Notes under the pieces: model-generated
What the model was told of the DNA's origin: nothing
Database searches by the model: none
What the model saw: the letters and a program-made list of their open reading frames with translations, nothing else
Assembly: GCA_007376385.1 (NCBI GenBank)
Contig: VMGC01000002.1
Coordinates: 64,001-128,000, forward strand
Length of the DNA: 64,000 nt
Direction: 5' to 3'
From: Parcubacteria group bacterium Gr01-1014_8
GTDB taxonomy: Bacteria; Patescibacteriota; Minisyncoccia; Phycocordibacterales; UBA2100
Position numbers and translations under genes: made by a program
In this document: piece by piece, positions 1 through 64,000 of the stretch
Layout of the letters: the number at the start of each line of letters is the position of its first letter
Position numbering within the stretch: the first letter of the stretch is position 1

Positions 1-623
1 CAGAATCTCTTTCGTTCATCCTCGGTCAAATATTCCATACTTTGGGGAGCGCGAGGCGTGGCGGGATGTCCTCTCTCGAAAAGCTGCGTCAGCGTGCCGA
101 GAGGATCAGTTGCGGCTCGCGGTCGAAGTGTCGGAGAAATGCTGTCGATGTGTTTTCGAAGAAATGTTCCGATATCGCGAACAAATCGGTTCGATGAGTC
201 TACGGAGCCGATGGAATTTATCGAAAGAACACGGCGGCTTATTCCCGCATCAGCGGCGATCGCATCAGCAACCACGATGAGGAGAGCCTCGGCCATCGCA
301 TGCGGTGCGCCAACGATATGCAGCTCTATCGTGTGGCACGGAATGTTGGAGCGGTCACGCGCTGCATTTTTATTAAGACGCCAGATGAGGAGAACATCAT
401 TTTGATTACGGGCGGCAGAGATGCACAATTTAGCAGACAGCATCAAAGAACGTTCGTCCCGCCTCGCAAATGACATCTCGGGCTCTCGTTTTGACGAGGG
501 AGCTTGAAGACGAACGCGCTGCAATTTGTCGATGGGCGTGAATCCGTAATATTCAGCGATGCGGATGGCGCTTCCGAGAAATCCTGATGTGTTCGGGTGC
601 CGTGTGTCTTTTAGACGGATCAT
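1..623 (-). CDS. Histidyl-tRNA synthetase-like protein (HisS/HisZ family), N-terminal part; ORF is open at the window edge and continues past position 1
   Basis: Minus-strand translation runs from ATG at 621-623 (MIRLKDTRHP...) to position 1 without a stop. It contains 'EMSFARRDERSLMLSAKL' (similar to the HisRS 'EMYTFEDRxGxSLTLRPEGT' region) and 'VLSINSIGSV' (similar to the HisRS 'LELNSIGS' region), in HisRS order. LRPEGT and the motif-2 Arg residues are degenerate, so it may be a HisZ-type paralog. Confidence 0.4.
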   Translation of the reverse strand, partial: MIRLKDTRHPNTSGFLGSAIRIAEYYGFTPIDKLQRVRLQAPSSKREPEMSFARRDERSLMLSAKLCISAARNQNDVLLIWRLNKNAARDRSNIPCHTIELHIVGAPHAMAEALLIVVADAIAADAGISRRVLSINSIGSVDSSNRFVRDIGTFLRKHIDSISPTLRPRAATDPLGTLTQLFERGHPATPRAPQSMEYLTEDERKRF

Positions 624-759
624 ATTAGATTTTGTTAGCGAATAAAATGAGCTTAGAAAATCTTATACCCTGTTAAATACGACCTTTCCAAGGTCGTCCA
701 GCCTCCGGCGGGATTTAACAGGGTTTAGAAAAATATAGTCGCTCATATTCATTCGCTCG
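624..759 (-). terminator. Intergenic hairpins downstream of lepB: cgacctt-gga-aaggtcg nested inside the 11-bp inverted repeat ccctgttaaat/atttaacaggg
   Basis: Inverted repeats seen directly. On the minus strand the inner hairpin is followed by a T-rich stretch. Confidence 0.3.
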
Positions 760-1416
760 TTATATTTCTAAATACCGCGCTTCTGCCGGAAGCACGCCCA
801 ATTTCGAAATAGGGAACAATCGCAGGAGGACACGTCCGACGATATTTTCGCGCGGGAGAATTCCCCACGTACGAGAGTCTGATGAAACGCGGCGATTGTC
901 TCCGAGTACAAAAAATTGATCGGACCCGAGCGTAACGGTTGTGCCCATTGGCCCGCCAATATTCTCAAGCGAGAGATATGGCTCATCGAGATAGAACCCC
1001 TCTGTGTTCTCAGCATTTTGGATCCTGACGCCTTGGCTATCTACCTGAACTGTTTCTCCGGGGAGGCCGATAATTCGTTTTATAAGTGTTCGGGAGTATT
1101 CTTGCGGCAAGTGAAAGACAATAACGTCACCACGCTGAGGTTCCTCAAAGCGGTACGATATCCTATCAGTTATCAAATAGTCCCAATTATTGAAGTTGTG
1201 TTCCATCGAACTGCCTGCAACGACGTACGGAGCTGCAATAAAGAAGCGAATGATGAGCGCGAGGATGAGCGCGAACACCGTGTAGCCGAAAAGAGCGCCG
1301 CGACCACTCGACGACTGTACGGGCTCGAGAGAAATCGAAGAAATGTGTCGCAGCGCGGCGTCAGACCCACTATTTTCCTGGTTTCCTTCCCGTCCATTTT
1401 GAAAAAGTTCACTCAT
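760..1416 (-). CDS. lepB: Signal peptidase I
   Basis: N-terminal TM segment, 'GSSMEHNF' Ser box, 'GDNRRVSSDSRTWG' GDNR/SxDSR box. Confidence 0.9.
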   Translation of the reverse strand: MSELFQNGREGNQENSGSDAALRHISSISLEPVQSSSGRGALFGYTVFALILALIIRFFIAAPYVVAGSSMEHNFNNWDYLITDRISYRFEEPQRGDVIVFHLPQEYSRTLIKRIIGLPGETVQVDSQGVRIQNAENTEGFYLDEPYLSLENIGGPMGTTVTLGSDQFFVLGDNRRVSSDSRTWGILPRENIVGRVLLRLFPISKLGVLPAEARYLEI

Positions 1417-1728
1417 AAAGTGACTTCAGGCGGGTACATCGCGCGCATTCTACTACTTAACAGTAATTGACACCAAGCGGGAGGGGTGTTGTATGTGGAA
1501 AACAATATATTTTTTCTCGCACGGATATTTTTTTGCTAAAAAAGTTCGCTCGGTATTCCTCTCGCTGAACCCGAGCGCATATTTCCGGCGATATGTGCCC
1601 TTATGCTTCAACGCGCAACTCCTCACTTCATTCGGAGACCCAGGCTTGCGCGTTTCCAGAGATTCAGCGAGAGGAATACCCGCTTGAATGAAAAATATTT
1701 ATTGGCGAGCGTTGCGAGTGACGCGAAA

Positions 1729-1775
1729 ATGTACTCATTTTCATGTCCGAGCCGGGGAGCCAAAACAGGGTCGAG
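1729..1775 (+). repeat. Conserved ~40-nt element, copy 1: hairpin gaaaatg-tact-cattttc followed by the box TCCGAGCCGGGGAGCCAAAA
   Basis: Same element at 13437-13478 and 50171-50210. Consensus: GTA(A)CTCAyTTyc..TTCCGAGCCGRGGAGYCAG.AAA. Confidence 0.6.
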
Positions 1776-1940
1776 TGCCCTTTATCTGCTATGATGTTTC
1801 GTTATGACCCGGTAGTAGAATTTCGGCTTGTCTTGTCTAAATCGAATAACACAATTAATCTATATATTCAAAGATGACCCTATGACGTTTTTACGACCAC
1901 GACCTGCGCGTCGCGCCAGCCGAAATTCCACTAACCGGGT

Positions 1941-2534
1941 ATGACATGGGTGATCGTTGGCCTCGGAAATCCAGGAGAGGAGTATGAGCATACTCGCCAC
2001 AACACCGGCAGAATGGCTGTCCAGCACTTTGTGCGCTCAAAAAAGATAGGTGAGTGGAAAGAAGATGCAAAAGCGAAGTCGCTTGTCGCGCGAGGCATGG
2101 TTGAACGCTCGCTCGCCGCGTTCGTGTTGCCTGAAACGTTCATGAACAAGTCGGGAGGCGCGCTCACGAAATTCGTAAAGAGCATGAAAGCAGCAGAAAA
2201 TCTCGTTGTGGTCTACGATGAGCTTGATCTGCCTCTTGGAGCGATGAAAATTTCGTATGACCGTGGTAGCGGTGGACACAAAGGCATTGAATCCATCATG
2301 CGTGCAGTCAAAACGAAAAAATTCTGGCGCATTCGCATCGGTGTTTCGCAGTCTACGGCTGGAGGAGAGATAAAAAAACCTCACGGCGGCAAAGCGGTGA
2401 ACGATTTTATACTTGATATATTCAAACCGCACGAACACGCGGTTCTAAAGACCGTATTCAAGCGCGTCGAGAACGCACTCGAAAGTATCATCGTCGACGG
2501 ACCTGAGAGAGCGATGAATCAGTTCAATTCATAA
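1941..2534 (+). CDS. pth: Peptidyl-tRNA hydrolase
   Basis: N-terminal 'WVIVGLGNPGEEYEHTRHNTG' Pth signature; 197 aa. Confidence 0.9.
   Translation: MTWVIVGLGNPGEEYEHTRHNTGRMAVQHFVRSKKIGEWKEDAKAKSLVARGMVERSLAAFVLPETFMNKSGGALTKFVKSMKAAENLVVVYDELDLPLGAMKISYDRGSGGHKGIESIMRAVKTKKFWRIRIGVSQSTAGGEIKKPHGGKAVNDFILDIFKPHEHAVLKTVFKRVENALESIIVDGPERAMNQFNS
2455..2534 (+). repeat. Direct repeat 1 (native pth 3' end); a diverged second copy is at 3775-3851
   Basis: About 75% nucleotide identity over ~78 bp. The copies encode FKRVENALESIIVDGPERAMNQFNS and FKRVEHALETIILDGGMKAMNQFN. Confidence 0.7.
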
Positions 2535-2539
2535 AGCTC

Positions 2540-2992
2540 ATGAGCGAGCAAAAACGTGGCCGCGATAAAACTCCGCCGTTGTCGTTGAAAACGGTACTTA
2601 AAGAAGGAGACATTCTTCTCGAAACATGGCTGGATGCACATCACAAACAATTTCTCGGAAAGGTTGAAATCGAACCGCACGAGGATTTTCATTATCTTCG
2701 TGATACGGAAAGTTTAGTTACAACGAAAGGAATTGCGGGCGTTATGATCGATACGGTGAATCGTTTCCTTGAATCCGAAAAGAAAATAGGACTCCTTACG
2801 GAAGTAATAAGTCCTGATTCTCAGTACGCAAACGGTATGTATGAGCGGCGCGGTTGGAAACGCGTCCATCCGCACATGGCCGTACTGGTATACGTGCCGA
2901 ATGGTCTTAAAACCCCGTCGGCATCTGAGGCATTCGCAATGCGGCGAACGGTGCGTTATTTTGCTCGCCGTTGGCCCAATGCTTCTGATTGA
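2540..2992 (+). CDS. Hypothetical protein inside the pth-tail-flanked insert; weak GNAT-like C-terminal motif (..IGLLTEVISPD..ANGMYERRGW)
   Basis: 150-aa ORF directly after pth. No firm motif. Confidence 0.35.
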   Translation: MSEQKRGRDKTPPLSLKTVLKEGDILLETWLDAHHKQFLGKVEIEPHEDFHYLRDTESLVTTKGIAGVMIDTVNRFLESEKKIGLLTEVISPDSQYANGMYERRGWKRVHPHMAVLVYVPNGLKTPSASEAFAMRRTVRYFARRWPNASD

Positions 2993-3025
2993 ACGACTTA
3001 AGCAACAGGTTTCAGAGTCATCCGA

Positions 3026-3050
3026 ATGTCCGAGGTTCGACCTCGGACAT
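3026..3050. repeat. REP-like 25-nt palindromic hairpin atgtccgagg-ttcga-cctcggacat (left flank of the RAYT gene)
   Basis: 10-bp stem with 5-nt loop. It is the exact reverse complement of the element at 3736-3760. Confidence 0.8.
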
Positions 3051-3057
3051 GTTGTGC

Positions 3058-3735
3058 TTAATCGGTATTAAGCTTGTATGCAAGCCACTCATTTATGTGC
3101 TTTTTGAATTCGGAAGGTGTTGAGAAATATTCCGGCATCGCTTTAGCGTCAATCAGCTTATTTTCAGGACGTTCCACTCCCGAAAAATCGAGATAGCTTG
3201 AATAAGGATACCTTTCTAGAGATTTTAAATTCGCGAGAGCAGACAAAGTCTCCTTTTCAAACGTCTTCGTAAGTGCGACTGGATTCAGATGCACGTACGC
3301 TATGAGGTATTTGAGATACCGATCATCTTTTGCATGAACGGCTTTGAATTTTCCTTGAAGGAGTGCTCCGTTGCGTTCATGTCGTTTGTTGAAATACATC
3401 GTATAGCCTGTTATGACTTTCTGCATGAATTTACTTATCCCGCCCACGCCAATTTCTCGGAGTATCAGGTGAAAATGATTTGGCATGAGGCAATACGCCG
3501 CGACGTCCACAAGTGGAGAGCCACGCGGCAGTTCCAAAGCTTCACGCAGTGAGTATCTACTTAGCCGTTCATCGAGCCGTTCTTCCTGGTTGCAGGAATA
3601 AAGGAGGGTTAGGAACCGCTCATAGTCACCGCGTGAGCTAAAAATCGAGCGCTTCTCGGTTCCCCGATTGTAGACATGATATATCTCATCGCTTGCGAAC
3701 TCTATTTGCCGTGTCACCCGGTGATTATAAAACAA
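3058..3735 (-). CDS. REP-associated tyrosine transposase (RAYT) / IS200-IS605 TnpA-like HUH Y1 transposase
   Basis: 'CLMPNHFHLIL' HuH motif and a C-terminal 'YLIAYVHLNP' tyrosine region. Flanked immediately on both sides by inverted REP hairpins. Confidence 0.8.
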   Translation of the reverse strand: MFYNHRVTRQIEFASDEIYHVYNRGTEKRSIFSSRGDYERFLTLLYSCNQEERLDERLSRYSLREALELPRGSPLVDVAAYCLMPNHFHLILREIGVGGISKFMQKVITGYTMYFNKRHERNGALLQGKFKAVHAKDDRYLKYLIAYVHLNPVALTKTFEKETLSALANLKSLERYPYSSYLDFSGVERPENKLIDAKAMPEYFSTPSEFKKHINEWLAYKLNTD

Positions 3736-3760
3736 ATGTCCGAGGTCGAACCTCGGACAT
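3736..3760. repeat. REP-like 25-nt hairpin atgtccgagg-tcgaa-cctcggacat (right flank of RAYT; inverted copy of 3026-3050)
   Basis: Seen directly. Starts 1 nt upstream of the RAYT start codon. Confidence 0.8.
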
Positions 3761-3774
3761 TGTGGATAAAATAG

Positions 3775-3851
3775 TTTTCAAGCGCGTCGAGCATGCGCTT
3801 GAGACAATTATCCTCGATGGCGGAATGAAAGCGATGAATCAGTTCAACTAG
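3775..3851 (+). pseudogene. Diverged duplicate of the pth 3' coding end (direct repeat 2), ending in TAG
   Basis: Aligns to pth 2455-2534. No upstream pth body, so it is a displaced gene tail. Confidence 0.65.
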
Positions 3852-3898
3852 ATATCCAGAGCGGCAAGATCATGTTGTTTCTGTGCAATAATAAACGC

Positions 3899-4336
3899 AT
3901 GGCGGATCCGTCAGAACAAATGCGACCAAATTATCTGCGTCCAGATCCGGAGCTTGAGATAAAGCAGACTCCTGATGAGTGGGGAGTCTTTTTGGCAACG
4001 AGATCTTTTAATGATATTAAGAGTAGATTCGAATTAGAGATTGGCAACATTGAACGCCGAATTAGTGGTGCAGAGGAAGACATGCGTAATCTCTCAGGAA
4101 AATCAGATGATGTTTCAAGAAAATGGCGTGAATACTCTATGCAAACACTGCAGAGTTGTTTAAACGAAGTAATTCCGGCACGTCTGCCGGGTTTTCAGAG
4201 AGGCGTGGATAGAGTCAATGCACGTCAAGAATTTACCGAACTGCAAAAGGAAGAGATTGCGGCAATCGTCGATAGGCTAAAAATAGCTCGTGGCCAAGCT
4301 GAAAGCGCACTAGCGAAATTTACGCTACCGGCTTGA
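3899..4336 (+). CDS. Hypothetical protein (start taken at MADPSEQ)
   Basis: ORF only; no recognisable motif. Confidence 0.35.
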   Translation: MADPSEQMRPNYLRPDPELEIKQTPDEWGVFLATRSFNDIKSRFELEIGNIERRISGAEEDMRNLSGKSDDVSRKWREYSMQTLQSCLNEVIPARLPGFQRGVDRVNARQEFTELQKEEIAAIVDRLKIARGQAESALAKFTLPA

Positions 4337-5534
4337 GCGTCATCCTTCGCTCCTTGGGTTCGAAGAGCGTGATAGAGAACGGATACACTTTGCCGAGCTC
4401 TAATTTTGCGCGAAGTTCTGCTTCGTCCTTGAATTCAGAGACGTGTACGAGTCCTGCAACGCCTTCTTCGATAGATGCAAGAGCGCCATGCTTGTTGTAT
4501 TTGATGATGACCGCATTCACCGTCTGATCTTTTTTATACTGTGCAGCGGCAGATTTCCACGGGTCGTCGGTGAGCGCCTTTATGGAGAGGGATACTTTAT
4601 CGTCTTTTATCTCGATGACCTTTACATTCACTTTCTCGCCGACTTTGTAGCGAGTTTTAGGATTCTCAACGAGCGCCCAATCCATTTCTGAGATGTGCAC
4701 CAATCCCTCTAAGCCTTCTTCGAGTTTTACGAATACGCCGAAGTCTGTTGCGCCAGTCACGATGCCTTCAAGCGTATCGCCGACGTGATATTTCTCAACA
4801 AGGGAGGAGCGCTCCGTGCTTCCTGCGCCCTTCTCGCTGAAAATAAGTTTTTGTTCTTTCGGATTTGCGGTAATGATGAGAACTTCCAGGCGCTGGCCGA
4901 TAAGTTTTTTCAATTCCACGAATATCTTGTCCTTATCTCCATCCGGCACTCGCGGATAGTGCGCAGGTGCGAGCTGGGAAGCAGGAAGAAATCCCTGCAA
5001 GCCGTTCCAGGCGATGATGAGACCTCCCTTGTTTGCATCAGTGATGGGAAGTTCGAGCACTGTTTTCTTTTGCGATGCTGTTTCCGCCTCGTTCCAGATG
5101 AGCGCTTGGCGCGCTTCGCGGAGAGAGAGCTCAATGTAACCTTCAGTGTTGTCGCTTCCAACGACCTTAGCTGTAACAGTGTCTCCGATGTGAACGTTCT
5201 TGAGAGCCTCTCGTGCAGAGAGGTATTCACGGCCGTAGATAATGCCTGTCCCGAATGGGTGGAGGTCAACGAACACGCGCGCGCGGCCCACCGCAATAAC
5301 GGGTCCTTCGACAACGTCATCATTTGCAGGAGGTTTAGGCGCGCTCTCCATGAGCTCAGCCATCGGGCCCTGCTTTGCTGCCGCTACTGCTTCTTCTTCA
5401 ACGTCTTCGAGCTCTTCCTTTTCCTTAACTTCTTTTATTGCTGTGACCATCGTTGTGTCAGCTGTGGGTACTTCCGCTCCTTCCGTGTCTGTCGCCGAGA
5501 TTTTCTTGACGGCACTCCGTCTTAGAAAATCCAA
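4320..5534 (-). CDS. rpsA: 30S ribosomal protein S1 (four S1 domains, short form)
   Basis: Repeated S1 domains (..GxVxGxVxxIxxFGxFVxL..), e.g. 'GLVHISEMDW', 'GLVHVSEF'. Confidence 0.8.
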   Translation of the reverse strand: MDFLRRSAVKKISATDTEGAEVPTADTTMVTAIKEVKEKEELEDVEEEAVAAAKQGPMAELMESAPKPPANDDVVEGPVIAVGRARVFVDLHPFGTGIIYGREYLSAREALKNVHIGDTVTAKVVGSDNTEGYIELSLREARQALIWNEAETASQKKTVLELPITDANKGGLIIAWNGLQGFLPASQLAPAHYPRVPDGDKDKIFVELKKLIGQRLEVLIITANPKEQKLIFSEKGAGSTERSSLVEKYHVGDTLEGIVTGATDFGVFVKLEEGLEGLVHISEMDWALVENPKTRYKVGEKVNVKVIEIKDDKVSLSIKALTDDPWKSAAAQYKKDQTVNAVIIKYNKHGALASIEEGVAGLVHVSEFKDEAELRAKLELGKVYPFSITLFEPKERRMTLKPVA

Positions 5535-5712
5535 GTGTAGTCGCGCAGCGAGCTACTGTGAGGCGGGTGAGTATAAACCCAAGCGTCCTATTAACTAGTA
5601 ATTAAAAATGCCCCTTGGGGCGTCGAGCACTATATATTGTATTAAACTTTGTTGCAAGAGGATGATGCCGCGAGAGTCAACGGATCGCTAAGAAACTGCT
5701 ATAATCCCGACC

Positions 5713-6348
5713 ATGATTCTTACCTACCACGAGGGGGGATGCATCCGAGCGAGTGCGGGCGATACAACTCTTGTTTTCGGGCCGGTCTCGAAGCAATCGA
5801 AAAATTTCAAGCCGACGAGTTTCGGTGCGGATGTTGCGTTCATTTCCGTGAACCATCCCGATATGAATGGCGCAGAAGAAGCCGGCCGCGGCGAGAAGCA
5901 GCCGTTCATCATCGCGGGCCCCGGCGAGTATGAGGTGAACGGCATCATCGCGGCCGGATTTTCGTCGAGATCGAAATATGACCTGTCCGGTCAGGGAGGC
6001 AGAGACCGTATCAATACAATATATGCCGTGGATTTTGATGGACTTTCTGTTCTTTACCTTGGCGCAGAATCAGAATCTGACATGCCGAAGGAGCTTCTTG
6101 AAATGGACGCGCCCGATATCCTCATTACGCCGATAGGAGGGTCAGGCGTTCTTTCTGCCGCCGATGCGCAAAAGCTGGCAGTGAAACTTGAAGCAAAAAT
6201 AGTCATTCCGATCTTCTTTGATGCAAAAACGCTGAAGACATTCCTAAAAGAGGCTGGTTCCGAAGGTGTAAAGCCGGTAGACAAACTGACGCTCAAGTCA
6301 AAGGACGTTGCCGGCAAGGAAAATGAGGTCGTCGTCTTGAGTGCATAA
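5713..6348 (+). CDS. Metallo-beta-lactamase-fold hydrolase (UPF0173-like)
   Basis: About 210 aa. N-terminal 'LTYHEGGCIRASAGDTTLVFGP' resembles MBL-fold UPF0173 proteins. Confidence 0.45.
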   Translation: MILTYHEGGCIRASAGDTTLVFGPVSKQSKNFKPTSFGADVAFISVNHPDMNGAEEAGRGEKQPFIIAGPGEYEVNGIIAAGFSSRSKYDLSGQGGRDRINTIYAVDFDGLSVLYLGAESESDMPKELLEMDAPDILITPIGGSGVLSAADAQKLAVKLEAKIVIPIFFDAKTLKTFLKEAGSEGVKPVDKLTLKSKDVAGKENEVVVLSA

Positions 6349-6766
6349 ACCGAGCGGTACGTCGCTAAAAGTGTGGCAAAATGGAGATATCCGTTTCTAC
6401 GGCTCGCACTCTATGGTAGTTCAAAAAGCAATCGCTAACTTAAAGGATAAATCGAAGGATGAAAAAAAGGCCGTCGCGAGCGGCATTGCGATCGGCGTTG
6501 TTGCGATCCTTCTAATTGGGTGGGGATTTCTTTTTGTGAAAAAAATCCAGCAGGGCGGAAAGATGAATCTCGGCGGCGGCAGACAGGCAGAGTTCGATTT
6601 TTCGAGTGTTCGTGATGCGCAGGAGCAGTTGAAGCAAGGCATTAATGCTACACAGGATGAGTTGCGGGCGATCCGCGAGTCTGCTGTATCAAATCAAGCG
6701 CCGACCGAACAGCAAGTGGACCCGTATACTCCAGAAGACCAGTTTGGCACGGATGGTTCGTTGTAA
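6341..6766 (+). CDS. Hypothetical membrane-anchored protein
   Basis: Single TM segment (GIAIGVVAILLIGWGFLFV); no motif. Confidence 0.35.
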   Translation: MHKPSGTSLKVWQNGDIRFYGSHSMVVQKAIANLKDKSKDEKKAVASGIAIGVVAILLIGWGFLFVKKIQQGGKMNLGGGRQAEFDFSSVRDAQEQLKQGINATQDELRAIRESAVSNQAPTEQQVDPYTPEDQFGTDGSL

Positions 6767-6995
6767 GTGCTCGACAAGTGGGTGGAGAGGTATCTAATTA
6801 GACGCGGAGGGAGAACACGCCTTGAGCGTGGGTTCTGGATCGTCTGCTCGTGGATGCGTCTAACGCGCCGACTTGCAGATACATTCAGAAATAATCCCTA
6901 CTGAGGGGCTCACGGATCTGGTCTTGCCGTGAGCCTTTCTCCCTATAAAAAAAGCTCCCAAAAAGAGGGATTTTGTGATACAATTTCGCTGATAT

Positions 6996-9509
6996 ATGGC
7001 ACGGGAAAAGAAGGGAATTCCGCCTGGCGGCCTGTCCGGCCAGGGAGACGGCGCCCCGGTGGCGCCGCTTAACGTTGTATCCCGCTCCATCACGACTGAA
7101 ATGCGCGAGTCGTATCTTGACTACGCGATGTCAGTCATTACCGCCAGGGCGCTTCCAGATGTACGCGACGGGCTGAAACCTGTGCACCGCAGGGTCCTTT
7201 TTGCCATGCAAGAACTGGGACTTACCGCTTCCGCGAAGACGCGAAAATCTGCAACTGTTGTTGGTGAGGTGCTGGGTAAATATCATCCCCACGGCGACGC
7301 TAGCGTGTACGATGCGATGGTGCGTTTGGCGCAGGATTTCTCTATGCGGTATCCCTTGATAGTTGGCCAGGGAAATTTCGGTTCCATTGACGGCGATAAT
7401 GCAGCAGCGATGCGATATACGGAGGCAAAAATGTCACGCTTGGCAAGCGAGATGATGAAAGATATTGAGAAGGATACCGTTGATTTTAGACCCAACTACG
7501 ACAACACCAAGCAAGAACCGACTGTTCTTCCTGCGGCGGCTCCGAATCTTCTCATCAATGGGACACTCGGCATTGCGGTCGGTATGGCATCGAACATTCC
7601 GCCGCACAATATTCGAGAAGCATGTCAGGCCTCTGTTCATCTCGTTGAAAATCCCGATGCGACAACGGACGACCTTTTAAAATTTGTGCAGGGTCCTGAT
7701 TTTCCGACTGGCTGCATCGCATTCAACCAGAAAGACCTCGCGCATGCATATTCGACTGGTCGCGGGGGCGTTGTTGTTCGCGGCGATGCGGAGATCGTCG
7801 AGGGGAAAAAGGAGGACTACACCATCATCATCACATCCATCCCATATCGCGTGAACAAAGCGGACCTTTTGCAGAGGATTGCGGATCTTGTACACGAAAA
7901 AAAACTGGAAGGCATCAGAGACGTCCGAGATGAGTCAACCAAGGATATCCGTGTCGTCGTTGAGCTGAAAAATAATGCAAATGCTCAGACTGTTCTCAAT
8001 TATTTATACAAACACACGCAACTCGAAGAAACGTTCCACTACAATGTCGTCGCGCTGGTGGACGGCGTGCCTCAAACACTGTCCCTGAAGGCCGTTCTTG
8101 AATCGTTCATATCTCACAGAAAAGAGGTTGTAACAAGAAGGACGACATTTGATCTGGATCGTGCGAAGGAGCGAGAGCACATTCTCCTGGGTCTAAAGAA
8201 AGCGCTCGATCACATAGACGAGATAATCAAACTCATAAAAAAGAGCAAAGACGTTAACGACGCGCGAGCGAGCTTGATGGCGAAATTCAAATTCTCGGAA
8301 ATTCAGGCGAACGCAATTCTCGACATGCGTCTGCAGAAGCTGGCCGGACTGGAGAGAAAGAAGATAGAAGATGAATTAAAGGAAGTGCAGGCGCTCATTG
8401 AGGAGCTGACGATACTTCTCAAAAGCGAAAAGAAACTCATGGACCTCATCAAGAAAGAGATCATCGAGATAGGCGAGAAATATGGCGACGAGCGACGTAC
8501 GAAGATCGTGAAGCGCGCGGCGCAAATGCTTTCGGCGGAAGATCTTGTTGCAGACGAGGACAGCGTGCTTGTTCTCACACAGGGCGGCTACATCAAGCGA
8601 ACGAATCCAAACGAATATCGCAGACAGAAACGCGGGGGAGTCGGTGTTGTGGACCTCGATACGAAGGAAGAGGATTTTGTCACGCAATTTCTTACCACGA
8701 GCGCGCACAGCGACCTTCTTTTCTTCTCCGATCGCGGCAAAGTGTATCAGCTGAAAATGTATGAATTGCCGGAAGGGAAGCGCGCAACCAAAGGTAAATC
8801 AATAATGAATTTCATATCTCTCGAGCAAGACGAGTCCATCACGTCAATTTTAGCGATGCCGAAGAATATGAAGGGAAGCGAAGGCTTGTCTCTTTTGATG
8901 GCGACAAAAGATGGAACGGTCAAGAAAACAGCCGCCGACAAATTCAAAGAAGTGAGGAGGAGCGGGCTTCTTGCGATATCGCTTGATAAAGGTGACTCGC
9001 TCATTTCGGCGCAATTCGTGCGAAAAGGGGATTCGGTCGTGCTCACTACCTCGAAGGGGCAATCTATCCGTTTTAAGGAATCGGATGTGCGTGAGATGGG
9101 GAGACAAGCCGCAGGCGTCCGCGGCATGAAACTCGGCGGAAGCGATGTTATTGTCGGCGCCGGAGTCGCGTCTGGCGCTGTTAACGATGGTGAACTTCTC
9201 GTCATATCTTCAACCGGATACGGAAAGAAGACCAAGCTCTCTGAATACAAGATACAAGGCAGGGGTGGAAGCGGCATCAAAACAATGTCAATAACACCGA
9301 AAACAAAACAACTTATCGGTGCGGCGGTCATTGCAAAGAAAGGCGGCGAACTAGTGGCGATGTCGAAAAAAAGCCAGACCATCCGAACGGGTCTCGATGA
9401 GATACCAACTCTTTCCCGGGCAACACAGGGCGTGCGCGTGATGAAAATGCGCGAGGGCGACCAGGTAGCGTCATTTGTTGTGTTCGAAGGAGCTGAAGAG
9501 GAGGCGTAG
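6996..9509 (+). CDS. gyrA: DNA gyrase subunit A
   Basis: '[29 protein letters not shown]', 'AAAMRYTE', C-terminal beta-pinwheel repeats; 837 aa. Confidence 0.95.
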
Positions 9510-9523
9510 TTTACGCGCGTTCC

Positions 9524-10141
9524 ATGGATCTCTTGCTGCAGGGATTTGTTCTTGGGGCCGTAGGGGGCATTGTTCCTGGCGCCGTTCTGACTATCTTGCT
9601 GGTGAGCGCTTTGCAGGGCGGTTTGTACTTGGGGCTTCGAACCTTTTTCTGGGCAATGCTTTCAGAGATCGCGGTCGCTGGCGCGCTGCTTCTTCTCGCT
9701 ACTCAAATACCTCTCAATGAACGTCTGTTTATGGGCATGGGTCTCGTCGGGGGTTTTGTTCTCGTATATTTTGCCTTTAAGGTTTTCACATTGAAGTCGG
9801 TCGGTATACCCGAGCATGAACGAACAGTATTTACTCCCCTCAGAATTCTTATTTTATCTGCGACAAATGCTCCGCTCTACATCTTTTGGATATCAATATG
9901 TTTTCCGCTCATATGGCAGCTGGCTGCAAGCTGGGGTCTTTCTGCAGCAGCAGTGTCGTATTTTGTTGCATTTGAACTTGGGTGGGGAATCAGCACATTC
10001 ATGATGCTTATGCTCTTTATCTTTTCACGCTCCGTGCTGATGGATGAACGGATAATGCGCAAGGTATTTGTCGCACTCTCGATAATTCTTGCGGGGTTCG
10101 GTATCAAGATGTTCATAACGTCAGTTCAGTTATTTCAGTGA
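9524..10141 (+). CDS. LysE/RhtB-type translocator-like membrane protein
   Basis: Six predicted TM segments; N-terminal 'GFVLGAVGGIVPGAV' resembles the LysE motif. Confidence 0.45.
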   Translation: MDLLLQGFVLGAVGGIVPGAVLTILLVSALQGGLYLGLRTFFWAMLSEIAVAGALLLLATQIPLNERLFMGMGLVGGFVLVYFAFKVFTLKSVGIPEHERTVFTPLRILILSATNAPLYIFWISICFPLIWQLAASWGLSAAAVSYFVAFELGWGISTFMMLMLFIFSRSVLMDERIMRKVFVALSIILAGFGIKMFITSVQLFQ

Positions 10142-10156
10142 GGTATACTGATTGCA

Positions 10157-10729
10157 ATGGATCCTGTTGATGCAGGAGTTGCTTCGCATGAGAGTTTTGC
10201 GCATCCGCACCGCAACGTTGCGGTTCTTGGGGTGCAACCGGGCATGAAGGTTGCCGACTTTGGGGCCGGAAGCGGGGCATATGTACATGCAATAACGGAC
10301 GCGCTCTCTGGCACGGGTACCGTATATGCCATCGACGTTCAAAAGGACCTTCTGCGGCGGATCAAGAATGATGCAACAAAGCGCGGTTTTCATAACGTGG
10401 AAGTGGTGTGGGCCGACCTTGAAAAACTAGGCGCATCAAAGATAAAAGAACAGGTGCTCGATCTTGTTCTCATCTCTAATGTGCTGTTTCAATTGCATGA
10501 CAAACACGTCATATTTGAGGAGGCAAAGCGCATATTGAAAAAGGGAGGGCGGCTCGCTGTCATCGATTGGAGCGATTCGTACGGGGGCATTGGTCCTACC
10601 AAATCAGACGTAATGAAGAAGGAAGATGCCATCAAGCTTGCGAGGAGATCCGGATTCGAACTCCCGCGAGAATTTCAGGCGGGAGCGCACCACTACGGAT
10701 TAATTTTCAGAGTAAAGATGGGATCGTAG
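10157..10729 (+). CDS. Class I SAM-dependent methyltransferase
   Basis: Motif I 'VADFGAGSGAY'; acidic post-I residue; about 190 aa. Confidence 0.65.
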   Translation: MDPVDAGVASHESFAHPHRNVAVLGVQPGMKVADFGAGSGAYVHAITDALSGTGTVYAIDVQKDLLRRIKNDATKRGFHNVEVVWADLEKLGASKIKEQVLDLVLISNVLFQLHDKHVIFEEAKRILKKGGRLAVIDWSDSYGGIGPTKSDVMKKEDAIKLARRSGFELPREFQAGAHHYGLIFRVKMGS

Positions 10730-10743
10730 TATCATAAAAAATC

Positions 10744-12042
10744 ATGACCAAACTTTCATTTTTTCAGATAGTCGTACTCTCATCCTTCGGTGCTCTCGCG
10801 ATCGCGGGCGTAATGATATTTGCGTTCGTGGTCGGCGGCTCCGGAGGCGAGGGCATAGGAGAAGTGAAAATTTGGGGCACGCTGGACGCTGGCGCATTTG
10901 CAACGATACTCCGTCAGCTTGCGGAAGAGGACACTCGCATGAAAGCTGTAACGTATACCCAGAAAGATCAATCAACCTTCGATCGGGATGTGACCAATGC
11001 GCTCGCGTCCGGTGCGGGGCCTGACCTGTTCGTTCTCCGCAGTGATTTCGCAGAAAAGGAGGCAGCGAAGGTGTCGGCAATACCGTATGCGCTATTTTCG
11101 GAAGAACAATTTCAAAATACGTTCATCGAAGCGGCGAACGTATACATGGGTCCGGAAGGAGTGCGCGCCGTTCCGCTTGTTGTGGACCCGCTCGTACTCT
11201 ACTGGAATCGCGACATGCTGGCCTCATCGGGCTTTGCGAAACCGCCCGTGTTTTGGGACGAGTTGTTCGACATGGCGACAAAAATGACCAAAAAAGACGA
11301 TACGAATTCCATCATAAAGAGTACCATCGCGCTCGGTGAACATCAGAACGTGGATCATGCGAAAGAGATACTCTCGCTTCTCATCATGCAAGCTCAAGGC
11401 CGCATCACGCAAAGAGATGGTACGGGGAAATTGCAGACGGCGCTTGTGGCGCGCGCAGGAGATGTACAGCAGCCGACAGAATCGGCGCTCCGGTACTACA
11501 CTGAATTTGCGAACCCTATCAAAGCGCACTACACATGGAATCGCGCACTTCGAGAGAGCCGTTCAGCGTTCGCATCGGGAGATCTCGCACTTTATATAGG
11601 CCTCGCAAGCGAGGAGCCGTTGGTACGCCGCATCAATCCGAATTTGAACTTCGCTATTGCGCCAGTGCCGCAGATACGGGGCGGTGCTCGGAGCTTGAAT
11701 GTGGGACACGTATACGCATTTGCCGTACCAAAAGCGGCCAAGAATCTGCAAGGCGCTCTCACGGTTGCCTATACTCTTGCATCAATGGATACGTCAAAAC
11801 TATTCTCTAAGGCTCTTGGCATGCCTTCTGCAAGGAGAGATGTTCTTGCGGAGCCTGCGACGGGCAATGATGATCTTTTCAACAAGCAAGCCATCCTTGC
11901 GAGAGCGTGGGTAGACCCGGACCCGGAAAAAACTGATGTTATATTTAGAGACATGATACAGAGTGTCACCAGCGGCTCTGCGCGTCTCGGCGAAGCGATA
12001 CAGAGGGCGGATAAGACGATGAGCGACCTTCTCAGCATATGA
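10744..12042 (+). CDS. ABC transporter extracellular solute-binding protein (family 1)
   Basis: N-terminal TM/signal segment; SBP_bac_1-like body. No permease gene adjacent. Confidence 0.55.
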   Translation: MTKLSFFQIVVLSSFGALAIAGVMIFAFVVGGSGGEGIGEVKIWGTLDAGAFATILRQLAEEDTRMKAVTYTQKDQSTFDRDVTNALASGAGPDLFVLRSDFAEKEAAKVSAIPYALFSEEQFQNTFIEAANVYMGPEGVRAVPLVVDPLVLYWNRDMLASSGFAKPPVFWDELFDMATKMTKKDDTNSIIKSTIALGEHQNVDHAKEILSLLIMQAQGRITQRDGTGKLQTALVARAGDVQQPTESALRYYTEFANPIKAHYTWNRALRESRSAFASGDLALYIGLASEEPLVRRINPNLNFAIAPVPQIRGGARSLNVGHVYAFAVPKAAKNLQGALTVAYTLASMDTSKLFSKALGMPSARRDVLAEPATGNDDLFNKQAILARAWVDPDPEKTDVIFRDMIQSVTSGSARLGEAIQRADKTMSDLLSI

Positions 12043-12141
12043 CCCCATGAGAGAAATACTTTCGATATACCTATGAACATGATTGAACAGATCTACATGT
12101 GGGAGACAACAAAACATTCAAGCAGTCTCTCTCACGGGGTA
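12043..12141. repeat. Inverted-repeat pair unit U0, variant form: ACCCCATGAGAGA ... 71 bp ... TCTCTCACGGGGTA
   Basis: Right arm ends at the ATG of pilin gene 1 (12141). Confidence 0.55.
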
Positions 12142-12488
12142 TGACGAACATCAGACGAGTACTGAGGATCGCACACTGGACATTTTTCTTCGTGCTGCTG
12201 CCGTCCTTGGTTATGGCGCAAACGCTGCAAAATCCGACGCAGTTTCCGACCATTCAGCGTTTTATTGAAGGCGTACTGAAGGCGGTCGTATACATTGCGA
12301 TGCCTATCATTGCGCTTTTTATGGTGTATGCCGGGTTCCTTTTTGTTAAGGCGCGCGGAAATTCTGGAGAACTCGAGAATGCCAAGAAAAATTTTGTGTA
12401 CGTCATTATTGGCGCAATTCTCATCCTCGGCGCATGGGTATTTGCAACGCTTATCGGCGGAACCGTCAGTCAGCTCGTCGGCTCATAG
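12141..12488 (+). CDS. TrbC/VirB2-like pilin-type small membrane protein, paralog 1
   Basis: Signal peptide ..LLPSLVMA|QTL, two hydrophobic helices, conserved 'IIGAILILGAWVF..L' segment shared by all paralogs. Confidence 0.6.
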   Translation: MTNIRRVLRIAHWTFFFVLLPSLVMAQTLQNPTQFPTIQRFIEGVLKAVVYIAMPIIALFMVYAGFLFVKARGNSGELENAKKNFVYVIIGAILILGAWVFATLIGGTVSQLVGS

Positions 12489-12489
12489 C

Positions 12490-12795
12490 ATGACTACATT
12501 TAGACGCATTGGATATCTGATTCTCATCCTCGGCGCGCCGCTCGTCGTCGCGGCAGCGCCTCGCACCTATAGGGAACTTGTCGAATACCTCATTAAAATA
12601 ATGAATTACACGATAGGTACGTTGATAGTTCTTGGGCTGGTGACGTATTTTTACGGCGTTGCGCACAATATAATAAGATCTAAAGAAGGCGATTCAGGCC
12701 AGCAGAGGAGTTTTATTTTGATGGGTGTCGTCGTGATATTCGTCATGGTGTCGGTGTGGGGAATACTTCGTCTCCTTAGAACGACGTTCTTCTAG
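12490..12795 (+). CDS. TrbC/VirB2-like pilin-type small membrane protein, paralog 2
   Basis: Starts 2 nt after paralog 1. Contains 'ILMGVVVIFVMVSVWGILRLL'. Confidence 0.6.
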   Translation: MTTFRRIGYLILILGAPLVVAAAPRTYRELVEYLIKIMNYTIGTLIVLGLVTYFYGVAHNIIRSKEGDSGQQRSFILMGVVVIFVMVSVWGILRLLRTTFF

Positions 12796-12803
12796 TTTGA
12801 AAT

Positions 12804-13118
12804 ATGCGCGCGATCCGGGAACAGAGGAGACAATGCTTTGCCGGGGCTTCCGCCGTCATTTTCGGGATGGTCTCGCTTCCTTTTTTAGCGAACGCCCTCA
12901 CGCTCGCAGAAATGCGCGATGCGGCCGTACCCTTTCTGTATGGGATCATTGGTTTTTTCGGGGCGCTTGCATTCGGCATTTTTGGGGCAGGTCTTGTTGT
13001 TTATCTGGTTCGTATGAGTTTGGATAATCGTATGTATGGTATCGATATCATGATATGGGGGGTTACCATCCTTTTTGTCGTTGTCCTTCTCATCGGGCTT
13101 CTGGTGTGGATACAATAA
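12804..13118 (+). CDS. TrbC/VirB2-like pilin-type small membrane protein, paralog 3
   Basis: 'IMIWGVTILFVVVLLIGLLVW'. Confidence 0.55.
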   Translation: MRAIREQRRQCFAGASAVIFGMVSLPFLANALTLAEMRDAAVPFLYGIIGFFGALAFGIFGAGLVVYLVRMSLDNRMYGIDIMIWGVTILFVVVLLIGLLVWIQ

Positions 13119-13199
13119 GTGATTAGAAGGGGGGTTATTATGGCTGGAGGGCGAAATCGCGCGGGCCGCAGGCTTGCATGATCCACGAGCGAAGACGCA

Positions 13200-13420
13200 A
13201 AATCACGTATTCGTGCACGCCCATGAACCAATTTTGGTTTTTGACAACCAGATCTAGCGCGTAAGAAATGTAAAGGTGTATGCCATGTCAGCGAACCCGA
13301 GGCGTATTCGAAACGATCGGCCGAACCAAAATTTGGTGCTGGGTTATCCACACAGAACCGACCTTGGCGCCTTTTTGCGCTATCAGGGGGATACAATAAG
13401 ACTACTTACTGGCGACGTAA
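13200..13420 (+). pseudogene. Possible remnant of a deleted pilin paralog: a duplicate of the pilin-4 leader followed by a 12-nt match to the pilin-3 3' end (ggatacaataag), with no pilin body
   Basis: 13215-13350 aligns to 13530-13665 (gcccatgaaccaaYtttgg ... ggccRaaccaaaRtttggtgcKgggttatc). Confidence 0.35.
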
Positions 13421-13436
13421 GGCGAGAGAAACGACA

Positions 13437-13478
13437 GTGTAACTCACTTTCGTTTCCGAGCCGAGGAGCCAGCAAAAA
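13437..13478 (+). repeat. Conserved ~40-nt element, copy 2 (gtgtaactcactttcgtttCCGAGCCGAGGAGCCAGcaaaaa)
   Basis: See copies at 1729 and 50171. Confidence 0.6.
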
Positions 13479-13529
13479 TATTTTTTTACCAAGTCAACTT
13501 ATTGATATTTACTATGAGCGCACGACCTG

Positions 13530-13663
13530 CCCATGAACCAACTTTGGCCTCCAACAACGGTCATCGTGTAGGGAAAGAAAGTTTGAAATATGCCTTGTCA
13601 GCGTACGCTGGGGTGTCGCGAAATTTCTTGGCTAGGCCAAAGTTTGGTGCGGGGTTATCGACT
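13530..13663 (+). promoter_or_regulatory. Structured 5' leader of pilin gene 4: inverted repeats aaccaactttggcc / ggccaaagtttgg separated by ~76 nt
   Basis: Inverted repeat seen directly. The same architecture is present in the duplicate at 13215-13350. Confidence 0.4.
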
Positions 13664-14011
13664 ATGTGGGTGCTGATAGCGGGCACTTTTCTTTTGCCTG
13701 CACTCGTCTCTGCCCAGACTCTCCTGAACACGCTCGCGCTCGTCAATACGTTCCTCAACGCGCTCATCGGTCTTTTCATTACCCTTGCCATCGTCGCGTT
13801 CTTCTGGGGACTCATCAAGTACTTGGTCAATATGGGTTCCGAGAATGCGAAAGAAGGCATTCAGATAATGCTCTGGGGCATCATCGCAATTTTCGTCATG
13901 GTCTCCATTTGGGGAATCATCCGGTTGCTCCAAGCTACGTTCCGTGTCACATCAACTGACCCGGTCATTCCAAAAGGTATTCAGATCAACACTGGAGGGG
14001 GAAACTTTTAA
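13664..14011 (+). CDS. TrbC/VirB2-like pilin-type small membrane protein, paralog 4
   Basis: MWVLIAGTFLLPALVSA|QTL signal peptide; 'IMLWGIIAIFVMVSIWGIIRLL'. Confidence 0.6.
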   Translation: MWVLIAGTFLLPALVSAQTLLNTLALVNTFLNALIGLFITLAIVAFFWGLIKYLVNMGSENAKEGIQIMLWGIIAIFVMVSIWGIIRLLQATFRVTSTDPVIPKGIQINTGGGNF

Positions 14012-14074
14012 ACGTGGCCATTTTGATTCGAACCTGCGGGATTCTGGATTGGGGTTCCTAGGTCTGGGATAGCT

Positions 14075-14377
14075 ATGGAAGCTGGAATGATGGTGCTGCA
14101 GAGGTTCAAGGAATATATCCTTGACCCGACTATTTATCTTATCCTGACAGCAGGACTCCTTTTGTTTATTTACGGTCTTGTGCTCTTTATCTACAAGATG
14201 CGAGAGGGCAGCGACTATAAGGAGGGCCTGTCGCACATGCTCTGGGGCATAATCGGCATGTTTATTATGGTATCCGTGTACGGCATTATCGCGCTCATCA
14301 TAAACACGATCGGCGCTGACCCGACTCAACCTGATCTAAGCAGGATACCTGAAGCAAATCCCGGATTCTTTAAGTAA
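14075..14377 (+). CDS. TrbC/VirB2-like pilin-type small membrane protein, paralog 5
   Basis: 'HMLWGIIGMFIMVSVYGIIALI'. Confidence 0.55.
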   Translation: MEAGMMVLQRFKEYILDPTIYLILTAGLLLFIYGLVLFIYKMREGSDYKEGLSHMLWGIIGMFIMVSVYGIIALIINTIGADPTQPDLSRIPEANPGFFK

Positions 14378-14852
14378 TTGTCGAAATGACAGTCGGCCAT
14401 CGCCGCCTGTACTCCAGATAAACGAGTACTATTATCGCGCAGTCATATGCGGAAAGTGCGATAAGCCATAGTGAATGCGTCTGTGTGTACAGATACAGCT
14501 GAAATAGTGCAAAAAGAGCGAGGAGTACTGACGCGATGGGGAACATTATTTTTTTGTGCATTAAGAGCCCCGATGCGAGAATCAGATTTATCAGTGCACT
14601 AATGAATAAATACAGAGCGGCAAATTCTTTTCCCGCTTGCGTGACATGCGACACGTTTGAAAGCAGCACGTTGGCTAATACATCATTCGGGTCCTCTACT
14701 AACTCCTTTGAGACGACGCTTATTGCGAGGGCAGAAAGGGTTGCGCCGCTTGTGAAAAAGATGATTACCGCGCCGATCAATTCGGCAATTGCGTGAAGTC
14801 CTTTGAGGATGACAGCAACCTCGAAGAAGCGATGCAGAAATGACCGTTGCAT
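14370..14852 (-). CDS. DUF2127-like integral membrane protein (start taken at MQRSF, downstream of the tRNA)
   Basis: Four TM segments. The longer ORF extension overlaps tRNA-Leu, so it was trimmed. Confidence 0.45.
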   Translation of the reverse strand: MQRSFLHRFFEVAVILKGLHAIAELIGAVIIFFTSGATLSALAISVVSKELVEDPNDVLANVLLSNVSHVTQAGKEFAALYLFISALINLILASGLLMHKKIMFPIASVLLALFALFQLYLYTQTHSLWLIALSAYDCAIIVLVYLEYRRRWPTVISTIT

Positions 14853-14854
14853 AG

Positions 14855-14936
14855 TGGGCAGGGGGAGATTCGAACTCCCATGCCTTGCGGCGCCGCGTCC
14901 TAAGCGCGGTACGTCTACCAGTTTCGCCACCTGCCC
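14855..14936 (-). tRNA. tRNA-Leu (anticodon TAG), class II with long variable arm
   Basis: Hand-folded: acceptor GGGCAGG/CCTGCCC, anticodon loop cTTAGGa, T-loop GGTTCGAATCC. Confidence 0.8.
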
Positions 14937-15062
14937 GACAGGACGAATATACCATGACAAGGTACTATTTCGTGCTATATTTTTCGAACCGCCCACTCAC
15001 GAAATTCGTGTGGACGGGCAAACGGAGGCTAAGCAAATGAAAATGCCTTTCGCTCCGCATCA

Positions 15063-15135
15063 CCGCCCGTAGCTCAGTTGGTAGAGCAGCTCGCTCTTAA
15101 CGAGACGGTCGTAGGTTCGATTCCTACCGGGCGGA
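15063..15135 (+). tRNA. tRNA-Lys (anticodon CTT)
   Basis: Acceptor CCGCCCG/CGGGCGG, D-arm GCTCAGTTGGTAGAGC, anticodon loop cTCTTAa, T-arm GTAGGTTCGATTCCTAC. Confidence 0.8.
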
Positions 15136-15825
15136 CTGGATCGTGTCCTCTGCAACATCGTGTTTCTTTTTGCGCACAAGAATGAGTAGAACCCAAACGG
15201 CAATGAACGCCAGTACGAATTTCGGACCTATCGCCGCTATCGCTTTATCACCAAGAAAATATGCGAGCGTGGTCCACATCGTATTCCAAAGCAAGGTGGC
15301 AGCGATCGAATAGAGTGCGACCGTGCGAAATGGCATTGAAAGAATTCCTGCTGCGGTGGATGTGAGTGCGCCGAGGTTCGGGTGCCAATAGGTGAGGAAG
15401 ATGGCACGCGGACCGTATCGTATTAGTTGTGACTTTGCTTTTTCGAGGGCTTCTCGAAATCCCAGTGCAACAAGGAGCCGATACCAACCGTATTTGCCGA
15501 TGTAAAAATTAAACGTGTGAGCGACCAAAAAACCGAGAGATGTGATAAATAAGACCTCACCCAATTGTACGAGGTCGGAGCCCGCGAATATTGCACCGAG
15601 TACGATCACAAGACTGCCCGGATAATACCAGCCAACCATCAGCGCGGCTTCTAAAATTGCGCTCACAAATACCGTAAGCAGTCCGTAGTTGTCAAAATAC
15701 TCTCGTGCGAGCGAAATGATTTCCTCTTGCGGTGGCAGGTCGAGCAAAGTCCATACAAGATAGAACGAGACGAACGCCGCGAGCGAAAACAAAGGCAACC
15801 AAATGGCAGCTAAAATATCCTTCAT
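15124..15825 (-). CDS. DedA/VTT-domain family membrane protein
   Basis: Multi-TM protein with 'YYPGSLVIVLGAIFAG' and a 'FREALEKAKSQLIRYGPRAIFLTYWHP' segment typical of DedA proteins. The 3' end overlaps tRNA-Lys by ~12 nt. Confidence 0.55.
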   Translation of the reverse strand: MKDILAAIWLPLFSLAAFVSFYLVWTLLDLPPQEEIISLAREYFDNYGLLTVFVSAILEAALMVGWYYPGSLVIVLGAIFAGSDLVQLGEVLFITSLGFLVAHTFNFYIGKYGWYRLLVALGFREALEKAKSQLIRYGPRAIFLTYWHPNLGALTSTAAGILSMPFRTVALYSIAATLLWNTMWTTLAYFLGDKAIAAIGPKFVLAFIAVWVLLILVRKKKHDVAEDTIQSAR

Positions 15826-15830
15826 AAGGC

Positions 15831-16934
15831 TTACGTCGTATCAATTATTCGCGGAAGTTGTTCAGGAATATGCGCCAGAACTTCATAGGGAATAGTACCT
15901 ATCATTTTCGCTATGGATTCGACTGAGTTCTTATCATCGGGGTTGCGGCTCATAAGGATCACGTCGTCGCCGATCGCTGTCTCGGGAGCATCTGTTATAT
16001 CAACGCCGATCATATTCATGCTTACTCGCCCGACAATGGGGCAGGTCTTATCTTTGGTAGTTACGAATCCTGTATTCGAAAGCCTGCGGTCGATCCCTTC
16101 GAAATATCCGCCGGGGATGGTGGCGATGACCATAGGGTGTTCTGCTGTAAAGGTAGCGTTGTAGCCGACTGATTCGCCCGCGTTAATTCGCCGAATTGAA
16201 GCCACGACCGAGCGCATCTCAAGAACTGGTTTCAGATCCATCCTTTTATTATTTGACACATCGAATCCATACAGACCGATTCCGAGCCGAGCCATATTTG
16301 TGTTTGCTGCTGTTATAGATGCAAAGCCAGTCGTAGCGGCTACATGGCGGTATCGAATGCTTGAGAACGCGCGGTCAAAGAAATCCGATGCATCACTCCA
16401 ATTTTTCAATTGTGTATTGGTAAACGAAGGGTTTTCGCCGTCTGCATCGGCAATGTGCGTGCAGATACCTTCAACTGTAAGAAGCGGCTGAATTTTTATG
16501 AGCGCGATCGCTTCATTAAAATCGCTCTCGGCGATTCCTTGCCGATGCATGCCTGTATCGATCTTTATATGAACTCTGAGCGGAGTTTTGATGATTTTGG
16601 AGAGCTGTCTCAGCTCCTCAATGTCTGTTATAGCGAGCGTAGTATCAGAAGGGATACTGGATACGACGTCCGATGGCCTCACATACCCTACTATCAATAT
16701 ATTTTTCTTGCTGCGTGCTTTTCGCAATGCGACAGCCTCCGAAAGGGAATTTACGACCAGAAAAGGAATTGTTTCTGATTCTAAAATGTTCGAGACTTCG
16801 GGAAGTCCGTGTCCGTAGGCATTGCTTTTGACAACAGGAGCGATGTCGATGTTCGGATATACACGCTGGTATTCTTGCAGATTGTGCAGAAGATTCTCCT
16901 TTGAAATGCCGATTTGTATTAAGGAAGTATCCAT
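15831..16934 (-). CDS. alr: Alanine racemase
   Basis: PLP-lysine motif 'APVVKSNAYGHG'. Start taken at MDTSLIQ, just downstream of tRNA-Leu(TAA). Confidence 0.85.
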   Translation of the reverse strand: MDTSLIQIGISKENLLHNLQEYQRVYPNIDIAPVVKSNAYGHGLPEVSNILESETIPFLVVNSLSEAVALRKARSKKNILIVGYVRPSDVVSSIPSDTTLAITDIEELRQLSKIIKTPLRVHIKIDTGMHRQGIAESDFNEAIALIKIQPLLTVEGICTHIADADGENPSFTNTQLKNWSDASDFFDRAFSSIRYRHVAATTGFASITAANTNMARLGIGLYGFDVSNNKRMDLKPVLEMRSVVASIRRINAGESVGYNATFTAEHPMVIATIPGGYFEGIDRRLSNTGFVTTKDKTCPIVGRVSMNMIGVDITDAPETAIGDDVILMSRNPDDKNSVESIAKMIGTIPYEVLAHIPEQLPRIIDTT

Positions 16935-16936
16935 TG

Positions 16937-17019
16937 TGCCGGGAGTGGGACTCGAACCCACACGCCCTTGCGGGCATTCGATCTTAAGTCGAACGCGTAA
17001 ACCATTCCGCCATCCCGGC
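16937..17019 (-). tRNA. tRNA-Leu (anticodon TAA), class II
   Basis: GCCGGGATGGCGGAATGG...cTTAAGa...GGTTCGAGTCC...CCCGGCA. Confidence 0.8.
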
Positions 17020-17074
17020 ATTGTCTCGCCTTAGCTTTAGCGTCGGCGGACGTACTATTTCTACCACGCCGCTG

Positions 17075-17503
17075 CTATTTTTGCCCTTCGCGTTTTGCTT
17101 TTTCTTGCTCGTATACGCGCCTGCGTAATTCGCTTGTGGAAAAGCCGTGGTCTCGGGTGTTGAAATGCACGGGGATAGGGAGGTCGTGTCCGGTAAATTC
17201 CTTTCCCTTCCAGTCTGCGCCGACTATTCGGATATCAATACCGAGTTTGTTTTCTTTCAGCAAATTGTATAAATCTGCCTCTCTATCATATACGACGACC
17301 TCGTCCACGTATTTGACGCTTTCAAGGATTATTTTTCGCTCTTCAAGCGACATGACCGGCTTATTTTTTTCCGGCCGGTCGAGTGAAGGGTCGCTCTGGA
17401 GCCCAACGATGAGGTAGTCGCACACTTTTTTGCACTCCTGGAATACGAGCATGTGCCCGGCGTGACAGAGGTCGAATGCTCCAGCGGTGAATCCTTTCTT
17501 CAT
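17075..17503 (-). CDS. Cytidylyltransferase-like nucleotidyltransferase (TagD/RfaE-domain-II type)
   Basis: 'GAFDLCHAGH' HxGH motif; about 140 aa. Confidence 0.6.
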   Translation of the reverse strand: MKKGFTAGAFDLCHAGHMLVFQECKKVCDYLIVGLQSDPSLDRPEKNKPVMSLEERKIILESVKYVDEVVVYDREADLYNLLKENKLGIDIRIVGADWKGKEFTGHDLPIPVHFNTRDHGFSTSELRRRVYEQEKAKREGQK

Positions 17504-17599
17504 ACGTGCATCCTGCAACAATGGGATGGCGCAGTCAATTTCAACGTGTGGGCAGGCAGCCGTCTGGATAATTTCTTAAAACGGCGTTACCATCCGCGG

Positions 17600-18142
17600 A
17601 TGCACATAACATTCATCCAGACAGGGGGAACCATTGATAAAGATTATCCGCGTGGAGAAACGAATCATGGATACGAGTTTGCCATTACGGATGCTGCGGT
17701 AAAGTCTATACTGCCGTTTAGCCACGCGATGTTTACCTACGATATTGTTGAAGTCGCGAAGAAAGACAGTCTCGATCTCACCGATAGCGATAGGCAAAAT
17801 ATTTTGGAAGCAGTTCAAAAGGCTGGATCTAATCACGTTGTCATTACTCATGGCACAGATACCATGGTAAATACAGCAGAGGTACTGTCAGGAAACGTTG
17901 AAGGGAAAACAGTAGTCATGACTGGGGCCATGCTGCCAGAGAAATTTATTAATTCAGATGCACGGTTCAATGTAGGTATGGCCGTCGCGGCCGTGCAAAG
18001 CTTAGGCTCCGGTGTTTATATTGCACTTTATGGATGCGTCGTTCCCTGGAAGGAGTTCAAAGCGTTGAACAACGAATACGAATTGCGCTCGAGATCTGTT
18101 CTGACGCACGGCAAGGACTTCGATGATCCCGTTCGTTTTTGA
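17600..18142 (+). CDS. L-asparaginase / GatD-type N-terminal domain protein (single domain, ~180 aa)
   Basis: 'IQTGGTID' and 'THGTDTM' asparaginase signatures. No C-terminal domain. Confidence 0.6.
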   Translation: MHITFIQTGGTIDKDYPRGETNHGYEFAITDAAVKSILPFSHAMFTYDIVEVAKKDSLDLTDSDRQNILEAVQKAGSNHVVITHGTDTMVNTAEVLSGNVEGKTVVMTGAMLPEKFINSDARFNVGMAVAAVQSLGSGVYIALYGCVVPWKEFKALNNEYELRSRSVLTHGKDFDDPVRF

Positions 18143-18145
18143 GTG

Positions 18146-18219
18146 AGGCCTGGGCGGGAATTGAACCCGCGAATAGCGGTTTTGCAGACCGCCGTGTTAG
18201 CCACTTCACCACCAGGCCG
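18146..18219 (-). tRNA. tRNA-Cys (anticodon GCA)
   Basis: GGCCTGGTGGTGAAGTGG...tcTGCAaa...GGTTCAATTCC...CCAGGCCT. Confidence 0.8.
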
Positions 18220-18380
18220 ATGTGGGCAAATATAGCAGAGATTATTTGTTTTTGCGCGTCTGCCCGGTGAGTGAATTTCGGCTTGCGCGAAGCGCGTCGC
18301 GGTCGGCAGAACTGAATATTTACCTCGTTGAGGGGACAGGTTAATTATGTTGTGCAGTCTGAACAAGACAAGTCGAAATT

Positions 18381-18710
18381 CTACTTCCGGGTCAGTTCAT
18401 CTATTCGCTGTCGATTTTCTTCCCCAATATCAAGCACAAAATCGACGGTGGGAACGTTCATTAAAACCGTCTTTGCTTTCAAAAAATCGTGAAAGTCGGT
18501 TCGCACGCGCTTAAGGAACGCGATGGCATCTCCTTGCTGCTCCTTCGGAAGCACCGAAACGAATATCGACACATTTTTTAGGTTGGGGGAAATGTCTGCA
18601 CGGGTCACAGTGATGAGAGATTTGCGGTTTGATTCTCGAGCGATGAAGTCAGCTGCGTGGTGCGCCATCGCTTCGGCAACTTTAATTTGTCGGCGGGACG
18701 GAGCGTTCAT
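18381..18710 (-). CDS. rbfA: Ribosome-binding factor A
   Basis: 109 aa, 'R..RV.E.....a..i..e..d.....vTvt.v..s.Dl..a.if' pattern. Confidence 0.75.
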   Translation of the reverse strand: MNAPSRRQIKVAEAMAHHAADFIARESNRKSLITVTRADISPNLKNVSIFVSVLPKEQQGDAIAFLKRVRTDFHDFLKAKTVLMNVPTVDFVLDIGEENRQRIDELTRK

Positions 18711-18808
18711 ACCCCGTGAGAGAAACTATCTAAAGCTACTAAGCTTGGTCGCATGCTGTTGGAAAGGATTGATTTCATATATATTTTAAAGAATATTCTC
18801 TCATGGGG

Positions 18809-20317
18809 TCATACTGTTTTTGTTACGAAACATTCAAGCATGTCGCCCTGTGCGACCTCAAATTGCGAAGTTATCTCTGCGCCGAATTCGCCGCCTGTTT
18901 CGACTCTATCCACATTTTGCTTATGCGATTGCAAGTTTGTTATTTTTCCCAAGCCTACTTCTACTTTCCGCCTCGTTACTCGAACGGAGCACCCGCGCTC
19001 GATCTTCCCTTCGCTTACGGAGCCGCCAATGACGTGGATATTTTTTCGTGAGCCAAATTGTTTCAACACTTTTGCTCGGCCTAGCTGCTCTTCGATGTGC
19101 CTCTTAGGTGCTGCTTCCTTCAATAATTCCTCAAGTCGCTCCGTCAACTTATAGATGATGTCGAACGTCTCGATGTGAATACCGTGCTGTCTCGCTCGCT
19201 CGCGGGCCGTTGCGTCTACGGTTACGTTGAATCCGACAACGGTTGCGGGAGTTGCCGAAGACGCGATAGCCGATTTCACATCGTTCTCGGAAATGTTGCC
19301 GATTTCCGACTGCACGATGCGCACCGCCGCGTGCTCGTCTTTGATGCGCGATACTTCGTGAACAATGGCTTCAAGCGAACCCGATGCGTCCGCCCGAACG
19401 ATAATGGGCAAGATAAATTGTCCCTCTGGCGTTTCTCCTGAAAGGGAATCACTCTCGCGTTTTTGATGCGAGAACTCTTTTGACCGTGCTTCTTCCGCGT
19501 CGCGCTTGTTCTTAAATGTCTGAAATCCGATCCCGACAGTAGGCAATTCGTCGAAACCAACGAGAAGAACAGGGGTTGAGAAGCTGGCCTCTCGGATGCT
19601 TTTTCCCTTATGGTCTTCCATAATTCGTACCGGCGCGATTGCCCGCCCTGCTTGAATTGCCATGCCGCTTTTTAACGTTCCATCCGTTATCACCAGCGTT
19701 GCTGCAATGCCGCGTTTTTGGTCTCGGTGCGCTTCTATCACATATCCCGTCGCGGGTTTCGAGGCGTCTCCCTTATATTCCTGCAATTCAGCAACAAGGA
19801 GGACGAGGTCTAGAAGTTCTGTTACGCCGGTGCCTGTCTTTGCGGAGATAGCCGTCCACGGCACATCGCCGCCGAGCTTTTCAAGGAAGACGCCTCTTTC
19901 GAGCAAACTTCCTTGCGTTCGTGCTATGTCGGCATTCGGCTTGTCTATTTTATTTATCGCGACAACGAGAGGAATGGCGCTCTCCCGAATACTCGCAAGA
20001 GCTTCGACCGTTTGGGCCTTGACGCCATCATCTGCTGCAACTACAAGGATCGCGATATCAGCTATGTTCGCACCGCGTGAACGTATCGCTTGAAATGCAG
20101 CGTGTCCTGGTGTGTCGATGAACGTGATGCGCTTTTTAACGCCGTCTTTTTCGTGCTCGACTTCGTATGCCGCGACGTGCTGCGTGATGCCGCCTGCTTC
20201 TCCTGCGACGACGTTGGATTTGCGGATGAAATCTAAGAGCGTCGATTTACCGTGATCGACGTGTCCCATTACAACAACGATAGGGGGCCTCTCCGTGTTG
20301 TTGGTTGTTGGTGTCAT
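18809..20317 (-). CDS. infB: Translation initiation factor IF-2 (short form, 502 aa)
   Basis: G-domain 'VVVMGHVDHGKSTLLD', 'DTPGH', 'NKID'; IF-2 C-terminal beta-barrels. Confidence 0.9.
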   Translation of the reverse strand: MTPTTNNTERPPIVVVMGHVDHGKSTLLDFIRKSNVVAGEAGGITQHVAAYEVEHEKDGVKKRITFIDTPGHAAFQAIRSRGANIADIAILVVAADDGVKAQTVEALASIRESAIPLVVAINKIDKPNADIARTQGSLLERGVFLEKLGGDVPWTAISAKTGTGVTELLDLVLLVAELQEYKGDASKPATGYVIEAHRDQKRGIAATLVITDGTLKSGMAIQAGRAIAPVRIMEDHKGKSIREASFSTPVLLVGFDELPTVGIGFQTFKNKRDAEEARSKEFSHQKRESDSLSGETPEGQFILPIIVRADASGSLEAIVHEVSRIKDEHAAVRIVQSEIGNISENDVKSAIASSATPATVVGFNVTVDATARERARQHGIHIETFDIIYKLTERLEELLKEAAPKRHIEEQLGRAKVLKQFGSRKNIHVIGGSVSEGKIERGCSVRVTRRKVEVGLGKITNLQSHKQNVDRVETGGEFGAEITSQFEVAQGDMLECFVTKTV

Positions 20318-20352
20318 AGGGAGTTCGTGATGCCATACGAATTGGGCGAGTA

Positions 20353-20452
20353 TACCCCATGAGATAAAAAACTCATAGCCCAGTGATATAGGGTATTTGT
20401 CAAATCAAAATTCGTCGCGCAAAAAGTGTCAAGCGATCTATCTCACGGGGTA
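20353..20452. repeat. Inverted-repeat pair unit U1: TACCCCATGAGATA ... 72 bp ... TATCTCACGGGGTA, in the divergent infB / cysteine-desulfurase intergenic region
   Basis: Seen directly. The left arm is 35 nt upstream of the infB ATG. Confidence 0.65.
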
Positions 20453-20533
20453 TACGCCCAAAAGTCAAAATTTGAAAGTCAGCGGCGCGTGCAGTCACTT
20501 CCGAAATTAAGTATTTAAGCCTAGAATCACGGC

Positions 20534-21715
20534 ATGCTTGGTTTTTTTAAAAAGAAGCGGATTTACTTTGACTACGCAAGCGCGACTCCGGAGAGAGGGG
20601 AATCAGCGCGAGCAGTCGAAAAGGCACGTGCAACTTTTGGGAATCCCGGGGCAATACATGCTGAAGGGGTAGAAGCTAAGGCAGTCTTGGAGAATGCGAG
20701 AGAGCGTATCGCGCTCCAACTTGCATGCAAGGCGCGGGAGATCATTTTTGTCTCCGGCGGTACGGAAGCGAACAACCTCGCTATCCTGGGTTTTGCCCGC
20801 AAAATCGAAATGAAAGGCGATGAACTGATGCGTACACACTGGGTAACAAGTTCTATTGAACATCCGTCGGTTTTGGAATGTTTTGCAGATATAGAACGCA
20901 GGGGCGCTGTTGTGACTCATGTCGAACCGGACAGCCGGGGAATCATCCGACCCGAAGCCCTGAAGCATGCGCTTCGGCCAGAGACTGTTTTCGTTTCTAT
21001 CCAAAGCGCGAATCATGAGATAGGAACTATCCAGCCGATCCGCGACATCAGTGCTGTATTGAAAAAACACGAAGAAAAGTTCAAGGGCATTGTCATCTTC
21101 CACTCTGACATGGGGCAGACGCCTCTGTATCGCTCGCCGCGGGTGCATGGTTTCGGCGTCGACATCGCCTCCTTTGATTCGGGAAAATTGTACGGACCGC
21201 GAGGCGTAGGGTGCGTGTATTTGAATAATCGAACAGAACTCGCGCAAGTAATATTGGGCGGTGGACAAGAACGAGGACTCCGCGCAGGCACGGAAAATGT
21301 TGCGCTCGCGGCAGGTTTTGCGGAAGCCCTCGAGTGCATCTCGCGAGAAAGAGAGTCTGAATCAGCGCGAATTCATATTCTCCGCGATACACTTTGGTCG
21401 CACATAGAAAAAGGTATCGAGGGAGTCGAGTTGAACGGAAGCCTGAAGCACTCGCTGCCGCATATACTGAATATTTCTGTGCCGAATATTTCAAGCGAAT
21501 ACGTCACGCTCGTTTTGGATAATGCCGGCATCGCAATTTCCACAAAAAGCGCGTGCAAAGAAGGCGAAGAACGCCGTTCGCATGTCGTTGAAGCTCTCGG
21601 GGGAGAAAAGTGGAGAGCGGCGAACACACTGCGTTTCTCTTTGGGGCTCGCGACGACGGAAAAAGATGTCGCAGCCGCCGCGCGTGAACTTACCGCAGCC
21701 GTTGCCCGCCACTGA
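20534..21715 (+). CDS. Cysteine desulfurase (class V aminotransferase, IscS/NifS family)
   Basis: Class V fold and a C-terminal 'ISTKSACK..' cysteine loop; 393 aa. Confidence 0.75.
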   Translation: MLGFFKKKRIYFDYASATPERGESARAVEKARATFGNPGAIHAEGVEAKAVLENARERIALQLACKAREIIFVSGGTEANNLAILGFARKIEMKGDELMRTHWVTSSIEHPSVLECFADIERRGAVVTHVEPDSRGIIRPEALKHALRPETVFVSIQSANHEIGTIQPIRDISAVLKKHEEKFKGIVIFHSDMGQTPLYRSPRVHGFGVDIASFDSGKLYGPRGVGCVYLNNRTELAQVILGGGQERGLRAGTENVALAAGFAEALECISRERESESARIHILRDTLWSHIEKGIEGVELNGSLKHSLPHILNISVPNISSEYVTLVLDNAGIAISTKSACKEGEERRSHVVEALGGEKWRAANTLRFSLGLATTEKDVAAAARELTAAVARH

Positions 21716-21862
21716 ACTTGTGTCTGGTTTCGCGGGAGCAATTTTAAGTGATGTTTCAGCGTGCGCTTAAAGAGCAATTGATGTATGAATGAAGCACAAA
21801 GGCGAAACGAAAAATGCCAAAGTTAGTGCTCGGACGTTGCAAAATCTCGTCCATGATACTCT

Positions 21863-21960
21863 ACCCCGTGAGATAAAGTCATTCGGTGTATGTGGAGGTG
21901 ATGTTGCTTGGTGACTAATATCGAACGCGGCTCATAACTTTTCGCCATATCTCATGGGGT
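21863..21960. repeat. Inverted-repeat pair unit U2 (TACCCCGTGAGATA ... 72 bp ... TATCTCATGGGGT)
   Basis: Directly abuts U3. The junction reads atctcatggggtCTaccccgtgagat, itself a 12-bp palindrome. Confidence 0.65.
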
Positions 21961-21962
21961 CT

Positions 21963-22066
21963 ACCCCGTGAGATAACTGTTCGTCTTTTGTTTCGAATTG
22001 TAGTTCATGTATCCATAGTACAATGTCGGTAATGAGACATCTATACACCTCCTATCTCATGGGGTA
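21963..22066. repeat. Inverted-repeat pair unit U3 (TACCCCGTGAGATA ... 76 bp ... TATCTCATGGGGTA), 16 nt upstream of the 22083 gene
   Basis: Seen directly. Confidence 0.65.
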
Positions 22067-22082
22067 TATATAGAAGAAAGCT

Positions 22083-22943
22083 ATGGATATAGAAAGACTC
22101 AACAAATCTCAAATAGTTCTCCTGACGCTTTTGGTGAGCTTTGTTACCTCCATCGCAACGGGCATTGTCACCGTTTCCCTGATGGACCAGGCGCCTCCTT
22201 CCATCGCACAGACGGTGAATAGGGTTGTCGAAAGGACAGTCGAAAAAATGGTCCCATCCGGCCAGGCGGCAAGCGCGGCGGTTACTACAGAGAAAACGGT
22301 GGTAGTGAAGGAGTCTGATCTCATCGTAAGGGCGGTTGAATCCATATCACCATCTGTCGTTCGCCTCTATGCGACTGGGTTGGATGCCCCGGGCGACAAT
22401 GATAAAGAGGTCTTTCTGGGGCTTGGCGTCATTATTGCTGAAAGTGGGACCATCGTGACAGACGCTGCAGTGTTGCCCGCAAGCGGCTCTGTGGAGATCG
22501 CGCTCAGCACAGGGACGCGTATCCCAGTCTCCTTCGTATCAAGTGACGCTCTGAGCGGCATCGCGCTTCTTCAAGGTGCGACGTCAACCGCAGAGGGACC
22601 TGTATCCTGGAAGGCGGCTACGCTCTCGGCAGACAAGCCTGCTCTTGGGACGTCTGTTATCGCTATTTCCGGGCGCGGGGCAACGCGAATTGCCGACGGC
22701 ATTATAACGGCTCTTCCTGCCGCCGAGGCCAAAGACGAAGAGGCGATACTCGAAACCAGCATACCGTCCTCATCTATCGCATACGGAAGCCCGCTGGTGA
22801 ATTCGAGCGGAGAGATAGAGGGAATAAGTACGGGAGCGAGCCGCCTTGTGTCTGAGGGTTCGTTTCTGGCATCACTTTCTGTCATAATGTATACTACAAA
22901 AACAAAAGCGGCAGACGAAGACGAGAAAGCCGAACAGCAGTAA
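22083..22943 (+). CDS. Trypsin-like (HtrA-type fold) domain protein, probably catalytically inactive; N-terminal TM anchor
   Basis: 'SIAYGSPLVNSSGEIEGI' resembles the HtrA 'GNSGGPLVN..G.vIGI' region. His-box and Ser-box consensus residues are substituted (TDAAV, AYGSP). Confidence 0.4.
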   Translation: MDIERLNKSQIVLLTLLVSFVTSIATGIVTVSLMDQAPPSIAQTVNRVVERTVEKMVPSGQAASAAVTTEKTVVVKESDLIVRAVESISPSVVRLYATGLDAPGDNDKEVFLGLGVIIAESGTIVTDAAVLPASGSVEIALSTGTRIPVSFVSSDALSGIALLQGATSTAEGPVSWKAATLSADKPALGTSVIAISGRGATRIADGIITALPAAEAKDEEAILETSIPSSSIAYGSPLVNSSGEIEGISTGASRLVSEGSFLASLSVIMYTTKTKAADEDEKAEQQ

Positions 22944-22992
22944 TAAGTTGCCGCACGATCCGTCACTACCAGGCGGTACATAAGAAAAATCT

Positions 22993-25680
22993 ATGACACC
23001 ATTCAACAATTTCACCACCAAAGCAAAGGAGGCCATTCAAAGAGCTCACCAGCTTGCCGTCGAACGCGGCCACAACCAGGTTTCGACCCTTCATCTTCTG
23101 GCCGCTCTCATGATGCAAGAGGAAAGCATGGTTATCCCGATGCTGGACCAGCTTGATATTGATACGGCGCATCTTACCGACTCTATACTGGAACAGATAG
23201 AAGGAGGGACCGGGACGACCGTCTCGCCATCGTTCCAGCTGTATCTCACACCGGAGTTGGTGCGAGTGTTCGAAGGCGCGCCGCGCATCGCTGCAAGTTT
23301 CAACGACCAATTCGTTTCTCCTGAGCATTTGCTTCTTGGCGTTGCCGAGCATCCGGGCCCTGCTGTAGACCTTCTCCAGCGATTTCGTATCGATAGAGCC
23401 GCACTGGCTCGCATTCTTGCAGATATCAAAGAAGGCAAGATACGCGACGCAGAAGAGCCGAAGAAGCCGCGCGCGCTCACTCGCTTCGCTCGTTCGCTCA
23501 CCGAGCGCGCACGCGAAAACAAACTTGACCCTGTCATCGGGCGCGATACTGAAATAATCCGCGTCATTCAAATTCTTTCCCGCCGCACAAAGAACAATCC
23601 AATCCTCATAGGCGAAGCTGGAGTCGGAAAAACCGCCGTCGCAGAAGGTCTTGCCCAGCGCATGGCCTCCGGCGACGTGCCGGAATCGCTTCGCGGGAAG
23701 GAGCTCGTCCAGCTCGACCTCGGGCTTCTCGTTGCAGGTACGAAATACCGCGGAGAATTCGAGGAACGATTGAAGGCTGTCATGAAGGAAGTTGAGAAGG
23801 CGGAAGGGAAGATAATTCTATTTGTTGACGAGCTGCATACGCTGATAGGTGCAGGGGCAGCGGACGGCGCACTTGATGCGTCGAATATGCTCAAGCCGGC
23901 TCTCGCTCGTGGCGAGATACGCGTTGTCGGCGCAACTACTCTCAAGGAATACCAGCGCCACATCGAACACGATGCAGCGTTCACTCGCCGCTTTCAGCCT
24001 GTCTATGTGAACGAGCCCTCGCTCGACGATACAGTCGCAATTTTACGCGGTCTCAAGGAACGTTATGAGCTTTTTCACGGTGTCCACATTACAGACGATG
24101 CCATCATTTCTGCGGCACAACTTTCCAGCCGCTATATCACAGAGAGATTTCTGCCGGACAAAGCCATAGACCTCATAGACGAAGCCGCTTCCGCGCTCCG
24201 ACTCTCGCTTGAGAACAAGCCGCCAGCCCTCGAAGAGGCGCATCGCAAAGTAACCCGTCTCGAGATTGAAAAAGAGGCGCTCAAGAAAGAATCCGACGCA
24301 AGCGAAGGCAAAGCTCGCACGCGCGTCAAATCCATCGAGAAAGAGATAGCAGACCTTCGCGACGGAACGCGCGAGCTCGAAATGAAATGGAAGAACGAGA
24401 AAGAAACGTTGACCGAAATTGGTCGCCTCAAGAAAGAATTGGAAGCGGCTCGGCTTGAAGCAGAAGGTGCCGAAGCCAGAAGCGACCTTACGAAAACCGC
24501 TGAAATACGGTACGGTCGCATTCCGAATCTCGAAAGGGACCTCGACACAGCGTCGAAAAAACTTCGCAAATTGCAATCCACCAGGCGCGTACTCCGCGAA
24601 GACATCACGTCAGAAGATATTGCGGCAGTAGTCTCGCGCTGGACGGGCGTGCCGGTCTCTCGAATGCTCGAGGAAGAAGCAGAAAAACTCTCTCGCATGG
24701 AAGCCGACATAAAGAAACGCATCATCGGTCAAGACGAGGCAGTCCAGAAAGTTGCGGATGCCATCAAGCGAAGCCGCGCAGGGATTGCAGACCCGAACAG
24801 ACCAGTTGGCTCGTTTCTATTCCTTGGTCCAACCGGAGTTGGAAAAACAGAGCTCACCAAAGCGCTTGCAGAATTTCTTTTCAACAGCGAAAAGGCGCTT
24901 ATACGCGTAGACATGTCCGAGTACATGGAAAAGCACTCTGTCTCCAAAATGATTGGTTCGCCTCCAGGATATGTCGGACACGACGAAGGTGGGGGACTCA
25001 CGGAATTGGTTCGTCATCGTCCGTACTCTGTCATTCTCTTCGACGAGATCGAAAAAGCGCATCCGGAAGTATTCAACGTGCTTCTGCAGGTCTTGGACAA
25101 CGGCAGGCTCACAGATTCAAAGGGGCGCACCGTGAACTTCAAGAATACTGTCATCATCATGACGTCGAACATCGGCAGCGAGCACATAGACAAAATGTCG
25201 AATCTTGGCTTCAACCAGGGTCCGGCGGGTTCGGCACACGAACAGTACGAGCAGGTGAAAGTAAAAGTAATGAGCGCGCTCAAGGATTTCTTCCGACCGG
25301 AATTCTTGAACCGTCTCGATGAGATAGTGCTCTTCAACATCCTCTCGCCTGAATCGGTGCAGACAATAGTGCGCATTCAGGTAGACCAAGTCGTAAAGAG
25401 GCTCGAAGAAAAACACATCAAGCTCACGTTCTCGGATGCAGTTATCGAACACCTCGCAAAGGAGGGCTACAACCCGCAATACGGTGCGCGTCCGCTGAAA
25501 CGACTTATCCAGAGCAAAGTTCTAACCGCGGTTGCAAACATGATGGTCGCGAGGGGAGTCCTCGAAGGCGGCTCCGTCCATGTTGATATGAAAGATGGCG
25601 AATTCTCGTTCGATGTACGAAAGAGCGCTGAACGTGTACGAGGAGCAAGAGCGAGGGCGAAATCGGCGAGTGCTGCATAA
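22993..25680 (+). CDS. clpB: ATP-dependent chaperone ClpB
   Basis: Clp N-domain, two AAA+ modules (GEAGVGKT; GPTGVGKT) and a long middle coiled-coil; 895 aa. Confidence 0.9.
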
Positions 25681-25815
25681 AAAGGGTCGCTCGAAGGTAG
25701 TGCTTCCTCCGGGCACGGATTTTTCTTACTAGAAAAATCCTCAAAATCCTCGGTCGTCACCTGCGGGGTCCCCCCAGAAGCACAACCTCACTCGCTGGAG
25801 ACGGGGGAGCGTTCG

Positions 25816-26619
25816 CTACTTGTCTGTAGCCTTAGGTTTTTTCATCTTGAGTAAAATTTCTTCCACAGTATCCTTAAATTTGGCAGGCAGTTGATCCAAT
25901 ACTTCTCGAACTTCAGCCATAGTTTCTGCCTTCATTCCAGGGAACACCTCCTCTTTCAAGGTTTCGAGGCATCTTGGAATTCTCCACTCACCCGGGGTCC
26001 CCATTGTTTCCTTTATGGTCCGTAAAGGAATTAATATTGCGCCCATTCGTCCTTCCTTAGAATACATATATGTTTCCAGTTCACGAATTCGCATTTCAAG
26101 ATCGGTAATTGTGAGTTGTTGTCGATTTTGAGTCGCGCCTTGCGAGGCAACATCCTTCTGTTGTGATACAGAAGCGGTGGTTAACTTGGAAATTTTCTCA
26201 TCCACTGCACGTATTTCTTCAATCATTTCACCTTTTTCTTTTGACAATGCCAATGCAGTAGTTGCGGACGATTTAGCCAAAATATCCTCTTCCGATTTCT
26301 TTATTAGAAGCTTTGTGTCTTCGCGAATTTCGTTGGATAGAGCTCCAATCTCTGCCCTCAATGCGGTCACGGAAGACGTTACTTGGGATTCAAGTGCTTG
26401 GCGTGCATCTACGATACTTGACGACTGTTTTTCCAATTCTTTCTCTATGGGTCGTAAACTCATCAAATAAAATATCCCACCAAGAGCCAATACAACGGTA
26501 ATTGCAAATCCAATATGCTCAAGGGACGCTGTGTTTAATTGGTGAATCAAATCAAGCTGCCATCTTACAAGGTCAGATCCGGAAATTGGTGTAACTGCAG
26601 ATATTGTCGTTGTTGCCAT
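25816..26619 (-). CDS. Hypothetical coiled-coil protein with one TM segment
   Basis: ORF only. Confidence 0.3.
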   Translation of the reverse strand: MATTTISAVTPISGSDLVRWQLDLIHQLNTASLEHIGFAITVVLALGGIFYLMSLRPIEKELEKQSSSIVDARQALESQVTSSVTALRAEIGALSNEIREDTKLLIKKSEEDILAKSSATTALALSKEKGEMIEEIRAVDEKISKLTTASVSQQKDVASQGATQNRQQLTITDLEMRIRELETYMYSKEGRMGAILIPLRTIKETMGTPGEWRIPRCLETLKEEVFPGMKAETMAEVREVLDQLPAKFKDTVEEILLKMKKPKATDK

Positions 26620-26899
26620 ACGGAATGACACTACGCCTGCCGTCAGTTCCTTGCAAGCGACTAGCATTATTTATCGATGGGGGTTTAGATGCTTACGTAC
26701 ACCGCCCACTTTCCCGTCGTCCCGATCTGCTGTAAAGAGGGTCAGTAATTTAGGAGGGCAATAAATTGGCTTGATTACAGTGTTTTTATTGGTTACTATA
26801 GGTTAACCAATGAAATATGAGCAAAGAGAAAGGTGAGCCACTAGTATTTTTAACAACTCCGCAGATCACTCAGTTAGAGCAAAATTTCACATTTCGGTC

Positions 26900-27427
26900 T
26901 TGCCAAGAAGACGTACAGAAGCGTACAGTGCCGCTATGCAGACAGGCGAAGCTCTGAAGTGGTTTTTTCAAAACCTTTGGGTTGAGATACTATTTGGAGT
27001 TGTTCTGATACCTCTCACTGGCTGGGTGTTTATGTGGCTTTATCATCGTTTTTATAAAGCCCACATGATAACTCGTGTTCTTCGCGTGCATAATAATCCA
27101 ACTCGCACATGGCGGAAGGGTGTTTATGCGGCTGATCGGTTCATGGATATATTTGAAGCAGGCAGACCCGTTCGTTCCGAGGCAATATTGATGTATGGAG
27201 GTGGCGATGGAGGTGGTGCTTGGCACAATTCGTACCTCGATAAAGGGATACTGGAAAAATATGGGTTAGTTGAAACTTTTGAGGAGGGCGGACAAAGAAT
27301 GGTAAAGGCGACTCAGACTTCTCTCACAAAGGCGGTATATAAGATACTGTTCAGTCAAGACGAGCGAGAGAAGTTGAAAACAAACTCATTTTCGAGAGGC
27401 GATGGACGTCGTAATCTTACTCCCTGA
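26900..27427 (+). CDS. Hypothetical membrane protein
   Basis: ORF with an N-terminal TM segment, in a locally AT-richer region. Confidence 0.3.
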   Translation: MPRRRTEAYSAAMQTGEALKWFFQNLWVEILFGVVLIPLTGWVFMWLYHRFYKAHMITRVLRVHNNPTRTWRKGVYAADRFMDIFEAGRPVRSEAILMYGGGDGGGAWHNSYLDKGILEKYGLVETFEEGGQRMVKATQTSLTKAVYKILFSQDEREKLKTNSFSRGDGRRNLTP

Positions 27428-27887
27428 CATACACCACCCCAGCTCCTGTCTTCCCGATTTGTTTGATCTTGCCTTCCCTTTTGAGGATGGTGAGGTACCG
27501 CGTGGCGGTGGCATCGGAAACATGCAGGAGTTTCTCTACCTCGTCGTTCGTTATCTTTCCGCTCGCAGTCAGTGTTTCCAATATCATGTCTAGTTTCTTT
27601 CGTTTCCGGATCTGCGTTTTTTCGTGTGCTTTCTTCAACAATTCCGGCTTCGGGTCTGCGGGGGCAACAATCGGCTCATTTGTAGGGGTAAACGGCTCAA
27701 CGACCGGTCGTTGAGCCGTTTGGGCTTCAGCTGGAATTGCATCTACTGGCTCTGGAATCGTGATTTCCGGCGCAGGCGGCGCAGGTTCTGGCACTGCAGC
27801 TGCAGTAGGAATTTCTGGAGCGGATTGCGGTTCCACCGGCGGCGCAGGCGGTTCAGGCACTGAGGGAGGCGGCGTATCATCTGCCAT
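27417..27887 (-). CDS. Proline-rich protein with a C-terminal winged-HTH DNA-binding domain
   Basis: PEPPAPP-type N-terminus; C-terminal 'ITNDEVEKLLHVSDATATRYLTILKREGKIKQIGKTGAGVVY' resembles a DeoR/MarR-like wHTH. Confidence 0.45.
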   Translation of the reverse strand: MADDTPPPSVPEPPAPPVEPQSAPEIPTAAAVPEPAPPAPEITIPEPVDAIPAEAQTAQRPVVEPFTPTNEPIVAPADPKPELLKKAHEKTQIRKRKKLDMILETLTASGKITNDEVEKLLHVSDATATRYLTILKREGKIKQIGKTGAGVVYVRE

Positions 27888-27940
27888 AAAGCAATTTTAA
27901 CTCATCTGCGCCCGAGGCGGACAAAATTGGGACGACTCTG

Positions 27941-29164
27941 TCAGACTGACTCAAAAATAGTGGCGGTTCCAAAACCTCTGACTTTGCCCGCTGACCTCAG
28001 CCACTCCTGTTTCTCAAATAATTGTTCAATTGGACCTAGGCAGACGATCTTTATGTGCTTATTGCTTGCGACTCTTTTTAACTTTGTTACCGTACCTGCT
28101 GCGGTTTTAGGTGTAAAAGGACTGAATAAATAAAATACATCGCCGTCGGAAATATCTTGGTCGAGAACATTTCCCGCTCGAAATTCAACGTTCGGAAGAC
28201 CCAATTTTTCTTTTGCTTTATTGCAGGCTTCAACACGTTCTCGTACCAATTCGATACCAACGAATTTCGCCTCGGTTATCAATGCCCCATATAGAGGGAT
28301 TCTTCCATGTCCCGAACCCAAGTCGTAGAATACTTGCCCTTTTTCGGGCTTCAATGTTCGCAAGAGATTTCGTATCATCTCGTAGTCCGTTCCTTGGTAC
28401 GGCCATCTTTCACCCTTGTGTTTTATTGCTACGTCAGAGCCAACGAGGTTGATGTCGTCCAGATATCCCGTAACTCCAAGCAATGCATCCATTTTTCGTT
28501 CGTCAATTTTTGCATTCCCCGCATGTATGGCGGCGATGTCGCCCTTGATAAATGCTCTTTCTCTATCTGGGGTAATTTTGTTAGAGGGCTGGTCCCTATT
28601 AGCGTCGCTTTTATTTGAAGTGTTAGAAGGCGTATCTTCGTCGAGAAGTATTCTGAAATGCCGCTGTTCGCCGTACGGGGATACGAAATCGTGCTTTTCC
28701 AAAATCCTGCTTCCATAATGCCTTTCAATGCTATCGGCATATCCGTTGGCTTTTAAGGCATCTCTCGAAAGAAATATGCAGCCGCACTTACGCAATCCGC
28801 TCTCAAGTTTTTCCATAAGCGGACCGATGAGTCCTTTCCCTTGATGCTTGGGTTTTATCATCGTCGTTGTGACGTATGCAGTCTTCTGCGTTTCATCTAC
28901 ATCAGCCCATGAAAAGCCGACGACTATTCCTCGTGCATCATAGAGAAGGGCGGTGACGACATTATCCTCTTTCATTTCTATGACGTTATTGCTTGAGAGG
29001 GGAAGTGTCTTTTGGTTTAGCTGTTCAATTTCAGCTAACTGAATGGCAAGTTCAGCCCAATTTGCGGTGCGTTTGTCTAAAATTTTGCTTGAGAATCCCG
29101 CAATTGCTTCCGAATTTCTTTCTGGCTTGGCGCGGGGCGTCTTGTTTGATCCCAGGTCGGTCAT
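27941..29164 (-). CDS. GNAT acetyltransferase / class I SAM-methyltransferase fusion protein
   Basis: N-terminal half is GNAT-like (..MIKPKHQGKGLIGPLMEKLE..). C-terminal half carries MTase motif I 'VFYDLGSGHGRIPLYGA' and a post-I acidic residue. Confidence 0.5.
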   Translation of the reverse strand: MTDLGSNKTPRAKPERNSEAIAGFSSKILDKRTANWAELAIQLAEIEQLNQKTLPLSSNNVIEMKEDNVVTALLYDARGIVVGFSWADVDETQKTAYVTTTMIKPKHQGKGLIGPLMEKLESGLRKCGCIFLSRDALKANGYADSIERHYGSRILEKHDFVSPYGEQRHFRILLDEDTPSNTSNKSDANRDQPSNKITPDRERAFIKGDIAAIHAGNAKIDERKMDALLGVTGYLDDINLVGSDVAIKHKGERWPYQGTDYEMIRNLLRTLKPEKGQVFYDLGSGHGRIPLYGALITEAKFVGIELVRERVEACNKAKEKLGLPNVEFRAGNVLDQDISDGDVFYLFSPFTPKTAAGTVTKLKRVASNKHIKIVCLGPIEQLFEKQEWLRSAGKVRGFGTATIFESV

Positions 29165-29236
29165 GTGTTGAATTATACGCGATGGCGCGCGCCAGAGGTG
29201 GCCGGAAAGCAATACGTTACCGGAACGCTGATCGAA

Positions 29237-29258
29237 AACACCCTTGACGGGTGTTTTT
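29237..29258. terminator. Hairpin aacaccc-ttgac-gggtgtt followed by TTT, possibly bidirectional
   Basis: Seen directly. Lies between the tRNA-like remnant and the GNAT-MTase gene. Confidence 0.4.
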
Positions 29259-29269
29259 CAAACTATCTG

Positions 29270-29347
29270 TGCGCCGGACTGGATTCGAACCAGCGAAGAC
29301 CGAAGCCAACGCGTCTGTGCACAAGTCGCCTTGACCATAACCAGGCG
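29270..29347 (-). pseudogene. Degenerate tRNA-like remnant: intact T-arm GCTGGTTCGAATCCAGT, acceptor 3' strand CCGGCGCA and a tRNA-Tyr-like D-loop (TGGTCAAGGCGA), but no foldable acceptor or anticodon stem
   Basis: Shares its 3' acceptor with tRNA-Tyr at 29981. No valid cloverleaf after trying all registers. Inverted orientation relative to tRNA-Tyr. Confidence 0.45.
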
Positions 29348-29364
29348 TTATTTATTCTTTATGT

Positions 29365-30012
29365 ATGGTACGCATCCTAGCAATACCGAGAACGAAATGG
29401 AACGGAATAATAGGTCAGTACAAATCAGGGCTTTCGATGCAACAAGTTGCCGACAAGAATGGCGTATCGATTGATGTTATTACTTACATACTTCGTAAGT
29501 CTAAAGTGCCGCGGCGTTCATTTATTGACGCAAATAGAATTGCGTTTGAATCAAAGAAACCCTCTTTTGCGCTACGCAATCAGAACTCGGATTCATCAAA
29601 GGAGTTAGATTTGATTGGAGCGATGCTCTATTGGGCAGAGGGATATAAGAGAAATACGGCTAGCGGAATAGATTTTGCGAATAGCGATCCTGATATGGCC
29701 TTATTATTCTGGCGATTCCTGAAACATCGTTACAAACTCGACCTCAAGAGGCTCTATTTCTCTGTTTATCACTATGACGATCAACACTTATCCGCTCTTG
29801 TGAAGTTTTGGAAGCATAAGTTGGGTATCTCTGAGGAACTATTTCGACACTCATATATGAAGGGAAATTCGAATCCGAATGCGCGCAAGTTGCCATACGG
29901 TGTTTTACACATTCGCTATATGGATAAAAAGCTTTTGAGAGACGTGCTAACTTTGATAGAATCGTATAAACTACGGTTCTGCGTCGGTGGCGGAGTGGTC
30001 AATCGCAATTGA
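29365..30012 (+). CDS. HTH-domain protein, paralog A of a two-member family; possibly LAGLIDADG-like. The stop codon lies 30 nt inside tRNA-Tyr.
   Basis: N-terminal HTH 'LSMQQVADKNGVSIDVITYILRK'. The conserved block 'LYWAEGYKR...IDFANSDPDMALLFWRFL' matches paralog B 'IYWCEGAKR...FSFTNSDPELISTFLSLL'. Confidence 0.5.
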   Translation: MVRILAIPRTKWNGIIGQYKSGLSMQQVADKNGVSIDVITYILRKSKVPRRSFIDANRIAFESKKPSFALRNQNSDSSKELDLIGAMLYWAEGYKRNTASGIDFANSDPDMALLFWRFLKHRYKLDLKRLYFSVYHYDDQHLSALVKFWKHKLGISEELFRHSYMKGNSNPNARKLPYGVLHIRYMDKKLLRDVLTLIESYKLRFCVGGGVVNRN

Positions 30013-30064
30013 CTGTAGATCAATCGCCCTTTGGGCTACGCAGGTTCGAATCCTGCCCGGCGCA
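29981..30064 (+). tRNA. tRNA-Tyr (anticodon GTA), class II
   Basis: Acceptor GCGTCGG/CCGGCGC (one G-U pair), anticodon arm ATTGA-cTGTAGa-TCAAT, long variable arm, T-arm GCAGGTTCGAATCCTGC. Confidence 0.8.
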
Positions 30065-30115
30065 CAAGTAAGATGGTCAAATTGGGGAGCTTTTTCGCGT
30101 GCTACAATATTCCAG

Positions 30116-30499
30116 ATGAGAGCAGTGCGTTTTGCGCTCGCGTACCTAACTCCCGTTTCTTTAGCGCTTCTGCCGCTCGTTTCAAACGCTGCTTTGCCGG
30201 ATTCCATCGTTCCGTGTAAGGGGCTCGACTGCACAGTGTGCAGCTTGGCGACACTTGCTCAAAACTTGCTGAATGCGGGGATTTTCATGGCTATCTTCAT
30301 ATCCGCGCTTCTCTTTGCCTATGCAGGGTGGCTGTATCTCACCAACGAAGCTATCGGTCAGCAGCAGAAGGCAAAAGGCATGTTTCTGAATGTGGTAGTT
30401 GGACTCGTTCTCATTCTCGGCGCATGGCTCATCGTTGATACTTTGATGAAGGTTATGCTCGGAGGCAGCTACATGCCGTGGAATAGCGTTTGTTCATAG
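30116..30499 (+). CDS. TrbC/VirB2-like pilin-type small membrane protein, paralog 6
   Basis: Signal peptide MRAVRFALAYLTPVSLALLPLVSNA; 'VVGLVLILGAWLIVDTLMKVMLGG' matches paralog 1. Confidence 0.55.
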   Translation: MRAVRFALAYLTPVSLALLPLVSNAALPDSIVPCKGLDCTVCSLATLAQNLLNAGIFMAIFISALLFAYAGWLYLTNEAIGQQQKAKGMFLNVVVGLVLILGAWLIVDTLMKVMLGGSYMPWNSVCS

Positions 30500-30615
30500 G
30501 CCCTGCACGTCTTCGTATTGACCCCATTAGAGAAGGATCATTTCCTTCCAGCTTGTTCTGCGTATTCGCTCTTCAAAAATTGATCGAAATAGGACCAAAG
30601 CATTCTCTAACGGGG

Positions 30616-30644
30616 TTGACCTAGAGCCGCTATTTGGCTATAGT
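30616..30644 (+). promoter_or_regulatory. Canonical sigma70-type promoter: TTGACC - 17 bp - TATAGT, 14 nt upstream of the rpmG ATG
   Basis: Hexamers and spacing seen directly. Confidence 0.5.
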
Positions 30645-30658
30645 GCGCCCGAATCGAT

Positions 30659-30817
30659 ATGTCACAAGATCAACTCATAAAACTCGCGTGTTCGAAGTGC
30701 GCACGCATCAACTACTGGTCCCGCAAGAACAGAAAGCTTGTTACGCGCAAGATAGAAATGAAGAAGTACTGCAAGTGGTGTAAGGCGCACACCATGCATA
30801 AGGAATCTAAAAAGTAA
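30659..30817 (+). CDS. rpmG: 50S ribosomal protein L33 (zinc-ribbon form), 52 aa
   Basis: MSQDQLIKLACSKCARINYWSRKNRKLVTRKIEMKKYCKWCKAHTMHKESKK: two CxxC pairs and the 'K.EmKKYC..C..H..HKE.K' L33 signature. Missing from the ORF track because it is under 60 aa. Confidence 0.85.
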   Translation: MSQDQLIKLACSKCARINYWSRKNRKLVTRKIEMKKYCKWCKAHTMHKESKK

Positions 30818-30829
30818 GCCTTGCCCACT

Positions 30830-31140
30830 TGCAGTGAGAAGGGGCCGGGAAGCGGGAGCGACCAATCATTCTTAGCGGTACTCCGCTTTAGAATGATGAA
30901 GTACTCCTGTGGTGTTTCCCGTGGAGGAAGGCAGCGTGTGAGTTTTGGACGAGCATTGGAAAACCGTGGGCGACCAATTTTTCTTGCCGGTACTCCGGCT
31001 TAGAAAAATGGAGGTACCCTTGAGGTGTGACCAAGAAAATAACGAGGAACGAGTATATTTTCTGAAGTACTCTTGCGGTGTTTCCAAAGTTTTCTTGTGT
31101 TGCCGCAAGCATACGCCGCACAAAGAAGCGAAGAAATAGA
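30830..31140 (+). repeat. Three tandem degenerate partial copies of the rpmG gene, each containing an 11-bp-stem hairpin
   Basis: For example 'agaatgatgaagtactcctgtggtgtttcc' versus rpmG 'agaaatgaagaagtactgcaagtggtgtaagg'. The last copy ends 'CRKHTPHKEAKK*' versus rpmG 'KAHTMHKESKK*'. Confidence 0.6.
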
Positions 31141-31161
31141 AGCGCTTGATATACTGCGTGC

Positions 31162-31764
31162 ATGGTAGAGGAGCTCGGACGAGTGCGCTTGTCATACAAC
31201 AATGAGTTGGACAAGCTTCGTGCCGAACCGGAGAAATTGAGCGATTTACGCAAATTCATCGGCCTTGCCGCTCGCACTGCATATGGTGAATTATTGTTGA
31301 TTCAGGTCCGTGCGGGTATCCCAATCGTGAATGCCGCCCCGGGTCTGCTCAAACTGTTGGACCAGTCTGCGGACAAGGCCGAAGAGTATGAGAAATTAAT
31401 AAGCGGAATCGCATCGAAAGACGAACTCGAGGATAGGGAACGCGGTTTCTGCGTCCTCTTTGTGATACGACCGTTCTTAAATTACATAGCGGAGGTGCAT
31501 GCACACACGCCAGAGAACAACCATAATGCGCGGGCGGCACTCTTATCAATGATGAATGATTTTGTAGAGATAGCCGGACACATGGCCGGAAAAATCAAAG
31601 ATGAAACTGAACGGGATAGAGCCCAAAAAACGGTCGCTGAGTTGAAAGGCATGATAAAGAACAATGTGGTAGGGGAAGCACAATACATTGAGAGAGTAGA
31701 GATTTGTCGTGGCGCTGTTGGGCGTTTTTTCAACATCCTAGACGAGAGATGCATCGTTTGCTGA
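31162..31764 (+). CDS. Hypothetical protein
   Basis: 200-aa ORF; no motif. Confidence 0.35.
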   Translation: MVEELGRVRLSYNNELDKLRAEPEKLSDLRKFIGLAARTAYGELLLIQVRAGIPIVNAAPGLLKLLDQSADKAEEYEKLISGIASKDELEDRERGFCVLFVIRPFLNYIAEVHAHTPENNHNARAALLSMMNDFVEIAGHMAGKIKDETERDRAQKTVAELKGMIKNNVVGEAQYIERVEICRGAVGRFFNILDERCIVC

Positions 31765-31808
31765 TATTATATAACAGAAGTCTTACAACCATCAATTATA
31801 GTCTGATT

Positions 31809-32474
31809 ATGAAGTTAGTTGAGCATGAGCGCGCAATTTCGTTGCGCAAGCAAGGGCGTTCAATGAAGGAAATAGCAAACACTTTGTTTGTTGCAAAGAG
31901 TACAGTTTCGCTTTGGGTTCGAGATATTTCGTTGAGTAGACCTGCACGAAAACGCATACGTTTACTCTATACAAATGGACAGATCGCATCGCAAAAAGCC
32001 AATCGCGCAAAGACCGCACTTAAAGAGCGGCACGCACAAGAGGAAGCGAAACGCATCCTTTCAAAGATTCCGGATAATCGAGAGCTAAAGCAACTTTTAT
32101 GTTGTTTAATATATTGGTGTGAAGGTGCAAAGCGCTATGGGAACATGGGTAATTTTTCTTTCACAAATTCTGATCCCGAGTTAATCTCGACGTTTCTTTC
32201 ATTGCTGAGGGAATCGTTTGAATTGGATGAGGCAAAATTCAGGGTGTGTATGCATTTACACAGTTATCATGATGAGAAGAAGCAGTTGAAATTCTGGTCA
32301 AAAATGACTAGTATTCCAACTGAGCTGTTCATTCGTTCATATCGCAAGAGGGAGAGCGGTATAAGTATCCGAAGTGGGTATCAAGGTTGTATTTCCATCC
32401 GATATCACGATACTGCCTTTCTCCGTCAAATCTTGGCGATAGCGAGTGAATTTCTCAAGAAAAGGGGTCCATAG
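31809..32474 (+). CDS. HTH-domain protein, paralog B (start taken at MKLVEH; alternative starts at 31749 or 31704). Its TAG stop lies inside tRNA-Trp.
   Basis: HTH 'RSMKEIANTLFVAKSTVSLWVRD'. Shares the 'IYWCEG...FTNSDPEL' block with paralog A. Confidence 0.5.
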   Translation: MKLVEHERAISLRKQGRSMKEIANTLFVAKSTVSLWVRDISLSRPARKRIRLLYTNGQIASQKANRAKTALKERHAQEEAKRILSKIPDNRELKQLLCCLIYWCEGAKRYGNMGNFSFTNSDPELISTFLSLLRESFELDEAKFRVCMHLHSYHDEKKQLKFWSKMTSIPTELFIRSYRKRESGISIRSGYQGCISIRYHDTAFLRQILAIASEFLKKRGP

Positions 32475-32535
32475 TTCAGTGGTAGAATATCTCTCTCCAA
32501 AAGAGCAGATCTAGGTTCGATTCCTAGTGGGCCCG
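32465..32535 (+). tRNA. tRNA-Trp (anticodon CCA)
   Basis: Acceptor GGGTCCA/TGGGCCC (one G-U pair), D-arm GTTCAGTGGTAGAAT, anticodon loop cTCCAaa, T-arm CTAGGTTCGATTCCTAG. Confidence 0.75.
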
Positions 32536-32556
32536 AAACTGGTTTATAATGTTGCG

Positions 32557-32886
32557 ATGACTGATAAAGCTCCAGTAGTCAGAGACTATTTAGATCTCGA
32601 AAAGTTGCCGGATGGCTGGAAGAAGGCTCATGAGTATGTGGTGGAAAGACGATCTGAATTACAGAGAATTTACGACGAAGAGGGACAAGGTAAGATGTCT
32701 GTGAATTTTGTTGACCAATTCCGCGAAACGCTTAAGGCAATGAGAAACGAACCTGCCTTTTCTTCTCTTAAAGATTATTTTGTTTACGAATCGAGAAGGG
32801 GAAAACCGGTGATATATTCTTCCAAAATGCTTGAGATTGCATACGAAAGAACCTTACGCAATAGGTTTCCGCAAAGATATAGATAA
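32557..32886 (+). CDS. Hypothetical protein
   Basis: ORF only. Confidence 0.3.
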   Translation: MTDKAPVVRDYLDLEKLPDGWKKAHEYVVERRSELQRIYDEEGQGKMSVNFVDQFRETLKAMRNEPAFSSLKDYFVYESRRGKPVIYSSKMLEIAYERTLRNRFPQRYR

Positions 32887-33056
32887 GGGACTCTCTAATT
32901 TTGATTCGCGAAATTTCGGACTTTAAAACACCTCTAACTTTCGCGTAATTCGATTTCAACATCGCGCGGAGAGGCGGGCAAACGCCCCCCTGGCCCCTGG
33001 CCGGGCAGGCACAAGGTCCAATCGACATATTTGGAGCAAGTGGCATAGTAATTGAT

Positions 33057-33479
33057 ATGCCGTCGGCGGAACGCAAACCAAAAGTACTGATGCTCGATGA
33101 TGAAAAGCTGCTACTTGATATCTATAAGCAGAAATTTGAAAAAGGGGGGTACGAGGTATCAATGTTCTACACTGCAGATGATGCACTCAATGCACTCCGA
33201 AATGGGTACGAGCCTGACGTAATTCTGTTCGATATCACCATTCCCAATAGCAGAAGCGGGTATGATTTTTTGGAAACGCTACAGAAGGACAAATTGAGCA
33301 AGCACAGTCTAAAAGTCGCCCTCTCCAACGAAGGCCAAGACGGAGAAAGAGCGCGCACTGCAGAACTCGGCGCAGACGCCCACTTACTCAAGGCTAATTT
33401 CATTCCGTCAGAACTGGTGACCGTAGTGGATGAGATGCTGCGCAAGAGGAAAAAATCATGGTGGAAGAAGCAACGTTAG
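33057..33479 (+). CDS. Stand-alone response-regulator receiver (CheY-like) protein
   Basis: 'KVLMLDDE', 'ILFDITIP' and a Lys in 'LKANF' match the receiver-domain pattern. No output domain and no kinase gene nearby. Confidence 0.65.
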   Translation: MPSAERKPKVLMLDDEKLLLDIYKQKFEKGGYEVSMFYTADDALNALRNGYEPDVILFDITIPNSRSGYDFLETLQKDKLSKHSLKVALSNEGQDGERARTAELGADAHLLKANFIPSELVTVVDEMLRKRKKSWWKKQR

Positions 33480-33601
33480 ATTCCGCGGGGTGGCACGGCA
33501 ATCTCATTAAAAAATGCCAACATCGTCCCTCTGACCGGGCGGTCGCGGGGCACTCACGAATTTCTGGCCAAATGATGCCTGCATAGTATGATGCTGGCAC
33601 T

Positions 33602-34969
33602 ATGCATCTCTACGGCAATCAGACCGAGCTCGCGAAGAGGCATTTCAAAGTAGGTACCGAGCTCTGGCCGCGAGAGATGATAGAGGCGCAGGTGTTGATA
33701 AAAAAAGCCGCTGCCCAAACCAATACGGCGCTTGGGATCTTAGACAAGCGGGTTGCCGCATCTATTGAACGAGCTGCGGATGAAGTTCTTACAGGAAAAT
33801 TTGCAGACCAATTTCCACTCTCGATATGGCAAAGCGGCAGCGGCACGCAATTCAACATGAATGTGAACGAGGTGCTCGCGTCGCGAGCTACGCAGCTTCT
33901 CGGTAAAGGAGTCCTTCGGACACTCAAGGCGACACCTCAAAAGGGAGGAGTCGCCTTATCAGTTCATCCGAATGACCACATCAATTTGAGCCAGTCTACG
34001 AACGACTCCGTTCCAACAGCAATACACATTGCCGCGCTCTCGATGATAGTAGAAAAGCTTTTACCTGCCCTCGAAACACTCGAGAATTCGCTCGACAAAA
34101 AATCGAAGTCATTCAAAGGCATCATAAAAATCGGACGAACGCATTTGCAGGATGCAGTGCCGCTCACGCTCGGGCAGGAATTCTCCGGTTACGCGAGGCA
34201 AATTGAATTTGCGCGCGAGCATCTAGAAGCGGGAGGCAAGGGTTTATACGAGCTTGTGATAGGCGGGACTGCGCTGGGCACGGAACTAAATGCTCCAAAG
34301 GGATATCGCGCTCGAATAGTCAAGAATATCAACGTGCTCACTGGCATAAAATTCAAGCCGGCAAAAAATTTGTTCGCGAATATGGCTGCCCATGATGCCG
34401 TAGTCGCAACATCCGGCGCTCTAAAAATGGTTGCGACTGCGCTCATGAAAATAGCGAACGATGTACGATTCTTAGGAAGCGGCCCGCGAGCGGGACTCGG
34501 AGAGTTGGTATTGCCCGTGAATGAGCCAGGAAGCTCGATTATGCCCGGCAAAGTGAATCCGACTCAGAGCGAGATGGTGATGATGGTGTGCAGCCAGGTG
34601 TACGGAAATGACACCGCTATCGCGACAGGGGCAGCAACCATGTCGAACTTCGACATGCAGGCGGCGAAGCCGCTGTTTGCACTTTCGCTACTCCAATCTA
34701 TCCGATTGCTCGCTGACGCAACACATTCTTTCGAACATCATTGCATTCGCGGCATTTCAGCAAATAAGGAAAAATTGCGCGAAAACGCAGAGCGGTCATT
34801 GATGCTCGTTACACCTCTCAGTAAACACATAGGGTACGACAAGGCGGGTGAGATAGCCAAAAAAGCGCATAAGGAGAATACGACGCTCGAAGAAGCCGCT
34901 CTCGCGCTCGGGTACGTCACAAAGGAGCAATTTAGAAAGTGGGTCGATGTGAAGAAGATGCTCGGGTGA
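33602..34969 (+). CDS. fumC: Class II fumarate hydratase / aspartate ammonia-lyase family enzyme (FumC-like)
   Basis: 'IWQSGSGTQFNMNVNEV' and the 'GSSIMPGKVNPTQSEM' signature. About 20 aa shorter at the N-terminus than E. coli FumC; an in-frame stop 18 nt upstream rules out an extension. Confidence 0.75.
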   Translation: MHLYGNQTELAKRHFKVGTELWPREMIEAQVLIKKAAAQTNTALGILDKRVAASIERAADEVLTGKFADQFPLSIWQSGSGTQFNMNVNEVLASRATQLLGKGVLRTLKATPQKGGVALSVHPNDHINLSQSTNDSVPTAIHIAALSMIVEKLLPALETLENSLDKKSKSFKGIIKIGRTHLQDAVPLTLGQEFSGYARQIEFAREHLEAGGKGLYELVIGGTALGTELNAPKGYRARIVKNINVLTGIKFKPAKNLFANMAAHDAVVATSGALKMVATALMKIANDVRFLGSGPRAGLGELVLPVNEPGSSIMPGKVNPTQSEMVMMVCSQVYGNDTAIATGAATMSNFDMQAAKPLFALSLLQSIRLLADATHSFEHHCIRGISANKEKLRENAERSLMLVTPLSKHIGYDKAGEIAKKAHKENTTLEEAALALGYVTKEQFRKWVDVKKMLG

Positions 34970-34971
34970 AT

Positions 34972-35838
34972 CTATGCCAAGGGAACAGCATCAGAGATGT
35001 CTTTCTGATCTGGAAATTCCAGCCGTAGTCGTTCGATATCTTCTGTGTCCATTTCCCACTCAATAGCTCCAAGATTTTCTTTTAGATGATCAATATTTGA
35101 AGACTTCGCCAACGTTACGACGTTCTTCTGAGAAATCAGCCAATTAATGGCGATTTGGGCGGGAGTCTTTTTATATTTATCGCACATTTCAATTAAGACT
35201 TGCGGTGCATCAGCTAGAAGCGCGCCCTTTTCAAGAGGTCGCCATGCCGCAAGAAAAACATCATTCTTTTGACAGTAGTCTAGAAGTCCCTCTCGTTCTG
35301 GCTCACGAAATTCGAGGTTGTAATGGACTTGGTTGTATACGATCGGATTTGTGGCGCAACGTCGGGATTCTTCGAGAGCGGCTGTGTTGAAATTTGAAAC
35401 ACCCAGGTTCCTAATAAGTTCCCGGTTTTTCAGCTCATCCATCGCTGCCATTGTTTCTGACAGTAGAACATTGGGGACGTGCCGGTGCAAAATGTATAGG
35501 TCAAAATAATCTGTTCCGACTCTTGCAAGACTCGCTGTGCAGGCGTTGATGAGCGCATCGTGCTCCATGTGATCTGCAAAGACTTTTGAGGCTATGAATA
35601 ATTTCGAGCGATCGTATCCGCGTATCGCTTTGCCTACAAGTTCTTCAGCGTGGCCGGAGGCATATACTTCGGCTGTGTCGATGTGGGTAACTCCCATATC
35701 TATCGCAGCGCGGATGGCGGCGATGTCCGTGGCGTCATTGGTGGTATTGCGGTCATGTCTGCCTCCCATTTGCCATGTGCCTATGCCGAAAACAGGCATA
35801 GAAAAGCCGTTGATCAATGTTTTCTGTGGAATTTCCAT
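34972..35838 (-). CDS. Aldo/keto reductase
   Basis: 'FGIGTWQMG', '[21 protein letters not shown]', 'FIASKV' AKR pattern. Confidence 0.75.
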
Positions 35839-35873
35839 GCGATAGATTATACTGTACCTATCATTTTTTCCGC

Positions 35874-37160
35874 ATGAAGATCCACACTATACAGGCGCGA
35901 GAGATATTGGATTCACGGGGGAATCCGACAGTGGAAGCGGATGTGTATTTGGACGATGGAACAATGGGGCGTGCAGCGGTGCCGTCAGGAGCGTCTACGG
36001 GTGCACACGAAGCGCATGAACTTCGCGACGGAGATAAAAAACGTTATGGAGGGAAAGGCATTCTGAAGGTGGTTACGAATATAAAAGGAGAAATTTCTAA
36101 GGCGCTCATCGGCAAAAAAGCGGAACAGCGAGATATAGATAATGCTCTCATCAAACTTGATGGCACCGAAAATAAAAAGAGGCTTGGAGCAAATGCCATT
36201 CTTGCAGTCTCGCTCGCAACTGCTCACGCAGTCGCTCGCTCAAAGAAACAACACTTGTTCGAATATGTCCATGCTCTTTCTTCATCTCCTCGCAACATGG
36301 TGCTTCCTGTACCCCAGTGCAACGTGGTGAATGGTGGTGCGCACACAAACTGGGAATCGACCGACATACAGGAATTTATGCTCATGCCTATCGGGGCAAA
36401 GACCTTTCGTGAAGGTCTGCGGGCAATTACCGAAGTTTTCCACACACTAAAAGGTGTGTTGAAGGAAAAAGGCTACGGAACTACAGTGGGCGACGAAGGA
36501 GGCTTCGCACCAAAATTGAAAGGAAATGAGGAAGCGCTTACACTCATTGAAGAGGCAACTAAAAAAGCTGGTTACGCGCTCGGAAAAGATATAGTGTTCG
36601 CACTCGACTGTGCGGCGTCCGAACTTTTTGAAAATGGTTCCTATAAACTTCCGAAAGAGGGAAAAACCCTATCTTCCGCTGAAATGGCGGCATGGTATGG
36701 CGCGCTAAAAAAGAAGTACCCGATTGTTTCTATCGAAGACGGACTTGCGGAAGACGATTGGGACGGTTGGAAAAAACTCACTTCGTCGCTCGGAAAGAAT
36801 ACTCAGCTTGTTGGCGACGATTTGCTCGTAACGAACGTAAAATTTCTCGAGCGCGGTATCAAAGAAAAAGCTGCGAACTCGATACTGATCAAAGTGAATC
36901 AGATCGGTACGCTGTCAGAAACTGTTGATGCCGTAGATATGGCTCATAAAGCAGGCTGGACAGCCGTTATTTCCCATCGCTCGGGTGAGACGGAAGACAC
37001 AAGCATTTCGCATATTGTCGTCGGGCTTGGCACAGGACAGATAAAGACCGGCTCTGTCTCTCGCTCGGACAGAACCGCAAAATATAACGAGTTGCTCCGA
37101 ATTGAGGAAATCCTCGGTAAAAAAGCCATGTATGCTGGAGAAAAAGCCCTGAGATCATGA
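35874..37160 (+). CDS. eno: Enolase
   Basis: '[17 protein letters not shown]', '[17 protein letters not shown]'. Start taken at MKIHTIQ. Confidence 0.9.
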
Positions 37161-38671
37161 GCAGGAGAATAAAGCCGCTTGTATTGGTGGTGCTCGACGG
37201 CTGGGGGTATCGCGAAGACCCGGAACATAACGCAATTGCTGAAGCCAAGATCCCTTTCTTTGATTCGCTTTGGAAAAAGTATCCGCATAGTTTACTGACT
37301 GCGAGCGAGGAAAGCGTAGGACTCCCGGTAGGGCAGATGGGTAATAGCGAGGTGGGGCACATGACCATTGGTGCCGGCAAGGTCATTGATACGGATCTCG
37401 TGCGAATTACAAAAGCGATGCGAGGCGGAGAGTTCAGAGGCAATTCCGCGTTCAATGGATTGTTCCAGCACTGCCTGAGGCATAATTCGACACTGCATGT
37501 CATAGGGTTGGTGTCGACTGGGGGAGTGCATAGTCACATCGAGCATCTTTACGGGTTTCTGCGGGCTGCTAAGGACGCAGGCGTGAGCAATGTGGCGATT
37601 CACGCCATTACTGACGGGCGCGATACTCTGCCGAGAAGCGGCGCAGACTATCTTGTAGACCTCGAGAAAAATCTGAAAGAAATCGGCGTAGGCCGTATTG
37701 CCACGGTCTGCGGTCGCTTTTTCGCTATGGATAGAGATCAGAATTGGGACAGACTCGCACGGGCCGAAGCGGCAATGTTCAAGGGCGCTGCCCCGATGCG
37801 GACATCAAGGCCGTCAGATTTCCTTCGGGCACGCTATGCGGAGGGTACAATAGATGAGTTGCTGGAACCAATCGTCTGTACGGATCTTGAAGGCGGAGCG
37901 TGCACAATTCAAAAAAATGACGGGGTATTTATGTACAACTTCCGGGCAGATCGCGCGAGAATGTTGTCGAAGCGTATTGCGTCAATGTGCGATAAGGACA
38001 ACGTATTTCTCGTTACGATGACTGAATACGACAAGAATGTGAAAACCAATGTCGCATATCCTCCTGTCACCATAACAACTACGCTTGCGGCGGAGATATC
38101 GAAGGCGGGACTTTCTCAAGTGCACATTGCAGAAACGGAAAAATATGCGCATGCAACGTACTTTTTGAACGGCGGTCAGGAAAAACCCCATGATGGAGAG
38201 GAGCATGTACTCATAGAGAGCCGCAAAGACATAGCAACCCATGACATGGCACCGGAGATGCGTGCACGCGAAATAACTGATGCCGCGATAGAACGGATAC
38301 AAAAAGGCGTCGATTTTGTATTCATCAATTACGCAAACGTGGACATGGTGGGGCACACTGCAAACACAAAAGCAATAGTGAAGGCAGTCGAGACAGTCGA
38401 TTCAGAACTTAAAAGACTCGTTGAATCAGTACAGGGGGCAGGCGGCGCAGTATTTGTAACGGCAGATCACGGGAATGCAGAACAAAACTTTGATGTTGCA
38501 ACAGGCGAGAAGCATACAGCACACACCCTAAATGTTGTCCCGGCAATCCTCACAATTGACCGAGGCTTGCTTCGAGACGGGGGTCTTGCTGATGTGACGC
38601 CCACCATTCTTTCGCTCTTTGGATTGCACGTACCTAAAGTAATGACTGGTCAGAATCTCTACAGAAGTTAA
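37157..38671 (+). CDS. gpmI: 2,3-bisphosphoglycerate-independent phosphoglycerate mutase
   Basis: '[11 protein letters not shown]', '[11 protein letters not shown]'; 504 aa. Confidence 0.85.
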
Positions 38672-39528
38672 TAGTCTTTTGCCACAGATATCCATCGGAT
38701 TGCCGTATTTCGTCGCCAGTACGTCATTTGTCGCTTCGCGTAATGCCAGATGTCGCGTTCAAGTTCCTCTGCCATTTGTTTTTTCGTTACATCGCCTTGC
38801 AAGTACTGCGAAAGGTGACGATATTCCAGCCCTAGTTCGTGCATACGTTTCCACGATACTCCTTGTGAATGCAACCGTTTTACTTCAGTTATCATTCCTT
38901 GTTTCATTCGCGCCAGAAGTCGCTTGTGTATCTTTGCGCGGAGCACTGTGTTTCCCGGGTTAAGGCCGATCCATTCGATGTCATAGGGAAGCGGTTTTAT
39001 TCTCGCCGCTGGTACTTTTCCCAACTTTTTCGCGATCTCGATGGCACGGACGAGTCTTACCGGATTGTGCTTGTCTATCGAGAGTGCGCGCTTCGGGTCC
39101 ATAATTTTGAGCATTGCGTATAACTGTGACGCCGATTTTTTCGCTAGCTTTGAACGCAGCGCGGGGTCCGCAGGGACATTCGGGAGACTGATCCTCCCCA
39201 ACAGCGCGTCTATGTAAAAGCCTGTTCCTCCGCACACTATCGGCACCTTGCCTCGTGCCAGAATGTCATTAATGGCGTCACGACCTTTCTTTTGGAGATC
39301 GCTTGCCGTAAATACTTTTTTGGGGGAAGAGACATCAAGCAAATGATGTCGAATTCCCTTCATCTCGCGTTTTGTTATTTTGCCTGAACCGATATCGAGA
39401 CCTGTATAGACTTGCCGAGAATCTGCTGAAATTACCTCTCCATCAATTTTTCGTGCAAGTTCCACGGCAAACGCACTCTTTCCCGAAGAGGTCGGACCAA
39501 CGATGGCAAAAACCTTTGGCTGACTCAT
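38668..39528 (-). CDS. miaA: tRNA dimethylallyltransferase
   Basis: P-loop 'VGPTSSGKSAFAVELA', 'SADSRQVYTGLDIGSGK'. Start taken at MSQPKVF; the longer MGYIVPR start lies inside the IR motif. Confidence 0.85.
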   Translation of the reverse strand: MSQPKVFAIVGPTSSGKSAFAVELARKIDGEVISADSRQVYTGLDIGSGKITKREMKGIRHHLLDVSSPKKVFTASDLQKKGRDAINDILARGKVPIVCGGTGFYIDALLGRISLPNVPADPALRSKLAKKSASQLYAMLKIMDPKRALSIDKHNPVRLVRAIEIAKKLGKVPAARIKPLPYDIEWIGLNPGNTVLRAKIHKRLLARMKQGMITEVKRLHSQGVSWKRMHELGLEYRHLSQYLQGDVTKKQMAEELERDIWHYAKRQMTYWRRNTAIRWISVAKDY

Positions 39529-39541
39529 GCGAGGCACTATA

Positions 39542-39644
39542 TACCCCATGAGATAGTATCGACAATATTATTTCTGAGTCGATATATATTTTGGCCATGC
39601 TGTTATTTCGGTGGAAAGATGGAAAGTGTTTATCTCACGGGGTA
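39542..39644. repeat. Inverted-repeat pair unit U4 (TACCCCATGAGATA ... 75 bp ... TATCTCACGGGGTA), in the divergent miaA / DCC-gene intergenic region
   Basis: Left arm is 13 nt from the miaA ATG. Right arm is 10 nt from the 39655 ATG. Confidence 0.65.
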
Positions 39645-39654
39645 GACTACAGAT

Positions 39655-40035
39655 ATGGATAATAAGAAAATCGATATTTATTACGATGGTAGCTGTCCTA
39701 TGTGCACTGTCTTCGCGGATACTGTCGCGGATTCTTCAAAGGGTCAGACATTTGAGAATCAGGATGTTACAAAAGGAAAATTGCCTGACGGTGCGACATT
39801 TCAGCAAGTATGGAGGGAAATGTATGTCGTTGAAGATGGGAAGCAATATAAAGGCGCAAACGCGGTTCTTCGTGTTCTTGCGGAATATCCTCACTGGCGA
39901 TGGTTCGCGCGGTTTGGGATGCTACCCGGCATCAACAAAATAGCGCATCTGGTCTATCGCATCGTTGCAGCGAACAGACATCGCATTCCATGGCGCCGAA
40001 AGAAGGTCGAAACTAGTGCCGGAAGAGAGACTTGA
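39655..40035 (+). CDS. DCC1-like thiol-disulfide oxidoreductase family protein (DUF393)
   Basis: N-terminal 'IYYDGSCPMC'; about 126 aa. Confidence 0.55.
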   Translation: MDNKKIDIYYDGSCPMCTVFADTVADSSKGQTFENQDVTKGKLPDGATFQQVWREMYVVEDGKQYKGANAVLRVLAEYPHWRWFARFGMLPGINKIAHLVYRIVAANRHRIPWRRKKVETSAGRET

Positions 40036-40109
40036 ACTCTCAAGGGGTTGCCCCCGAACGATTTTGAGTCGTTTGCGTATACCATTTCGCCATTCCGGCA
40101 ATCTTGGCA
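40027..40109 (-). tRNA. tRNA-Leu (anticodon CAA), class II
   Basis: GCCGGAATGGCGAAATGG...actCAAaa...long variable arm...GAGTTCAAGTCTC...TCCGGCA. Confidence 0.8.
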
Positions 40110-40154
40110 AGTGTACAGTCCTTTCGGATTTAATTCAAAACCTGCGGTGATATA

Positions 40155-41153
40155 ATGCTTCTCATGGACGATTTCAAAGACAAGGCATATTTCAGCGACT
40201 CTATCTATTGGGTCGAAGTGGACCGCATAAAACCAAATCCATTCCAGCCTCGCAAAGAATTTGATGAGACGGCACTTGCGTCTCTTGCCGAATCTGTCCG
40301 TCAGTATGGCATTTTGCAGCCGCTTGTCGTAACACGAAAAGAGATCGAACGCCCCGGCGAAGGCATTTTCGTTGAATACGAGCTTATAGCTGGCGAGCGG
40401 CGACTGCGTGCGGCTAAACTTGCGGGACTCATTCAAGTGCCCGTGGTTGTAAGGCGTGCAGAAGACAGCGACAGAATGAAGCTTGAGCTCGCCATTATCG
40501 AGAATCTTCAGCGAGAAGACCTAAACGCGATAGATAGGGCAAAGGCGTTCAAACGGCTCGTAGACGAATTTGGTTTAAAGCACGGCGAGATAGGGAAGCG
40601 CGTCGGGAAAAGCCGGGAATACGTATCAAACACGCTTCGAATTCTTTCACTGCCGCAGGAGATGCAGGACGCGCTTCAGGCAGGTGAGATTACAGAGGGT
40701 CACACGAGACCTCTGTTGATGTTGATAGACAGACCAGAAGAACAGCGGACACTGTTCAAAGAAATAATCGCGCGCCGGCTGACCGTCCGCGACACGGAAC
40801 AATTAGCACGAAGAGTGGCCATAGAAAAGGTGCGGAAAACAGATCAGCTTTCGCCGGATCTCATGAACCTGGAGCGTCAGTTGACCGAACGATTGGGAAC
40901 GCGCGTACGTATCGAGAAAAAAGAACAAGGGGGAAAAGTCACGATAGATTTTTTCTCACCGGAAGACCTGGCGCATTTGTGTTTGGTCCTGGCGTCCCAA
41001 GAAAGAACGAAGGAAAAAGAAGAAAAAGAAACAGACATGCCAGAAGCGAGTGCAAAACCAGGTACACTGGCACAGACAGCTGAACCGGTCGTTACACACT
41101 CTACAGAAAGCCCGCCAGAAGATCTCTACTCAGTGAAAAACTTCACCGTTTAA
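40155..41153 (+). CDS. parB: Chromosome partitioning protein ParB/Spo0J
   Basis: ParB box 'GILQPLVVT....YELIAGERRLRAAKLAG'. No parA adjacent. Confidence 0.85.
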   Translation: MLLMDDFKDKAYFSDSIYWVEVDRIKPNPFQPRKEFDETALASLAESVRQYGILQPLVVTRKEIERPGEGIFVEYELIAGERRLRAAKLAGLIQVPVVVRRAEDSDRMKLELAIIENLQREDLNAIDRAKAFKRLVDEFGLKHGEIGKRVGKSREYVSNTLRILSLPQEMQDALQAGEITEGHTRPLLMLIDRPEEQRTLFKEIIARRLTVRDTEQLARRVAIEKVRKTDQLSPDLMNLERQLTERLGTRVRIEKKEQGGKVTIDFFSPEDLAHLCLVLASQERTKEKEEKETDMPEASAKPGTLAQTAEPVVTHSTESPPEDLYSVKNFTV

Positions 41154-41241
41154 TATTGTTTTGCGGTCTTCATAAGGAATACCATAATGGTGCCGGTCGG
41201 CACCATTATGGTACGAGTATAAAAAACGGCGTCACGATCAG

Positions 41242-42771
41242 TCAGGATTGTTTTTGTGCGGCGAGTGCCGCGCGGATCATCTTTTTTGCGAGAGTCGTTT
41301 TGGCGATATCCTGCCATTTGCGCGACGGCCTTGCAGAAGATTTCGTGATTATCTCGACCATATCGCCGTTTCGGAGAATACTGTCGAGTGATGCCATTTT
41401 TCCGTTCACCCGTGCGCCAGCCATTTTGTTTGCTATCTCGGAATGAATTGCATACGCGAAATCAATAGGTGTCGCAGCAAGAGGCAGGTCGATAACGTCT
41501 CCTTTTGGGGTGAATACGAATATACGATGGCTGAAAAAATCTGTCTTCAGATTTTCAAGATACTCGCCCGAACGGCCTTCCTGTTCATGTGCGTGCGCGA
41601 GCTCTTGCACCCAATCTGGAGCTGTGTGGCCGCTTTGTTCAGGAATTGTTTCGGGAAGTTTTTTTCTTCTGCCGGGGATGAATTGTTTTATCCACTCCAA
41701 GCTGCCGCCGCGGGAGCCCTCAACATATCCGAGCGCTTCTTTGTACGTGAGGTGGGACGCAATGCCGTATTGCGCCTCCCGATGCATGCTTTCTGTTCGT
41801 ATCTGTATCTCGAGCGCTCCGCCATCTCCCGTATAGACAGTCGTGTGAATACTCTGGTATCCGTTTGGTTTTGGGAACGCAATATAATCCTTTATTTTTC
41901 CCGGTACCGGTCGCCACTGCTTGTGGACAACACCGAGGACTGAATAGCAATCCGCAACAGTCGGAACGATGATGCGCAGAGCCAAAATATCGAATATCTT
42001 TCCCATTTCCCAATCTTTGCGGTCAAGTTTGCGAAATAGGCTGTACATGCCTTTCATTCGCGACTCGGTGCGGAATTCGCGAATGCCTGATTCAGCAAGT
42101 GCCCGCTTGAGGTCTTTTTCTGCTTTTTCAAGACGTTTCTCGGTCTCTTTCGTGCGTTCCTTCAAAAGTTCCCTAGTTTTCTCGTAATCTTCTGGATAGG
42201 CATAGGGAAATGCGGCATCTTCGAGGGCTGTTTTTGCGACGCTCATGCCGAATCGATCAGCAATAGGAGCGTATATTTCCAATGTCTCAAGGGCGATACG
42301 TTTTCTCTTGTGTTCTGGCACGTGTTCAAGTGTCGTCACATTGTGCAGCCTATCCATCAATTTAATGATGAGTACGCGAATGTCCTCGGCGGTTGCCGCA
42401 AAAAGCCTTCGAAGCGATTCAGTGTGACGCTCAAGTCCTCGATAGCGCAGCGCGCCAAGTTTCGTTACGCCGCGCACCAAAAACAATACCTCTTGGCCGA
42501 ATTCTTTTTCTATCGTTGCTGCAGAGACGCCAGCATCTTCCATCGAATCATGAAGAAGCCCGGCAGCTATCGTTTCCGCATCCATTCCAATTTCTGCTAG
42601 CGTGAAGCCGACTTCAGCAGGATGCAGAAAATATGGCTCGCCGGAATAACGCGTTTGGTCTTTGTGAGCATCTCTTGAGAATTCATACGCTTTGGAGATC
42701 ATGGAAACGTCCGCCGCTTCCTTCGACGTCATCGCAGACAATATCTCAGAGAGTGGGCGTATGTCGGCCAT
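41242..42771 (-). CDS. rel: (p)ppGpp synthetase/hydrolase Rel/SpoT family (HD + synthetase + TGS), 509 aa
   Basis: HD motif 'LHDSMED' and synthetase core 'YQSIHTTV'. Confidence 0.8.
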   Translation of the reverse strand: MADIRPLSEILSAMTSKEAADVSMISKAYEFSRDAHKDQTRYSGEPYFLHPAEVGFTLAEIGMDAETIAAGLLHDSMEDAGVSAATIEKEFGQEVLFLVRGVTKLGALRYRGLERHTESLRRLFAATAEDIRVLIIKLMDRLHNVTTLEHVPEHKRKRIALETLEIYAPIADRFGMSVAKTALEDAAFPYAYPEDYEKTRELLKERTKETEKRLEKAEKDLKRALAESGIREFRTESRMKGMYSLFRKLDRKDWEMGKIFDILALRIIVPTVADCYSVLGVVHKQWRPVPGKIKDYIAFPKPNGYQSIHTTVYTGDGGALEIQIRTESMHREAQYGIASHLTYKEALGYVEGSRGGSLEWIKQFIPGRRKKLPETIPEQSGHTAPDWVQELAHAHEQEGRSGEYLENLKTDFFSHRIFVFTPKGDVIDLPLAATPIDFAYAIHSEIANKMAGARVNGKMASLDSILRNGDMVEIITKSSARPSRKWQDIAKTTLAKKMIRAALAAQKQS

Positions 42772-42836
42772 ACGCTCTAAATAGTACGCTTGTCGCTTGT
42801 GTTTGAAAAGCTCTCCATTTGCAACGCAGAGTGAAT

Positions 42837-45002
42837 TTACTTCGCGAGTTTGTGCGGGTTATGCATTAGACATGATTTGTTACTGCAGCGTTCTGGGATA
42901 GTCTTAGTTCCTTGCATCATCAGTGATCCGCACTCGGGGCAAAGTTTTCCTGTCGGCCTGGCTTTAATCGCGTTTTTGCAATCAGGATAATTCGAGCATG
43001 AAAAGAAAGGCCCGAATTTTCCGCGGCGCTCCACCATTTCTCCTTTTTTGCACACAGGACACGCCACGCCCGTCTTACTCTTTGCCTCTTCGATCGGATC
43101 TTTTCTCACGAATTTGCATTTCGGATAATTACTGCATGCGATGAATCGTCCGAAGCGGCCTTCACGCTCCATCAGTTTTCCGTCTTTACATTCAGGGCAA
43201 GTTTCGCCGATATCTTTTGGCGGCGCAATTTCGCCTCCATCTTCTTTGCGCGCTCCCAGGCATTTGGGGAATTTCGCGCAACTCATAAAGCGCCCAGTGC
43301 GAGACAGTTTGTATACCATTAAGCCGCCGCATATCGGGCAGGGGAATTCAGCAGGTGCGGGACCCATATTTGTTAATTTCTCAATTTTGTCTTTTGCTTT
43401 TACTGCTTTTTTGAACGGAGAGTAGAAATCTTTTAGTGTTTTTTCATACTCTCGCTTTCCATCTGCGATCTCGTCGAGTTCATTTTCCATTTCGGCGGTA
43501 AATGTATCGCTGATGTATTCGGTAAAGTGCTCTTCAATGAACGAGCTTACCACGTCGCCGGTATGGGTTGGAACAAGTGTGCGGCCTTGTTTCTCGACGT
43601 ATCCGCGATTCTCCAGCGTCGAGATAATTGACGCATAGGTCGAAGGCCGTCCGATACCACGTTTTTCCAGTTCTTTCACCAATCCGGCTTCGCTATATCT
43701 CGGAGGTGGTTGTGTTTCTTTTTCCTCTGTGTTTGCTTTTACGAGCTTCAATGCATCGCTTTTTGCTACCTTTGGAAGTTGTACCTCTTCTCCGCGTGCC
43801 TCGGGGTCAGCCTTGAGCCATCCTTCAAAGAGTACGCGCGAACCGTTTGCAGCAAAATGCGGGACGGTGTCGCCTTCAACATTTGCAGTTATTTTTGTGC
43901 GAAGGACTTTTGCGTCTGTCATCTGGCTCGCCAAGGTGCGTGCGCGGATGAGCTGGTACAGCTTTTTTTGGTCGTCGGTCGTTCCAGCGGACGCCTTGTG
44001 CATATTCGTCGGCCGAACTGCTTCGTGGGCCTCTTGAGCAGATTTGCTTTTTGACTTGTATGCCCGCACTTCTACGTACTCTTTGCCAAAATCGCTTTCA
44101 ACAACATGTGCGATCTGCTCCACCGCCTCCTTTGCAAGACTCGGAGAATCCGTACGCATGTAGGTGATGTGTCCGACTTCATACAGTTTCTGTGCTGTTC
44201 GCATCGTTCGAGATGGCGAGAAGCCAAGCCGCGTCGAAGCGACCTGCTGCAGGGTTGATGTCGTGAACGGCGCGCGCGGAACTCTTTTTTGTTCCGATTC
44301 TTCGATGTCCACGACATGCCACGCCTTTGTGTGCGCCTCATCAAAAATTCGTTTCGCCTCCTTCTCGTCGCGCGGTTCTTCGCTGCAAATAACGGTAAAC
44401 GGTTCATCCTTCATTGTTTTGACCTCTGCGCTAAGCACCCAGAATTTTTCCGGAATAAATGCGCGTACTTCGCGCTCCCGCTCCATGAGTATGCGCAGCG
44501 CAGGGGATTGGACGCGACCAGCTGAGAGGCCGTAACGCACTTTTTTCCACACTAATCCCGAGAGGTCGTATCCAAACAATCTGTCGAGTACGCGTCTTGC
44601 TTCTTGCGCTTTGCGCAGGTTCTGGTCGATGAGTCGCGGATGAGCGAGTGCTTCTTGAACAGCATGTTCGGTTATCTCGTTGAATACGATGCGTTTTGGT
44701 TTTTTGAGTCCGATGGTCTCTGCCAAGTGCCATGCGATGGCCTCTCCTTCTCGGTCGGGGTCGGTCGCAAGGATGACCTCATCGGCACGGCCTGCGATCT
44801 CGTGCAAACCGTCAATCACGTGCTGCTTCTCTTTTACTATCTGGTAGCGCGGAATAAAACCGCCCTCGATATCAACGGCGTCCTTGTTGCTTTTCGGCAG
44901 ATCGCGGATATGCCCGACCGACGCGCGGACGGTGAATCCTTTTCCCAGATATTTTTCAATTGTCTTGGCTTTCGCCGGAGACTCAACAATTACCAATTTC
45001 AT
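42837..45002 (-). CDS. topA: DNA topoisomerase I
   Basis: TOPRIM 'LVIVESPAKAKTI', Tyr region 'HITYMRTDS', C-terminal Cys4 zinc ribbons. Confidence 0.9.
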   Translation of the reverse strand: MKLVIVESPAKAKTIEKYLGKGFTVRASVGHIRDLPKSNKDAVDIEGGFIPRYQIVKEKQHVIDGLHEIAGRADEVILATDPDREGEAIAWHLAETIGLKKPKRIVFNEITEHAVQEALAHPRLIDQNLRKAQEARRVLDRLFGYDLSGLVWKKVRYGLSAGRVQSPALRILMEREREVRAFIPEKFWVLSAEVKTMKDEPFTVICSEEPRDEKEAKRIFDEAHTKAWHVVDIEESEQKRVPRAPFTTSTLQQVASTRLGFSPSRTMRTAQKLYEVGHITYMRTDSPSLAKEAVEQIAHVVESDFGKEYVEVRAYKSKSKSAQEAHEAVRPTNMHKASAGTTDDQKKLYQLIRARTLASQMTDAKVLRTKITANVEGDTVPHFAANGSRVLFEGWLKADPEARGEEVQLPKVAKSDALKLVKANTEEKETQPPPRYSEAGLVKELEKRGIGRPSTYASIISTLENRGYVEKQGRTLVPTHTGDVVSSFIEEHFTEYISDTFTAEMENELDEIADGKREYEKTLKDFYSPFKKAVKAKDKIEKLTNMGPAPAEFPCPICGGLMVYKLSRTGRFMSCAKFPKCLGARKEDGGEIAPPKDIGETCPECKDGKLMEREGRFGRFIACSNYPKCKFVRKDPIEEAKSKTGVACPVCKKGEMVERRGKFGPFFSCSNYPDCKNAIKARPTGKLCPECGSLMMQGTKTIPERCSNKSCLMHNPHKLAK

Positions 45003-45333
45003 ATCAATTTATTTTCTGAAGCGCCTTTGCCGGCCTGTCCCGTTAGACACGAAGCTGTCTAACCGAGACGATCCTACTATTACAAGCTTCATACGAGCAC
45101 GATTGATATCCTAGAAGCCTAACACGTGTCAAGCGGATGTAATAAAAATGTTATTGACTCTCAGTGATATTTATATGAGTCTGGACGCAAGCAAGGGGAA
45201 GGAGGTGCGCAGTGTACAGGATCTTCTTGCTGGTTCGGTTGCTCTCCTTTTCGGGGGAAGTTACTTCAACGTGGGAGATCGATCTTCCGCCGAACGCTGA
45301 GTTTCCGCTCTGCATGCCTCCATGCAGCGCGTC

Positions 45334-46194
45334 CTAAATCGCACGAACCAATCCAAGCGTTTCCTGAATTAACCCTTTTATCTCCATCGTTGAAAGCAGA
45401 ATATTTGCTTCAGAAATAGACATTTCTAACTGAGATAGTAGTTCGTCGCGTGAGCAGGGCGAGGATAGTATTTCCAGCACTTTGCGCTCATCTGAAGACA
45501 AATCTTCTCGCAATGACGGACTTACGATGTCGGTCATTTCGATGCCGAGCGCTTTCAAGATGTCCTCGGGTTCCGTTACTGGCGTTGCGCCGAGTTTTAA
45601 AAATTGATGCGTTCCGCGGCTTTCGGCGCTGAAGATAGAGCCCGGAACGACTAACAACTCCCGATTATATTCGGTCGTAAGCCGCGCGGTGATAAGGGAG
45701 CCAGAACGCTCTTTTGCCTCGATGACCAGAGTCGCCAGGCATAATCCGGCCATGATGCGATTCCGCTGTGGAAATGTGTGATCGGCGGCTTTTTGCTTCG
45801 GCTCAAATTCTGACAACAAAGCTCCGCCCGCTTTTAAGATTTCTCGAGCCAGCCCAACATGCGCTCTAGGATAGATGACGTCCCAATCGAGACCAGACCC
45901 AGGGACTGCAACAGTGGGGAGTCCGGCGGAAAGGGCCGCTTTGTGAGCACATGCGTCTATGCCATAGGCGAGCCCCGACACGATGACGATCGGGTAGCCG
46001 CGGAGACCCCCTATTAGATGTTCGCACGCCTGTCGTCCGTAGGAACTTGCGGCGCGAGAGCCGACCACTGCGAGCCATACGTCGTCGTAACGGGGAAGCT
46101 CTCCCCGGACATACAATTGTTTCGGCGGGTCCGATATTTCGGCTAATAGAGGGTGGAAATGAGCTGCTTTGAGTTGGCGTAACGTGTCACTCAT
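45334..46194 (-). CDS. dprA: DNA processing protein DprA (Smf)
   Basis: 'VVGSRAASSYG', 'IVSGLAYGIDACAHKAAL', 'ERSGSLITA'. Start taken at MSDTLRQ. Confidence 0.8.
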   Translation of the reverse strand: MSDTLRQLKAAHFHPLLAEISDPPKQLYVRGELPRYDDVWLAVVGSRAASSYGRQACEHLIGGLRGYPIVIVSGLAYGIDACAHKAALSAGLPTVAVPGSGLDWDVIYPRAHVGLAREILKAGGALLSEFEPKQKAADHTFPQRNRIMAGLCLATLVIEAKERSGSLITARLTTEYNRELLVVPGSIFSAESRGTHQFLKLGATPVTEPEDILKALGIEMTDIVSPSLREDLSSDERKVLEILSSPCSRDELLSQLEMSISEANILLSTMEIKGLIQETLGLVRAI

Positions 46195-46210
46195 TGTACT
46201 ATCTATTGTA

Positions 46211-46274
46211 TACCCCGTGAGATAAACAGGTCTGACCTTCAACAGGAAAGCGGATGTGCATATCTCATGGGGTA
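46211..46274. repeat. Inverted-repeat pair unit U5 (TACCCCGTGAGATA ... 36 bp ... TATCTCATGGGGTA), half-length spacer, in the divergent dprA / serS intergenic region
   Basis: Seen directly. 16 nt from the dprA ATG and 32 nt from the serS ATG. Confidence 0.65.
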
Positions 46275-46306
46275 TGCCGTTATTTCCGGCGCTTCCCTTT
46301 AGACCT

Positions 46307-47578
46307 ATGCTTGACATCAAATTCATCCGAGAAAACAAAGATATTGTTGCGGCAGGCGCGCGGAAGAAGCATATAGATGTCGATATAGACAGACTTCTTC
46401 AGCTTGACGATAAACGCAGAGAGCTTCAACAGGCGCTGGAAGCTAAGAGGGCCGAGCAGAACAATGCATCAAATGCGATAGCAGGCGCAAAAAATGATAG
46501 AGAGCGGCAGGAGCTTATTGCTCGAATGCAGCAAGTCAAAGAGACGATGAAAATGGAAGAAACATCACTTGAGGAAATATTAAAAGAATGGCGAGCCTTG
46601 ATGGTGCGGGTTCCGAACGTTCCGGATATCTCAGTCCCTGATGGTGACAGCGATGCGGATAATAAGGAAGTAAAGAAGTGGGGAGAGGCAGCTGAATTTG
46701 AGTTTGAGCTGAAAAATCATTCCGAATTGATGTTGATGCATGACATGGCCGATCTTGAGCGAGGCGCAAAAGTTGCAGGCTTCAGGGGATATTTCTTGAA
46801 AAACGATGGGGCACGATTGGTGTGGGCCTTAGAAAGATTCGTACAAGATAGATTCATGAACCGCGAGGGGTTTGTTCCTGTCGTTGTTCCTTCCATGGTT
46901 CGTCGAGAGCCTTTTATCGGCACCGGATATTTGCCCCAGAGCGAAGAGGATCTGTATAAAACGCAAGATGGTGACTATCTTGCGGGTACCGCGGAAGTTG
47001 CCGCTATGGGATATTACATGGACGAAATAGTTGATAAAAGATTGCTGCCGATAAAATTCTTTGCATTCTCTCCGTGTTTTCGCCGTGAAGCGGGGAGTCA
47101 CGGCAAAGACACGAAAGGACTCTTTCGGATCCATGAGTTCGTGAAATACGAGCAGGTAGTCTTATGCGAGGCGAATCATGAAGAATCCGTGCGTCACCAC
47201 GAGGAGTTAACGGCGAATTCGGAAGCTCTCCTGCAGGAATTGAAATTGCCGTATCGCGTTGTGCTGAACTGCGGGGGGGACATAGGTCTCGGGCAAGTAA
47301 AAAAGTACGACATCGAAGCATGGATGCCGTCGGAGAAAAAATATCGCGAGACGCATTCATCATCGTATTTTCATGATTTCCAATCTCGGCGATTGAATAT
47401 TCGTTATCGAGATGATGACGGGACGCTTAAATTCGTCCATTCTTTGAATAACACAGCGCTCGCGATGCCGCGCATCCTCTGCCAAATAGTCGAGAACAAC
47501 CAACACTCTGACGGTTCAATATCAATTCCGGAGGTGCTCCGGGGCTACGTGGGAAAAGATGTGATATCCAAGCACTAA
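46307..47578 (+). CDS. serS: Seryl-tRNA synthetase
   Basis: N-terminal coiled-coil 'MLDIKFIRENKD', class II motifs ('FRREAGS', 'GTGYLP'). Confidence 0.9.
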   Translation: MLDIKFIRENKDIVAAGARKKHIDVDIDRLLQLDDKRRELQQALEAKRAEQNNASNAIAGAKNDRERQELIARMQQVKETMKMEETSLEEILKEWRALMVRVPNVPDISVPDGDSDADNKEVKKWGEAAEFEFELKNHSELMLMHDMADLERGAKVAGFRGYFLKNDGARLVWALERFVQDRFMNREGFVPVVVPSMVRREPFIGTGYLPQSEEDLYKTQDGDYLAGTAEVAAMGYYMDEIVDKRLLPIKFFAFSPCFRREAGSHGKDTKGLFRIHEFVKYEQVVLCEANHEESVRHHEELTANSEALLQELKLPYRVVLNCGGDIGLGQVKKYDIEAWMPSEKKYRETHSSSYFHDFQSRRLNIRYRDDDGTLKFVHSLNNTALAMPRILCQIVENNQHSDGSISIPEVLRGYVGKDVISKH

Positions 47579-47676
47579 TTTTGCCATTTTATTCGCTGAA
47601 CGATCCGGTTGCGAATGTGGCGGGTTTATAAAGGGAGACGTTATATAGAGAAAATAACCGGACACATATAGAAGCC

Positions 47677-48564
47677 ATGGCAAAATTTAGTGGGGGACCA
47701 TTACGTCGACTAAGCGTTCGTAGAAATTTGCCAACAGCAATACGCAGACGGCCTGTCTCCGGTCAGCTTGCGCTGGCGTTCCGGCCAAGGGAGAGGCTCG
47801 CCAGGCGCAGGCGCCGTGCGCGACTGCGCCTGGCGTTCATAGTGTTCTTATCGATCGCAGGTCTTGGGTGGGGAGCAGGGTTCCTTTCTTATAACGATAG
47901 ATTGACAATTCAAGACATACAGATATCTGGTACATCGGCACTATCGACGCGAGTGGTACAAGCCGCTTTCGAAGCGAATTTATACGATGGAGCGTACCAT
48001 TTTCTCTCTCGTGAAAATATTTTTCTGTACCCAAAGGGAACGTTAGCCGCAGAACTGAAAGAAGAGTTGCCACGCCTTAAAAGTGTTTCAATATCACGCG
48101 AGTCACTTCTTGCGCAGGCGGTTAAAGTGACCGTCGAAGAAAGGGGTGCGCAGTATGTGTGGTGCAATAGTGAGAGCTGTTACGTGATGGATTCTGACGG
48201 GTTTATCTTTGCTCCAGTCGATAATGCCACCACCGAATATACGTTTAGAGGCGGTTTGGCGGGAAATTCCTCGCCAGTCGGGCAGACATTTCTCCGCGGG
48301 AGGTTAAATAACATTGTGGAACTCTTTAAACGTCTCGATGAAGCAGGTTACAAAGCGACCGGAGCAACCGTGGAGAACGAGAAGGATTACCGCGTTCTGC
48401 TCGGAAAGGGATTTTCATTGAAAGTGACCTTTGATTCCGAACCGCACGAGGTAGTCCGAAATTTAGAGTTGATTCTTGATTCCGATGCGATTAAGGATGA
48501 CCTTGAAAAACTCGACTATGTGGATTTACGGTTCGGCAATCGCGTATACTACCAGCTACGATAG
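47677..48564 (+). CDS. FtsQ/DivIB-like cell division protein (TM anchor + POTRA)
   Basis: Arg-rich N-terminus, one TM segment, then 'IQDIQISGTSALSTRVVQAAF' POTRA-like start. No ftsA/ftsZ adjacent. Confidence 0.45.
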   Translation: MAKFSGGPLRRLSVRRNLPTAIRRRPVSGQLALAFRPRERLARRRRRARLRLAFIVFLSIAGLGWGAGFLSYNDRLTIQDIQISGTSALSTRVVQAAFEANLYDGAYHFLSRENIFLYPKGTLAAELKEELPRLKSVSISRESLLAQAVKVTVEERGAQYVWCNSESCYVMDSDGFIFAPVDNATTEYTFRGGLAGNSSPVGQTFLRGRLNNIVELFKRLDEAGYKATGATVENEKDYRVLLGKGFSLKVTFDSEPHEVVRNLELILDSDAIKDDLEKLDYVDLRFGNRVYYQLR

Positions 48565-48567
48565 CGT

Positions 48568-49122
48568 ATGACAGATCATCAAGGCGGGCGCGGAAACGGA
48601 AATGGCGAGAAAAAGGGGGAACTCACATCGAGCGATGTGTTTGCGGCTCGGCGCGAACTTCAGGAAAAGCAGCGGAAAATAGCATCACAGCAAAGGGATG
48701 AAAAAGCAGCAAGAGAAAAGCACGACAAACTTCAAGGAGAAAAAGTCAGTATCGGATTGGATAATTCTGCACTTGTGTGGCGGGTGAAGGATGAAACTGA
48801 AAAGTTTCTCAAAGAAAACGAATGGAAAATTATTCCTGAAATTGACGCTGCGCGGGATCGATTTGATAAGCAACTCGTTATCAGACAGTTCGGCGGCCCG
48901 GCCGTATCGGCCAGATCTGGACGATTTGCCCCGGTACTTGTGACTTTCTTTGGCGATGCGGATGATTCTCCAGCTGGGGTTGAAAAAAGGCGTGTTCTCA
49001 AGAATTGGATAGGGAATAAGTACGCGGGCATAGAAGGTAATGAGTGGCCAATTGTTGTCGATACGAGAGCAGATTACGAAGTGTACATAGAGTGGCAGCC
49101 GAAAGAGAGGCCCGCAGGCTAA
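48568..49122 (+). CDS. Hypothetical protein
   Basis: ORF only. Confidence 0.3.
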   Translation: MTDHQGGRGNGNGEKKGELTSSDVFAARRELQEKQRKIASQQRDEKAAREKHDKLQGEKVSIGLDNSALVWRVKDETEKFLKENEWKIIPEIDAARDRFDKQLVIRQFGGPAVSARSGRFAPVLVTFFGDADDSPAGVEKRRVLKNWIGNKYAGIEGNEWPIVVDTRADYEVYIEWQPKERPAG

Positions 49123-49125
49123 ACG

Positions 49126-50160
49126 TTGCTCGTCTCTCGTGTTATCGTGCGCAAAATGAAAAACTTCTGGGACACATTGCCGCGCCCTTTTTTCATACAG
49201 GCGCCGATGGAGGATGTGACGGACGCCGCTTTTCGGCGTCTCATCGCACGTTATGGCAAACCGGATGTGATGTTCACAGAGTTCACTTCAGCGGATGGTC
49301 TCGTTCTTGCACCACCTTCAGGACAGAAGATACTGCGGAAAAAGTTGGCGTTTGATGAGAGCGAGAGGCCTGTTGTTGCGCAATTATTTAGCGCGATGCC
49401 GGAGCGTATGGAAAAAGCTGCGGAATTGATAACCGAACTCGGATTCGACGGACTCGATATAAATATGGGTTGTCCAGTGGATGAGGTCGTGAAAAGCGGG
49501 GCAGGGGCCGCACTCATCAACGACCACGAGCTTGCGAGAGAGTTGGTTCGCGCGGCTGACCGAGGGCTCCGATCCGCCGGCCGGCGGATGCCTATCTCGA
49601 TAAAAACACGGATCGGGTATCGCGAAAATGAGCTTGCGTCGTGGCTGCCCGTTCTTTTAGAAGTGGAACCGGCGATGGTGGCAATTCATGCTCGAACTCG
49701 AAACGAAATGTCTGCAGTGCCTGCCAGATGGGACACGGTGAAGGAGGCAGTTCATATTCGAGACCGGCTCGGCTCGAAGACTTTTATTGTCGGCAACGGT
49801 GACGTACGGGATATTTCTCACGCGCGGGAACGCATAAAAGAAAGCGGCGCCGATGGTGTGATGCTCGGGCGAGCTATTTACGGAAATCCTTGGTTGTATT
49901 CAGGCCGGACGGATGCACCGTCCCCGAAAGAGCGCATCAACGCGCTCCTTGAACACCTCTCACTATTCGAAGAATTGATGCAGGGGACAACGAACTATGC
50001 GACCATGAAAAAGCATTTCAAGGCGTACATTTCTGGCTGGCCTGCCTGCCGCGACGAGCACGGCGCAGGCAGGGACGGCGCGAAAGATCTGCGGGTGAGG
50101 CTTATGGAGACGGAAGCGATATCGCAAGCAAGAGAAATTCTTACTGGCGACGTAGAGTGA
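49126..50160 (+). CDS. tRNA-dihydrouridine synthase (Dus family)
   Basis: 'PFFIQAPMEDVTDAAFRRL', 'DINMGCPVDEVVKSGAGAAL'. Confidence 0.8.
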   Translation: MLVSRVIVRKMKNFWDTLPRPFFIQAPMEDVTDAAFRRLIARYGKPDVMFTEFTSADGLVLAPPSGQKILRKKLAFDESERPVVAQLFSAMPERMEKAAELITELGFDGLDINMGCPVDEVVKSGAGAALINDHELARELVRAADRGLRSAGRRMPISIKTRIGYRENELASWLPVLLEVEPAMVAIHARTRNEMSAVPARWDTVKEAVHIRDRLGSKTFIVGNGDVRDISHARERIKESGADGVMLGRAIYGNPWLYSGRTDAPSPKERINALLEHLSLFEELMQGTTNYATMKKHFKAYISGWPACRDEHGAGRDGAKDLRVRLMETEAISQAREILTGDVE

Positions 50161-50164
50161 GAGC

Positions 50165-50188
50165 AGAGAACATGTACTCATGTTCTCT
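50165..50188 (+). terminator. Perfect 10-bp-stem hairpin agagaacatg-tact-catgttctct, 5 nt after the dus stop; forms the 5' part of conserved-element copy 3
   Basis: Seen directly. Followed by a pyrimidine-rich tract. Confidence 0.5.
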
Positions 50189-50210
50189 TCCGAGCCGAGG
50201 AGTCAGAAAC
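50171..50210 (+). repeat. Conserved ~40-nt element, copy 3 (catgtactcatgttctcTTCCGAGCCGAGGAGTCAGaaac)
   Basis: See 1729 and 13437. Confidence 0.6.
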
Positions 50211-50232
50211 TAGAGCCAGTTTACCAGTGATA

Positions 50233-50332
50233 TACCCCGTGAGATATAAACCTGTATGTCGCACTCTCGGCGCTCAATTTTGAGAAGATGTGACGCTATA
50301 GGCGGATAGAGCCGGACTATCTCATGGGGTAT
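50233..50332. repeat. Inverted-repeat pair unit U6 (TACCCCGTGAGATA ... 72 bp ... TATCTCATGGGGTA), 9 nt upstream of the dnaX ATG
   Basis: Seen directly. There is no divergent gene on the left side. Confidence 0.65.
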
Positions 50333-50341
50333 ACTCCTTCC

Positions 50342-51424
50342 ATGACTGCAAAAACCGAGACGAAACACACGACTCTCTACCGCGCGTACAGGCCGCGGAC
50401 TTTTGGGGAAACGCACGGGCAGGAGCATATCGTAAAAGTCTTAGAGGCGGAAATAAAACAGAAAAAACCTGCGCATGCGTATTTATTCGTCGGAAGCAGA
50501 GGGACGGGGAAGACAACATTTGCACGCATTCTTGCGCGAGAGCTTGGAGTAACAGATAAGGATTTGTACGAGATGGATGCCGCATCGCATACCGGGGTAG
50601 AAAACATCCGAGAACTTCGCGAAGGCGCAAACGTAATGCCCTTCGAATCGCCGTATAAGTTCTATATTATTGACGAAGCACACATGCTCTCGAAGGGCGC
50701 ATGGAATGCGTTTTTAAAAACGCTTGAAGAGCCGCCTCCTCACGTCATTTTCGTTCTTGCGACGACAGACCGGGACAAAGTCCCTGACACAATTCAATCG
50801 CGTTGCGAGATATATTCCTTCAAACAGCCGACCCGCGAAGTATTAGCCCAGGTCGTTTCAGATGTGGCGAAGAAAGAAGGGTACTCGCTCGAATCATCAG
50901 CATCTGAATTAGTGGCGCTTCTCGCAGAAGGTTCGTTTCGAGATGCGCTCTCGATATTGCAGAAAGTGTTGGCAGTCTCGAAAGACCCCAGTGAGACAGG
51001 AAAATTGTCTCACGGGGCAGGTAAGAAAGTTACAGTGGCGGAGGTTGAGGAGGTCTCAGGAGCTCCGCGAGGCGAACTCGTGCGCCGTCTCTTGAAGGGA
51101 TTGTCGGAGAAGAATGCAAAAGATTCGCTTTCGGCCATACAAGAAGCTGTTGATGAGAATCTGGACGCTCGCACGCTTGCAAAATTGTTGATACATCGAA
51201 TGCGCGTAGTGCTGCTACTTCGCTATGCACCTGATCTGGCGGGATCTTTTTCCAAAGAACTTACCGACGCTGATCTCGCGCTTGCTAAGGAAATCTCAAA
51301 AAATCCAGGCGTGACCTCTGAAACATTGCGAATGCTTCTTGAGGCGTACGGAGCAATGGCATACGCAGCGGTCCAACACTTACCACTTGAGCTCTCAGTC
51401 ATTGATATATGCGGCCGCGAATAA
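50342..51424 (+). CDS. dnaX: DNA polymerase III subunit gamma/tau, short form
   Basis: 'LYRAYRPRTFGE', P-loop 'GSRGTGKTT', 'DEAHML'. The MGYTPS extension lies inside the IR motif. Confidence 0.8.
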   Translation: MTAKTETKHTTLYRAYRPRTFGETHGQEHIVKVLEAEIKQKKPAHAYLFVGSRGTGKTTFARILARELGVTDKDLYEMDAASHTGVENIRELREGANVMPFESPYKFYIIDEAHMLSKGAWNAFLKTLEEPPPHVIFVLATTDRDKVPDTIQSRCEIYSFKQPTREVLAQVVSDVAKKEGYSLESSASELVALLAEGSFRDALSILQKVLAVSKDPSETGKLSHGAGKKVTVAEVEEVSGAPRGELVRRLLKGLSEKNAKDSLSAIQEAVDENLDARTLAKLLIHRMRVVLLLRYAPDLAGSFSKELTDADLALAKEISKNPGVTSETLRMLLEAYGAMAYAAVQHLPLELSVIDICGRE

Positions 51425-52194
51425 ATAAGAAACCGAAGAAAGCGAAAAAGGGAACGACGTGGGGCCACGTTGCGAATTGGTATCACGAACATGTCTCAGA
51501 GTCCGAAGATACCTATCATGAGCAAGTCATCAAGCCCGGGCTGCTGTCGGCTCTTGGCGGTCTGCGAGGTAAGCACGTGCTTGATGTAGCCTGCGGGCAA
51601 GGATTCTTTTCGCGCGCTCTTCAAAAAGAAGGAGCTCAGGTTACCGGAATTGATATAGCGCCGGAATTGATAGATATCGCGAAAAAGGCAGGTCCTGCTG
51701 ATATCGCATATGTTGTTGCGTCAGCAGATAGAATTCCTCTTTCAGATGTTACCTACGACATCGCCATCTGTGTGCTCGCGCTTCAAAATATCAAGAATCT
51801 TTCAGGAACGCTTGAACAAGTATCGAAGCTTTTGAAGAAGGGAGGCGTATTTGCGATAGTGTTGAATCATCCTGCCTTTCGCATCCCGCGGCGCTCTTCG
51901 TGGGGATATGATCCAGACATCAAAGTTCAGTTCCGCAGATTGGATGGGTACTTTTCGGAAAGTTCTCATATGATACAGATGCATCCCGGCTCTGATCCGA
52001 GTGCGACGACTCTTTCCTATCACCGCCCGCTTCAAACGTATGTGGCAGCGTTGGCAAAGCATGGTTTTTCCATCGTTGGTCTTGAAGAGTGGGTGTCGCA
52101 CCGCAAAAGCGAGAAAGGACCCCGCTCGGAAGCGGAAGATAGGTCTCGAAAAGAGTTTCCACTTTTCCTTATGTTGAAAGCGCGCAAAGACTGA
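51409..52194 (+). CDS. Class I SAM-dependent methyltransferase
   Basis: Motif I 'VLDVACGQGFFS', 'GIDIAPELI'. Confidence 0.6.
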   Translation: MRPRINKKPKKAKKGTTWGHVANWYHEHVSESEDTYHEQVIKPGLLSALGGLRGKHVLDVACGQGFFSRALQKEGAQVTGIDIAPELIDIAKKAGPADIAYVVASADRIPLSDVTYDIAICVLALQNIKNLSGTLEQVSKLLKKGGVFAIVLNHPAFRIPRRSSWGYDPDIKVQFRRLDGYFSESSHMIQMHPGSDPSATTLSYHRPLQTYVAALAKHGFSIVGLEEWVSHRKSEKGPRSEAEDRSRKEFPLFLMLKARKD

Positions 52195-52323
52195 TTGCTA
52201 AAAGGACAAAATATTCGTACCATCGAGTGCACTGCCGGACTAACCTCATGGTGGGATTGAAAAAAGAATTTGATTGCATATCACGCAGGGTCCGCAGGAA
52301 TCGTCGTTCTTTGCGCGCAGTGT

Positions 52324-52394
52324 TGCCGGATCGTCTAACGGTAGGACACTGCCCTTTGGAGGCAGGTATCTTGGTTCGATTCCAAGTCCGGCAA
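52324..52394 (+). tRNA. tRNA-Gln (anticodon TTG)
   Basis: U1-A72 acceptor TGCCGGA/TCCGGCA, anticodon arm CTGCC-cTTTGGa-GGCAG, T-arm CTTGGTTCGATTCCAAG. Confidence 0.8.
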
Positions 52395-52509
52395 CAATGT
52401 GCGCAAAGAGACGATAGGAGAGCCCTTTTGGAGAAATTCCGGCCGAAATTTTCTTGACACATACTGATCAGAGGTTACTCTTCGGTTATATCAGTTTACG
52501 AACATTTTT

Positions 52510-52935
52510 ATGTACAACCTCACCGTTACATCCGCGCTCCAGTTCAATGTGATCCTTGATAACGTCCCGGGGTCACTTGCGAAGATAGCAAAGGCCCTTG
52601 CCGGCGCTGGAGTCAATATAGAATCAGTAAGTCACACAGCCGAGGGAACTGGCGGAAAGGCAACACTACGGTTGGTTGCAGACGATCAAGCGGCGGCAAA
52701 GCAAGCTCTAACGAGTGCCGGTAATTCATTCACGGAAGAAGATATTCTTCTCATTACATGCCCGCAAAACAAACCAGGAACTCTTGCGGCTATCGCACAA
52801 GCTTTTGGTGATGCTGGGATCAATCTCGAGGATGTCTACTATTCTTCTTCGGCAACGCAGGCGAACACAGTCGTCTGTGTTCAGGTCAGCAAGGAAGATC
52901 TTGCAAAGGCGGGCGAGATTGCGAAGAGTCTCTAA
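52510..52935 (+). CDS. Tandem ACT-domain protein
   Basis: Two ~65-aa beta-alpha-beta-beta-alpha-beta ACT-like repeats (..NVPGSLAKIAKALAGAGVNIES.. ; ..NKPGTLAAIAQAFGDAGINLED..). Confidence 0.55.
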   Translation: MYNLTVTSALQFNVILDNVPGSLAKIAKALAGAGVNIESVSHTAEGTGGKATLRLVADDQAAAKQALTSAGNSFTEEDILLITCPQNKPGTLAAIAQAFGDAGINLEDVYYSSSATQANTVVCVQVSKEDLAKAGEIAKSL

Positions 52936-52958
52936 AGAGACTGTGTTACACTGGGCGC

Positions 52959-53354
52959 ATGAAAGGATACGTTGCAAATATCGAAAAGGCTGCTCTTGAG
53001 AACGAATCGTTTCGGAAGGTGCTCTATACTGCAAAAAATTGCCAGCTTGTCGTGATGAGCTTGCGGCCGGGAGAGGATATAGGCGAGGAGGTTCATCAGC
53101 TTGACCAGTTTCTGCGGATCGAGTCTGGCGAAGGGAAGACAATTCTGGACGGTGTCGAGTACGACATTGCGGATGGCTCGGCGGCGGTTGTGCCTGCGGG
53201 AACAAAACACAACATACTGAACACATCCACTAACAAGAAGATGAAGATCTATTCGATCTATGCGCCGCCAAATCATCGCCGCGATGTTGTGCACGAGACG
53301 AAGCAACAGGCGGAGGAAGACGATGAACACTTTGACGGAATAACTACAGAATGA
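52959..53354 (+). CDS. Cupin-domain protein
   Basis: 'LVVMSLRPGEDIGEEVH' and 'VVPAGTKHNILN' cupin motifs 1 and 2. Confidence 0.6.
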   Translation: MKGYVANIEKAALENESFRKVLYTAKNCQLVVMSLRPGEDIGEEVHQLDQFLRIESGEGKTILDGVEYDIADGSAAVVPAGTKHNILNTSTNKKMKIYSIYAPPNHRRDVVHETKQQAEEDDEHFDGITTE

Positions 53355-53358
53355 AGGT

Positions 53359-53607
53359 ATGTTGCCTATTTTGGTTCCTCGGCTCGGAATTGAAAATGAA
53401 TACACTTTCACTTCACTCGCAACGCTCGCCAATAAATATATGGAAAAGATAAAAATTGAACATCACACACTATCAGGAGGTCTCTGGATAGGGGCGTGGC
53501 TGTTCACGATCGGTTTTTTGCACCTAACATTTTGGAAAGGTGTTCTCGCCGTCGTGATATGGCCGTACTACCTCGGTGTTGCATTCGGCGGCTGGGTCCA
53601 CATATGA
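53359..53607 (+). CDS. Small hypothetical membrane protein
   Basis: Two TM segments; immediately upstream of nirK. Confidence 0.3.
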   Translation: MLPILVPRLGIENEYTFTSLATLANKYMEKIKIEHHTLSGGLWIGAWLFTIGFLHLTFWKGVLAVVIWPYYLGVAFGGWVHI

Positions 53608-53632
53608 AGTATTTGAGACAGTGCATTATTCT

Positions 53633-54871
53633 ATGAGTCAAATAATTCAAGCGTGGTCGCTCATTTATTCCCTGATAATTCAGGGTTTTGGGCTTGTGCT
53701 CGCGGGAATCGCCGCCGTCATCTTTTTATACGTTGTATTGCGCAAGCATCATTCATTTCGAGATACCATGCTCCTTGGTATCTTTTTTGCTGGAGCGATG
53801 CTTTTCTTTTGGTTTCCGATAGGAGTTCCGAAAAATCTTACGTATCCGTTCGGCTTGACCACGTATGGTCCTGCAGAAGGTCCTTCGCTGCCCTTAAAGA
53901 ATGTTTTTACATTTTTTTGGCATTTAGACTCATTTGAACGCGTTTCTGATATCGCTCGTTCACCGCTTGATGTGCCGCCGCCAACCGGCAGAACCGAAGC
54001 ATCGGACGTTTCCATCGAACTCACAACAAAAGAAGTACTCTCAGAGATTGCGCCCGGTGTTTTGGTTAACTATTGGACGTTCGACGGGACTGTGCCAGGG
54101 CCAATGCTTCGCGTACGAGAGGGGGATACTGTCTCGCTTACCCTTCATAACGACCAGTCGAGCTTGCATATGCATAGCATAGACTTACATGCGGTAACGG
54201 GCCCGGGAGGAGGCGCGACGGTGACCGATGTGATGCCGGGGGAAAGTAAGACGATGCGGTTCAAGGCTTTGAATCCCGGGCTTTATATTTATCACTGCGC
54301 CCACCCGAATGTGGCAAACCACATGTCGCACGGCATGTACGGACTTATTTTGGTTGAGCCAAAAGACGGATTACCGCAGGTGGATAAAGAGCTGTATGTT
54401 GTGCAGGGGGAGTTCTATACCGCGGCAGAGCGGGGAACCAAGGGCCTTCAGGCCATGGATGCGGGAAAGTTGCTCGACGGTATTCCTGAGTACATCGTTT
54501 TCAACGGACGAACGGGAGCGATCTCAAAAGACCGCGTTGTTGTGACCCAGGGCGAAAAAGTGCGAATGTATGTAGGAAATGGCGGCGTAAATCTCGTGTC
54601 ATCATTCCATCTCATAGGCGAGATATTTGATACGGTCTATCCAGAAGCCGCAATGGGGAGTGAGCCGCACAAGAATGTGCAAAGCACGATTGTTCCGGCT
54701 GGCGGGGCAACCATTGTCGAATTTACGGCAGATGTGCCGGGCACGTATGTGTTAGTTGACCATGCGCTTGCACGATTGGATAAAGGTGCATGGGGCACGT
54801 TATCTATCGTCGGCGATGCGCGTCCAGATATATTTTTCGGGACGCCGAGCGACCATCCTTCTGGACACTAG
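53633..54871 (+). CDS. nirK: Copper-containing nitrite reductase (NirK-type two-domain multicopper oxidase) with N-terminal TM anchor
   Basis: 'HNDQSSLHMHSIDLHAVTGPGGG' (resembles NirK HNIDFHAATG) and 'YIYHCAHPNVANHMSHGMYG' type-1 Cu Cys/His/Met region. Confidence 0.7.
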   Translation: MSQIIQAWSLIYSLIIQGFGLVLAGIAAVIFLYVVLRKHHSFRDTMLLGIFFAGAMLFFWFPIGVPKNLTYPFGLTTYGPAEGPSLPLKNVFTFFWHLDSFERVSDIARSPLDVPPPTGRTEASDVSIELTTKEVLSEIAPGVLVNYWTFDGTVPGPMLRVREGDTVSLTLHNDQSSLHMHSIDLHAVTGPGGGATVTDVMPGESKTMRFKALNPGLYIYHCAHPNVANHMSHGMYGLILVEPKDGLPQVDKELYVVQGEFYTAAERGTKGLQAMDAGKLLDGIPEYIVFNGRTGAISKDRVVVTQGEKVRMYVGNGGVNLVSSFHLIGEIFDTVYPEAAMGSEPHKNVQSTIVPAGGATIVEFTADVPGTYVLVDHALARLDKGAWGTLSIVGDARPDIFFGTPSDHPSGH

Positions 54872-55368
54872 AGTATTATCTCTGTATTTGGGAGTTTAGG
54901 ACGGATGACCTCGAGATCTTGAGTAGAGATGTTATTTCCCGACAGGTCAAGTTTTTGTAAATTACGCAGGTTTCCAAGCTCATGCGGGATGCCTGTCAGT
55001 TGATTGTTCGATGCGTCCAGAACGCGCAATTTTGAAAGCTGGCCAAGCTCCGCAGGAAGTCCGGTCATTTTATTGTTGCTAATATCCAATACTTCGAGAT
55101 CTTGCAGATGGCGTATCTCTGCGGGGAGCGCCCCCTCGAGTTGATTATGTGATAGATCTAACTGTGTAAGGTACGTGAGTTCAAGGATCTCTTTTGGAAT
55201 GCTCGTAAGCCCCTCATCCGCGCGGTTCAATGTTCGCTGCATGGAAACATCCTCCGCCTTTTTGATAACAGAAGGAATGTCTACGCCAACTTTTTGTCCA
55301 GTTGTTCCGTAGTAATATGCACTCGCAGCAACGATGATGAGAACAAACACCAAAAGAAGTATTCGCAT
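54868..55368 (-). CDS. Leucine-rich-repeat protein with N-terminal TM anchor
   Basis: Several 'LxxLxLSxNxLxGxIP' repeats (LTQLDLSHNQLEGALP, LEVLDISNNKMTGLP, LRVLDASNNQLTGIP). Confidence 0.6.
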   Translation of the reverse strand: MRILLLVFVLIIVAASAYYYGTTGQKVGVDIPSVIKKAEDVSMQRTLNRADEGLTSIPKEILELTYLTQLDLSHNQLEGALPAEIRHLQDLEVLDISNNKMTGLPAELGQLSKLRVLDASNNQLTGIPHELGNLRNLQKLDLSGNNISTQDLEVIRPKLPNTEIIL

Positions 55369-55437
55369 GCGCTCACTGTACTCCGATCGAGCGTTTCCGC
55401 AAGAAACCGGGAAAAGACGCATGATATTCTTACCGAC

Positions 55438-56004
55438 GTGAAAGAAACAGTAGCAGTCATAGCGTCACTCCTTGCTATTGCGGGGAACATTCCGTATGTA
55501 CGGGATGTTGTTACTCGGCGCGTTGAACCTCATGCGTACACGTGGTTCGTTTGGTCCATAGTTTCCGGAGTGGTTTTTTTCGGTCAGCTCGCAAAAGGAG
55601 CGGGCGTCGGCGCGCTTCCTACGGCAGCATCGGAGATATTCACACTCATCATTTTTATGTTCTCGCTGAAATACGGCTTCAAGCACATTACACGGACAGA
55701 CACATTTTTTCTCGTTGCGGCGCTTCTTGGTCTCATACCGTGGGTACTGACAAAGGACCCGACGATTTCCGTTATCGTTGCTGTTTCAATTGATGTGATC
55801 GCGTTCATGCCGACCCTGCGAAAAACATGGGAAAAGCCGGACACAGAAACACCTATCCTGTACGGCGCGAACGTTATACGCCACATACTCGCTCTCTTTT
55901 CTATGCAAGCCTACAACATAGCGACGACATTGCATTCGATCGCAATGATCATAATGAACGCAATGATGACGTTGGTCGTTGTCGGATATAGAAAAAAGAA
56001 TTAA
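55438..56004 (+). CDS. Hypothetical polytopic membrane protein (GTG start assumed; the ORF-track ATG at 55294 would overlap the LRR gene)
   Basis: Six TM segments; no motif. Confidence 0.35.
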   Translation: MKETVAVIASLLAIAGNIPYVRDVVTRRVEPHAYTWFVWSIVSGVVFFGQLAKGAGVGALPTAASEIFTLIIFMFSLKYGFKHITRTDTFFLVAALLGLIPWVLTKDPTISVIVAVSIDVIAFMPTLRKTWEKPDTETPILYGANVIRHILALFSMQAYNIATTLHSIAMIIMNAMMTLVVVGYRKKN

Positions 56005-56015
56005 TAACGACGGAA

Positions 56016-56435
56016 ATGAACAGTGCAATAGCAAATAGGATGAAGCAGGTGTCGTTACACGGACGTGCGCTTGCCCTGATCGCAGTTCTGTTTTTTCTTA
56101 TTCATACATGGGCCTACGTGAATGAGGTGTATCACAATGTCCCGCGTGTCGATGTCCCCATACACATACTGTTCGGCGTATGGCTCGCGCTCTTGCTTCT
56201 CCATCCTATATTTCGAGAACGCCGCCTTACGTTGCCTGCAATTTTTGGAGCAGTCATGGTCGTAGGAGTAGGATGGGAATTCCTGGAATATATTTACGAT
56301 ACCGTTCTTACGATCCCTCGAGGACTCCCAACTGCGCAACATGGTGTCGCAGAGACAATACGGGACCTGCTCTGCAATGGCACTGGAGCAGCCGTGACCC
56401 TAACGTTTTTTCGATCTAAGAAATATTTCTGGTAG
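56016..56435 (+). CDS. Hypothetical membrane protein
   Basis: Three or four TM segments. Confidence 0.35.
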   Translation: MNSAIANRMKQVSLHGRALALIAVLFFLIHTWAYVNEVYHNVPRVDVPIHILFGVWLALLLLHPIFRERRLTLPAIFGAVMVVGVGWEFLEYIYDTVLTIPRGLPTAQHGVAETIRDLLCNGTGAAVTLTFFRSKKYFW

Positions 56436-56444
56436 AATCGCGAA

Positions 56445-56990
56445 ATGGATCTGCCTGGTCGCGAAGAAGCACAAACGCTTCTTGAAAAACATGTTCAAGA
56501 TGAGTACCAGCGCTATCATGCGTTGATGGTAGGTACGGCGATGGCGGGGTATGCAAGATTGCTCGAAGAAGATGAAGACCTCTGGTTTTTAACAGGATAC
56601 TTTCACGACATTGATTTTGATGAACATCCCGATAAACATCCGGGAGAATCATTGAAATGGTTCAAAGAGTGGGGTTATCCGGAGGAATTGATCCATGCGG
56701 TAGAGGCGCATGCATACGGGTACAACGGATTTACAACGCTGCCGAAAACAAAACTCGCGGCCGCCCTCATCGCATGCGACGAAATAAGTGGCATTTTTTA
56801 CGCATACCGAAAATTGAATCCCATACCCTTTGCACAGATGAAAGCAAGTTCGATAAAGAAGCGTCTCAATGAAAAAGCTTTCGCCGCTAACATAGACAGG
56901 GAAACGATCTATAGCGGCTGCAAAGCACTCGGGGTTTCTGTGGACGATCATGTGTTGAATTTGATACATTTTTTCTCGACGCTGCCTTAA
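56445..56990 (+). CDS. HD-domain phosphohydrolase
   Basis: 'HALMVGTAMA...GYFHDIDFDEH' H...HD motif. Confidence 0.65.
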   Translation: MDLPGREEAQTLLEKHVQDEYQRYHALMVGTAMAGYARLLEEDEDLWFLTGYFHDIDFDEHPDKHPGESLKWFKEWGYPEELIHAVEAHAYGYNGFTTLPKTKLAAALIACDEISGIFYAYRKLNPIPFAQMKASSIKKRLNEKAFAANIDRETIYSGCKALGVSVDDHVLNLIHFFSTLP

Positions 56991-57059
56991 AGGTCAGTTC
57001 TGATTTTTTAGTCTGGCGTGGTATTGTGCATTTGCAACATTCGTGTTGTATGTGATCCT

Positions 57060-58304
57060 ATGGACAAATTTAGGGCTCAATTACGGCTTACCCGAGACGC
57101 GGCGCAGATACTTGCCACCCTCCCCATTTCAACGAGAAGGGGGATCTTGCGCACGCTCGCATCCCGTCTCAAATACAAAAAAAAGGACCTCTTGAGAGCG
57201 AATAAACGAGACATCGAAAAAGCGAAAAAACGCGGGAGAAACAATGCGTTCATAGATAGGCTTACGCTCACGGACAAAAGGTTTAATTCCATGCTTGTAC
57301 AGGTGAAAAATATTGCACGTTCACGTGATGTTTTGCACAGAGTTATCGAAAGCAGGCGGCTTCCTCAGGGAATGATATTGAAGAAAATAAGTGTCCCCCT
57401 GGGCGTCATCGGTATTATTTACGAATCACGGCCGAACGTGACCATTGATGTAGCTGCTCTTTGCATCATGTCCGGGAACGCGGCGGTCTTAAAGGGCGGT
57501 TCCGATGCACTGAACACAAACAGACTCTTGTCTCGATGCGTGCAGTATTCGCTGAAGCGGCGCGGAGCGCCACAGGCAGCGGTGAATTTCCTCGACACAA
57601 AAGACCGGAGCGTTGTTGAGGCGCTGGTGAAGGAAAACGAATACATAGATGTCGTTATTCCGCGCGGAGGGTATGAACTCGTGCGAAAGATCGTGCGGCA
57701 GTCGCGGATCCCCATCCTCTATCATGCGGAGGGAGGAGCGCGAATTTACGTCGACAAGCATGCGGACCTTAGAAAAGCCATTCAAATTTGCATTAATGCT
57801 AAAACAGATCATCCGGCGACCTGCAATTCGGTGGATACGGTATTGGTCCACGGGAAGATCGCGCGACGATTTATTCCGGAAATGGTACGCGTATTCAAAA
57901 GCGAGGGTGTGGAGGTTCGGGGCGACCCGGAATCAAAGCGATTTGCAAAGATACATAGCGCGAATGCGTCGGATTACAGTGCAGAGTTTCTCGACAGGAT
58001 TGTTGTGTTGAAAGTCGTGAAGAGTACGGAGGAAGCAATTGCCTTCATACGAAGGTTCAGTAAGAAACACACAGAGGGTATCGTGTCGCGTAACAAAAAA
58101 ACGGTTGCAGCATTCGTGAATTCGATCGATGCTGCAGGAATATTTGTCAATTGCTCGACGAGACTTCACGATGGAGGGATATTCGGCCTGGGGGCCGAGA
58201 TGGGCATTGCAACAGGCAAATTACATGCCCGCGGCCCAGTGGGTTTGAAGGAGCTCGCAACGTATAAATGGGTCATGTATGGAAGCGGCCAGATACGAAA
58301 TTAA
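57060..58304 (+). CDS. proA: Gamma-glutamyl phosphate reductase
   Basis: 'NCSTRLHDGGIFGLGAEMGIATGKLHARGPVGLKELATYKWVMYGSGQIR' ProA C-terminal signature. Confidence 0.85.
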   Translation: MDKFRAQLRLTRDAAQILATLPISTRRGILRTLASRLKYKKKDLLRANKRDIEKAKKRGRNNAFIDRLTLTDKRFNSMLVQVKNIARSRDVLHRVIESRRLPQGMILKKISVPLGVIGIIYESRPNVTIDVAALCIMSGNAAVLKGGSDALNTNRLLSRCVQYSLKRRGAPQAAVNFLDTKDRSVVEALVKENEYIDVVIPRGGYELVRKIVRQSRIPILYHAEGGARIYVDKHADLRKAIQICINAKTDHPATCNSVDTVLVHGKIARRFIPEMVRVFKSEGVEVRGDPESKRFAKIHSANASDYSAEFLDRIVVLKVVKSTEEAIAFIRRFSKKHTEGIVSRNKKTVAAFVNSIDAAGIFVNCSTRLHDGGIFGLGAEMGIATGKLHARGPVGLKELATYKWVMYGSGQIRN

Positions 58305-59121
58305 TGTGAAAAAAATAGTAATAATCGGCGGCGGGAACATCGGAAAAGCCTTGGCTCTCGGCATAGTGGGCTCTAAAATAGTATTACGACGGAATTTGGT
58401 TGTCTGCGATCACGGAAGCAGGAATCGCGCGCGGCTGGTAGCTCGGGGTATCAGCGTTGCAACGGAAGCTCGCGATGCCGCCGTTCAAGCCGACGTCGTG
58501 ATAGTGGCAGTAAAACCGAAGGATATGCGTACTGTGCTGAAGCGAATTGGCGATGTGCTTCATGAGCGAACCGTATTGATATCTGTCGCAGCAGGCGTTG
58601 CCGTGCGAGATCTGGAACGATTCTTTCCCCGCAAACGATCCGTGATACGAGTCATGCCGAATATCTGTGCTTCGATAGGAGAATCTATGTCTGTGTGGGT
58701 AAAGAACAGACATGCGAGCGCGGCTCATGTTCGTCTTGTAAAAAGAATACTCTCGTCAATAGGTGCAGAGCTTCAGGTGCATTCTGACAACGATATTGAC
58801 AGGGCAACGGCGATCTCCGGAAGCGGACCAGCCTATCTGTTCTATCTTGCAGAGCTTCTGATATTTGAGGCAAAGAGGCTTGGGTTCTCGAAAGTCGATT
58901 CGAATATGATGGTCAGGCAAACTCTTTTCGGGAGCGGAGCAATGATCAAGGACCTAAAAAGAGAGCCGACTGATCTCCGAACATCAGTAACTTCTCCTGG
59001 CGGCACGACAGCAACCGCCCTTCGCGAGTTCAAGAGAGCGAACCTGAAAAAGATGATACATACTGCTATCAAGGCTGCGGCTAAGCGTGCTGGAGAATTA
59101 GCTGCGATAAACAGAAAGTAA
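58279..59121 (+). CDS. proC: Pyrroline-5-carboxylate reductase
   Basis: Rossmann 'IVIIGGGNIGKAL', 'SPGGTTATAL' ProC signature. Confidence 0.8.
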   Translation: MEAARYEINVKKIVIIGGGNIGKALALGIVGSKIVLRRNLVVCDHGSRNRARLVARGISVATEARDAAVQADVVIVAVKPKDMRTVLKRIGDVLHERTVLISVAAGVAVRDLERFFPRKRSVIRVMPNICASIGESMSVWVKNRHASAAHVRLVKRILSSIGAELQVHSDNDIDRATAISGSGPAYLFYLAELLIFEAKRLGFSKVDSNMMVRQTLFGSGAMIKDLKREPTDLRTSVTSPGGTTATALREFKRANLKKMIHTAIKAAAKRAGELAAINRK

Positions 59122-59124
59122 ACC

Positions 59125-59883
59125 ATGTACAAAAGGATAATCGTGAAAGTGGGCACGGGAGTCGTCTCAAAAGAAAGCGGAGAGCTCGATCTGAATATAT
59201 TCAGGCATCTGGTAGAGCAAGTCGTGGCGCTTCGCAATAAAGGGATGGAAGTTGTCATTGTCACTTCGGGAGCAGTCGGGGCCGGAAAAAGCGTCCTCAC
59301 CCCGAAAGGAATAAATTCAGAGGTTATCCGAAAGCAGGTTTTAGCTGCTGTCGGCCAAGCGAAACTTATGAACATATACGCTGACCTCTTTTCAAAACAT
59401 GGATATCTCTGTGCGCAGGTTCTAACCACAAAGCAGGATTTTCGCGATGAAGAACACTATGCAAATATGAAGAATTGCTTCAAAGCACTTCTCATGGACA
59501 GCGTCGTTCCAATAGTGAATGAAAACGATGTTGTGGCGACGACCGAGCTCATGTTCACCGATAACGATGAACTTGCCGGCCTCGTAGCGACGCAACTTGA
59601 AGCCGACCTGTTCGTGATACTTACGACCTCTGACGGAATTCTCGATAGCGACAAAAAGACCATCCCAGAAATAAATCTTTCCAATAGCGCGAGTGTTTCA
59701 GGGCATATTACGGGAGAGATATCAGCGTTTGGACGAGGGGGAATGCGTTCAAAATTCACTATTGCAAAGCAACTCGCAAAGAATGGAATTGCCGTGTATA
59801 TAACGAACGGAAAAAAGAAAAATGCTTTGATACATAGTATTGATGGGAAGGCAGGCGGCACATATTTTGCGCCGGTGACATAG
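59125..59883 (+). CDS. proB: Glutamate 5-kinase (no PUA domain)
   Basis: 'RIIVKVGTGVV', 'VVIVTSGAVGAG', 'DNDELAG' amino-acid-kinase motifs. Confidence 0.85.
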   Translation: MYKRIIVKVGTGVVSKESGELDLNIFRHLVEQVVALRNKGMEVVIVTSGAVGAGKSVLTPKGINSEVIRKQVLAAVGQAKLMNIYADLFSKHGYLCAQVLTTKQDFRDEEHYANMKNCFKALLMDSVVPIVNENDVVATTELMFTDNDELAGLVATQLEADLFVILTTSDGILDSDKKTIPEINLSNSASVSGHITGEISAFGRGGMRSKFTIAKQLAKNGIAVYITNGKKKNALIHSIDGKAGGTYFAPVT

Positions 59884-59966
59884 GGGAGGGGTCGTTCTTC
59901 AATAATTGAATGTGCGAGGTTGCGCCTGTCTCTTGTCAGGGTAAGGGGGTGTCGTATAGTGAACGC

Positions 59967-60263
59967 ATGACGAAGAACCCTTATATCAACGCTTCGCTCG
60001 CCGCCGCGTATATCGCCCTCGTTGCGACAGTGATGACCGTCGGCGAGAAGTTTGGCCCTGATGGGTCTATCTTGGTGCCGATGGCTGTTCTTTCTCTGTT
60101 TGTACTTTCCGCCTGTGTCATGGGATTCATTTTCTTCTTTGAACCGGTTCAAATGTATCTTGATGGCGCAAAGAAAGAAGCCATTTCTCTCGCATATAAG
60201 ACTATTGGCACTTTTGCGGTCATTACGGCATTATTTTTTGCGACATTACTTTTTGTCGCCTGA
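59967..60263 (+). CDS. Hypothetical small membrane protein
   Basis: Three TM segments. Confidence 0.3.
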   Translation: MTKNPYINASLAAAYIALVATVMTVGEKFGPDGSILVPMAVLSLFVLSACVMGFIFFFEPVQMYLDGAKKEAISLAYKTIGTFAVITALFFATLLFVA

Positions 60264-60338
60264 TCTTGCCCGATGTTGGAATGGCCAGTTGACGCATCGG
60301 TGCTATGATTGTCTGAGTATTATTTAATTCATTGGAAT

Positions 60339-61385
60339 ATGAAAAAAGCATTAATGTTGATGACCTTAGGCGCGCTCGTCTTTGGTGTAAGCGCAGGGTT
60401 AGCCTATGCAAAGCCGCAACAGGTAACAAGCGGAGGAAAAACATATTACGTTGTTGCTTCAACCGATCAGGCGATTGATTCGGGTGCAGAAGTATGTGCT
60501 TCGATGGGGAAGCAGTGCATCGGATACACGGGATTTTCAAACGACGCGTGTAAGAAGGTGCATGCTGATGCCGCGACAAAATCAGACATGAATGGCAGTA
60601 AAGCTGGATTTTATTGCGACGGTTCACCGCAAGGAGGCGTGTGCGCGAGCGAGGTGAATACGTGCCACGTCTGCCCGAATTGCAATGTGGGCGTGACGTG
60701 CGACGAATCGATAGGCGGTCTGTATCGAGAAATGTATGTTGAATGTTCCTCCAGCGATGACACTATTGCAGTTCCAGCGCGGTGGCGCAGCGTCTTTTCT
60801 TTTCCCGGCAGGTGGTGGAGCGGGATGCGTGATACAGTCGCGCGAGCGTTCGATCGTTACCGCGAGATCCTCGGTCGGTTAACAATGGTAACTGTGAAGC
60901 ATGTCGTTATTCAAGTACAAGGTCCAAATGGCACCGTAAGCGCGGACATTCCTGAGGACTCGCTCGTATGCGAGTTCTATCAAACGAACAAGAAACTTGT
61001 GACGTGCGGCGCGCTCGCAGCAGCGGACCAATTTTGCGTGACAGCATTTGACTCTCGATTCGCGACTGCAGCGCTCTGTCAGGACAACGGCATCATTATC
61101 TGCAGCAAACCGTGCACGACGGATCCACAGGAGTTGAAGCCGCAGAGATGCGCGTTCGACAATGACCGACCGAGGGGAAAACAAGCGGCGCCTCTCGATT
61201 TCTGCACCGAGACAAAAACCATTCAAGTTGATACGGGTGACACGGTAAAAAAGAAAGCAGGGCAAGAGTGCAAGCATGGCGGCGAGTGCAATACGGGGTA
61301 TTGTCTTGGACAGCCGTCGGACAACGGAATTAAGTATTTCTGCTCGTGCAAGCAAACGACGCTCGACTTTACGTGTGGCACGTAG
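60339..61385 (+). CDS. Secreted cysteine-rich hypothetical protein
   Basis: Signal peptide MKKALMLMTLGALVFGVSAGLAYA. More than 30 Cys, in CxxC/CxC patterns. Confidence 0.35.
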   Translation: MKKALMLMTLGALVFGVSAGLAYAKPQQVTSGGKTYYVVASTDQAIDSGAEVCASMGKQCIGYTGFSNDACKKVHADAATKSDMNGSKAGFYCDGSPQGGVCASEVNTCHVCPNCNVGVTCDESIGGLYREMYVECSSSDDTIAVPARWRSVFSFPGRWWSGMRDTVARAFDRYREILGRLTMVTVKHVVIQVQGPNGTVSADIPEDSLVCEFYQTNKKLVTCGALAAADQFCVTAFDSRFATAALCQDNGIIICSKPCTTDPQELKPQRCAFDNDRPRGKQAAPLDFCTETKTIQVDTGDTVKKKAGQECKHGGECNTGYCLGQPSDNGIKYFCSCKQTTLDFTCGT

Positions 61386-61441
61386 CGGTGGTGGGGGGCA
61401 TGGAGCGTGCTTCAGAAGGTGCCGAGTAGTACACTGAAGCC

Positions 61442-61975
61442 ATGGGTAAATACGTCCTCGCTCTTCTTGTCTTGATCGGAGCGATAGTCGCAGCTGTCTG
61501 GTGGAGCGGGATTTTTGCTGTTGATATGGACCCATCGATTGCGACCGACTATAGAAATGCAACATACGAGATAGACCTACAGCCGATAAAACTAGAAAAT
61601 GGGCGAGCGGAATCGTTTGTCGTTTCGGACTCCGACGCGAAAGCCATCACACAGTATTTTGGCAATGACGCAATGGGAGACCTGAACGGCGACGGACTTG
61701 CAGATGTTGCCTTTCTTCTCACACAGCAAAGCGGAGGAAGCGGAACCTTCTATTACGTGGCCGCCGCACAAAAGGCTGGCAACGGCTATAGGGGAATGAA
61801 CGCGGTGTTGTTGGGGGACAGAATTGCGCCGCAGAGCACGGAGATCCATAATATGCAGATCATCGTCAATTACGCAGAGCGCAGGGGCGATGAGCCGATG
61901 ACCGCACAGCCGTCTATCGGTGTTTCGAAATATTTCCGCATCAATAACGGTCGGCTCACTGAAGAGGGTATATAG
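61442..61975 (+). CDS. Hypothetical secreted/membrane-anchored protein
   Basis: N-terminal TM or signal segment; 'GDLNGDGLADVAF' FG-GAP/VCBS-like Asp-Gly motif. Confidence 0.3.
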   Translation: MGKYVLALLVLIGAIVAAVWWSGIFAVDMDPSIATDYRNATYEIDLQPIKLENGRAESFVVSDSDAKAITQYFGNDAMGDLNGDGLADVAFLLTQQSGGSGTFYYVAAAQKAGNGYRGMNAVLLGDRIAPQSTEIHNMQIIVNYAERRGDEPMTAQPSIGVSKYFRINNGRLTEEGI

Positions 61976-62022
61976 CGCGTGTTGCATGGCCACGGGGGGA
62001 GGGGTGAATTGAGCGGTCCATC

Positions 62023-63162
62023 GTGATACGCTCAATATCCATGCGGGCGACAAAAGTTCATTTTGCTTCTTCCGATAGCGCGGACATGTACTATATGGTC
62101 CAGTGCCGAATCCCGGACCCTTTTTTTGTTATAGATTCAGGACGCGAAAAAAAAGTATTTCTGAATGTCCTGGAGATAGATGCGTTTCGAGAAAGAAATA
62201 CAAATGACACGTTTGAGGTCATACCGGTGGAGCCGCTCATGAAGAAAGCAAAGGCCATTGACGGTAAAGGAAGCAGAGCGGCGAAACTTGCCTACGTGAT
62301 ATTTGAGCAGTACGACTTGCTGAAAAAAGAGATAACAGTGCCTCGTGAATTTCCGTTGGACGTTGCGGATTATCTGCGCTCAAAAGGTGCAGTTCTTAAC
62401 GTATCGCATCCATTCATTCACGAACGCGCGACAAAAACCGCGGAGGAAATCGAGCTTCTTCGGGAAAATCTAAAAAAGACAACGAAGGGATTTGAGCTTG
62501 TGGAGAAAATATTACGCGCCGCCAAGATAAAAGATGATTCCCTTTTTCATGATGGAAAAGAACTAACGAGCGAGTACATAAAGGATGAAGTCGAAAAGTC
62601 CTTATTCCTCGAGGGGATGGAGGATGTCGAAGGAATGATCCTCTCGTCAGGAAAGCAATCGGCGATGCCCCACCACAAAGGAGAGGGGTCCATTAAACCA
62701 AACACAGCCATCATTTGTGACATTTTCTTCCGCGATCGAAAGAATCGATATTTTGGCGATATGACGCGCACGTACGTCAAAGGTACGCCAACTGAAAAAG
62801 TTAGGCAGATGCACGAAACAGTAAAAAATTCTCAAGATGCGGCATTTGCCGCCATAAGGCCAGGTGCTCTCGCAAAACATGTTTTTGAGGCGTCAGCAAA
62901 AGCGATCCGTGATGCAGGATTCGATGTAGGGGACAAAGGATACATTCACAGTCTGGGGCACGGACTTGGTCTCGAACTGCACGAAGCGCCAAATGCAGGA
63001 CCCAATTCCGAGGACGTTTTAGAAGTTGGGAATGTTATTACTATTGAGCCCGGTCTTTACTATCCGGAGTGGGGAGGCGTGCGTATAGAGGATGTTATTG
63101 TAGTTGGTGAACATGGCGTTGAGAACTTGACCAATTATCATCGTGAGTATCTTATTACCTAA
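62023..63162 (+). CDS. M24-family Xaa-Pro aminopeptidase/dipeptidase
   Basis: 'HSLGHGLGLELHEAP', 'ITIEPGLY', 'GGVRIEDVIVV' metal-ligand motifs. Confidence 0.75.
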   Translation: MIRSISMRATKVHFASSDSADMYYMVQCRIPDPFFVIDSGREKKVFLNVLEIDAFRERNTNDTFEVIPVEPLMKKAKAIDGKGSRAAKLAYVIFEQYDLLKKEITVPREFPLDVADYLRSKGAVLNVSHPFIHERATKTAEEIELLRENLKKTTKGFELVEKILRAAKIKDDSLFHDGKELTSEYIKDEVEKSLFLEGMEDVEGMILSSGKQSAMPHHKGEGSIKPNTAIICDIFFRDRKNRYFGDMTRTYVKGTPTEKVRQMHETVKNSQDAAFAAIRPGALAKHVFEASAKAIRDAGFDVGDKGYIHSLGHGLGLELHEAPNAGPNSEDVLEVGNVITIEPGLYYPEWGGVRIEDVIVVGEHGVENLTNYHREYLIT

Positions 63163-63286
63163 TTATGCCTGTACACACGAAAAGGCCTTATATGCATGCG
63201 GTCAGCCGTTCAAGAATGAACACAACTGATCCAGAGACTTGGTTGCTTTTTGGAAGTAATGTTGGCCAGCGGCTAGGCCTTTTCGT

Positions 63287-63580
63287 GTGATAGGTATGCA
63301 AGAAAGAATAGAGGCGATCGAGCGGGAGCTGGAAGCAATAAAACAAAGAAATTCTCGGGTGGAAGGGGATAAAGCATGGGAAACAAGCCCTGTGCGCGCG
63401 GCTATTCTCGCAGCCATTACGTTTGTAGTGACTTCCGCCGGCCTCATGATGATCGACAATGAGAATCCGTTTCGCAACGGGATCATAGCGGCGATCGGAT
63501 ATGTACTTTCAACGCTATCATTTTCATTCCTGAAGCGACGCTGGATCGTCTCGTACGTCGCGCGACTCGGCAAGAAGTGA
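63287..63580 (+). CDS. Hypothetical membrane protein with an N-terminal coiled-coil
   Basis: ORF plus two TM segments. Confidence 0.3.
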   Translation: MIGMQERIEAIERELEAIKQRNSRVEGDKAWETSPVRAAILAAITFVVTSAGLMMIDNENPFRNGIIAAIGYVLSTLSFSFLKRRWIVSYVARLGKK

Positions 63581-63712
63581 ACCCCGTTAGAGAACGCCCT
63601 GCCGAACACGGCTTCAGTCGTCTTAGGGGTGGCTTTTCTCTAACGGGTGAATAACTCGCTGTACAGAGCTTCCAGCATGGTATTCTTTGCAGATTAACAT
63701 CATCTCTTTCGT

Positions 63713-64000
63713 ATGAGTTCACTCATGCTTCCTCAATTATTAGGTTTGTATTTTTTGATAGTCGGGGTCATCGTCGTTGCCAGGCGCGCATCGATAATGC
63801 CTGCGCTGTCACAGATAGTCGCGAACAGGCCGCTTCTCCTTGTCATCTCGCTTGCAGAACTCCTTGCAGGGCTGGCCATCATCCTCAATTACTCAGAAGT
63901 GTCATTTACGACAGAAGGGGTTATTGCGGTCATAGGCTGGATGCTCGTCGTGGAAGGCATTTTGTATCTTGCAACGCCTATGCGTGTTGTTCAAAAGTTC
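63713..64000 (+). CDS. Hypothetical membrane protein, 5' partial (ORF open to the window end)
   Basis: ATG at 63713 (MSSLMLPQLLGLYFLIVGV...) with 96 codons and no stop. Absent from the ORF track because it is truncated. Confidence 0.35.
   Translation, partial: MSSLMLPQLLGLYFLIVGVIVVARRASIMPALSQIVANRPLLLVISLAELLAGLAIILNYSEVSFTTEGVIAVIGWMLVVEGILYLATPMRVVQKF

Follow-up and report, generated by a model that had tools for sequence, protein, structure and literature searches.

The window, meaning the whole 64,000-nucleotide stretch of DNA that was analysed, comes from a Candidatus Kaiserbacteria (Patescibacteria) chromosome and represents a housekeeping region of it. It contains five tandem open reading frames (ORFs) on the plus strand, P1 to P5, spanning positions 12141-14377, immediately downstream of a gene for a solute-binding protein (SBP), and a sixth member of the same family, P6, located apart from the array. 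The five consecutive genes with two hydrophobic helices each, described in the initial annotation, were confirmed as ORFs and by hydropathy analysis, and the sixth paralogue that it had placed at 30116-30499 is real and P1-like. The features are as follows.

10744-12042, plus strand: SBP gene, membrane-anchored, sugar-type (MalE/CUT1-like), immediately upstream of P1
12141-12488, plus strand: P1, 115 aa, subfamily A, predicted signal peptide (cleavage between VMA and QTL), two transmembrane helices
12490-12795, plus strand: P2, 101 aa, subfamily B, predicted signal peptide, two transmembrane helices
12804-13118, plus strand: P3, 104 aa, most divergent member of subfamily B, predicted signal peptide (cleavage between ANA and LTL), two transmembrane helices
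13219-13351, plus strand: repeat copy A, about 135 nt with a long closing stem, an insertion in the spacer outside the pilin-like genes
13401-13478, plus strand: R1, a structured dispersed repeat of about 75 nt in the spacer
13529-13662, plus strand: repeat copy B, about 135 nt, abutting the P4 start codon
13664-14011, plus strand: P4, 115 aa, most conserved member of subfamily B, predicted signal peptide (cleavage between VSA and QTL), two transmembrane helices
14025-14038, minus strand: exact 14-nt match to the 5′ half of the tRNA-Tyr T-arm, at chance level
14075-14377, plus strand: P5, 100 aa, subfamily B, no signal peptide, two transmembrane helices and a C-terminal tail
30116-30499, plus strand: P6, subfamily A (P1-like), predicted signal peptide, Cys-rich segment, two transmembrane helices
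1694-1768 (plus), 50136-50213 (plus) and 53366-53440 (minus): other copies of R1 in the window

P2 starts 1 nt past the P1 stop codon, and a GTG at 12099 is an alternative start for P1. P6 lies just downstream of a tRNA-Tyr gene, and 10 related loci have an orthologue of it approximately 7-10 kb downstream of the array. The window also carries a signal peptidase I gene (760-1416, minus strand). Scanning of positions 10000-15200 for promoters and terminators gave counts not above those of shuffled sequence, and Rfam searches of the whole window at the gathering threshold, and of 12000-14500 at E ≤ 5, returned tRNAs only.

The TrbC/VirB2-like identity proposed initially was borne out by profile comparison. 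P1 scored 46.8 bits against PF18895 (T4SS_pilin; gathering cut-off 26.6) and 29.0 bits against PF04956 (TrbC/VirB2), where the alignment covered profile positions 7-97 of 98 and the margin over the cut-off of 27.9 was about 1 bit. P4 itself fell narrowly under the PF18895 cut-off with 25.5 bits and P5 scored 18.4 bits, and P2 and P3 themselves generated no Pfam match; the PF04956 model was unmatched by all of P2-P5. At the level of orthologue sets, PF18895 was matched by 40 of 40 P4 orthologues (E ≤ 0.01; best 7.9e-10), 34 of 38 P5 orthologues and 8 of 39 P2 orthologues, and it was the sole family matched repeatedly by these three sets. Membership in PF18895 is thus outright for P1 and at the family level for the others, with P3 connected only through hhalign to P4 (E 8.6e-30; E 1e-22 for the P4 profile against P3). 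The remaining members of subfamily B were likewise linked to P4, P2 with E 1.1e-24 and P5 with E 2.1e-18, and the range of hhalign E-values within P2-P5 was 1e-10 to 1e-30. P6 was joined to P1 (hhalign 97.7%, E 2.5e-12; E 4.6e-11 for the P1 profile against P6). Comparisons between the two subfamilies, P1 and P6 versus P2-P5, were weak (E 5e-4 to 3e-2), except for P2-P6 at 1.4e-5. When all window ORFs of at least 45 aa were searched with profiles built from orthologues, P1-P5 and the ORF at 30116-30499 were matched and no others, indicating that the similarity is more than a shared hydrophobic composition. P1-P5 and P6 are accordingly assigned, on the basis of sequence profiles, to the VirB2/TrbC-like T4SS_pilin (PF18895) family.

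Hydropathy analysis of P1-P5 gave, for each, two hydrophobic helices with a short, positively charged loop between them. The AlphaFold2 model of P4 is a two-helix hairpin (helices 2-55 and 62-95, pLDDT 72.8), and the C-terminal tail of P4 is conserved (VTSTDPVIPKGIQINT). A cleavable signal peptide common to all copies, as first proposed, holds for P1-P4 and P6, in which a Sec-type leader is predicted from hydropathy and the -3/-1 rule, and fails for P5, whose N-terminus is a short amphipathic tail followed by the first transmembrane helix; P5 orthologues have the same arrangement. Similarly, the second-helix motif (I/H)MLWGII..F.MVS.WGII is shared by P2-P5 and is missing from P1 and P6, which form the separate subfamily. 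When PDB sequences were searched with profiles from the P1 and P4 orthologue alignments, no solved VirB2, TraA or TrbC was retrieved, and both fold searches returned generic helical hairpins only, with no solved conjugative pilin among them. Outside Pfam, P1 aligned to nearly the whole 80-position model of NF045849 (mycoplasma ICE pilin-like) with 36 bits (E 4e-9), under the cut-off of 40, and P5 aligned weakly, also under that cut-off (18.8 bits, E 1e-3).

Comparison with related genomes revealed that the order gyrA-methyltransferase-SBP-P1...P5 is kept, with one-to-one orthologues, in about 80 species. In the complete 859-kb Kaiserbacteria genome CP066682.1, the array is situated near 662 kb. 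Orthologues of P1 were found in 78 loci (median identity 59%) and those of P2 in 79 loci (42%); P4 has 946 homologues, those with source names coming from Kaiserbacteria, Parcubacteria or Patescibacteria, and a median identity of 71% over 81 loci, compared with 82% for gyrA. Such conservation of P4 is unusually high for a surface-exposed pilin. The gene at the P3 position in relatives occurs in a short form or in a form with a third helix and a Lys/Glu-rich tail. Apart from these short and long forms of P3, the array showed no sign of recent duplication, gene conversion or change in copy number. Three comparisons of P1 or P4 with unsaturated dS gave dN/dS values of 0.03-0.10 (0.03-0.09 for P4). 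These data show that the one-to-one orthology of P1-P5 is ancient and maintained under purifying selection across about 80 species. As each position is individually conserved, the five products most likely have distinct, non-redundant structural roles rather than being interchangeable variants.

The SBP upstream of P1 matched Pfam SBP_bac_8 and SBP_bac_1 with E of about 1e-15, and its nearest solved relatives are maltose/trehalose-binding proteins. In 55 of 78 related loci, the SBP stop codon and the P1 start share a 4-nt overlap, which couples P1 translationally to the SBP gene in most relatives. In the window, the gap between the two genes is 56-98 nt, that is, the 4-nt coupling has been lost here. 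The SBP gene and the array are conserved operon neighbours, and we infer a functional link between them.

The initial annotation had also stated that type IV secretion system (T4SS) genes are missing from the 64 kb, and none was detected by the Pfam scan of window ORFs. The scan covered 41 ORFs: 40 of at least 200 aa, six of which lacked any Pfam match, and a 205-aa ORF at 9524-10141 that had no match either. VirB3/VirB4, TraF-type cyclase and TraQ/TraX maturation genes do not adjoin the array. In about 80 related species, no VirB4-sized candidate turned up within 10 kb of the array: the ORFs of 450 aa or more in that range were all housekeeping genes, without Pfam match, or otherwise unrelated. 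In a published survey, VirB4 was present in five of seven draft Kaiserbacteria assemblies carrying the orthologous array and was undetected in the other two. Of 1948 assemblies, only 1135 have the pilin gene close to virB4 (PMC12102498). As no T4SS gene was detected nearby, what ties the array to a T4SS is its family membership together with evidence from other lineages; in Southlakia epibionticum, the array lies within the T4SS cluster and is essential (PMC10633639; PMC12857230).

The gap between P3 and P4 measures 545 nt and is filled with inserted repeats. Copy A is missing from the closest relative, L084, and another related locus, L085, has one copy; copy B (fold z-score -2.0) is missing from both. 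A paralogue lost from this gap was considered and rejected, as the gap consists of repeats missing from the closest relative. Copy A contains a perfect DnaA-box-like TTATCCACA, and the possibility that it marks a replication origin was likewise rejected because the cumulative GC skew climbs steadily across the window. Copies of R1 produced covariance-model matches of 87-92 bits and occur in related loci too. Compensatory changes were found in 15 of its 20 pairs, and 92.5% of cells were paired, versus ≤ 49% in slid controls; R1 had no match in Rfam. The tRNA T-arm fragment reported between P4 and P5 at 14030-14046 is in fact located at 14025-14038 on the minus strand. The match cannot be extended beyond the 14 nt, even by one base, and has no 3′ half of the T-stem; interpretations as a tRNA remnant or an attachment site were therefore discarded. 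About 0.3 recurrences of any tRNA 14-mer per window are expected by chance, and the proposed connection of the family to tRNA-derived sequence, which comes down to this chance-level 14-mer, was abandoned.

With five adjacent family members in a Patescibacteria genome, the locus is a VirB2 array as defined by Quinonero-Coronel 2025 (at least two VirB2-like genes, in tandem or with one non-pilin gene between them). VirB2-like tandem pilin arrays are widespread in Patescibacteria, in which 441 arrays of 2-11 genes with a mean identity of 25% have been recorded (PMC12102498). The array resembles those of Southlakia epibionticum ML1 (SEML1_0006-0019) and Nanosynbacter lyticus TM7x (the 'Sec-secreted array') in consisting of tandem, divergent PF18895/PF04956 genes on the chromosome of a monoderm, ultrasmall bacterium, encoding two-helix proteins of about 100-130 aa that carry Sec leaders. 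The within-array identity, 21-41% for P1-P5, is also similar to that of these arrays (about 25-40%). It differs in that it belongs to the Paceibacteria (Kaiserbacteria), whereas surveyed arrays were reported to be commonest in Microgenomatia and Saccharimonadia, and in that it lies at least 10 kb from a VirB4-like gene, in a fixed gyrA-methyltransferase-SBP context with SBP coupling in most relatives. Moreover, every member is a conserved orthologue here, and P2 and P3 are under the HMM thresholds of the survey. The VirB2/TrbC/TraA pilins (Agrobacterium VirB2, RP4 TrbC, F TraA) share with this protein family a small precursor with a Sec-type leader, two helices, a short basic loop and a predicted topology with both ends outside, and P1 exceeds the cut-off of their PF04956 model. 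In contrast to these diderm pilins, the present proteins have no sequence match to solved pilins and a non-specific fold match, the host is monoderm, and the genes have no VirB3/VirB4 or maturation genes next to them. Pilin-like proteins of mycoplasma ICEs (Mbov_0395/MMCAP2_0565, NF045849) belong to monoderm MPF-FATA-type systems, a class related to patescibacterial VirB4; the resemblance is that P1 aligns over nearly the full model and P5 weakly, although both scores are under the cut-off and the array lies outside any ICE, lacking a relaxase and other features of that context. Pilin genes have likewise been amplified in tandem in the VirB2 paralogue arrays of Bartonella and Anaplasma, which are thought to serve antigenic variation, whereas the present copies are ancient, and each is conserved separately under purifying selection.

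We consider it probable (roughly 0.6) that P1-P6 are VirB2/TrbC-like T4SS_pilin subunits with distinct roles, serving a VirB4-driven T4SS encoded elsewhere. In such a scheme, the precursors would enter the membrane via Sec/YidC, and signal peptidase I would cleave after VMA, VSA or ANA to yield hairpins, roughly 75-100 aa long, whose ends both face outwards and whose short, positively charged loop lies in the cytoplasm. The T4SS, of a patescibacterial monoderm-conjugation-like type, would then draw on this membrane pool of pilins to form a short pilus or conduit for host-cell contact. P4 might be the core or major subunit and the others minor, with the leaderless P5 possibly acting as a base or platform subunit.

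A different reading of the same genes is that the hairpins have been co-opted as partners of the SBP in a membrane module independent of any T4SS, such as a surface receptor, adhesin or uptake complex, without forming a T4SS pilus. The 4-nt SBP/P1 overlap in most related loci and the invariant gene order point in this direction, as do the distance from VirB4-like genes, never less than 10 kb in about 80 related species, the housekeeping-like conservation of P4 and the two of seven array-bearing draft genomes with no VirB4 reported. However, no ABC permease or ATPase was found beside the SBP, the coupling is absent in this window, and the family-level matches are only to T4SS or ICE pilin families. 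Furthermore, the equivalent array is essential and located in the T4SS cluster in the one patescibacterium genetically tested. Such a T4SS-independent module is therefore regarded as unlikely. A broader version, which we judge quite unlikely, joins two parts: the gyrA-linked SBP and the five pilin-like genes would constitute a separate Kaiserbacteria-wide module, in which five non-redundant hairpin subunits work with a membrane-anchored sugar-binding protein as a host-glycan-sensing adhesion or uptake filament, independent of or loosely tied to a dnaA-proximal T4SS cluster, and, separately, R1 may be an undescribed structured RNA or a REP-like mobile element.

The antigenic diversification put forward in the initial annotation would make the array a cassette of interchangeable, fast-diversifying major pilins for antigenic or host-range variation, comparable to the VirB2 arrays of Bartonella and Anaplasma. 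The idea has been suggested for Patescibacteria in the literature (PMC12102498), and the tandem, divergent copies fit it in form. However, in about 80 species each position is occupied by a distinct orthologue, dN/dS is low wherever measurable, copies are neither recently duplicated nor converted nor changed in number, bar the P3 forms, and the leader of P5 is consistently absent. The conserved order and the one-to-one orthologues under purifying selection argue against antigenic variation, which we regard as very improbable. That the ORFs are chance hydrophobic stretches, not genes or mutually unrelated, could be raised from the small size and hydrophobicity of the products and the missing Pfam matches of P2 and P3. 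This is already refuted by the 946 homologues of P4, the five orthologues in conserved order, the six-ORF specificity of the profiles and purifying selection, and its probability is negligible.

Taken together, the array is an ordinary, well-conserved example of a published kind (Wang 2023; Quinonero-Coronel 2025) and opens no new category. It adds three points beyond those papers: a conserved order with one-to-one orthologues, the translational coupling of P1 to the SBP gene in most relatives, and the position of P2 and P3 below Pfam detection. Surveys based on HMMs count too few array members, with genes like P2 and P3 escaping them. Much of the uncultured diversity of bacteria belongs to the Patescibacteria, whose members seem to live in attachment to host cells. 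In the single species that has been tested genetically, the T4SS and its unusual pilin arrays are essential. In Kaiserbacteria, the array proves to be an ancient and fixed group of distinct subunits and not a variable cassette; it stands apart from the secretion ATPase genes and is coupled to a sugar-binding protein gene. This shifts the range of hypotheses in the direction of a heteromeric structure, with a possible receptor as partner, and makes it narrower.

The window is core chromosome, and the genes identified in it include those for signal peptidase I, Pth, S1, GyrA, alanine racemase, IF-2, ClpB, fumarase, enolase, iPGM, MiaA, ParB, RelA/SpoT, TopA, DprA, SerS, Dus and DnaX, among others. 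Five small ORFs (P1 to P5) lie in tandem behind a solute-binding protein gene (SBP), and a related sixth (P6) is unlinked:

12141-12488 (+), P1, small ORF of the array
12490-12795 (+), P2, small ORF of the array
12804-13118 (+), P3, small ORF of the array
13664-14011 (+), P4, small ORF of the array
14075-14377 (+), P5, small ORF of the array
30116-30499 (+), P6, related sixth ORF, directly downstream of tRNA-Tyr

The gaps are 1 nt (P1-P2), 8 nt (P2-P3), 545 nt (P3-P4) and 63 nt (P4-P5), and the base composition of the array region is that of the remaining window. When every window ORF of 45 aa or more was searched with orthologue-group profiles, exactly these six were matched. The initial annotation was largely correct in describing five tandem genes and a distant paralogue. 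Pairwise identity among array members was 21-41%. Profile-profile comparison separated a subfamily of P2, P3, P4 and P5 (mutual E 1e-10 to 1e-30) from one of P1 and P6 (E 2.5e-12); links between the two were weaker, the best being P2-P6 (E 1.4e-5).

In Pfam, P1 scored 46.8 bits on T4SS_pilin (PF18895, gathering cut-off 26.6) and narrowly passed TrbC/VirB2 (PF04956, 29.0 bits against a gathering cut-off of 27.9). P4 and P5 reached 25.5 and 18.4 bits on PF18895 (same cut-off of 26.6), and P2 and P3 had no Pfam match of their own. In a member-by-member scan, PF18895 was the sole family matched repeatedly by the orthologue sets (40/40 for P4, 34/38 for P5, 8/39 for P2). On these scores the TrbC/VirB2-like reading holds. 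P1 also nearly reached NCBIfam NF045849 (36 bits, cut-off 40), the 'Mbov_0395 family pilin-like conjugal transfer protein' of mycoplasma ICEs. Hydropathy shows a pair of hydrophobic helices in each protein and a short loop with positive charge, consistent with both ends lying outside the membrane. Hydropathy and the -3/-1 rule placed a Sec-type leader on P1-P4 and P6 and none on P5 or its orthologues; of the five array members to which a signal peptide was initially ascribed, P1-P4 keep it and P5 does not. The P4 tail past the second helix (13940-14008, VTSTDPVIPKGIQINT) is nearly invariant in ~40 species, unusual in a segment predicted to be extracellular and pointing to a conserved site of interaction or processing.

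P4 had 946 database homologues, the best 70-97% identical, and where a homologue carried a source name, it was Candidatus Kaiserbacteria, Parcubacteria or Patescibacteria. Scanning a single genome for each species gave 349 relatives, and the loci of the best 80 of the 349 were fetched. The order gyrA - methyltransferase - SBP - P1 - P2 - (P3) - P4 - P5 was kept in essentially all of them, and every array position had its own orthologue.

Identity to the window protein (median of the fetched loci)
GyrA, 82%
P4, 71%
methyltransferase, 60%
P1, 59%
SBP, 54%
P5, 47%
P2, 42%
P3, 38% (20 loci classed by BLAST; the remaining loci have P4-like third genes)

The third gene takes two forms in relatives, a long one of ~108-146 aa that has a third hydrophobic helix and ends in a tail rich in Lys/Glu (L002 9380-9820, L009 9339-9758) and a short one of ~73-104 aa (L040 1732-1956, L049 9665-9886); window P3 is of the short form. 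Synonymous sites were saturated in most comparisons, and dN/dS was 0.03-0.10 in the three P1/P4 comparisons in which they were unsaturated. The Kaiserbacteria array is a set of one-to-one orthologues that is fixed and under purifying selection, and this speaks against antigenic variation. The suggestion that the array is diversifying was therefore abandoned: its members are conserved, by orthology at each position and by dN/dS where measurable.

As initially reported, no homologue of VirB4, VirB6 or VirD4, nor of VirB3 or other T4SS families, was detected among the 41 window ORFs scanned with Pfam, seven of which had no Pfam match. In ~80 related loci, all ORFs of 450 aa or more that lie up to 10 kb from the array were homologues of window housekeeping genes, or ten others. 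Eight of the ten were scanned with Pfam and gave four unrelated domains (helicase, ABC exporter, FGAR amidotransferase, PP2C) and four without match; the remaining two had serine recombinase-like starts by eye. Among such ORFs, a detectable VirB4 never adjoined the array in this lineage. A published survey of 3,035 Patescibacteria genomes (PMC12102498) records VirB4 for five of the seven Kaiserbacteria assemblies shared with our array-bearing loci (yes in L009, L012, L023, L034 and L081; no in L011 and L042, both drafts), places virB4 of Paceibacteria usually near dnaA/dnaN, and finds pilin genes near virB4 in only 1135/1948 assemblies.

We favour, at a probability of roughly 0.6, a model in which the precursors would be inserted via Sec and cleaved by signal peptidase I, giving a membrane pool of hairpin subunits that a VirB4-driven T4SS, with its genes at another place in the genome, would assemble into a pilus or conduit for host cell contact, the five subunits having distinct roles. 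The main rival, a T4SS-independent role together with SBP, is considered unlikely. SBP (10744-12042, +) encodes a binding protein of the sugar type (MalE/CUT1-like) that is anchored in the membrane by its N-terminus, and no ABC partner for it was found nearby. Its stop codon and the P1 start overlap by 4 nt in 55/78 related loci, which indicates translational coupling there (L004-L083); in the window this overlap is absent, and 56-98 nt separate the two genes (region 12040-12141).

The P3-P4 gap holds two ~135-nt repeats (copies A and B) and one copy of a ~75-nt structured motif, R1:

13219-13351, copy A, in the 545-nt gap
13529-13662, copy B, abutting the P4 start codon
13401-13478 (+), R1, between copies A and B
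1694-1768 (+), R1
50136-50213 (+), R1
53366-53440 (-), R1

Copies A and B are 310 nt apart, each with a long closing stem, and the stems differ by compensatory changes (AATTTTGG/CCAAAATT against AACTTTGG/CCAAAGTT). An exact 12-nt direct repeat, GGATACAATAAG (13108-13119, taking in the P3 end, and 13389-13400), flanks a 269-nt segment holding copy A and looks like a target-site duplication around a putative insertion. The 3' end of copy A (13344-13352) carries a perfect DnaA-box-like 9-mer, TTATCCACA, and L001 has the string TTATCCACACAG upstream of its P4 orthologue (9851-10000); a replication origin at the 9-mer was rejected, GC skew showing none here.

R1 combines a 5-bp outer stem with a conserved tandem-GA internal loop (CGAG/CGAG) and a 12-13-bp hairpin that varies. 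Compensatory changes occur in 15/20 pairs, and 92.5% of cells are paired (slid controls at most 49%). A covariance model found it in other Kaiserbacteria loci: L009 9774-9852 (upstream of the P4 orthologue), L083 1684-1758 (-), L019 11312-11388 (-), L046 1877-1941 (-) and 11333-11421 (-), and L057, L077, L079 and L061. It precedes varied genes (P4, pth, dnaX, S1 and an apparent tRNA-Leu, inferred from ORF translations) and had no Rfam match in the whole window, or in 12000-14500 at E<=5. R1 may represent an RNA motif not described so far, or else a REP-like element. An ORF between pth and the S1 gene (3058-3735, -), absent at syntenic L001 and L002, weakly matches IS200/Y1 transposases (PF01797, 24.1 bits, cut-off 23) and may serve the dispersed R1 repeats as a RAYT-like partner. 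L084, the locus most closely related to the window (P4 97% identical), lacks both the ~135-nt and ~75-nt spacer repeats, and L085 (P4 93% identical) has one 135-nt element and the 75-nt motif; the spacer elements are thus recent insertions and no part of the pilin system.

The initially proposed link of the pilin family to tRNA-derived sequence was rejected. The 14-mer CGCAGGTTCGAATC at 14025-14038 (-), shared with the tRNA-Tyr T-arm, has no matching bases beyond it and no 3' strand of the T stem, and ~0.3 recurrences are expected by chance (~600 tRNA 14-mers, 128-kb search space). Separately, an inverted partial copy of the tRNA-Tyr 3' end (T-arm and acceptor strand, about 29269-29308, -) lies directly upstream of a LAGLIDADG-like ORF (29365-30012, +, motif MLYWAEGYKR) that extends into the tRNA-Tyr gene, and a second, paralogous ORF (31704-32474, +, motif LIYWCEGAKR) abuts tRNA-Trp. 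Neither matched Pfam at E<=1e-4; both may be homing-endonuclease-type insertions beside tRNA genes.

The array belongs to an already known kind, since tandem VirB2-like pilin arrays in Patescibacteria were described by Wang et al. (PMC10633639), counted by Quinonero-Coronel et al. in 2025 (441 arrays, each with 2-11 genes, across 383 assemblies; mean identity 25%; PMC12102498) and highlighted in a 2025 T4SS review (PMC12857230). Beyond these papers, the present analysis adds a fixed one-to-one orthologue set under purifying selection, an invariant post-gyrA context with the 4-nt SBP/P1 overlap in most relatives, and a consistently leaderless P5. A fourth addition is that P2 and P3 fall under the HMM thresholds of the survey, and such arrays are therefore undercounted.

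Follow-up and report, generated by a model that had tools for sequence, protein, structure and literature searches.

Two copies of a probable mobile hairpin element in the pilin gene array of a Parcubacteria genome, one of them in frame within a conserved pilin gene

The DNA analysed here is a 64-kb stretch of the genome of Parcubacteria group bacterium Gr01-1014_8, referred to below as the window. It carries five small paralogous membrane-protein genes in a row downstream of a solute-binding protein gene, and Pfam comparison revealed T4SS_pilin (PF18895)/TrbC similarity in three of the five paralogs. Our analysis centred on the gap that follows the third of these genes. The genes of the locus are as follows.

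10744-12042: solute-binding protein gene, upstream of the five pilin-like paralogs, product 100% identical to the Gr01-1014_8 protein
12141-12488: paralog 1
12490-12795: paralog 2
12804-13118, plus strand: pilin-like gene 3, the upstream neighbour of the gap (open reading frame list and orthologues in relatives)
gap under study: 545 bp, ending at the ATG at 13664
13514-14011, plus strand: pilin 4, T4SS_pilin-like, 165 aa with an insertion (open reading frame list and Pfam PF18895)
14075-14377: paralog 5

The corresponding loci of relatives were reached by way of proteins homologous to pilin 4 or to the solute-binding protein, and the seven relatives with a pilin3-pilin4 spacer (L002, L006, L013, L014, L015, L016 and L017) were compared with the window. 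The closest of them is L014, whose pilin 4 is 97% identical at the amino acid level and 88% identical at the nucleotide level. One more genome, L009, is a Minisyncoccia metagenome-assembled genome (MAG) that is unrelated to the source genome and was found by a pattern scan of the GTDB species representatives. Comparison of these sequences resolved the gap and the beginning of pilin 4 into the following features.

13216-13343, plus strand: copy A of the element, 128 nt, CACGCCCATGAACCAATTTTGG ... CCAAAATTTGGTGCTGGG, in the pilin3-pilin4 spacer, limits taken from the empty site of L014
13344-13352, plus strand: TTATCCACA, adjoining the 3' end of copy A, a conserved spacer motif
13389-13400, plus strand: GGATACAATAAG, a -10-like box with TACAAT at 13392-13397, orthologue of GCTAGAATGAAT in relatives
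13410-13472, plus strand: second hairpin repeat, 63 nt, TGGCGACG...GGAGCCAG, after CTTAC, unrelated to the 129-nt element
13514-13525, plus strand: ATGAGCGCACGA, ancestral start of pilin 4, encoding MSAR
13526-13654, plus strand: copy B of the element, 129 nt or 43 codons, after codon 4 of pilin 4, limits taken from empty sites
13655-13663, plus strand: TTATCGACT, host sequence directly following copy B and encoding L-S-T of the signal peptide, uninterrupted in L014

The first-pass annotation of this DNA had described two similar leader stretches with matching inverted repeats, and both the stretches and the repeats are present essentially where it placed them. Alignment of 13219-13355 with 13529-13663 gave 74% overall identity over ~140 nt, with GCCCATGAACCAA, TTTGG, TATGCC, TGTCAGCG, TTTGGTGC and GGGTTATC identical in copies A and B, which lie 310 bp apart in direct orientation. 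Three conserved blocks occur in the 64 kb only at A and B, where 0-0.2 matches would be expected by chance. Across all copies the element is 126-133 nt long, and its ends are nearly invariant (5' CCTGCCCATGAACCAACTTTGG, 3' CCAAAGTTTGGTGCGGGG; outermost sequences 5' CCTGCCCATGAACC... and ...GGTGCGGGG 3'). The ends are ~100% identical between copies at an overall identity of 59-74%, and the interior of ~80 nt is freely variable.

The two ends are complementary and pair over 18 bp in all copies (one bulge, one internal loop), so that a small internal loop separates an outer stem of 3-4 bp from a stem of 14 bp in which one T is bulged. The stem difference between A and B, T..A versus C..G, is compensatory, and the long-range pairing that had been called conserved proved to be so: the terminal stem of 18 pairs shows 99% pairing, six of its pairs are altered on both sides and none of 500 shuffles reached this value, in a small sample of five confident copies and one weak copy from four genomes whose alignment was fitted to the model. 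All stem pairs in the element are Watson-Crick pairs, with the exception of one wobble in one copy. Pairs of this kind are compatible with folding of either strand and with RNA, single-stranded DNA or a protein reading both ends as the partner. By inspection, the local subterminal hairpins differ between copies.

The limits of both copies are set by the closest relative, which is empty at both sites. L014 reads ...TTTGCG/TTATCCACA at the A site, the slash marking the junction (in longer readings ...ATATTTGCG/TTATCCACA and ...GCATATTTGCG/TTATCCACATAG), and ATGAGCGCACGA/TTATCGACTATG at the B site (also written ATGAGCGCACGA/TTATCGACTATGTGG and ATGAGCGCACGA/TTATCGACTATGTGGATG), from which A is 128 nt and B is 129 nt; the empty B site of L017 is CGATTATCGA. 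At the B site, where the absence of a target-site duplication is unambiguous, the filled arrangement CGA/element/TTATCG stands against the empty CGA/TTATCG and no base is repeated. The A site is filled in the window, in L006 and in L013 and is without the element in L002, L014, L015 and L017. L016 has at this site just GTGCGGGG, which corresponds to the final 8 nt of the element and precedes TTATCCACAC, and G-rich remnants lie ahead of TTATCCACA in L016, L002 and L017.

Three independent sites (A, B and that of L009) are all followed by TTAT(C/G), namely by TTATCCACA, TTATCGACT and TTATGCAAT, respectively; on the opposite strand, the element lies 3' of (G/C)ATAA. The first of these motifs is identical to the DnaA-box consensus, and it occurs exactly once, on the plus strand, in the pilin3-pilin4 spacer of all seven relatives. 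TTATCCACA, TTATCGACT and TTATGCAAT match TTATNCACA at 9/9, 7/9 and 7/9 positions, and a preference of the family for DnaA-box-like targets is conceivable, if speculative. Target specificity in general rests on three sites. TTATCSAC was observed seven times in comparison with 3.9 expected, which is no significant enrichment, and neither GC skew nor the DnaA-box count pointed to a replication origin in the window.

Copy B had been placed upstream of pilin 4. The repeat itself exists, but it lies within the ancestral coding sequence. Orthologues of pilin 4 are ~120 aa long and begin with MSAR (P0123, P0125 and P0127), which identifies the ATG at 13514 as the true start of pilin 4 and puts copy B inside the ancestral coding sequence, after codon 4; ATGAGCGCACG, covering 11-12 nt of the start region, is conserved in L013-L017. 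The annotation of this conserved pilin of CPR bacteria is thus corrected to a start at 13514 with MSAR. Gene callers gave the 165-aa form in one assembly and a 115-aa form in another, the latter being what the internal ATG at 13664 would give.

Copy B is in frame and stop-free in the region coding for the signal peptide, where it separates the charged N-region from the hydrophobic core. The uninterrupted form reads MSAR-LSTMW..LPALVSAQ, and removal of B restores the ancestral codons exactly. The N-region of the signal peptide appears to have been lengthened by 43 residues, with the basic ARPK kept just before the hydrophobic core. That mature pilin 4 is 97% identical to that of L014 indicates that the gene is intact. 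Copy B may be tolerated because it is in frame, free of stops and extends a cleavable signal peptide in its N-terminal part only, and the ATG at 13664 is a possible alternative start. The chance of an insertion both in frame and open is ~1/3 x 0.11, a low value that is suggestive of a selective filter; the hint is mild and no proof, since translation could also start at the ATG at 13664. At the same codon-4 site, L013 carries a different insert of 81 nt, which is likewise in frame and hairpin-forming. This coincidence points to the codon-4 TTATCG site as an insertion hot spot.

Beyond the A site, the spacer has the same order in every relative: TTATCCACA, ~48 nt, GCTAGAAT (a -10-like hexamer), CTTAC and the MSAR start. 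The window and L013 share a distance of 66 nt from TTATCC to CTTAC, with 16/24 positions identical over the stretch. After CTTAC, the window has the 63-nt hairpin repeat, which is the conserved 40-nt element of the first-pass annotation; this repeat has relatives elsewhere, near 50.1 kb and 1.7 kb of the window (50145-50206 and 1703-1763), and one more at positions 310-371 of L013. It is absent from L014, L006 and L002.

The element gives no sign of coding for a protein. From copy to copy, the conserved blocks fall in different reading frames, and stops occur in most frames. No protein among 5.8 billion shares three five-residue words with the peptides of the ends, and a search of 1.84 billion representative proteins gave no match to the 44 aa encoded by B. 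Read on the minus strand, the 3' block would encode VDNPAPNFG with synonymous differences only between A and B. We considered minus-strand coding for this reason and ruled it out, because the internal block of B is in another frame, stops are common and homologous proteins are lacking. Judged by its reading frames, the element is non-coding.

A covariance model, R1, was built from four copies and scored 132 bits for copy A and 153 bits for copy B; it also recovered the copy of L013, at 89 bits. R1 detected no further firm copy, whether in the window, the ~10 kb of additional flank (from identical re-assemblies) or the loci of the relatives. The ~74 kb of the Gr01-1014_8 genome thus hold two firm copies, A and B, and all the data reached hold five confident ones, of which one (copy B) is intragenic. 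In addition, R1 gave a weak candidate at 47560-47711 (21 bits, E ~7e-4), which shares the stem-bulge-stem layout but not the arm sequences and is unconfirmed.

Scanning one genome per species in GTDB with the pattern of the 3' block yielded one true match, that in L009, and three chance matches in coding regions of unrelated organisms. The same block gave one match in the JGI metagenomes, a chance match inside an acyltransferase gene, and none in three scans of viral contigs or among plasmids and phages. In the L009 copy, identical ends of 22 nt and 18 nt enclose an unrelated interior. Its neighbours are an RNase H gene on one side and a membrane-protein gene on the other, both antisense to it, and TTATGCAA follows it. 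The family occurs in Kaiserbacteria/Paceibacteria-type CPR bacteria.

Taken together, we consider it likely that A and B are insertions of one rare, non-autonomous, palindromic mobile hairpin element. Filled and empty sites, conserved ends, covariation of the stem, a second, unrelated locus and the lack of a conserved reading frame are direct observations, from which we infer an enzyme that moves the element. Insertion would be precise, directly 5' of TTAT(C/G) and without target-site duplication, and the element would be mobilised in trans by an enzyme encoded elsewhere. It would probably move as single-stranded DNA, and single-strand "peel and paste" of the HUH/Y1 type is our best guess for a sequence-specific process that leaves no duplication; by analogy, the enzyme may be of the HUH/Y1 type, an assignment in which we have low confidence. 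The element would then be selfish DNA, and any regulatory effect, such as that of a hairpin in the mRNA, would be a by-product.

Some of the data sit less easily with a mobile element. Active mobile families are usually more numerous, and here there are few copies (two firm ones in ~74 kb, five in all, a single GTDB match). A and B are 68% identical and so are not recent duplicates, and some absences at the A site, such as that in L016 with its GTGCGGGG, may be imprecise deletions instead of sites never filled or precisely vacated. We found no autonomous element or transposase with these ends, and the window genes that were checked include neither an integrase nor another transposase. The only Y1 gene in reach, a RAYT-like gene at 3067-3717, is flanked by perfect hairpins, ATGTCCGAGG..CCTCGGACAT, that are unrelated to the element. 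TTATCCACA recurs at 3761-3769, where it abuts one of these Y1-flanking hairpins. A link between the element and the Y1/RAYT gene by way of this motif was considered and rejected as a coincidence, since the orthologous locus of L002 reads TCCCCA and the hairpins are unrelated.

Four other explanations of the repeat were weighed. The first-pass annotation had favoured a cis-regulatory RNA leader or switch that controls the transcription, translation or stability of pilin 4, or which pilin is expressed. Copy B is by its position co-transcribed with pilin 4 and has a predicted fold of -45.7 kcal/mol, both candidate start codons (13514 and 13664) lie inside or beside paired regions of the longer fold, and the stem covaries. 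However, fold z-scores of 0.03 to -1.8 are unremarkable, and copy B breaks into the ancestral coding sequence instead of lying ahead of it. Moreover, the element is absent from six of the seven relatives at the B site and from five of the seven at the A site, is missing upstream of the other four paralogs and is antisense to both flanking genes at an unrelated locus in L009. At the gathering threshold, Rfam matched only tRNAs in the whole window, and at E<=10 its single match in the region was a meaningless ctRNA hit of 15 bits, so that no family matches the element; a scan for promoters and terminators gave nothing exceeding the expectation from shuffled sequences. A regulatory leader is on this evidence improbable. 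The same annotation had also proposed that one member of the array lost its body and kept its leader, which would make it a sixth pilin paralog reduced to leader and last 12 nt. A copy resembling a leader is indeed present without a following gene, and the 12-nt identity between 13389-13400 and the 3' end of pilin 3 (13108-13119; GGATACAATAAG) is real. Yet the 12-mer is the orthologue of the GCTAGAATGAAT box, at the same spacing and with 8/12 positions identical by descent, which leaves four more matches to the pilin-3 tail; exact 12-14-mers are common by chance in this 6-kb region. We read the 12-mer, from its sequence and spacing, as a local promoter-like box and not as a pilin-3 tail. There is no pilin remnant in 13119-13513 (open reading frames without Pfam matches; tblastn with the five pilins gave only short matches of <=20 bits), the spacers of the seven relatives hold no extra gene, so that the synteny comparison which had been suggested turned up no intact paralog in any relative examined, and the empty site of L014 is clean. 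Loss of a paralog is thus contradicted, and we regard it as very unlikely.

A further possibility is that the repeat is a folded site of single-strand recombination, like integron attC or CTX attP, at which a tyrosine recombinase would insert small circles at G or A followed by TT. An attC site has an outer stem, an unpaired spacer, a stem from which a single base is extrahelical, and a terminal loop that varies. The element shares this layout, is 126-133 nt long, keeps structure over sequence, ends in G with TT after it and makes no duplication. Its left junction differs, because the insert begins with CCTGCCC and not with TT, as a cassette cut between G and TT would, and the ends lack the RYYYAAC/GTTRRRY core sites. 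There is also no array of open reading frames with attC sites, and the window genes checked include no integrase, so that we give a recombination site of this kind little weight. Alternatively, B could have arisen from A by local segmental duplication or gene conversion, with the empty sites of relatives being deletions. The closeness of the copies in one spacer region and in direct orientation is in line with this, as are the G-rich remnants before TTATCCACA in three relatives. On the other hand, A and B are less alike (68%) than B and a copy in another genome (74%), the boundaries of B lack flanking microhomology and its removal restores the ancestral codons, the intervening sequences show no duplication and L009 has its copy at an unrelated locus. 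Local duplication therefore seems unlikely too. The fallback of the first-pass annotation, that this is another small inverted-repeat unit, was essentially right, and a mobile hairpin element remains our preferred explanation.

If A and B are such an element, it can be compared with several known kinds of small repeats. Elements of the IS200/IS605 group make no target-site duplication and lie 3' of a tetra- or pentanucleotide (PMC7290912). Their small non-coding derivatives (PATEs) resemble the element in size, in lacking coding capacity, in depending on hairpins, in the absence of duplication and in a fixed motif of 4-5 nt, but they have a separate hairpin at each end and no complementary termini, whereas there is one long-range stem here. 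No cognate TnpA sharing the ends was found, and the nearby Y1 gene has different hairpins. In type of reaction IS200/IS605 comes nearest, but the element departs from it in two defining respects, its single long-range stem and the unrelated flanks of the only Y1 gene within reach; a partner may be encoded elsewhere in the genome. Like the REP/REPIN-RAYT systems, it is a short palindrome in a host that encodes a RAYT-like Y1 protein with flanking hairpins. However, the RAYT hairpins ATGTCCGAGG..CCTCGGACAT are unrelated to the element, whose ends, CCTGCCC... and ...GCGGGG, have no GTAG or CGTC tag, and one copy of which is intragenic.

Classical bacterial MITEs (Correia/NEMIS, ERIC and RUP) make a target-site duplication, whereas none is present at the B site. 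These families are like the element in their length of ~100-150 nt, their complementary ends and their long hairpin, and are intergenic or co-transcribed; their hairpins may sit in mRNAs and be processed (PMC10969869). The element also has terminal inverted repeats (18 bp), as DDE-type MITEs do. The absence of a duplication, the fixed TTAT(C/G) and the precise sites argue against a DDE-type MITE. Neither many copies nor a parent insertion sequence with the same ends was seen in the ~74 kb, which hold the two firm copies, and to our knowledge no parent insertion sequence with these ends is known. Rickettsia palindromic elements (RPEs) are palindromic, ~130-150 bp long and lie in frame in protein genes without destroying them (PMC10969869). 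In the same way, copy B is an in-frame palindromic insert that adds 43 codons and leaves the gene in place. Unlike the element, RPEs are mostly intragenic and encode a conserved peptide; here, one of five copies is intragenic, B is open and in frame but the other copies are not, the frames vary among copies and mostly contain stops, and the peptide has no homologue. The combination of complementary ends, no duplication and a TTAT-adjacent target fits no single described family cleanly.

Small palindromic mobile repeats are known, with in-frame examples from Rickettsia (PMC10969869). We found no description of such repeats in CPR bacteria in the searchable literature. The present data indicate that small mobile repeats, polymorphic among close relatives, occur even in Patescibacteria genomes of ~1 Mb, and the mixture of features in this one may point to a transposition chemistry that is unfamiliar or to a Y1 substrate of an unusual kind. 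At least three unrelated hairpin families, the 129-nt element, the 63-nt TGGCGACG repeat and the 81-nt insert of L013, lie at TTAC/TTAT sites within the same 400-bp region in different strains. It is conceivable, although we regard it as speculative and rather doubtful, that ultra-small CPR genomes host an undescribed class of hairpin-only mobile elements that a sequence-guided mechanism directs to TTAY-type sites with no target duplication. Resident RAYT-like Y1 proteins, or another enzyme, would drive such a class. In the same speculative vein, its insertions, including in-frame ones, might remodel the leader peptide of a conserved pilin.

Copy B is a natural experiment in which a presumably selfish element has hit a conserved gene, within a cleavable signal peptide, without killing it. 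Repeats of this type could be used as strain markers, and they cause breaks in the assembly of CPR metagenomes. Were the element to be excised as a circle, the junction would read ...GGTGCGGGG/CCTGCCCATG...

A second family of hairpin repeats, about 63 nt in length and of the form TGGCGACGTA...CCGAGCCGAGGAGCCAG, was found in the window and in L013, a locus from a related genome, with compensatory changes in the stems. The insertion point lies directly 3′ of CTTAC in three copies and of TTAT in one.

Copies of the ~63-nt hairpin repeat
13410-13472, window
50145-50206, window
1703-1763, window
310-371, L013

The window and L013 both have the hairpin at the spot between pilin 3 and pilin 4; the closest relative (L014), L006 and L002 lack it there. 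The repeat has no match in Rfam, and it looks like a REP/PATE-type element whose target is TTAC, as in IS608. A 14-nt partial match to it lies at 53376-53389 of the window.

The same L013 locus carries, at 420-500 (protein P0122), a hairpin-forming insert of 81 nt that differs from the 129-nt mobile hairpin element and occupies exactly the codon-4 site of pilin 4 in which copy B of that element lies. This insert is in frame and stop-free, with TTAT at both of its boundaries; no further copy was found among the window and relatives' sequences compared.

The window also encodes a RAYT-like Y1 gene placed between near-identical, perfect 25-nt hairpins.

RAYT-like gene and flanking hairpins in the window
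3026-3050, perfect 25-nt hairpin (ATGTCCGAGG..CCTCGGACAT)
3067-3717, minus strand, RAYT-like Y1 gene, PF01797-type
3736-3760, perfect 25-nt hairpin (ATGTCCGAGG..CCTCGGACAT)

These two hairpins have no other copies in the window. In three related loci (L002, L006, and L007), gyrA and the methyltransferase gene are separated by a second RAYT-like gene, which in L002 has a flanking repeat of its own, TATTTGGACTTCGTAAGTCCAAATA; in the window, this position is taken by a gene for a 205-aa membrane protein.

Copy A of the 129-nt element directly adjoins TTATCCACA (13344-13352), which is identical to the DnaA-box consensus. The spacer between pilin 3 and pilin 4 retains this motif in all eight genomes (the window and seven relatives), with a single copy each in L002, L006, and L013-L017, and a conserved GCTAGAAT box follows about 48 nt downstream. 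The motif may act in the regulation of pilin 4. One more perfect copy, on the minus strand at 3761-3769, lies immediately next to the RAYT hairpin.

The first-pass annotation had considered the pilin 4 leader as possibly a small inverted-repeat unit like its 'TACCCC family'. That family corresponds to the motif ATCTCAYGGGGTAT, the sequence of which is unrelated to the 129-nt element.

Copies of ATCTCAYGGGGTAT in the window
12126-12142
20437-20453
21946-21965
22051-22070
46259-46278
50316-50335
50232-50246, inverted

Several copies stand directly before start codons (those of pilin 1, serS, and a DNA polymerase III subunit gene), which suggests that ATCTCAYGGGGTAT acts as a promoter or marks the start of translation and is not a mobile repeat.

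A diverged candidate relative of the 129-nt element, with a weak score of 21 bits, was detected at 47560-47711. The stop codon of serS falls within its 5′ arm, and the ATG with the first codons (MAKFSGG) of an FtsQ-like gene within its 3′ arm; stem, bulge, and outer stem are placed as in the 129-nt element, and the arm changes are compensatory.

A 14-nt exact identity, AGTTTGAAATATGC, between the interior of copy B (13580-13593) and the sequence spanning the pilin 3 start codon (12794-12807) is probably due to chance. Compared with the L014 spacer, the window has about 38 extra nt after the pilin 3 stop codon (~13134-13172), which start with GGGGTTATTATGG, an echo of the GGGGTTAT junction that marks the 3′ boundary of the element copies.

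What the first reader, a model, noticed from the sequence alone, without database searches (positions are those of the whole stretch)
30616..31140. rpmG (L33), driven by a textbook sigma70 promoter, is followed by three degenerate tandem partial copies of itself
The 52-aa zinc-ribbon L33 gene (missed by the 60-aa ORF cutoff) has a clean TTGACC-17-TATAGT promoter. Downstream, 30830-31140 contains three successive segments homologous to the rpmG 3' half (gaagtact..gtggtgt.. / ..c[ag]cacaaagaagc.aagaaatag), each with an ~11-bp-stem hairpin centred on 'tact'. The last copy still reads '..KYSCGVSKVFLCCRKHTPHKEAKK*' against rpmG '..KKYCKWCKAHTMHKESKK*'. Tandem segmental duplication and decay of a ribosomal protein gene is unusual in a streamlined genome. 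The hairpins could instead be a reused terminator or attenuator module. The 60-64-aa ORFs called here are probably pseudo-ORFs.
Basis: seen in the sequence. Interest (0 to 1): 0.5.

Follow-up and report, generated by a model that had tools for sequence, protein, structure and literature searches.

The report
Tiny insertion element replacing rpmG's tail
The "decayed copies" after the L33 gene are a roughly 320-base, gene-less insertion element, apparently undescribed, that sits inside the 3' end of rpmG, supplies a working replacement tail, and leaves the original tail stranded downstream; related copies sit mostly in tRNA genes of Patescibacteria.

Summary
rpmG (30659-30817) is a genuine 52-aa L33 with a promoter-like site that is conserved among relatives. 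The region behind it is not a tandem duplication. It is one copy of a widespread small element.

- **Architecture.** In more than 100 loci the order is the same: intact host 3' end (A), spacer, an "arm" antisense to A, a conserved ~62-nt core "X" with two hairpins, then a second copy of the host tail (B).
- **Hosts.** Of 103 copies, 52 follow tRNA genes (28 anticodon types) and 18 follow rpmG.
- **Insertion.** Empty relatives align to B and its flank, leaving a single ~166-nt gap.
- **Mobility.** Between two genomes, the block from A-tail through X is about 99% identical while the surrounding rpmG differs by 17-23%.
- **Coding signature.** A and B differ almost only at synonymous sites (86 synonymous versus 11 non-synonymous codons).
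The two "tact" hairpins belong to "Y" modules nested in X's loops. Y also occurs in tRNA-hosted copies and alone.
- **Prior description.** X has no Rfam match and I found no description in the literature searched.
- **Mechanism.** How it moves is only inferred; I favour a folded single-strand integration substrate, with a ribozyme as the main alternative.

The parts
30616..30644 (+). Promoter-like site TTGACC-17-TATAGT for rpmG. The -10 box ends 14 nt before the ATG, which implies a very short 5' UTR.
   Evidence: Consensus scan, 10/12 match. A TATAGT-like box sits at the same distance in most of 18 related loci. Function is inferred.
30659..30817 (+). rpmG, ribosomal protein L33, 52 aa, four-cysteine zinc ribbon.
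   Evidence: Pfam PF00471 E=5.9e-18. 80 orthologues at 73-92% identity in Patescibacteria MAGs.
30768..30780 (+). Insertion or target site within rpmG (ACTGC AAG TGGTG, codons C-K-W-C). It is complementary to the arm.
   Evidence: 11-bp perfect inverted repeat with 30825-30835 (I4). The block boundary maps here in L011 versus L169 and in the empty-site alignment.
30776..30817 (+). A-tail: the last 13 codons of rpmG plus the stop codon, now in use. By homology with relatives this is the replacement tail carried by the element.
   Evidence: In L011 versus L169 the A-tail is 0/42 different while the rpmG 5' part is 27/117 different. For the window itself this is an inference.
30818..30824 (+). 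Spacer GCCTTGC, identical to that of locus L039.
   Evidence: Alignment A3.
30825..30835 (+). Arm CCACTTGCAGT, antisense to the rpmG target site.
   Evidence: An arm is present in all copies and matches its own host.
30836..30859 (+). Purine linker, then the 5' part of the X core (GGGGCCGGGAAGC GGGA GC): the conserved GGGGTC box (here T to C) and the P2 5' strand with its loop.
   Evidence: Alignment to L039. Consensus from 58 copies.
30860..30914 (+). Y1 module inserted in the P2 loop: GACCAAT, a 13-bp hairpin with loop UACU, then GAAGTACTCCTGTGGTG.
   Evidence: Absent from L039. Fold z=-3.95. Same module in other loci.
30915..30931 (+). P2 3' strand TTTCCC and the invariant joining strand GTGGAGGAAGG.
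   Evidence: Invariant in 58/58 copies. P2 covariation: 5 of 8 pairs compensatory.
30932..30956 (+). Optional hairpin P2a between the joining strand and P3. It is subfamily-specific and shared with L039.
   Evidence: Many metagenomic copies carry a hairpin at this site.
30957..30971 (+). P3 5' strand and loop (TGGAAAACCGTGGGC).
   Evidence: The closing pair is U-A here, G-C or C-G in other subfamilies.
30972..31027 (+). Y2 module in the P3 loop (hairpin with loop UACU, end GGAGGTACCCTTGAGGTG).
   Evidence: Aligns with the Y modules of L023 and of tRNA-Lys-hosted L089. Fold z=-3.29.
31028..31080 (+). Y3: a degenerate third Y-like module nested after Y2 (TGACCAAG ... GAAGTACTCTTGCGGTG).
   Evidence: Motif match. 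No stable hairpin, z=+0.22.
31081..31089 (+). P3 3' strand and the end of the X core (TTTCCAAAG).
   Evidence: Alignment A3.
31090..31097 (+). B-head: an altered copy of the target's left half. TTC TTG here, against TGC AAG in rpmG.
   Evidence: The type of altered centre goes with the X subfamily in relatives.
31098..31139 (+). B-tail: the displaced original 3' end of rpmG (CCRKHTPHKEAKK*), now a decaying relic. The Trp codon has changed from TGG to TGT.
   Evidence: Weak Pfam L33 hit at its end. In relatives, B plus its flank is collinear with empty sites. A and B differ by 86 synonymous and 11 non-synonymous codons.

Best explanation
Window 30776-31097 is one integrated copy, about 322 nt, of a gene-less, non-autonomous insertion element family of Patescibacteria. 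The element sits inside the 3' part of a host gene, here rpmG at codons Cys-Lys-Trp-Cys. Elsewhere the host site is mostly the T-loop or acceptor region of tRNA genes.

**What the element contains, in order**
1. A functional replacement copy of the host gene's tail (A-tail), often followed by its own terminator-like hairpin.
2. An inverted copy of the target (the arm), which forms a long hairpin with the tail.
3. A highly conserved ~62-nt core, X: a GGGGTC box, hairpin P2, the strand GTGGAGGAAGG, and hairpin P3.
4. A short copy of the target's left half with an altered centre (B-head).

The host's original tail (B-tail) is pushed downstream and decays. In the window the core has also been invaded by three small Y hairpin modules.

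**Shown**
- The insertion.
- The replacement of the tail.
- The structured core.
- The multiplicity of hosts.
- Transfer of the block between genomes.

**Inferred mechanism**
The element moves as a folded single strand, DNA or RNA. Its stem (arm paired with B-head plus A-tail, carrying a pyrimidine-pyrimidine mismatch four to five base pairs from the core) mimics the target duplex. A trans-acting recombinase, or possibly the core itself, exchanges one strand with the target. This resembles CTX-phi or integron attC integration. The near-perfect palindrome formed by the A-tail and the arm suggests that one was copied from the other.
For: - **Same architecture everywhere.** 18 rpmG loci and more than 100 metagenomic loci share it. 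52 of 103 copies lie within about 110 nt downstream of a same-strand tRNA, covering 28 anticodon types. A always lies 4-95 nt before the arm, so there is no room for cargo genes.
- **Insertion.** Empty loci L020 and L035 align to the B copy and post-B flank of L011, leaving one gap of about 166 nt.
- **Mobility.** L011 versus L169: rpmG 5' part 27/117 different, B-tail 7/42 different, downstream flank unrelated. In contrast the A-tail is 0/42 different, the spacer about 47/53 identical and X 61/62 identical.
- **Both tails come from functional genes.** Of 108 A/B differences, 92 are at codon position 3. That gives 86 synonymous and 11 non-synonymous codons, against a null expectation of 15 and 74; 0 of 2000 simulations reach this.
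- **Structured core.** 98.9% of cells are paired, 6 pairs show compensatory change, and 0 of 500 shuffles match. A mirror-repeat covariation links the linker and P2 (55/58 and 57/58 identical, 0 of 2000 shuffles). Six copies are circularly permuted.
- **Hairpin.** A paired with the arm forms a long hairpin in 64 copies: median about 19.5 bp, up to 36 bp.
- **Window copy.** It aligns to L039 with Y1 in the P2 loop and Y2+Y3 in the P3 loop. Y modules occur in tRNA-hosted copies and alone.
Against: - **No enzyme identified.** No recombinase, reverse transcriptase or other partner was found. No free or circular form has been seen.
- **Host-specific arms unexplained.** Arms match each host's own sequence (12-16 of 16 nt). 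A simple carried-guide model does not explain this, and template-copying at insertion may be needed.
- **One clear transfer case.** The block-transfer evidence rests mainly on the L011/L169 pair. In general, A and B within a genome resemble each other more (about 0.18 differences per site) than A tails do between genomes (about 0.26). This points to local duplication, or to donors that are close relatives.
- **RNA or DNA undecided.** The pairs give no strand asymmetry: 6 G:T against 4 A:C.
- **Window copy is atypical.** It has a substitution in the otherwise invariant GGGGTC box and scores only 6.8 bits with the covariance model because of its insertions. Its assignment rests on alignment to L039.
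Confidence: 0.75

Rival explanations
1. Intron-like ribozyme element. X would be a new small cleaving and ligating ribozyme with a hairpin-ribozyme-like topology: a guide strand with a 4-bp helix next to the catalytic domain, then an internal loop, then a longer helix. It would excise the segment from A-tail to B-head at the RNA level. That would join the rpmG or tRNA body to the B-tail and release a circular RNA able to re-insert into matching transcripts. Both tails would then be used.
For: - The arm/B pairing commonly shows 4 bp, then 1-3 mismatches, then further pairs next to the core.
- Circularly permuted copies exist, as in hammerhead and twister ribozymes.
- About 40 core nucleotides are invariant, with purine-rich junction strands.
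- The element always lies on the same strand as its host.
- The B-tail keeps coding capacity with strongly synonymous divergence.
- B-tails at tRNA hosts are mostly identical to A-tails as far as the discriminator base.
Against: - Many spacers carry terminator-like hairpins with T-runs between A and the arm, which would stop co-transcription.
- Several B copies have an in-frame stop in the head (L001, L045) or have lost the stop codon (L007). The window's B has lost the Trp codon.
- The synonymous bias is also explained if the two tails are orthologous, one from a donor and one resident.
- X matches no known ribozyme family.
- In permuted copies the target-like helix attaches to a different arm of the core.
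- Fixing such an insertion in DNA would need a reverse transcriptase, and none was identified.
Confidence: 0.15
2. One reading: local tandem segmental duplication of the rpmG 3' half, followed by decay of the copies.
For: The rpmG 3' end has a significant local match downstream, and an L33-like tail ends at 31139.
Against: - There is no tandem array.
- The intervening sequence is a conserved element also found at tRNA genes.
- The GAAGTACT..GGTG segments occur in tRNA-hosted and stand-alone Y modules.
- Empty and filled sites differ by a single insertion.
- The copy in use travels with the element between genomes.
Confidence: 0.03
3. A host cis-acting RNA: a structured 3' UTR, terminator or attenuator, or an autoregulatory L33-binding site that evolved in place behind rpmG.
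For: In the window the spacer is only 7 nt, so X should be co-transcribed with rpmG. The A/arm hairpin encloses the stop codon. The core contains GGAGG-like boxes.
Against: - The same core follows 28 kinds of tRNA and other genes.
- Its distribution among close relatives is patchy: about 12 of 80 rpmG loci carry it.
- No + strand terminator is predicted.
- The element differs in phylogeny from the gene it follows.
Confidence: 0.04
4. Leftover att sites of a conventional integrase-borne island or prophage that integrated into the rpmG or tRNA 3' end and later lost its cargo.
For: Direct repeats of the gene tail, with restoration of the 3' end, are the hallmark of such integrations. The T-loop is a classic integrase target (from my own knowledge of tRNA-targeting integrases).
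Against: - All 100 or so copies are tiny and carry the same conserved core and an arm. None has cargo.
- The X pattern has no hit in 2.9 million viral contigs.
- Independent deletions would not leave identical 62-nt cores.
Confidence: 0.03

Closest known systems
Integrative elements that target the 3' end of tRNA, tmRNA or protein genes and carry a replacement 3' end in attP (P4-like, HP1-like and SSV-like elements, genomic islands)
   Same: Insertion lies inside the gene's 3' part. The gene stays intact because the element supplies the tail. The displaced partial tail remains as a direct repeat. The T-loop and acceptor sub-sites of tRNA genes are preferred.
   Different: Those elements are kilobases long and encode their own integrase. 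This one is 130-320 nt and has no gene. It has a conserved structured core plus an inverted copy of the target. No integrase was found in cis.
Single-stranded folded recombination substrates: CTX-phi attP(+) with XerCD, and integron attC sites
   Same: The order of parts after integration matches what a one-strand exchange with a folded hairpin would leave: hybrid site, rest of the element, inverted half-site, loop, half-site, chromosome. The stem has a central mismatch.
   Different: The resemblance is in architecture only. No Xer or IntI binding motifs were tested, and single-strandedness is not shown. The loop here is a conserved 62-nt domain rather than arbitrary sequence.
Small palindromic insertion elements of reduced genomes and organelles (Rickettsia palindromic elements, Neisseria Correia elements, fungal mitochondrial double-hairpin elements, MITEs)
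   Same: They are short, gene-less, hairpin-forming and multi-copy. They insert into or next to genes without killing them, and they nest within one another.
   Different: The X element has no terminal inverted repeats and no short fixed target-site duplication. It duplicates the host tail (15-45 nt or more) and adds an inverted target copy. Its core is conserved across genomes at ribozyme-like levels.
Homing-endonuclease gene insertions that duplicate the displaced C-terminal codons of the host gene (for example in mitochondrial rps3)
   Same: Insertion lies near the 3' end of a ribosomal protein gene, and a carried copy of the displaced codons keeps the ORF intact.
   Different: There is no endonuclease ORF inside the element. 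Paralogous HTH ORFs lie nearby in the window, but they are not consistently linked to X.
Small self-cleaving ribozymes (hairpin, hammerhead, twister) and ribozyme-bearing circular RNAs or retrozymes
   Same: A compact multi-helix junction, invariant junction nucleotides, variable peripheral loops, natural circular permutation, and a guide-like strand next to the core.
   Different: X does not match any Rfam ribozyme model. Catalysis is untested. Terminator-like hairpins lie upstream of many cores.

Membership tests
Ribosomal protein L33 (rpmG) | Match to the Pfam Ribosomal_L33 profile above its gathering score | tested here: met
   65.4 bits against a cutoff of 25, E=5.9e-18.
Ribosomal protein L33 (rpmG) | About 50-aa protein with two CxxC knuckles (C+ form) | tested here: met
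   MSQDQLIKLACSKCARINYWSRKNRKLVTRKIEMKKYCKWCKAHTMHKESKK.
Second L33 paralog (C+/C- pair) at the locus | A second complete L33 ORF | tested here: not met
   Only the last 13-16 codons recur. The 64-aa ORF matches L33 only at residues 53-63, E=0.084. The upstream frame is not conserved.
Tandem segmental duplication | Head-to-tail repeat units detectable as an array | tested here: not met
   TRF finds no array in 30600-31200 at minimum score 30.
Intrinsic terminator or attenuator | G+C-rich hairpin followed by a T-run on the + strand after rpmG | tested here: not met
   No + strand site in 30400-31400.
Any Rfam 15 RNA family (including hairpin, hammerhead, twister, pistol, hatchet, HDV-like, group I/II introns) | Covariance-model match at E<=1-10 | tested here: not met
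   Window 30500-31400 gives only a chance miRNA hit. 21 compact related loci give only tRNAs and chance hits.
Integrase-mediated integrative element | Direct repeats of the target gene's 3' end flanking the insert, with the gene restored | tested here: met
   A and B repeats at all hosts. Empty-site alignment.
Integrase-mediated integrative element | Integrase gene within the element | tested here: not met
   A lies 4-95 nt before the arm in essentially all copies, so there is no coding space.
MITE | Terminal inverted repeats and a short target-site duplication of fixed length | tested here: not met
   The ends are a host tail copy and a B-head. The direct repeat is 10-46 nt and ends at the gene's functional end.
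Diversity-generating retroelement (TR/VR pair at a gene's 3' end) | Adenine-specific differences between the repeats, and a nearby reverse transcriptase | tested here: not met
   Differences are third-position changes of all kinds. No room for an RT within or next to the element. RT genes elsewhere in the genome were not surveyed.
CTX-phi / attC-type folded single-strand integration substrate | Imperfect hairpin whose stem mimics the double-stranded target, with an unpaired centre; one-strand exchange | tested here: inconclusive
   The hairpin with a central mismatch, and the order of parts, fit. Single-strandedness, recombinase binding sites and the chemistry cannot be tested here.
Small self-cleaving ribozyme | Site-specific self-cleavage | not testable with these tools
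   Only indirect features are available: conservation, covariation and permutation.

The most novel reading that the evidence does not exclude
X is a new class of small catalytic RNA with a hairpin-ribozyme-like layout. It would make the element a protein-free mobile intron. It would cut itself out of tRNA and rpmG transcripts as a circle, join the gene body to the resident tail, and re-insert into transcripts matched by its arm. The carried replacement tail would be an insurance that makes splicing optional.
Probability: 0.15. Interest if true: 0.95.

Novelty: new variant of a known kind. Interest (0 to 1): 0.7.

Why it matters
Patescibacteria (CPR) have tiny genomes, yet these elements sit in essential single-copy genes, namely tRNAs and a ribosomal protein, without harming them.

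- **A new way to be mobile.** A 130-320-nt element with no gene carries a near-invariant structured core, a target-matched hairpin and a spare gene tail. This is an economical route to site-specific mobility that has not been catalogued: it has no Rfam family and I found no matching paper.
- **A handle on mechanism.** It gives a concrete, testable system for asking how such elements move in organisms with minimal enzyme repertoires. The candidates are a host recombinase acting on a folded strand, template-copying, or a new ribozyme.
- **Annotation.** The displaced tails create pseudo-ORFs and tRNA-like fragments. The element also explains patchy 100-300-nt insertions behind tRNA genes in CPR MAGs.

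Tried and rejected
- **Rfam.** Gathering and E-value searches on the window and on 21 compact related loci found nothing on X, Y or the related Z cores.
- **Covariance model R1.** Run over the whole window with filters off, it found no second copy. It barely sees the window's own copy, which has three large insertions.
- **Viral contigs.** The X pattern gave 0 hits.
- **Exact-protein look-ups.** L33 and the 64-aa ORF are not on record.
- **Group I intron.** Rejected: no Rfam hit, the 62-nt core is far too small, and there is no conserved G-U at the putative splice site.
- **DGR.** Rejected: the differences are not adenine-specific and there is no room for a reverse transcriptase within or next to the element (RT genes elsewhere in the genome were not surveyed).
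- **Small ORF.** X contains GGAGG followed by an NTG that is in frame with the B-tail in some rpmG copies. The frame differs between subfamilies and is closed in L001 and L045, so this was rejected.
- **Gene conversion.** Rejected as the cause of A/B similarity, because synonymous sites are strongly diverged.
- **RNA versus DNA.** G:T against A:C asymmetry is uninformative at 6 versus 4.
- **P1 register.** A fixed-register tabulation is noisy because linker lengths vary.
- **Literature.** Six full-text searches, including sequence strings of the core, found no description. The Patescibacteria tRNA group I intron paper (PMC13011429) concerns anticodon-loop introns, not this element.
- **Neighbouring ORFs.** NCBIfam and Pfam searches gave only weak HTH hits.
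Full report
**1. The observation**

The 52-aa ORF at 30659-30817 is a bona fide L33: Pfam PF00471, 65 bits, E=5.9e-18. It has 80 orthologues at 73-92% identity in Patescibacteria (Paceibacteria and Kaiserbacteria-type) MAGs. A neighbouring protein is 100% identical to one from "Parcubacteria group bacterium Gr01-1014_8".

The promoter-like site TTGACC-17-TATAGT is at 30616-30644. On its own it is about what chance gives per kilobase. However, a TATAGT-like -10 box lies 8-14 nt before the ATG in most of 18 relatives. The promoter call is therefore reasonable, and it implies a very short leader.

Downstream, repeats are real but short:
- Two ~52-nt units at 30850-30901 and 30962-31013, 77% identical.
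- Three 23-nt GAAGTACTC.TG.GGTG segments.
- A perfect 11-bp inverted repeat between rpmG 30768-30778 and 30825-30835.

TRF finds no tandem array. The best local match of the rpmG 3' end downstream is the segment at 30892-30915, reached by 1 of 1000 shuffles. The terminal L33-like tail at 31098-31139 is only 24/42 identical to the rpmG tail. Two of the three "tact" hairpins are strong (z=-3.95 and -3.29) and the third is not.

**2. What relatives show**

About a dozen of the 80 related rpmG loci have a conserved ~62-nt sequence, "X", behind rpmG. It is followed by a second copy, "B", of the last 13-16 codons of rpmG. In the other loci tRNA-Trp follows rpmG directly.

There X lies mostly just after tRNA genes. 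52 of 103 analysed copies have a same-strand tRNA upstream, covering 28 anticodon types, and 18 follow rpmG.

The architecture is constant:
1. The intact host 3' end (A).
2. A spacer of 4-95 nt, with no room for genes.
3. An "arm" that is the reverse complement of A's last 12-27 nt and matches each host's own sequence.
4. A purine linker, then X.
5. Two nucleotides, then a direct copy of the host tail (B) in which 1-3 central nucleotides of the arm-pairing part are changed.

From A to the arm the sequence folds into a long hairpin. Across 64 copies the median is about 19.5 bp spanning the two halves, with up to 36 bp. The apex is often terminator-like. At tRNA hosts the direct repeat is 15-18 nt and stops at the discriminator base. 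At rpmG it stops at the stop codon.

**3. It is an insertion, and it moves**

Empty loci L020 and L035 align with L011's B copy and with the flank behind B. A single gap of about 166 nt is left, equal to A-tail + spacer + arm + X + B-head. B and its flank are therefore the original chromosome, and the tail now in use lies inside the insert.

The comparison of L011 and L169 supports this:

| Segment | Difference or identity |
|---|---|
| rpmG 5' part | 27/117 different |
| B-tail | 7/42 different |
| Downstream flank | unrelated |
| A-tail | 0/42 different |
| Spacer | about 47/53 identical |
| X | 61/62 identical |

The block from A-tail through X therefore has a different history from the gene around it.

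Across 15 loci, A and B differ at 108 positions, 92 of them third codon positions. That gives 86 synonymous and 11 non-synonymous codons, against a null expectation of 15 and 74, with 0 of 2000 simulations reaching this. This fits two tails that each evolved as part of a working L33 gene, one in the donor and one in the resident.

One caveat remains. Within a genome, A and B are on average closer to each other than A tails are between genomes. Donors are therefore usually close relatives, or the tail is sometimes copied locally. I could not separate these two possibilities.

**4. The core**

X is close to invariant. The consensus is GGGGTC / GGGAAAAC-loop-GTTTTCCC / GTGGAGGAAGG-(A/T)T / TGGGAAAACCGTGGGTTTCCC / AG, and 33 columns are identical in 58 distinct copies.

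- **P2** is supported by covariation: 5 of its 8 pairs show changes on both sides. For P2 and P3 together 98.9% of cells are paired, and 0 of 500 shuffles match.
- **P3** varies little, but its closing pair is G-C, U-A or C-G in different subfamilies.
- **Mirror covariation.** Two linker positions covary as identical bases with the P2 5' strand (55/58 and 57/58, 0 of 2000 shuffles). This gives mirror repeats such as GAGAGGG-GTC-GGGAGAG. A purine triple helix could explain it, but that is an inference.
- **Variable sites.** Insertions occur at three places: the P2 loop, between GGAAGG and P3, and the P3 loop.
- **Permutation.** Six copies are circularly permuted, with P1 closed and P2 open.
- **Databases.** No Rfam 15 family matches X in the window or in compact copies.
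- **Related family.** A family "Z" shares GGGGTCG.GGAAA...TCCGTGACCG and the same A-arm-core-B layout behind tRNA-Trp. One copy has a perfect 60-nt direct repeat that includes the trailer.

**5. The window copy**

Aligned with L039, the window element has the same spacer (GCCTTGC), the same P2 loop and the same extra hairpin. It differs in three ways (coordinates):
- A 55-nt Y module lies in the P2 loop (30860-30914).
- Two nested Y modules lie in the P3 loop (30972-31027 and 31028-31080).
- The GGGGTC box carries a T-to-C change.

Y has the form CGACCAAT, hairpin, GAAGTACTCYTGNGGTG. It recurs in the P3 loop of tRNA-hosted X copies (L089, L094, L116, L148, L161). It also stands alone, with its own flanking inverted repeat, in L029, L053, L153 and L198.

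Their resemblance to the rpmG target (GAAGTACTGCAAGTGGTG) is real, but it is not a local duplication. Why Y ends look like a centre-altered rpmG site remains unexplained.

The window's B-tail encodes CRKHTPHKEAKK*. It resembles the tails of other lineages and has lost the Trp codon, so this is probably an old insertion.

**6. Mechanism**

Shown:
- The insertion.
- Tail replacement.
- The structured core.
- Many host genes.
- Block transfer between genomes.

Inferred: the free form would be a rod or dumbbell. Its stem would be the arm paired with B-head plus A-tail, carrying a pyrimidine-pyrimidine mismatch four to five pairs from the core. It would be capped by X at one end and by the spacer hairpin at the other. 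A one-strand exchange between this stem and the target would give exactly the observed order of parts, as in CTX-phi or attC recombination.

Because arms match each host, and because A-tail and arm form near-perfect palindromes, one was probably copied from the other at insertion. This could be target-primed or fold-back synthesis.

A ribozyme-based, intron-like alternative has a hairpin-ribozyme-like guide layout and is consistent with the permuted copies. It is not excluded, but the terminator-like spacers and the stop codons in several B heads weaken it. G:T versus A:C counts do not tell RNA from DNA.

**7. Known or new**

The logic of restoring the 3' end of a targeted tRNA or protein gene is classic for integrase-borne elements, and small palindromic insertion elements are also known. 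I did not find a gene-less, 130-320-nt element combining a near-invariant core, an inverted target copy and a spare gene tail. It was absent from Rfam and from six literature searches. I file it as a new variant of a known kind. There is a modest chance that the core is a new ribozyme, which would make the element categorically new.

Noticed in passing
window 29365-30012 and 31704-32474 (+): Two paralogous ORFs (25% identity, E=4e-18) have an N-terminal HTH and a C-terminal domain with an (L/I)YW(A/C)EG.K...NSDP motif. Each ends inside the 5' end of a tRNA gene (tRNA-Tyr 29981-30065, tRNA-Trp 32465-32535). The family is widespread in Patescibacteria and is annotated only as hypothetical, HTH or transposase-like. 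It also lies between rpmG and tRNA-Trp in L005, L007, L016, L037, L050, L056 and L174. It may be a homing-endonuclease-like or recombinase-like partner; this was not tested.
   Followed up: partly
window 29271-29345 (+): GTGCGCCGGACTGGATTCGAACCAGCG is the reverse complement of a tRNA T-arm plus acceptor 3' strand and closely resembles the 3' end of tRNA-Tyr. It looks like a 5'-truncated antisense tRNA fragment, or an "arm", just upstream of the HTH ORF. ARAGORN and Rfam do not call it.
   Followed up: no
L029 (-, ~1349), L053 (+, ~334), L153 (-, ~7214), L198 (+, ~589), L041 (+, ~2375): Y modules (~75 nt: CGACCA.., hairpin, ..GAAGTACTCTTGTGGTG) occur outside X. There they sit in the loop of a perfect flanking inverted repeat, or directly after a tRNA 3' end. 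Y therefore looks like a separate small insertion element that targets hairpin loops. Its 3' end resembles a centre-altered rpmG target site.
   Followed up: partly
L006, L021, L027, L034, L044, L057, L063, L072, L077 (downstream of tRNA-Trp, ~3255-3600): A related "Z" core family has the same tail / arm / core / tail layout and shares GGGGTCG.GGAAA..TCCGTGACCG with X. L044 has a perfect 60-nt direct repeat that extends 45 nt into the tRNA trailer, so the duplicated segment can go beyond the gene. No Rfam match.
   Followed up: partly
X core, alignment A2 columns 3-19 (window 30836-30853): There is a mirror-repeat covariation between the purine linker and the P2 5' strand, for example GAAAGGG-GTC-GGGAAAA versus GAGAGGG-GTC-GGGAGAG. 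It is compatible with an intramolecular purine triple helix.
   Followed up: partly
X core in rpmG-hosted copies (e.g. L011:3240-3320): GGAGGAAGGA is followed by ATG or TTG, which in some subfamilies is in frame with the B-tail and would give MGKPWVSQSCLWCKAHTKHKEAKK*. The frame is not conserved across subfamilies and is closed by TAG in L001 and L045.
   Followed up: yes
spacers and trailers after tRNA genes in many loci (e.g. L095, L140, L116, L167, L006): A recurrent motif GAACGAAGTGA(A/G) or GCGAAGCGA lies directly after tRNA 3' ends, both in element spacers and in native trailers. It could be a processing signal or part of yet another element.
   Followed up: no
L055:3330-3385, also L017, L019, L051, L057 after rpmG: Runs of the heptamer (T)AGCTT(C/G)(T) occur between rpmG (or B) and tRNA-Trp in several relatives, as in TAGCTTCTAGCTTCTAGCTTGTAGCTTG.
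   Followed up: no
window 30104-30499 (+): A small membrane protein with a weak type IV secretion pilin match (PF18895, E=1.9e-4) sits between tRNA-Tyr and rpmG.
   Followed up: no
window 31162-31764 (+): A 200-aa ORF with no Pfam or NCBIfam match lies directly after the displaced rpmG tail. Together with the HTH ORF it forms a ~1.3-kb block between rpmG and tRNA-Trp. In most relatives those two genes are only 50-250 nt apart.
   Followed up: partly
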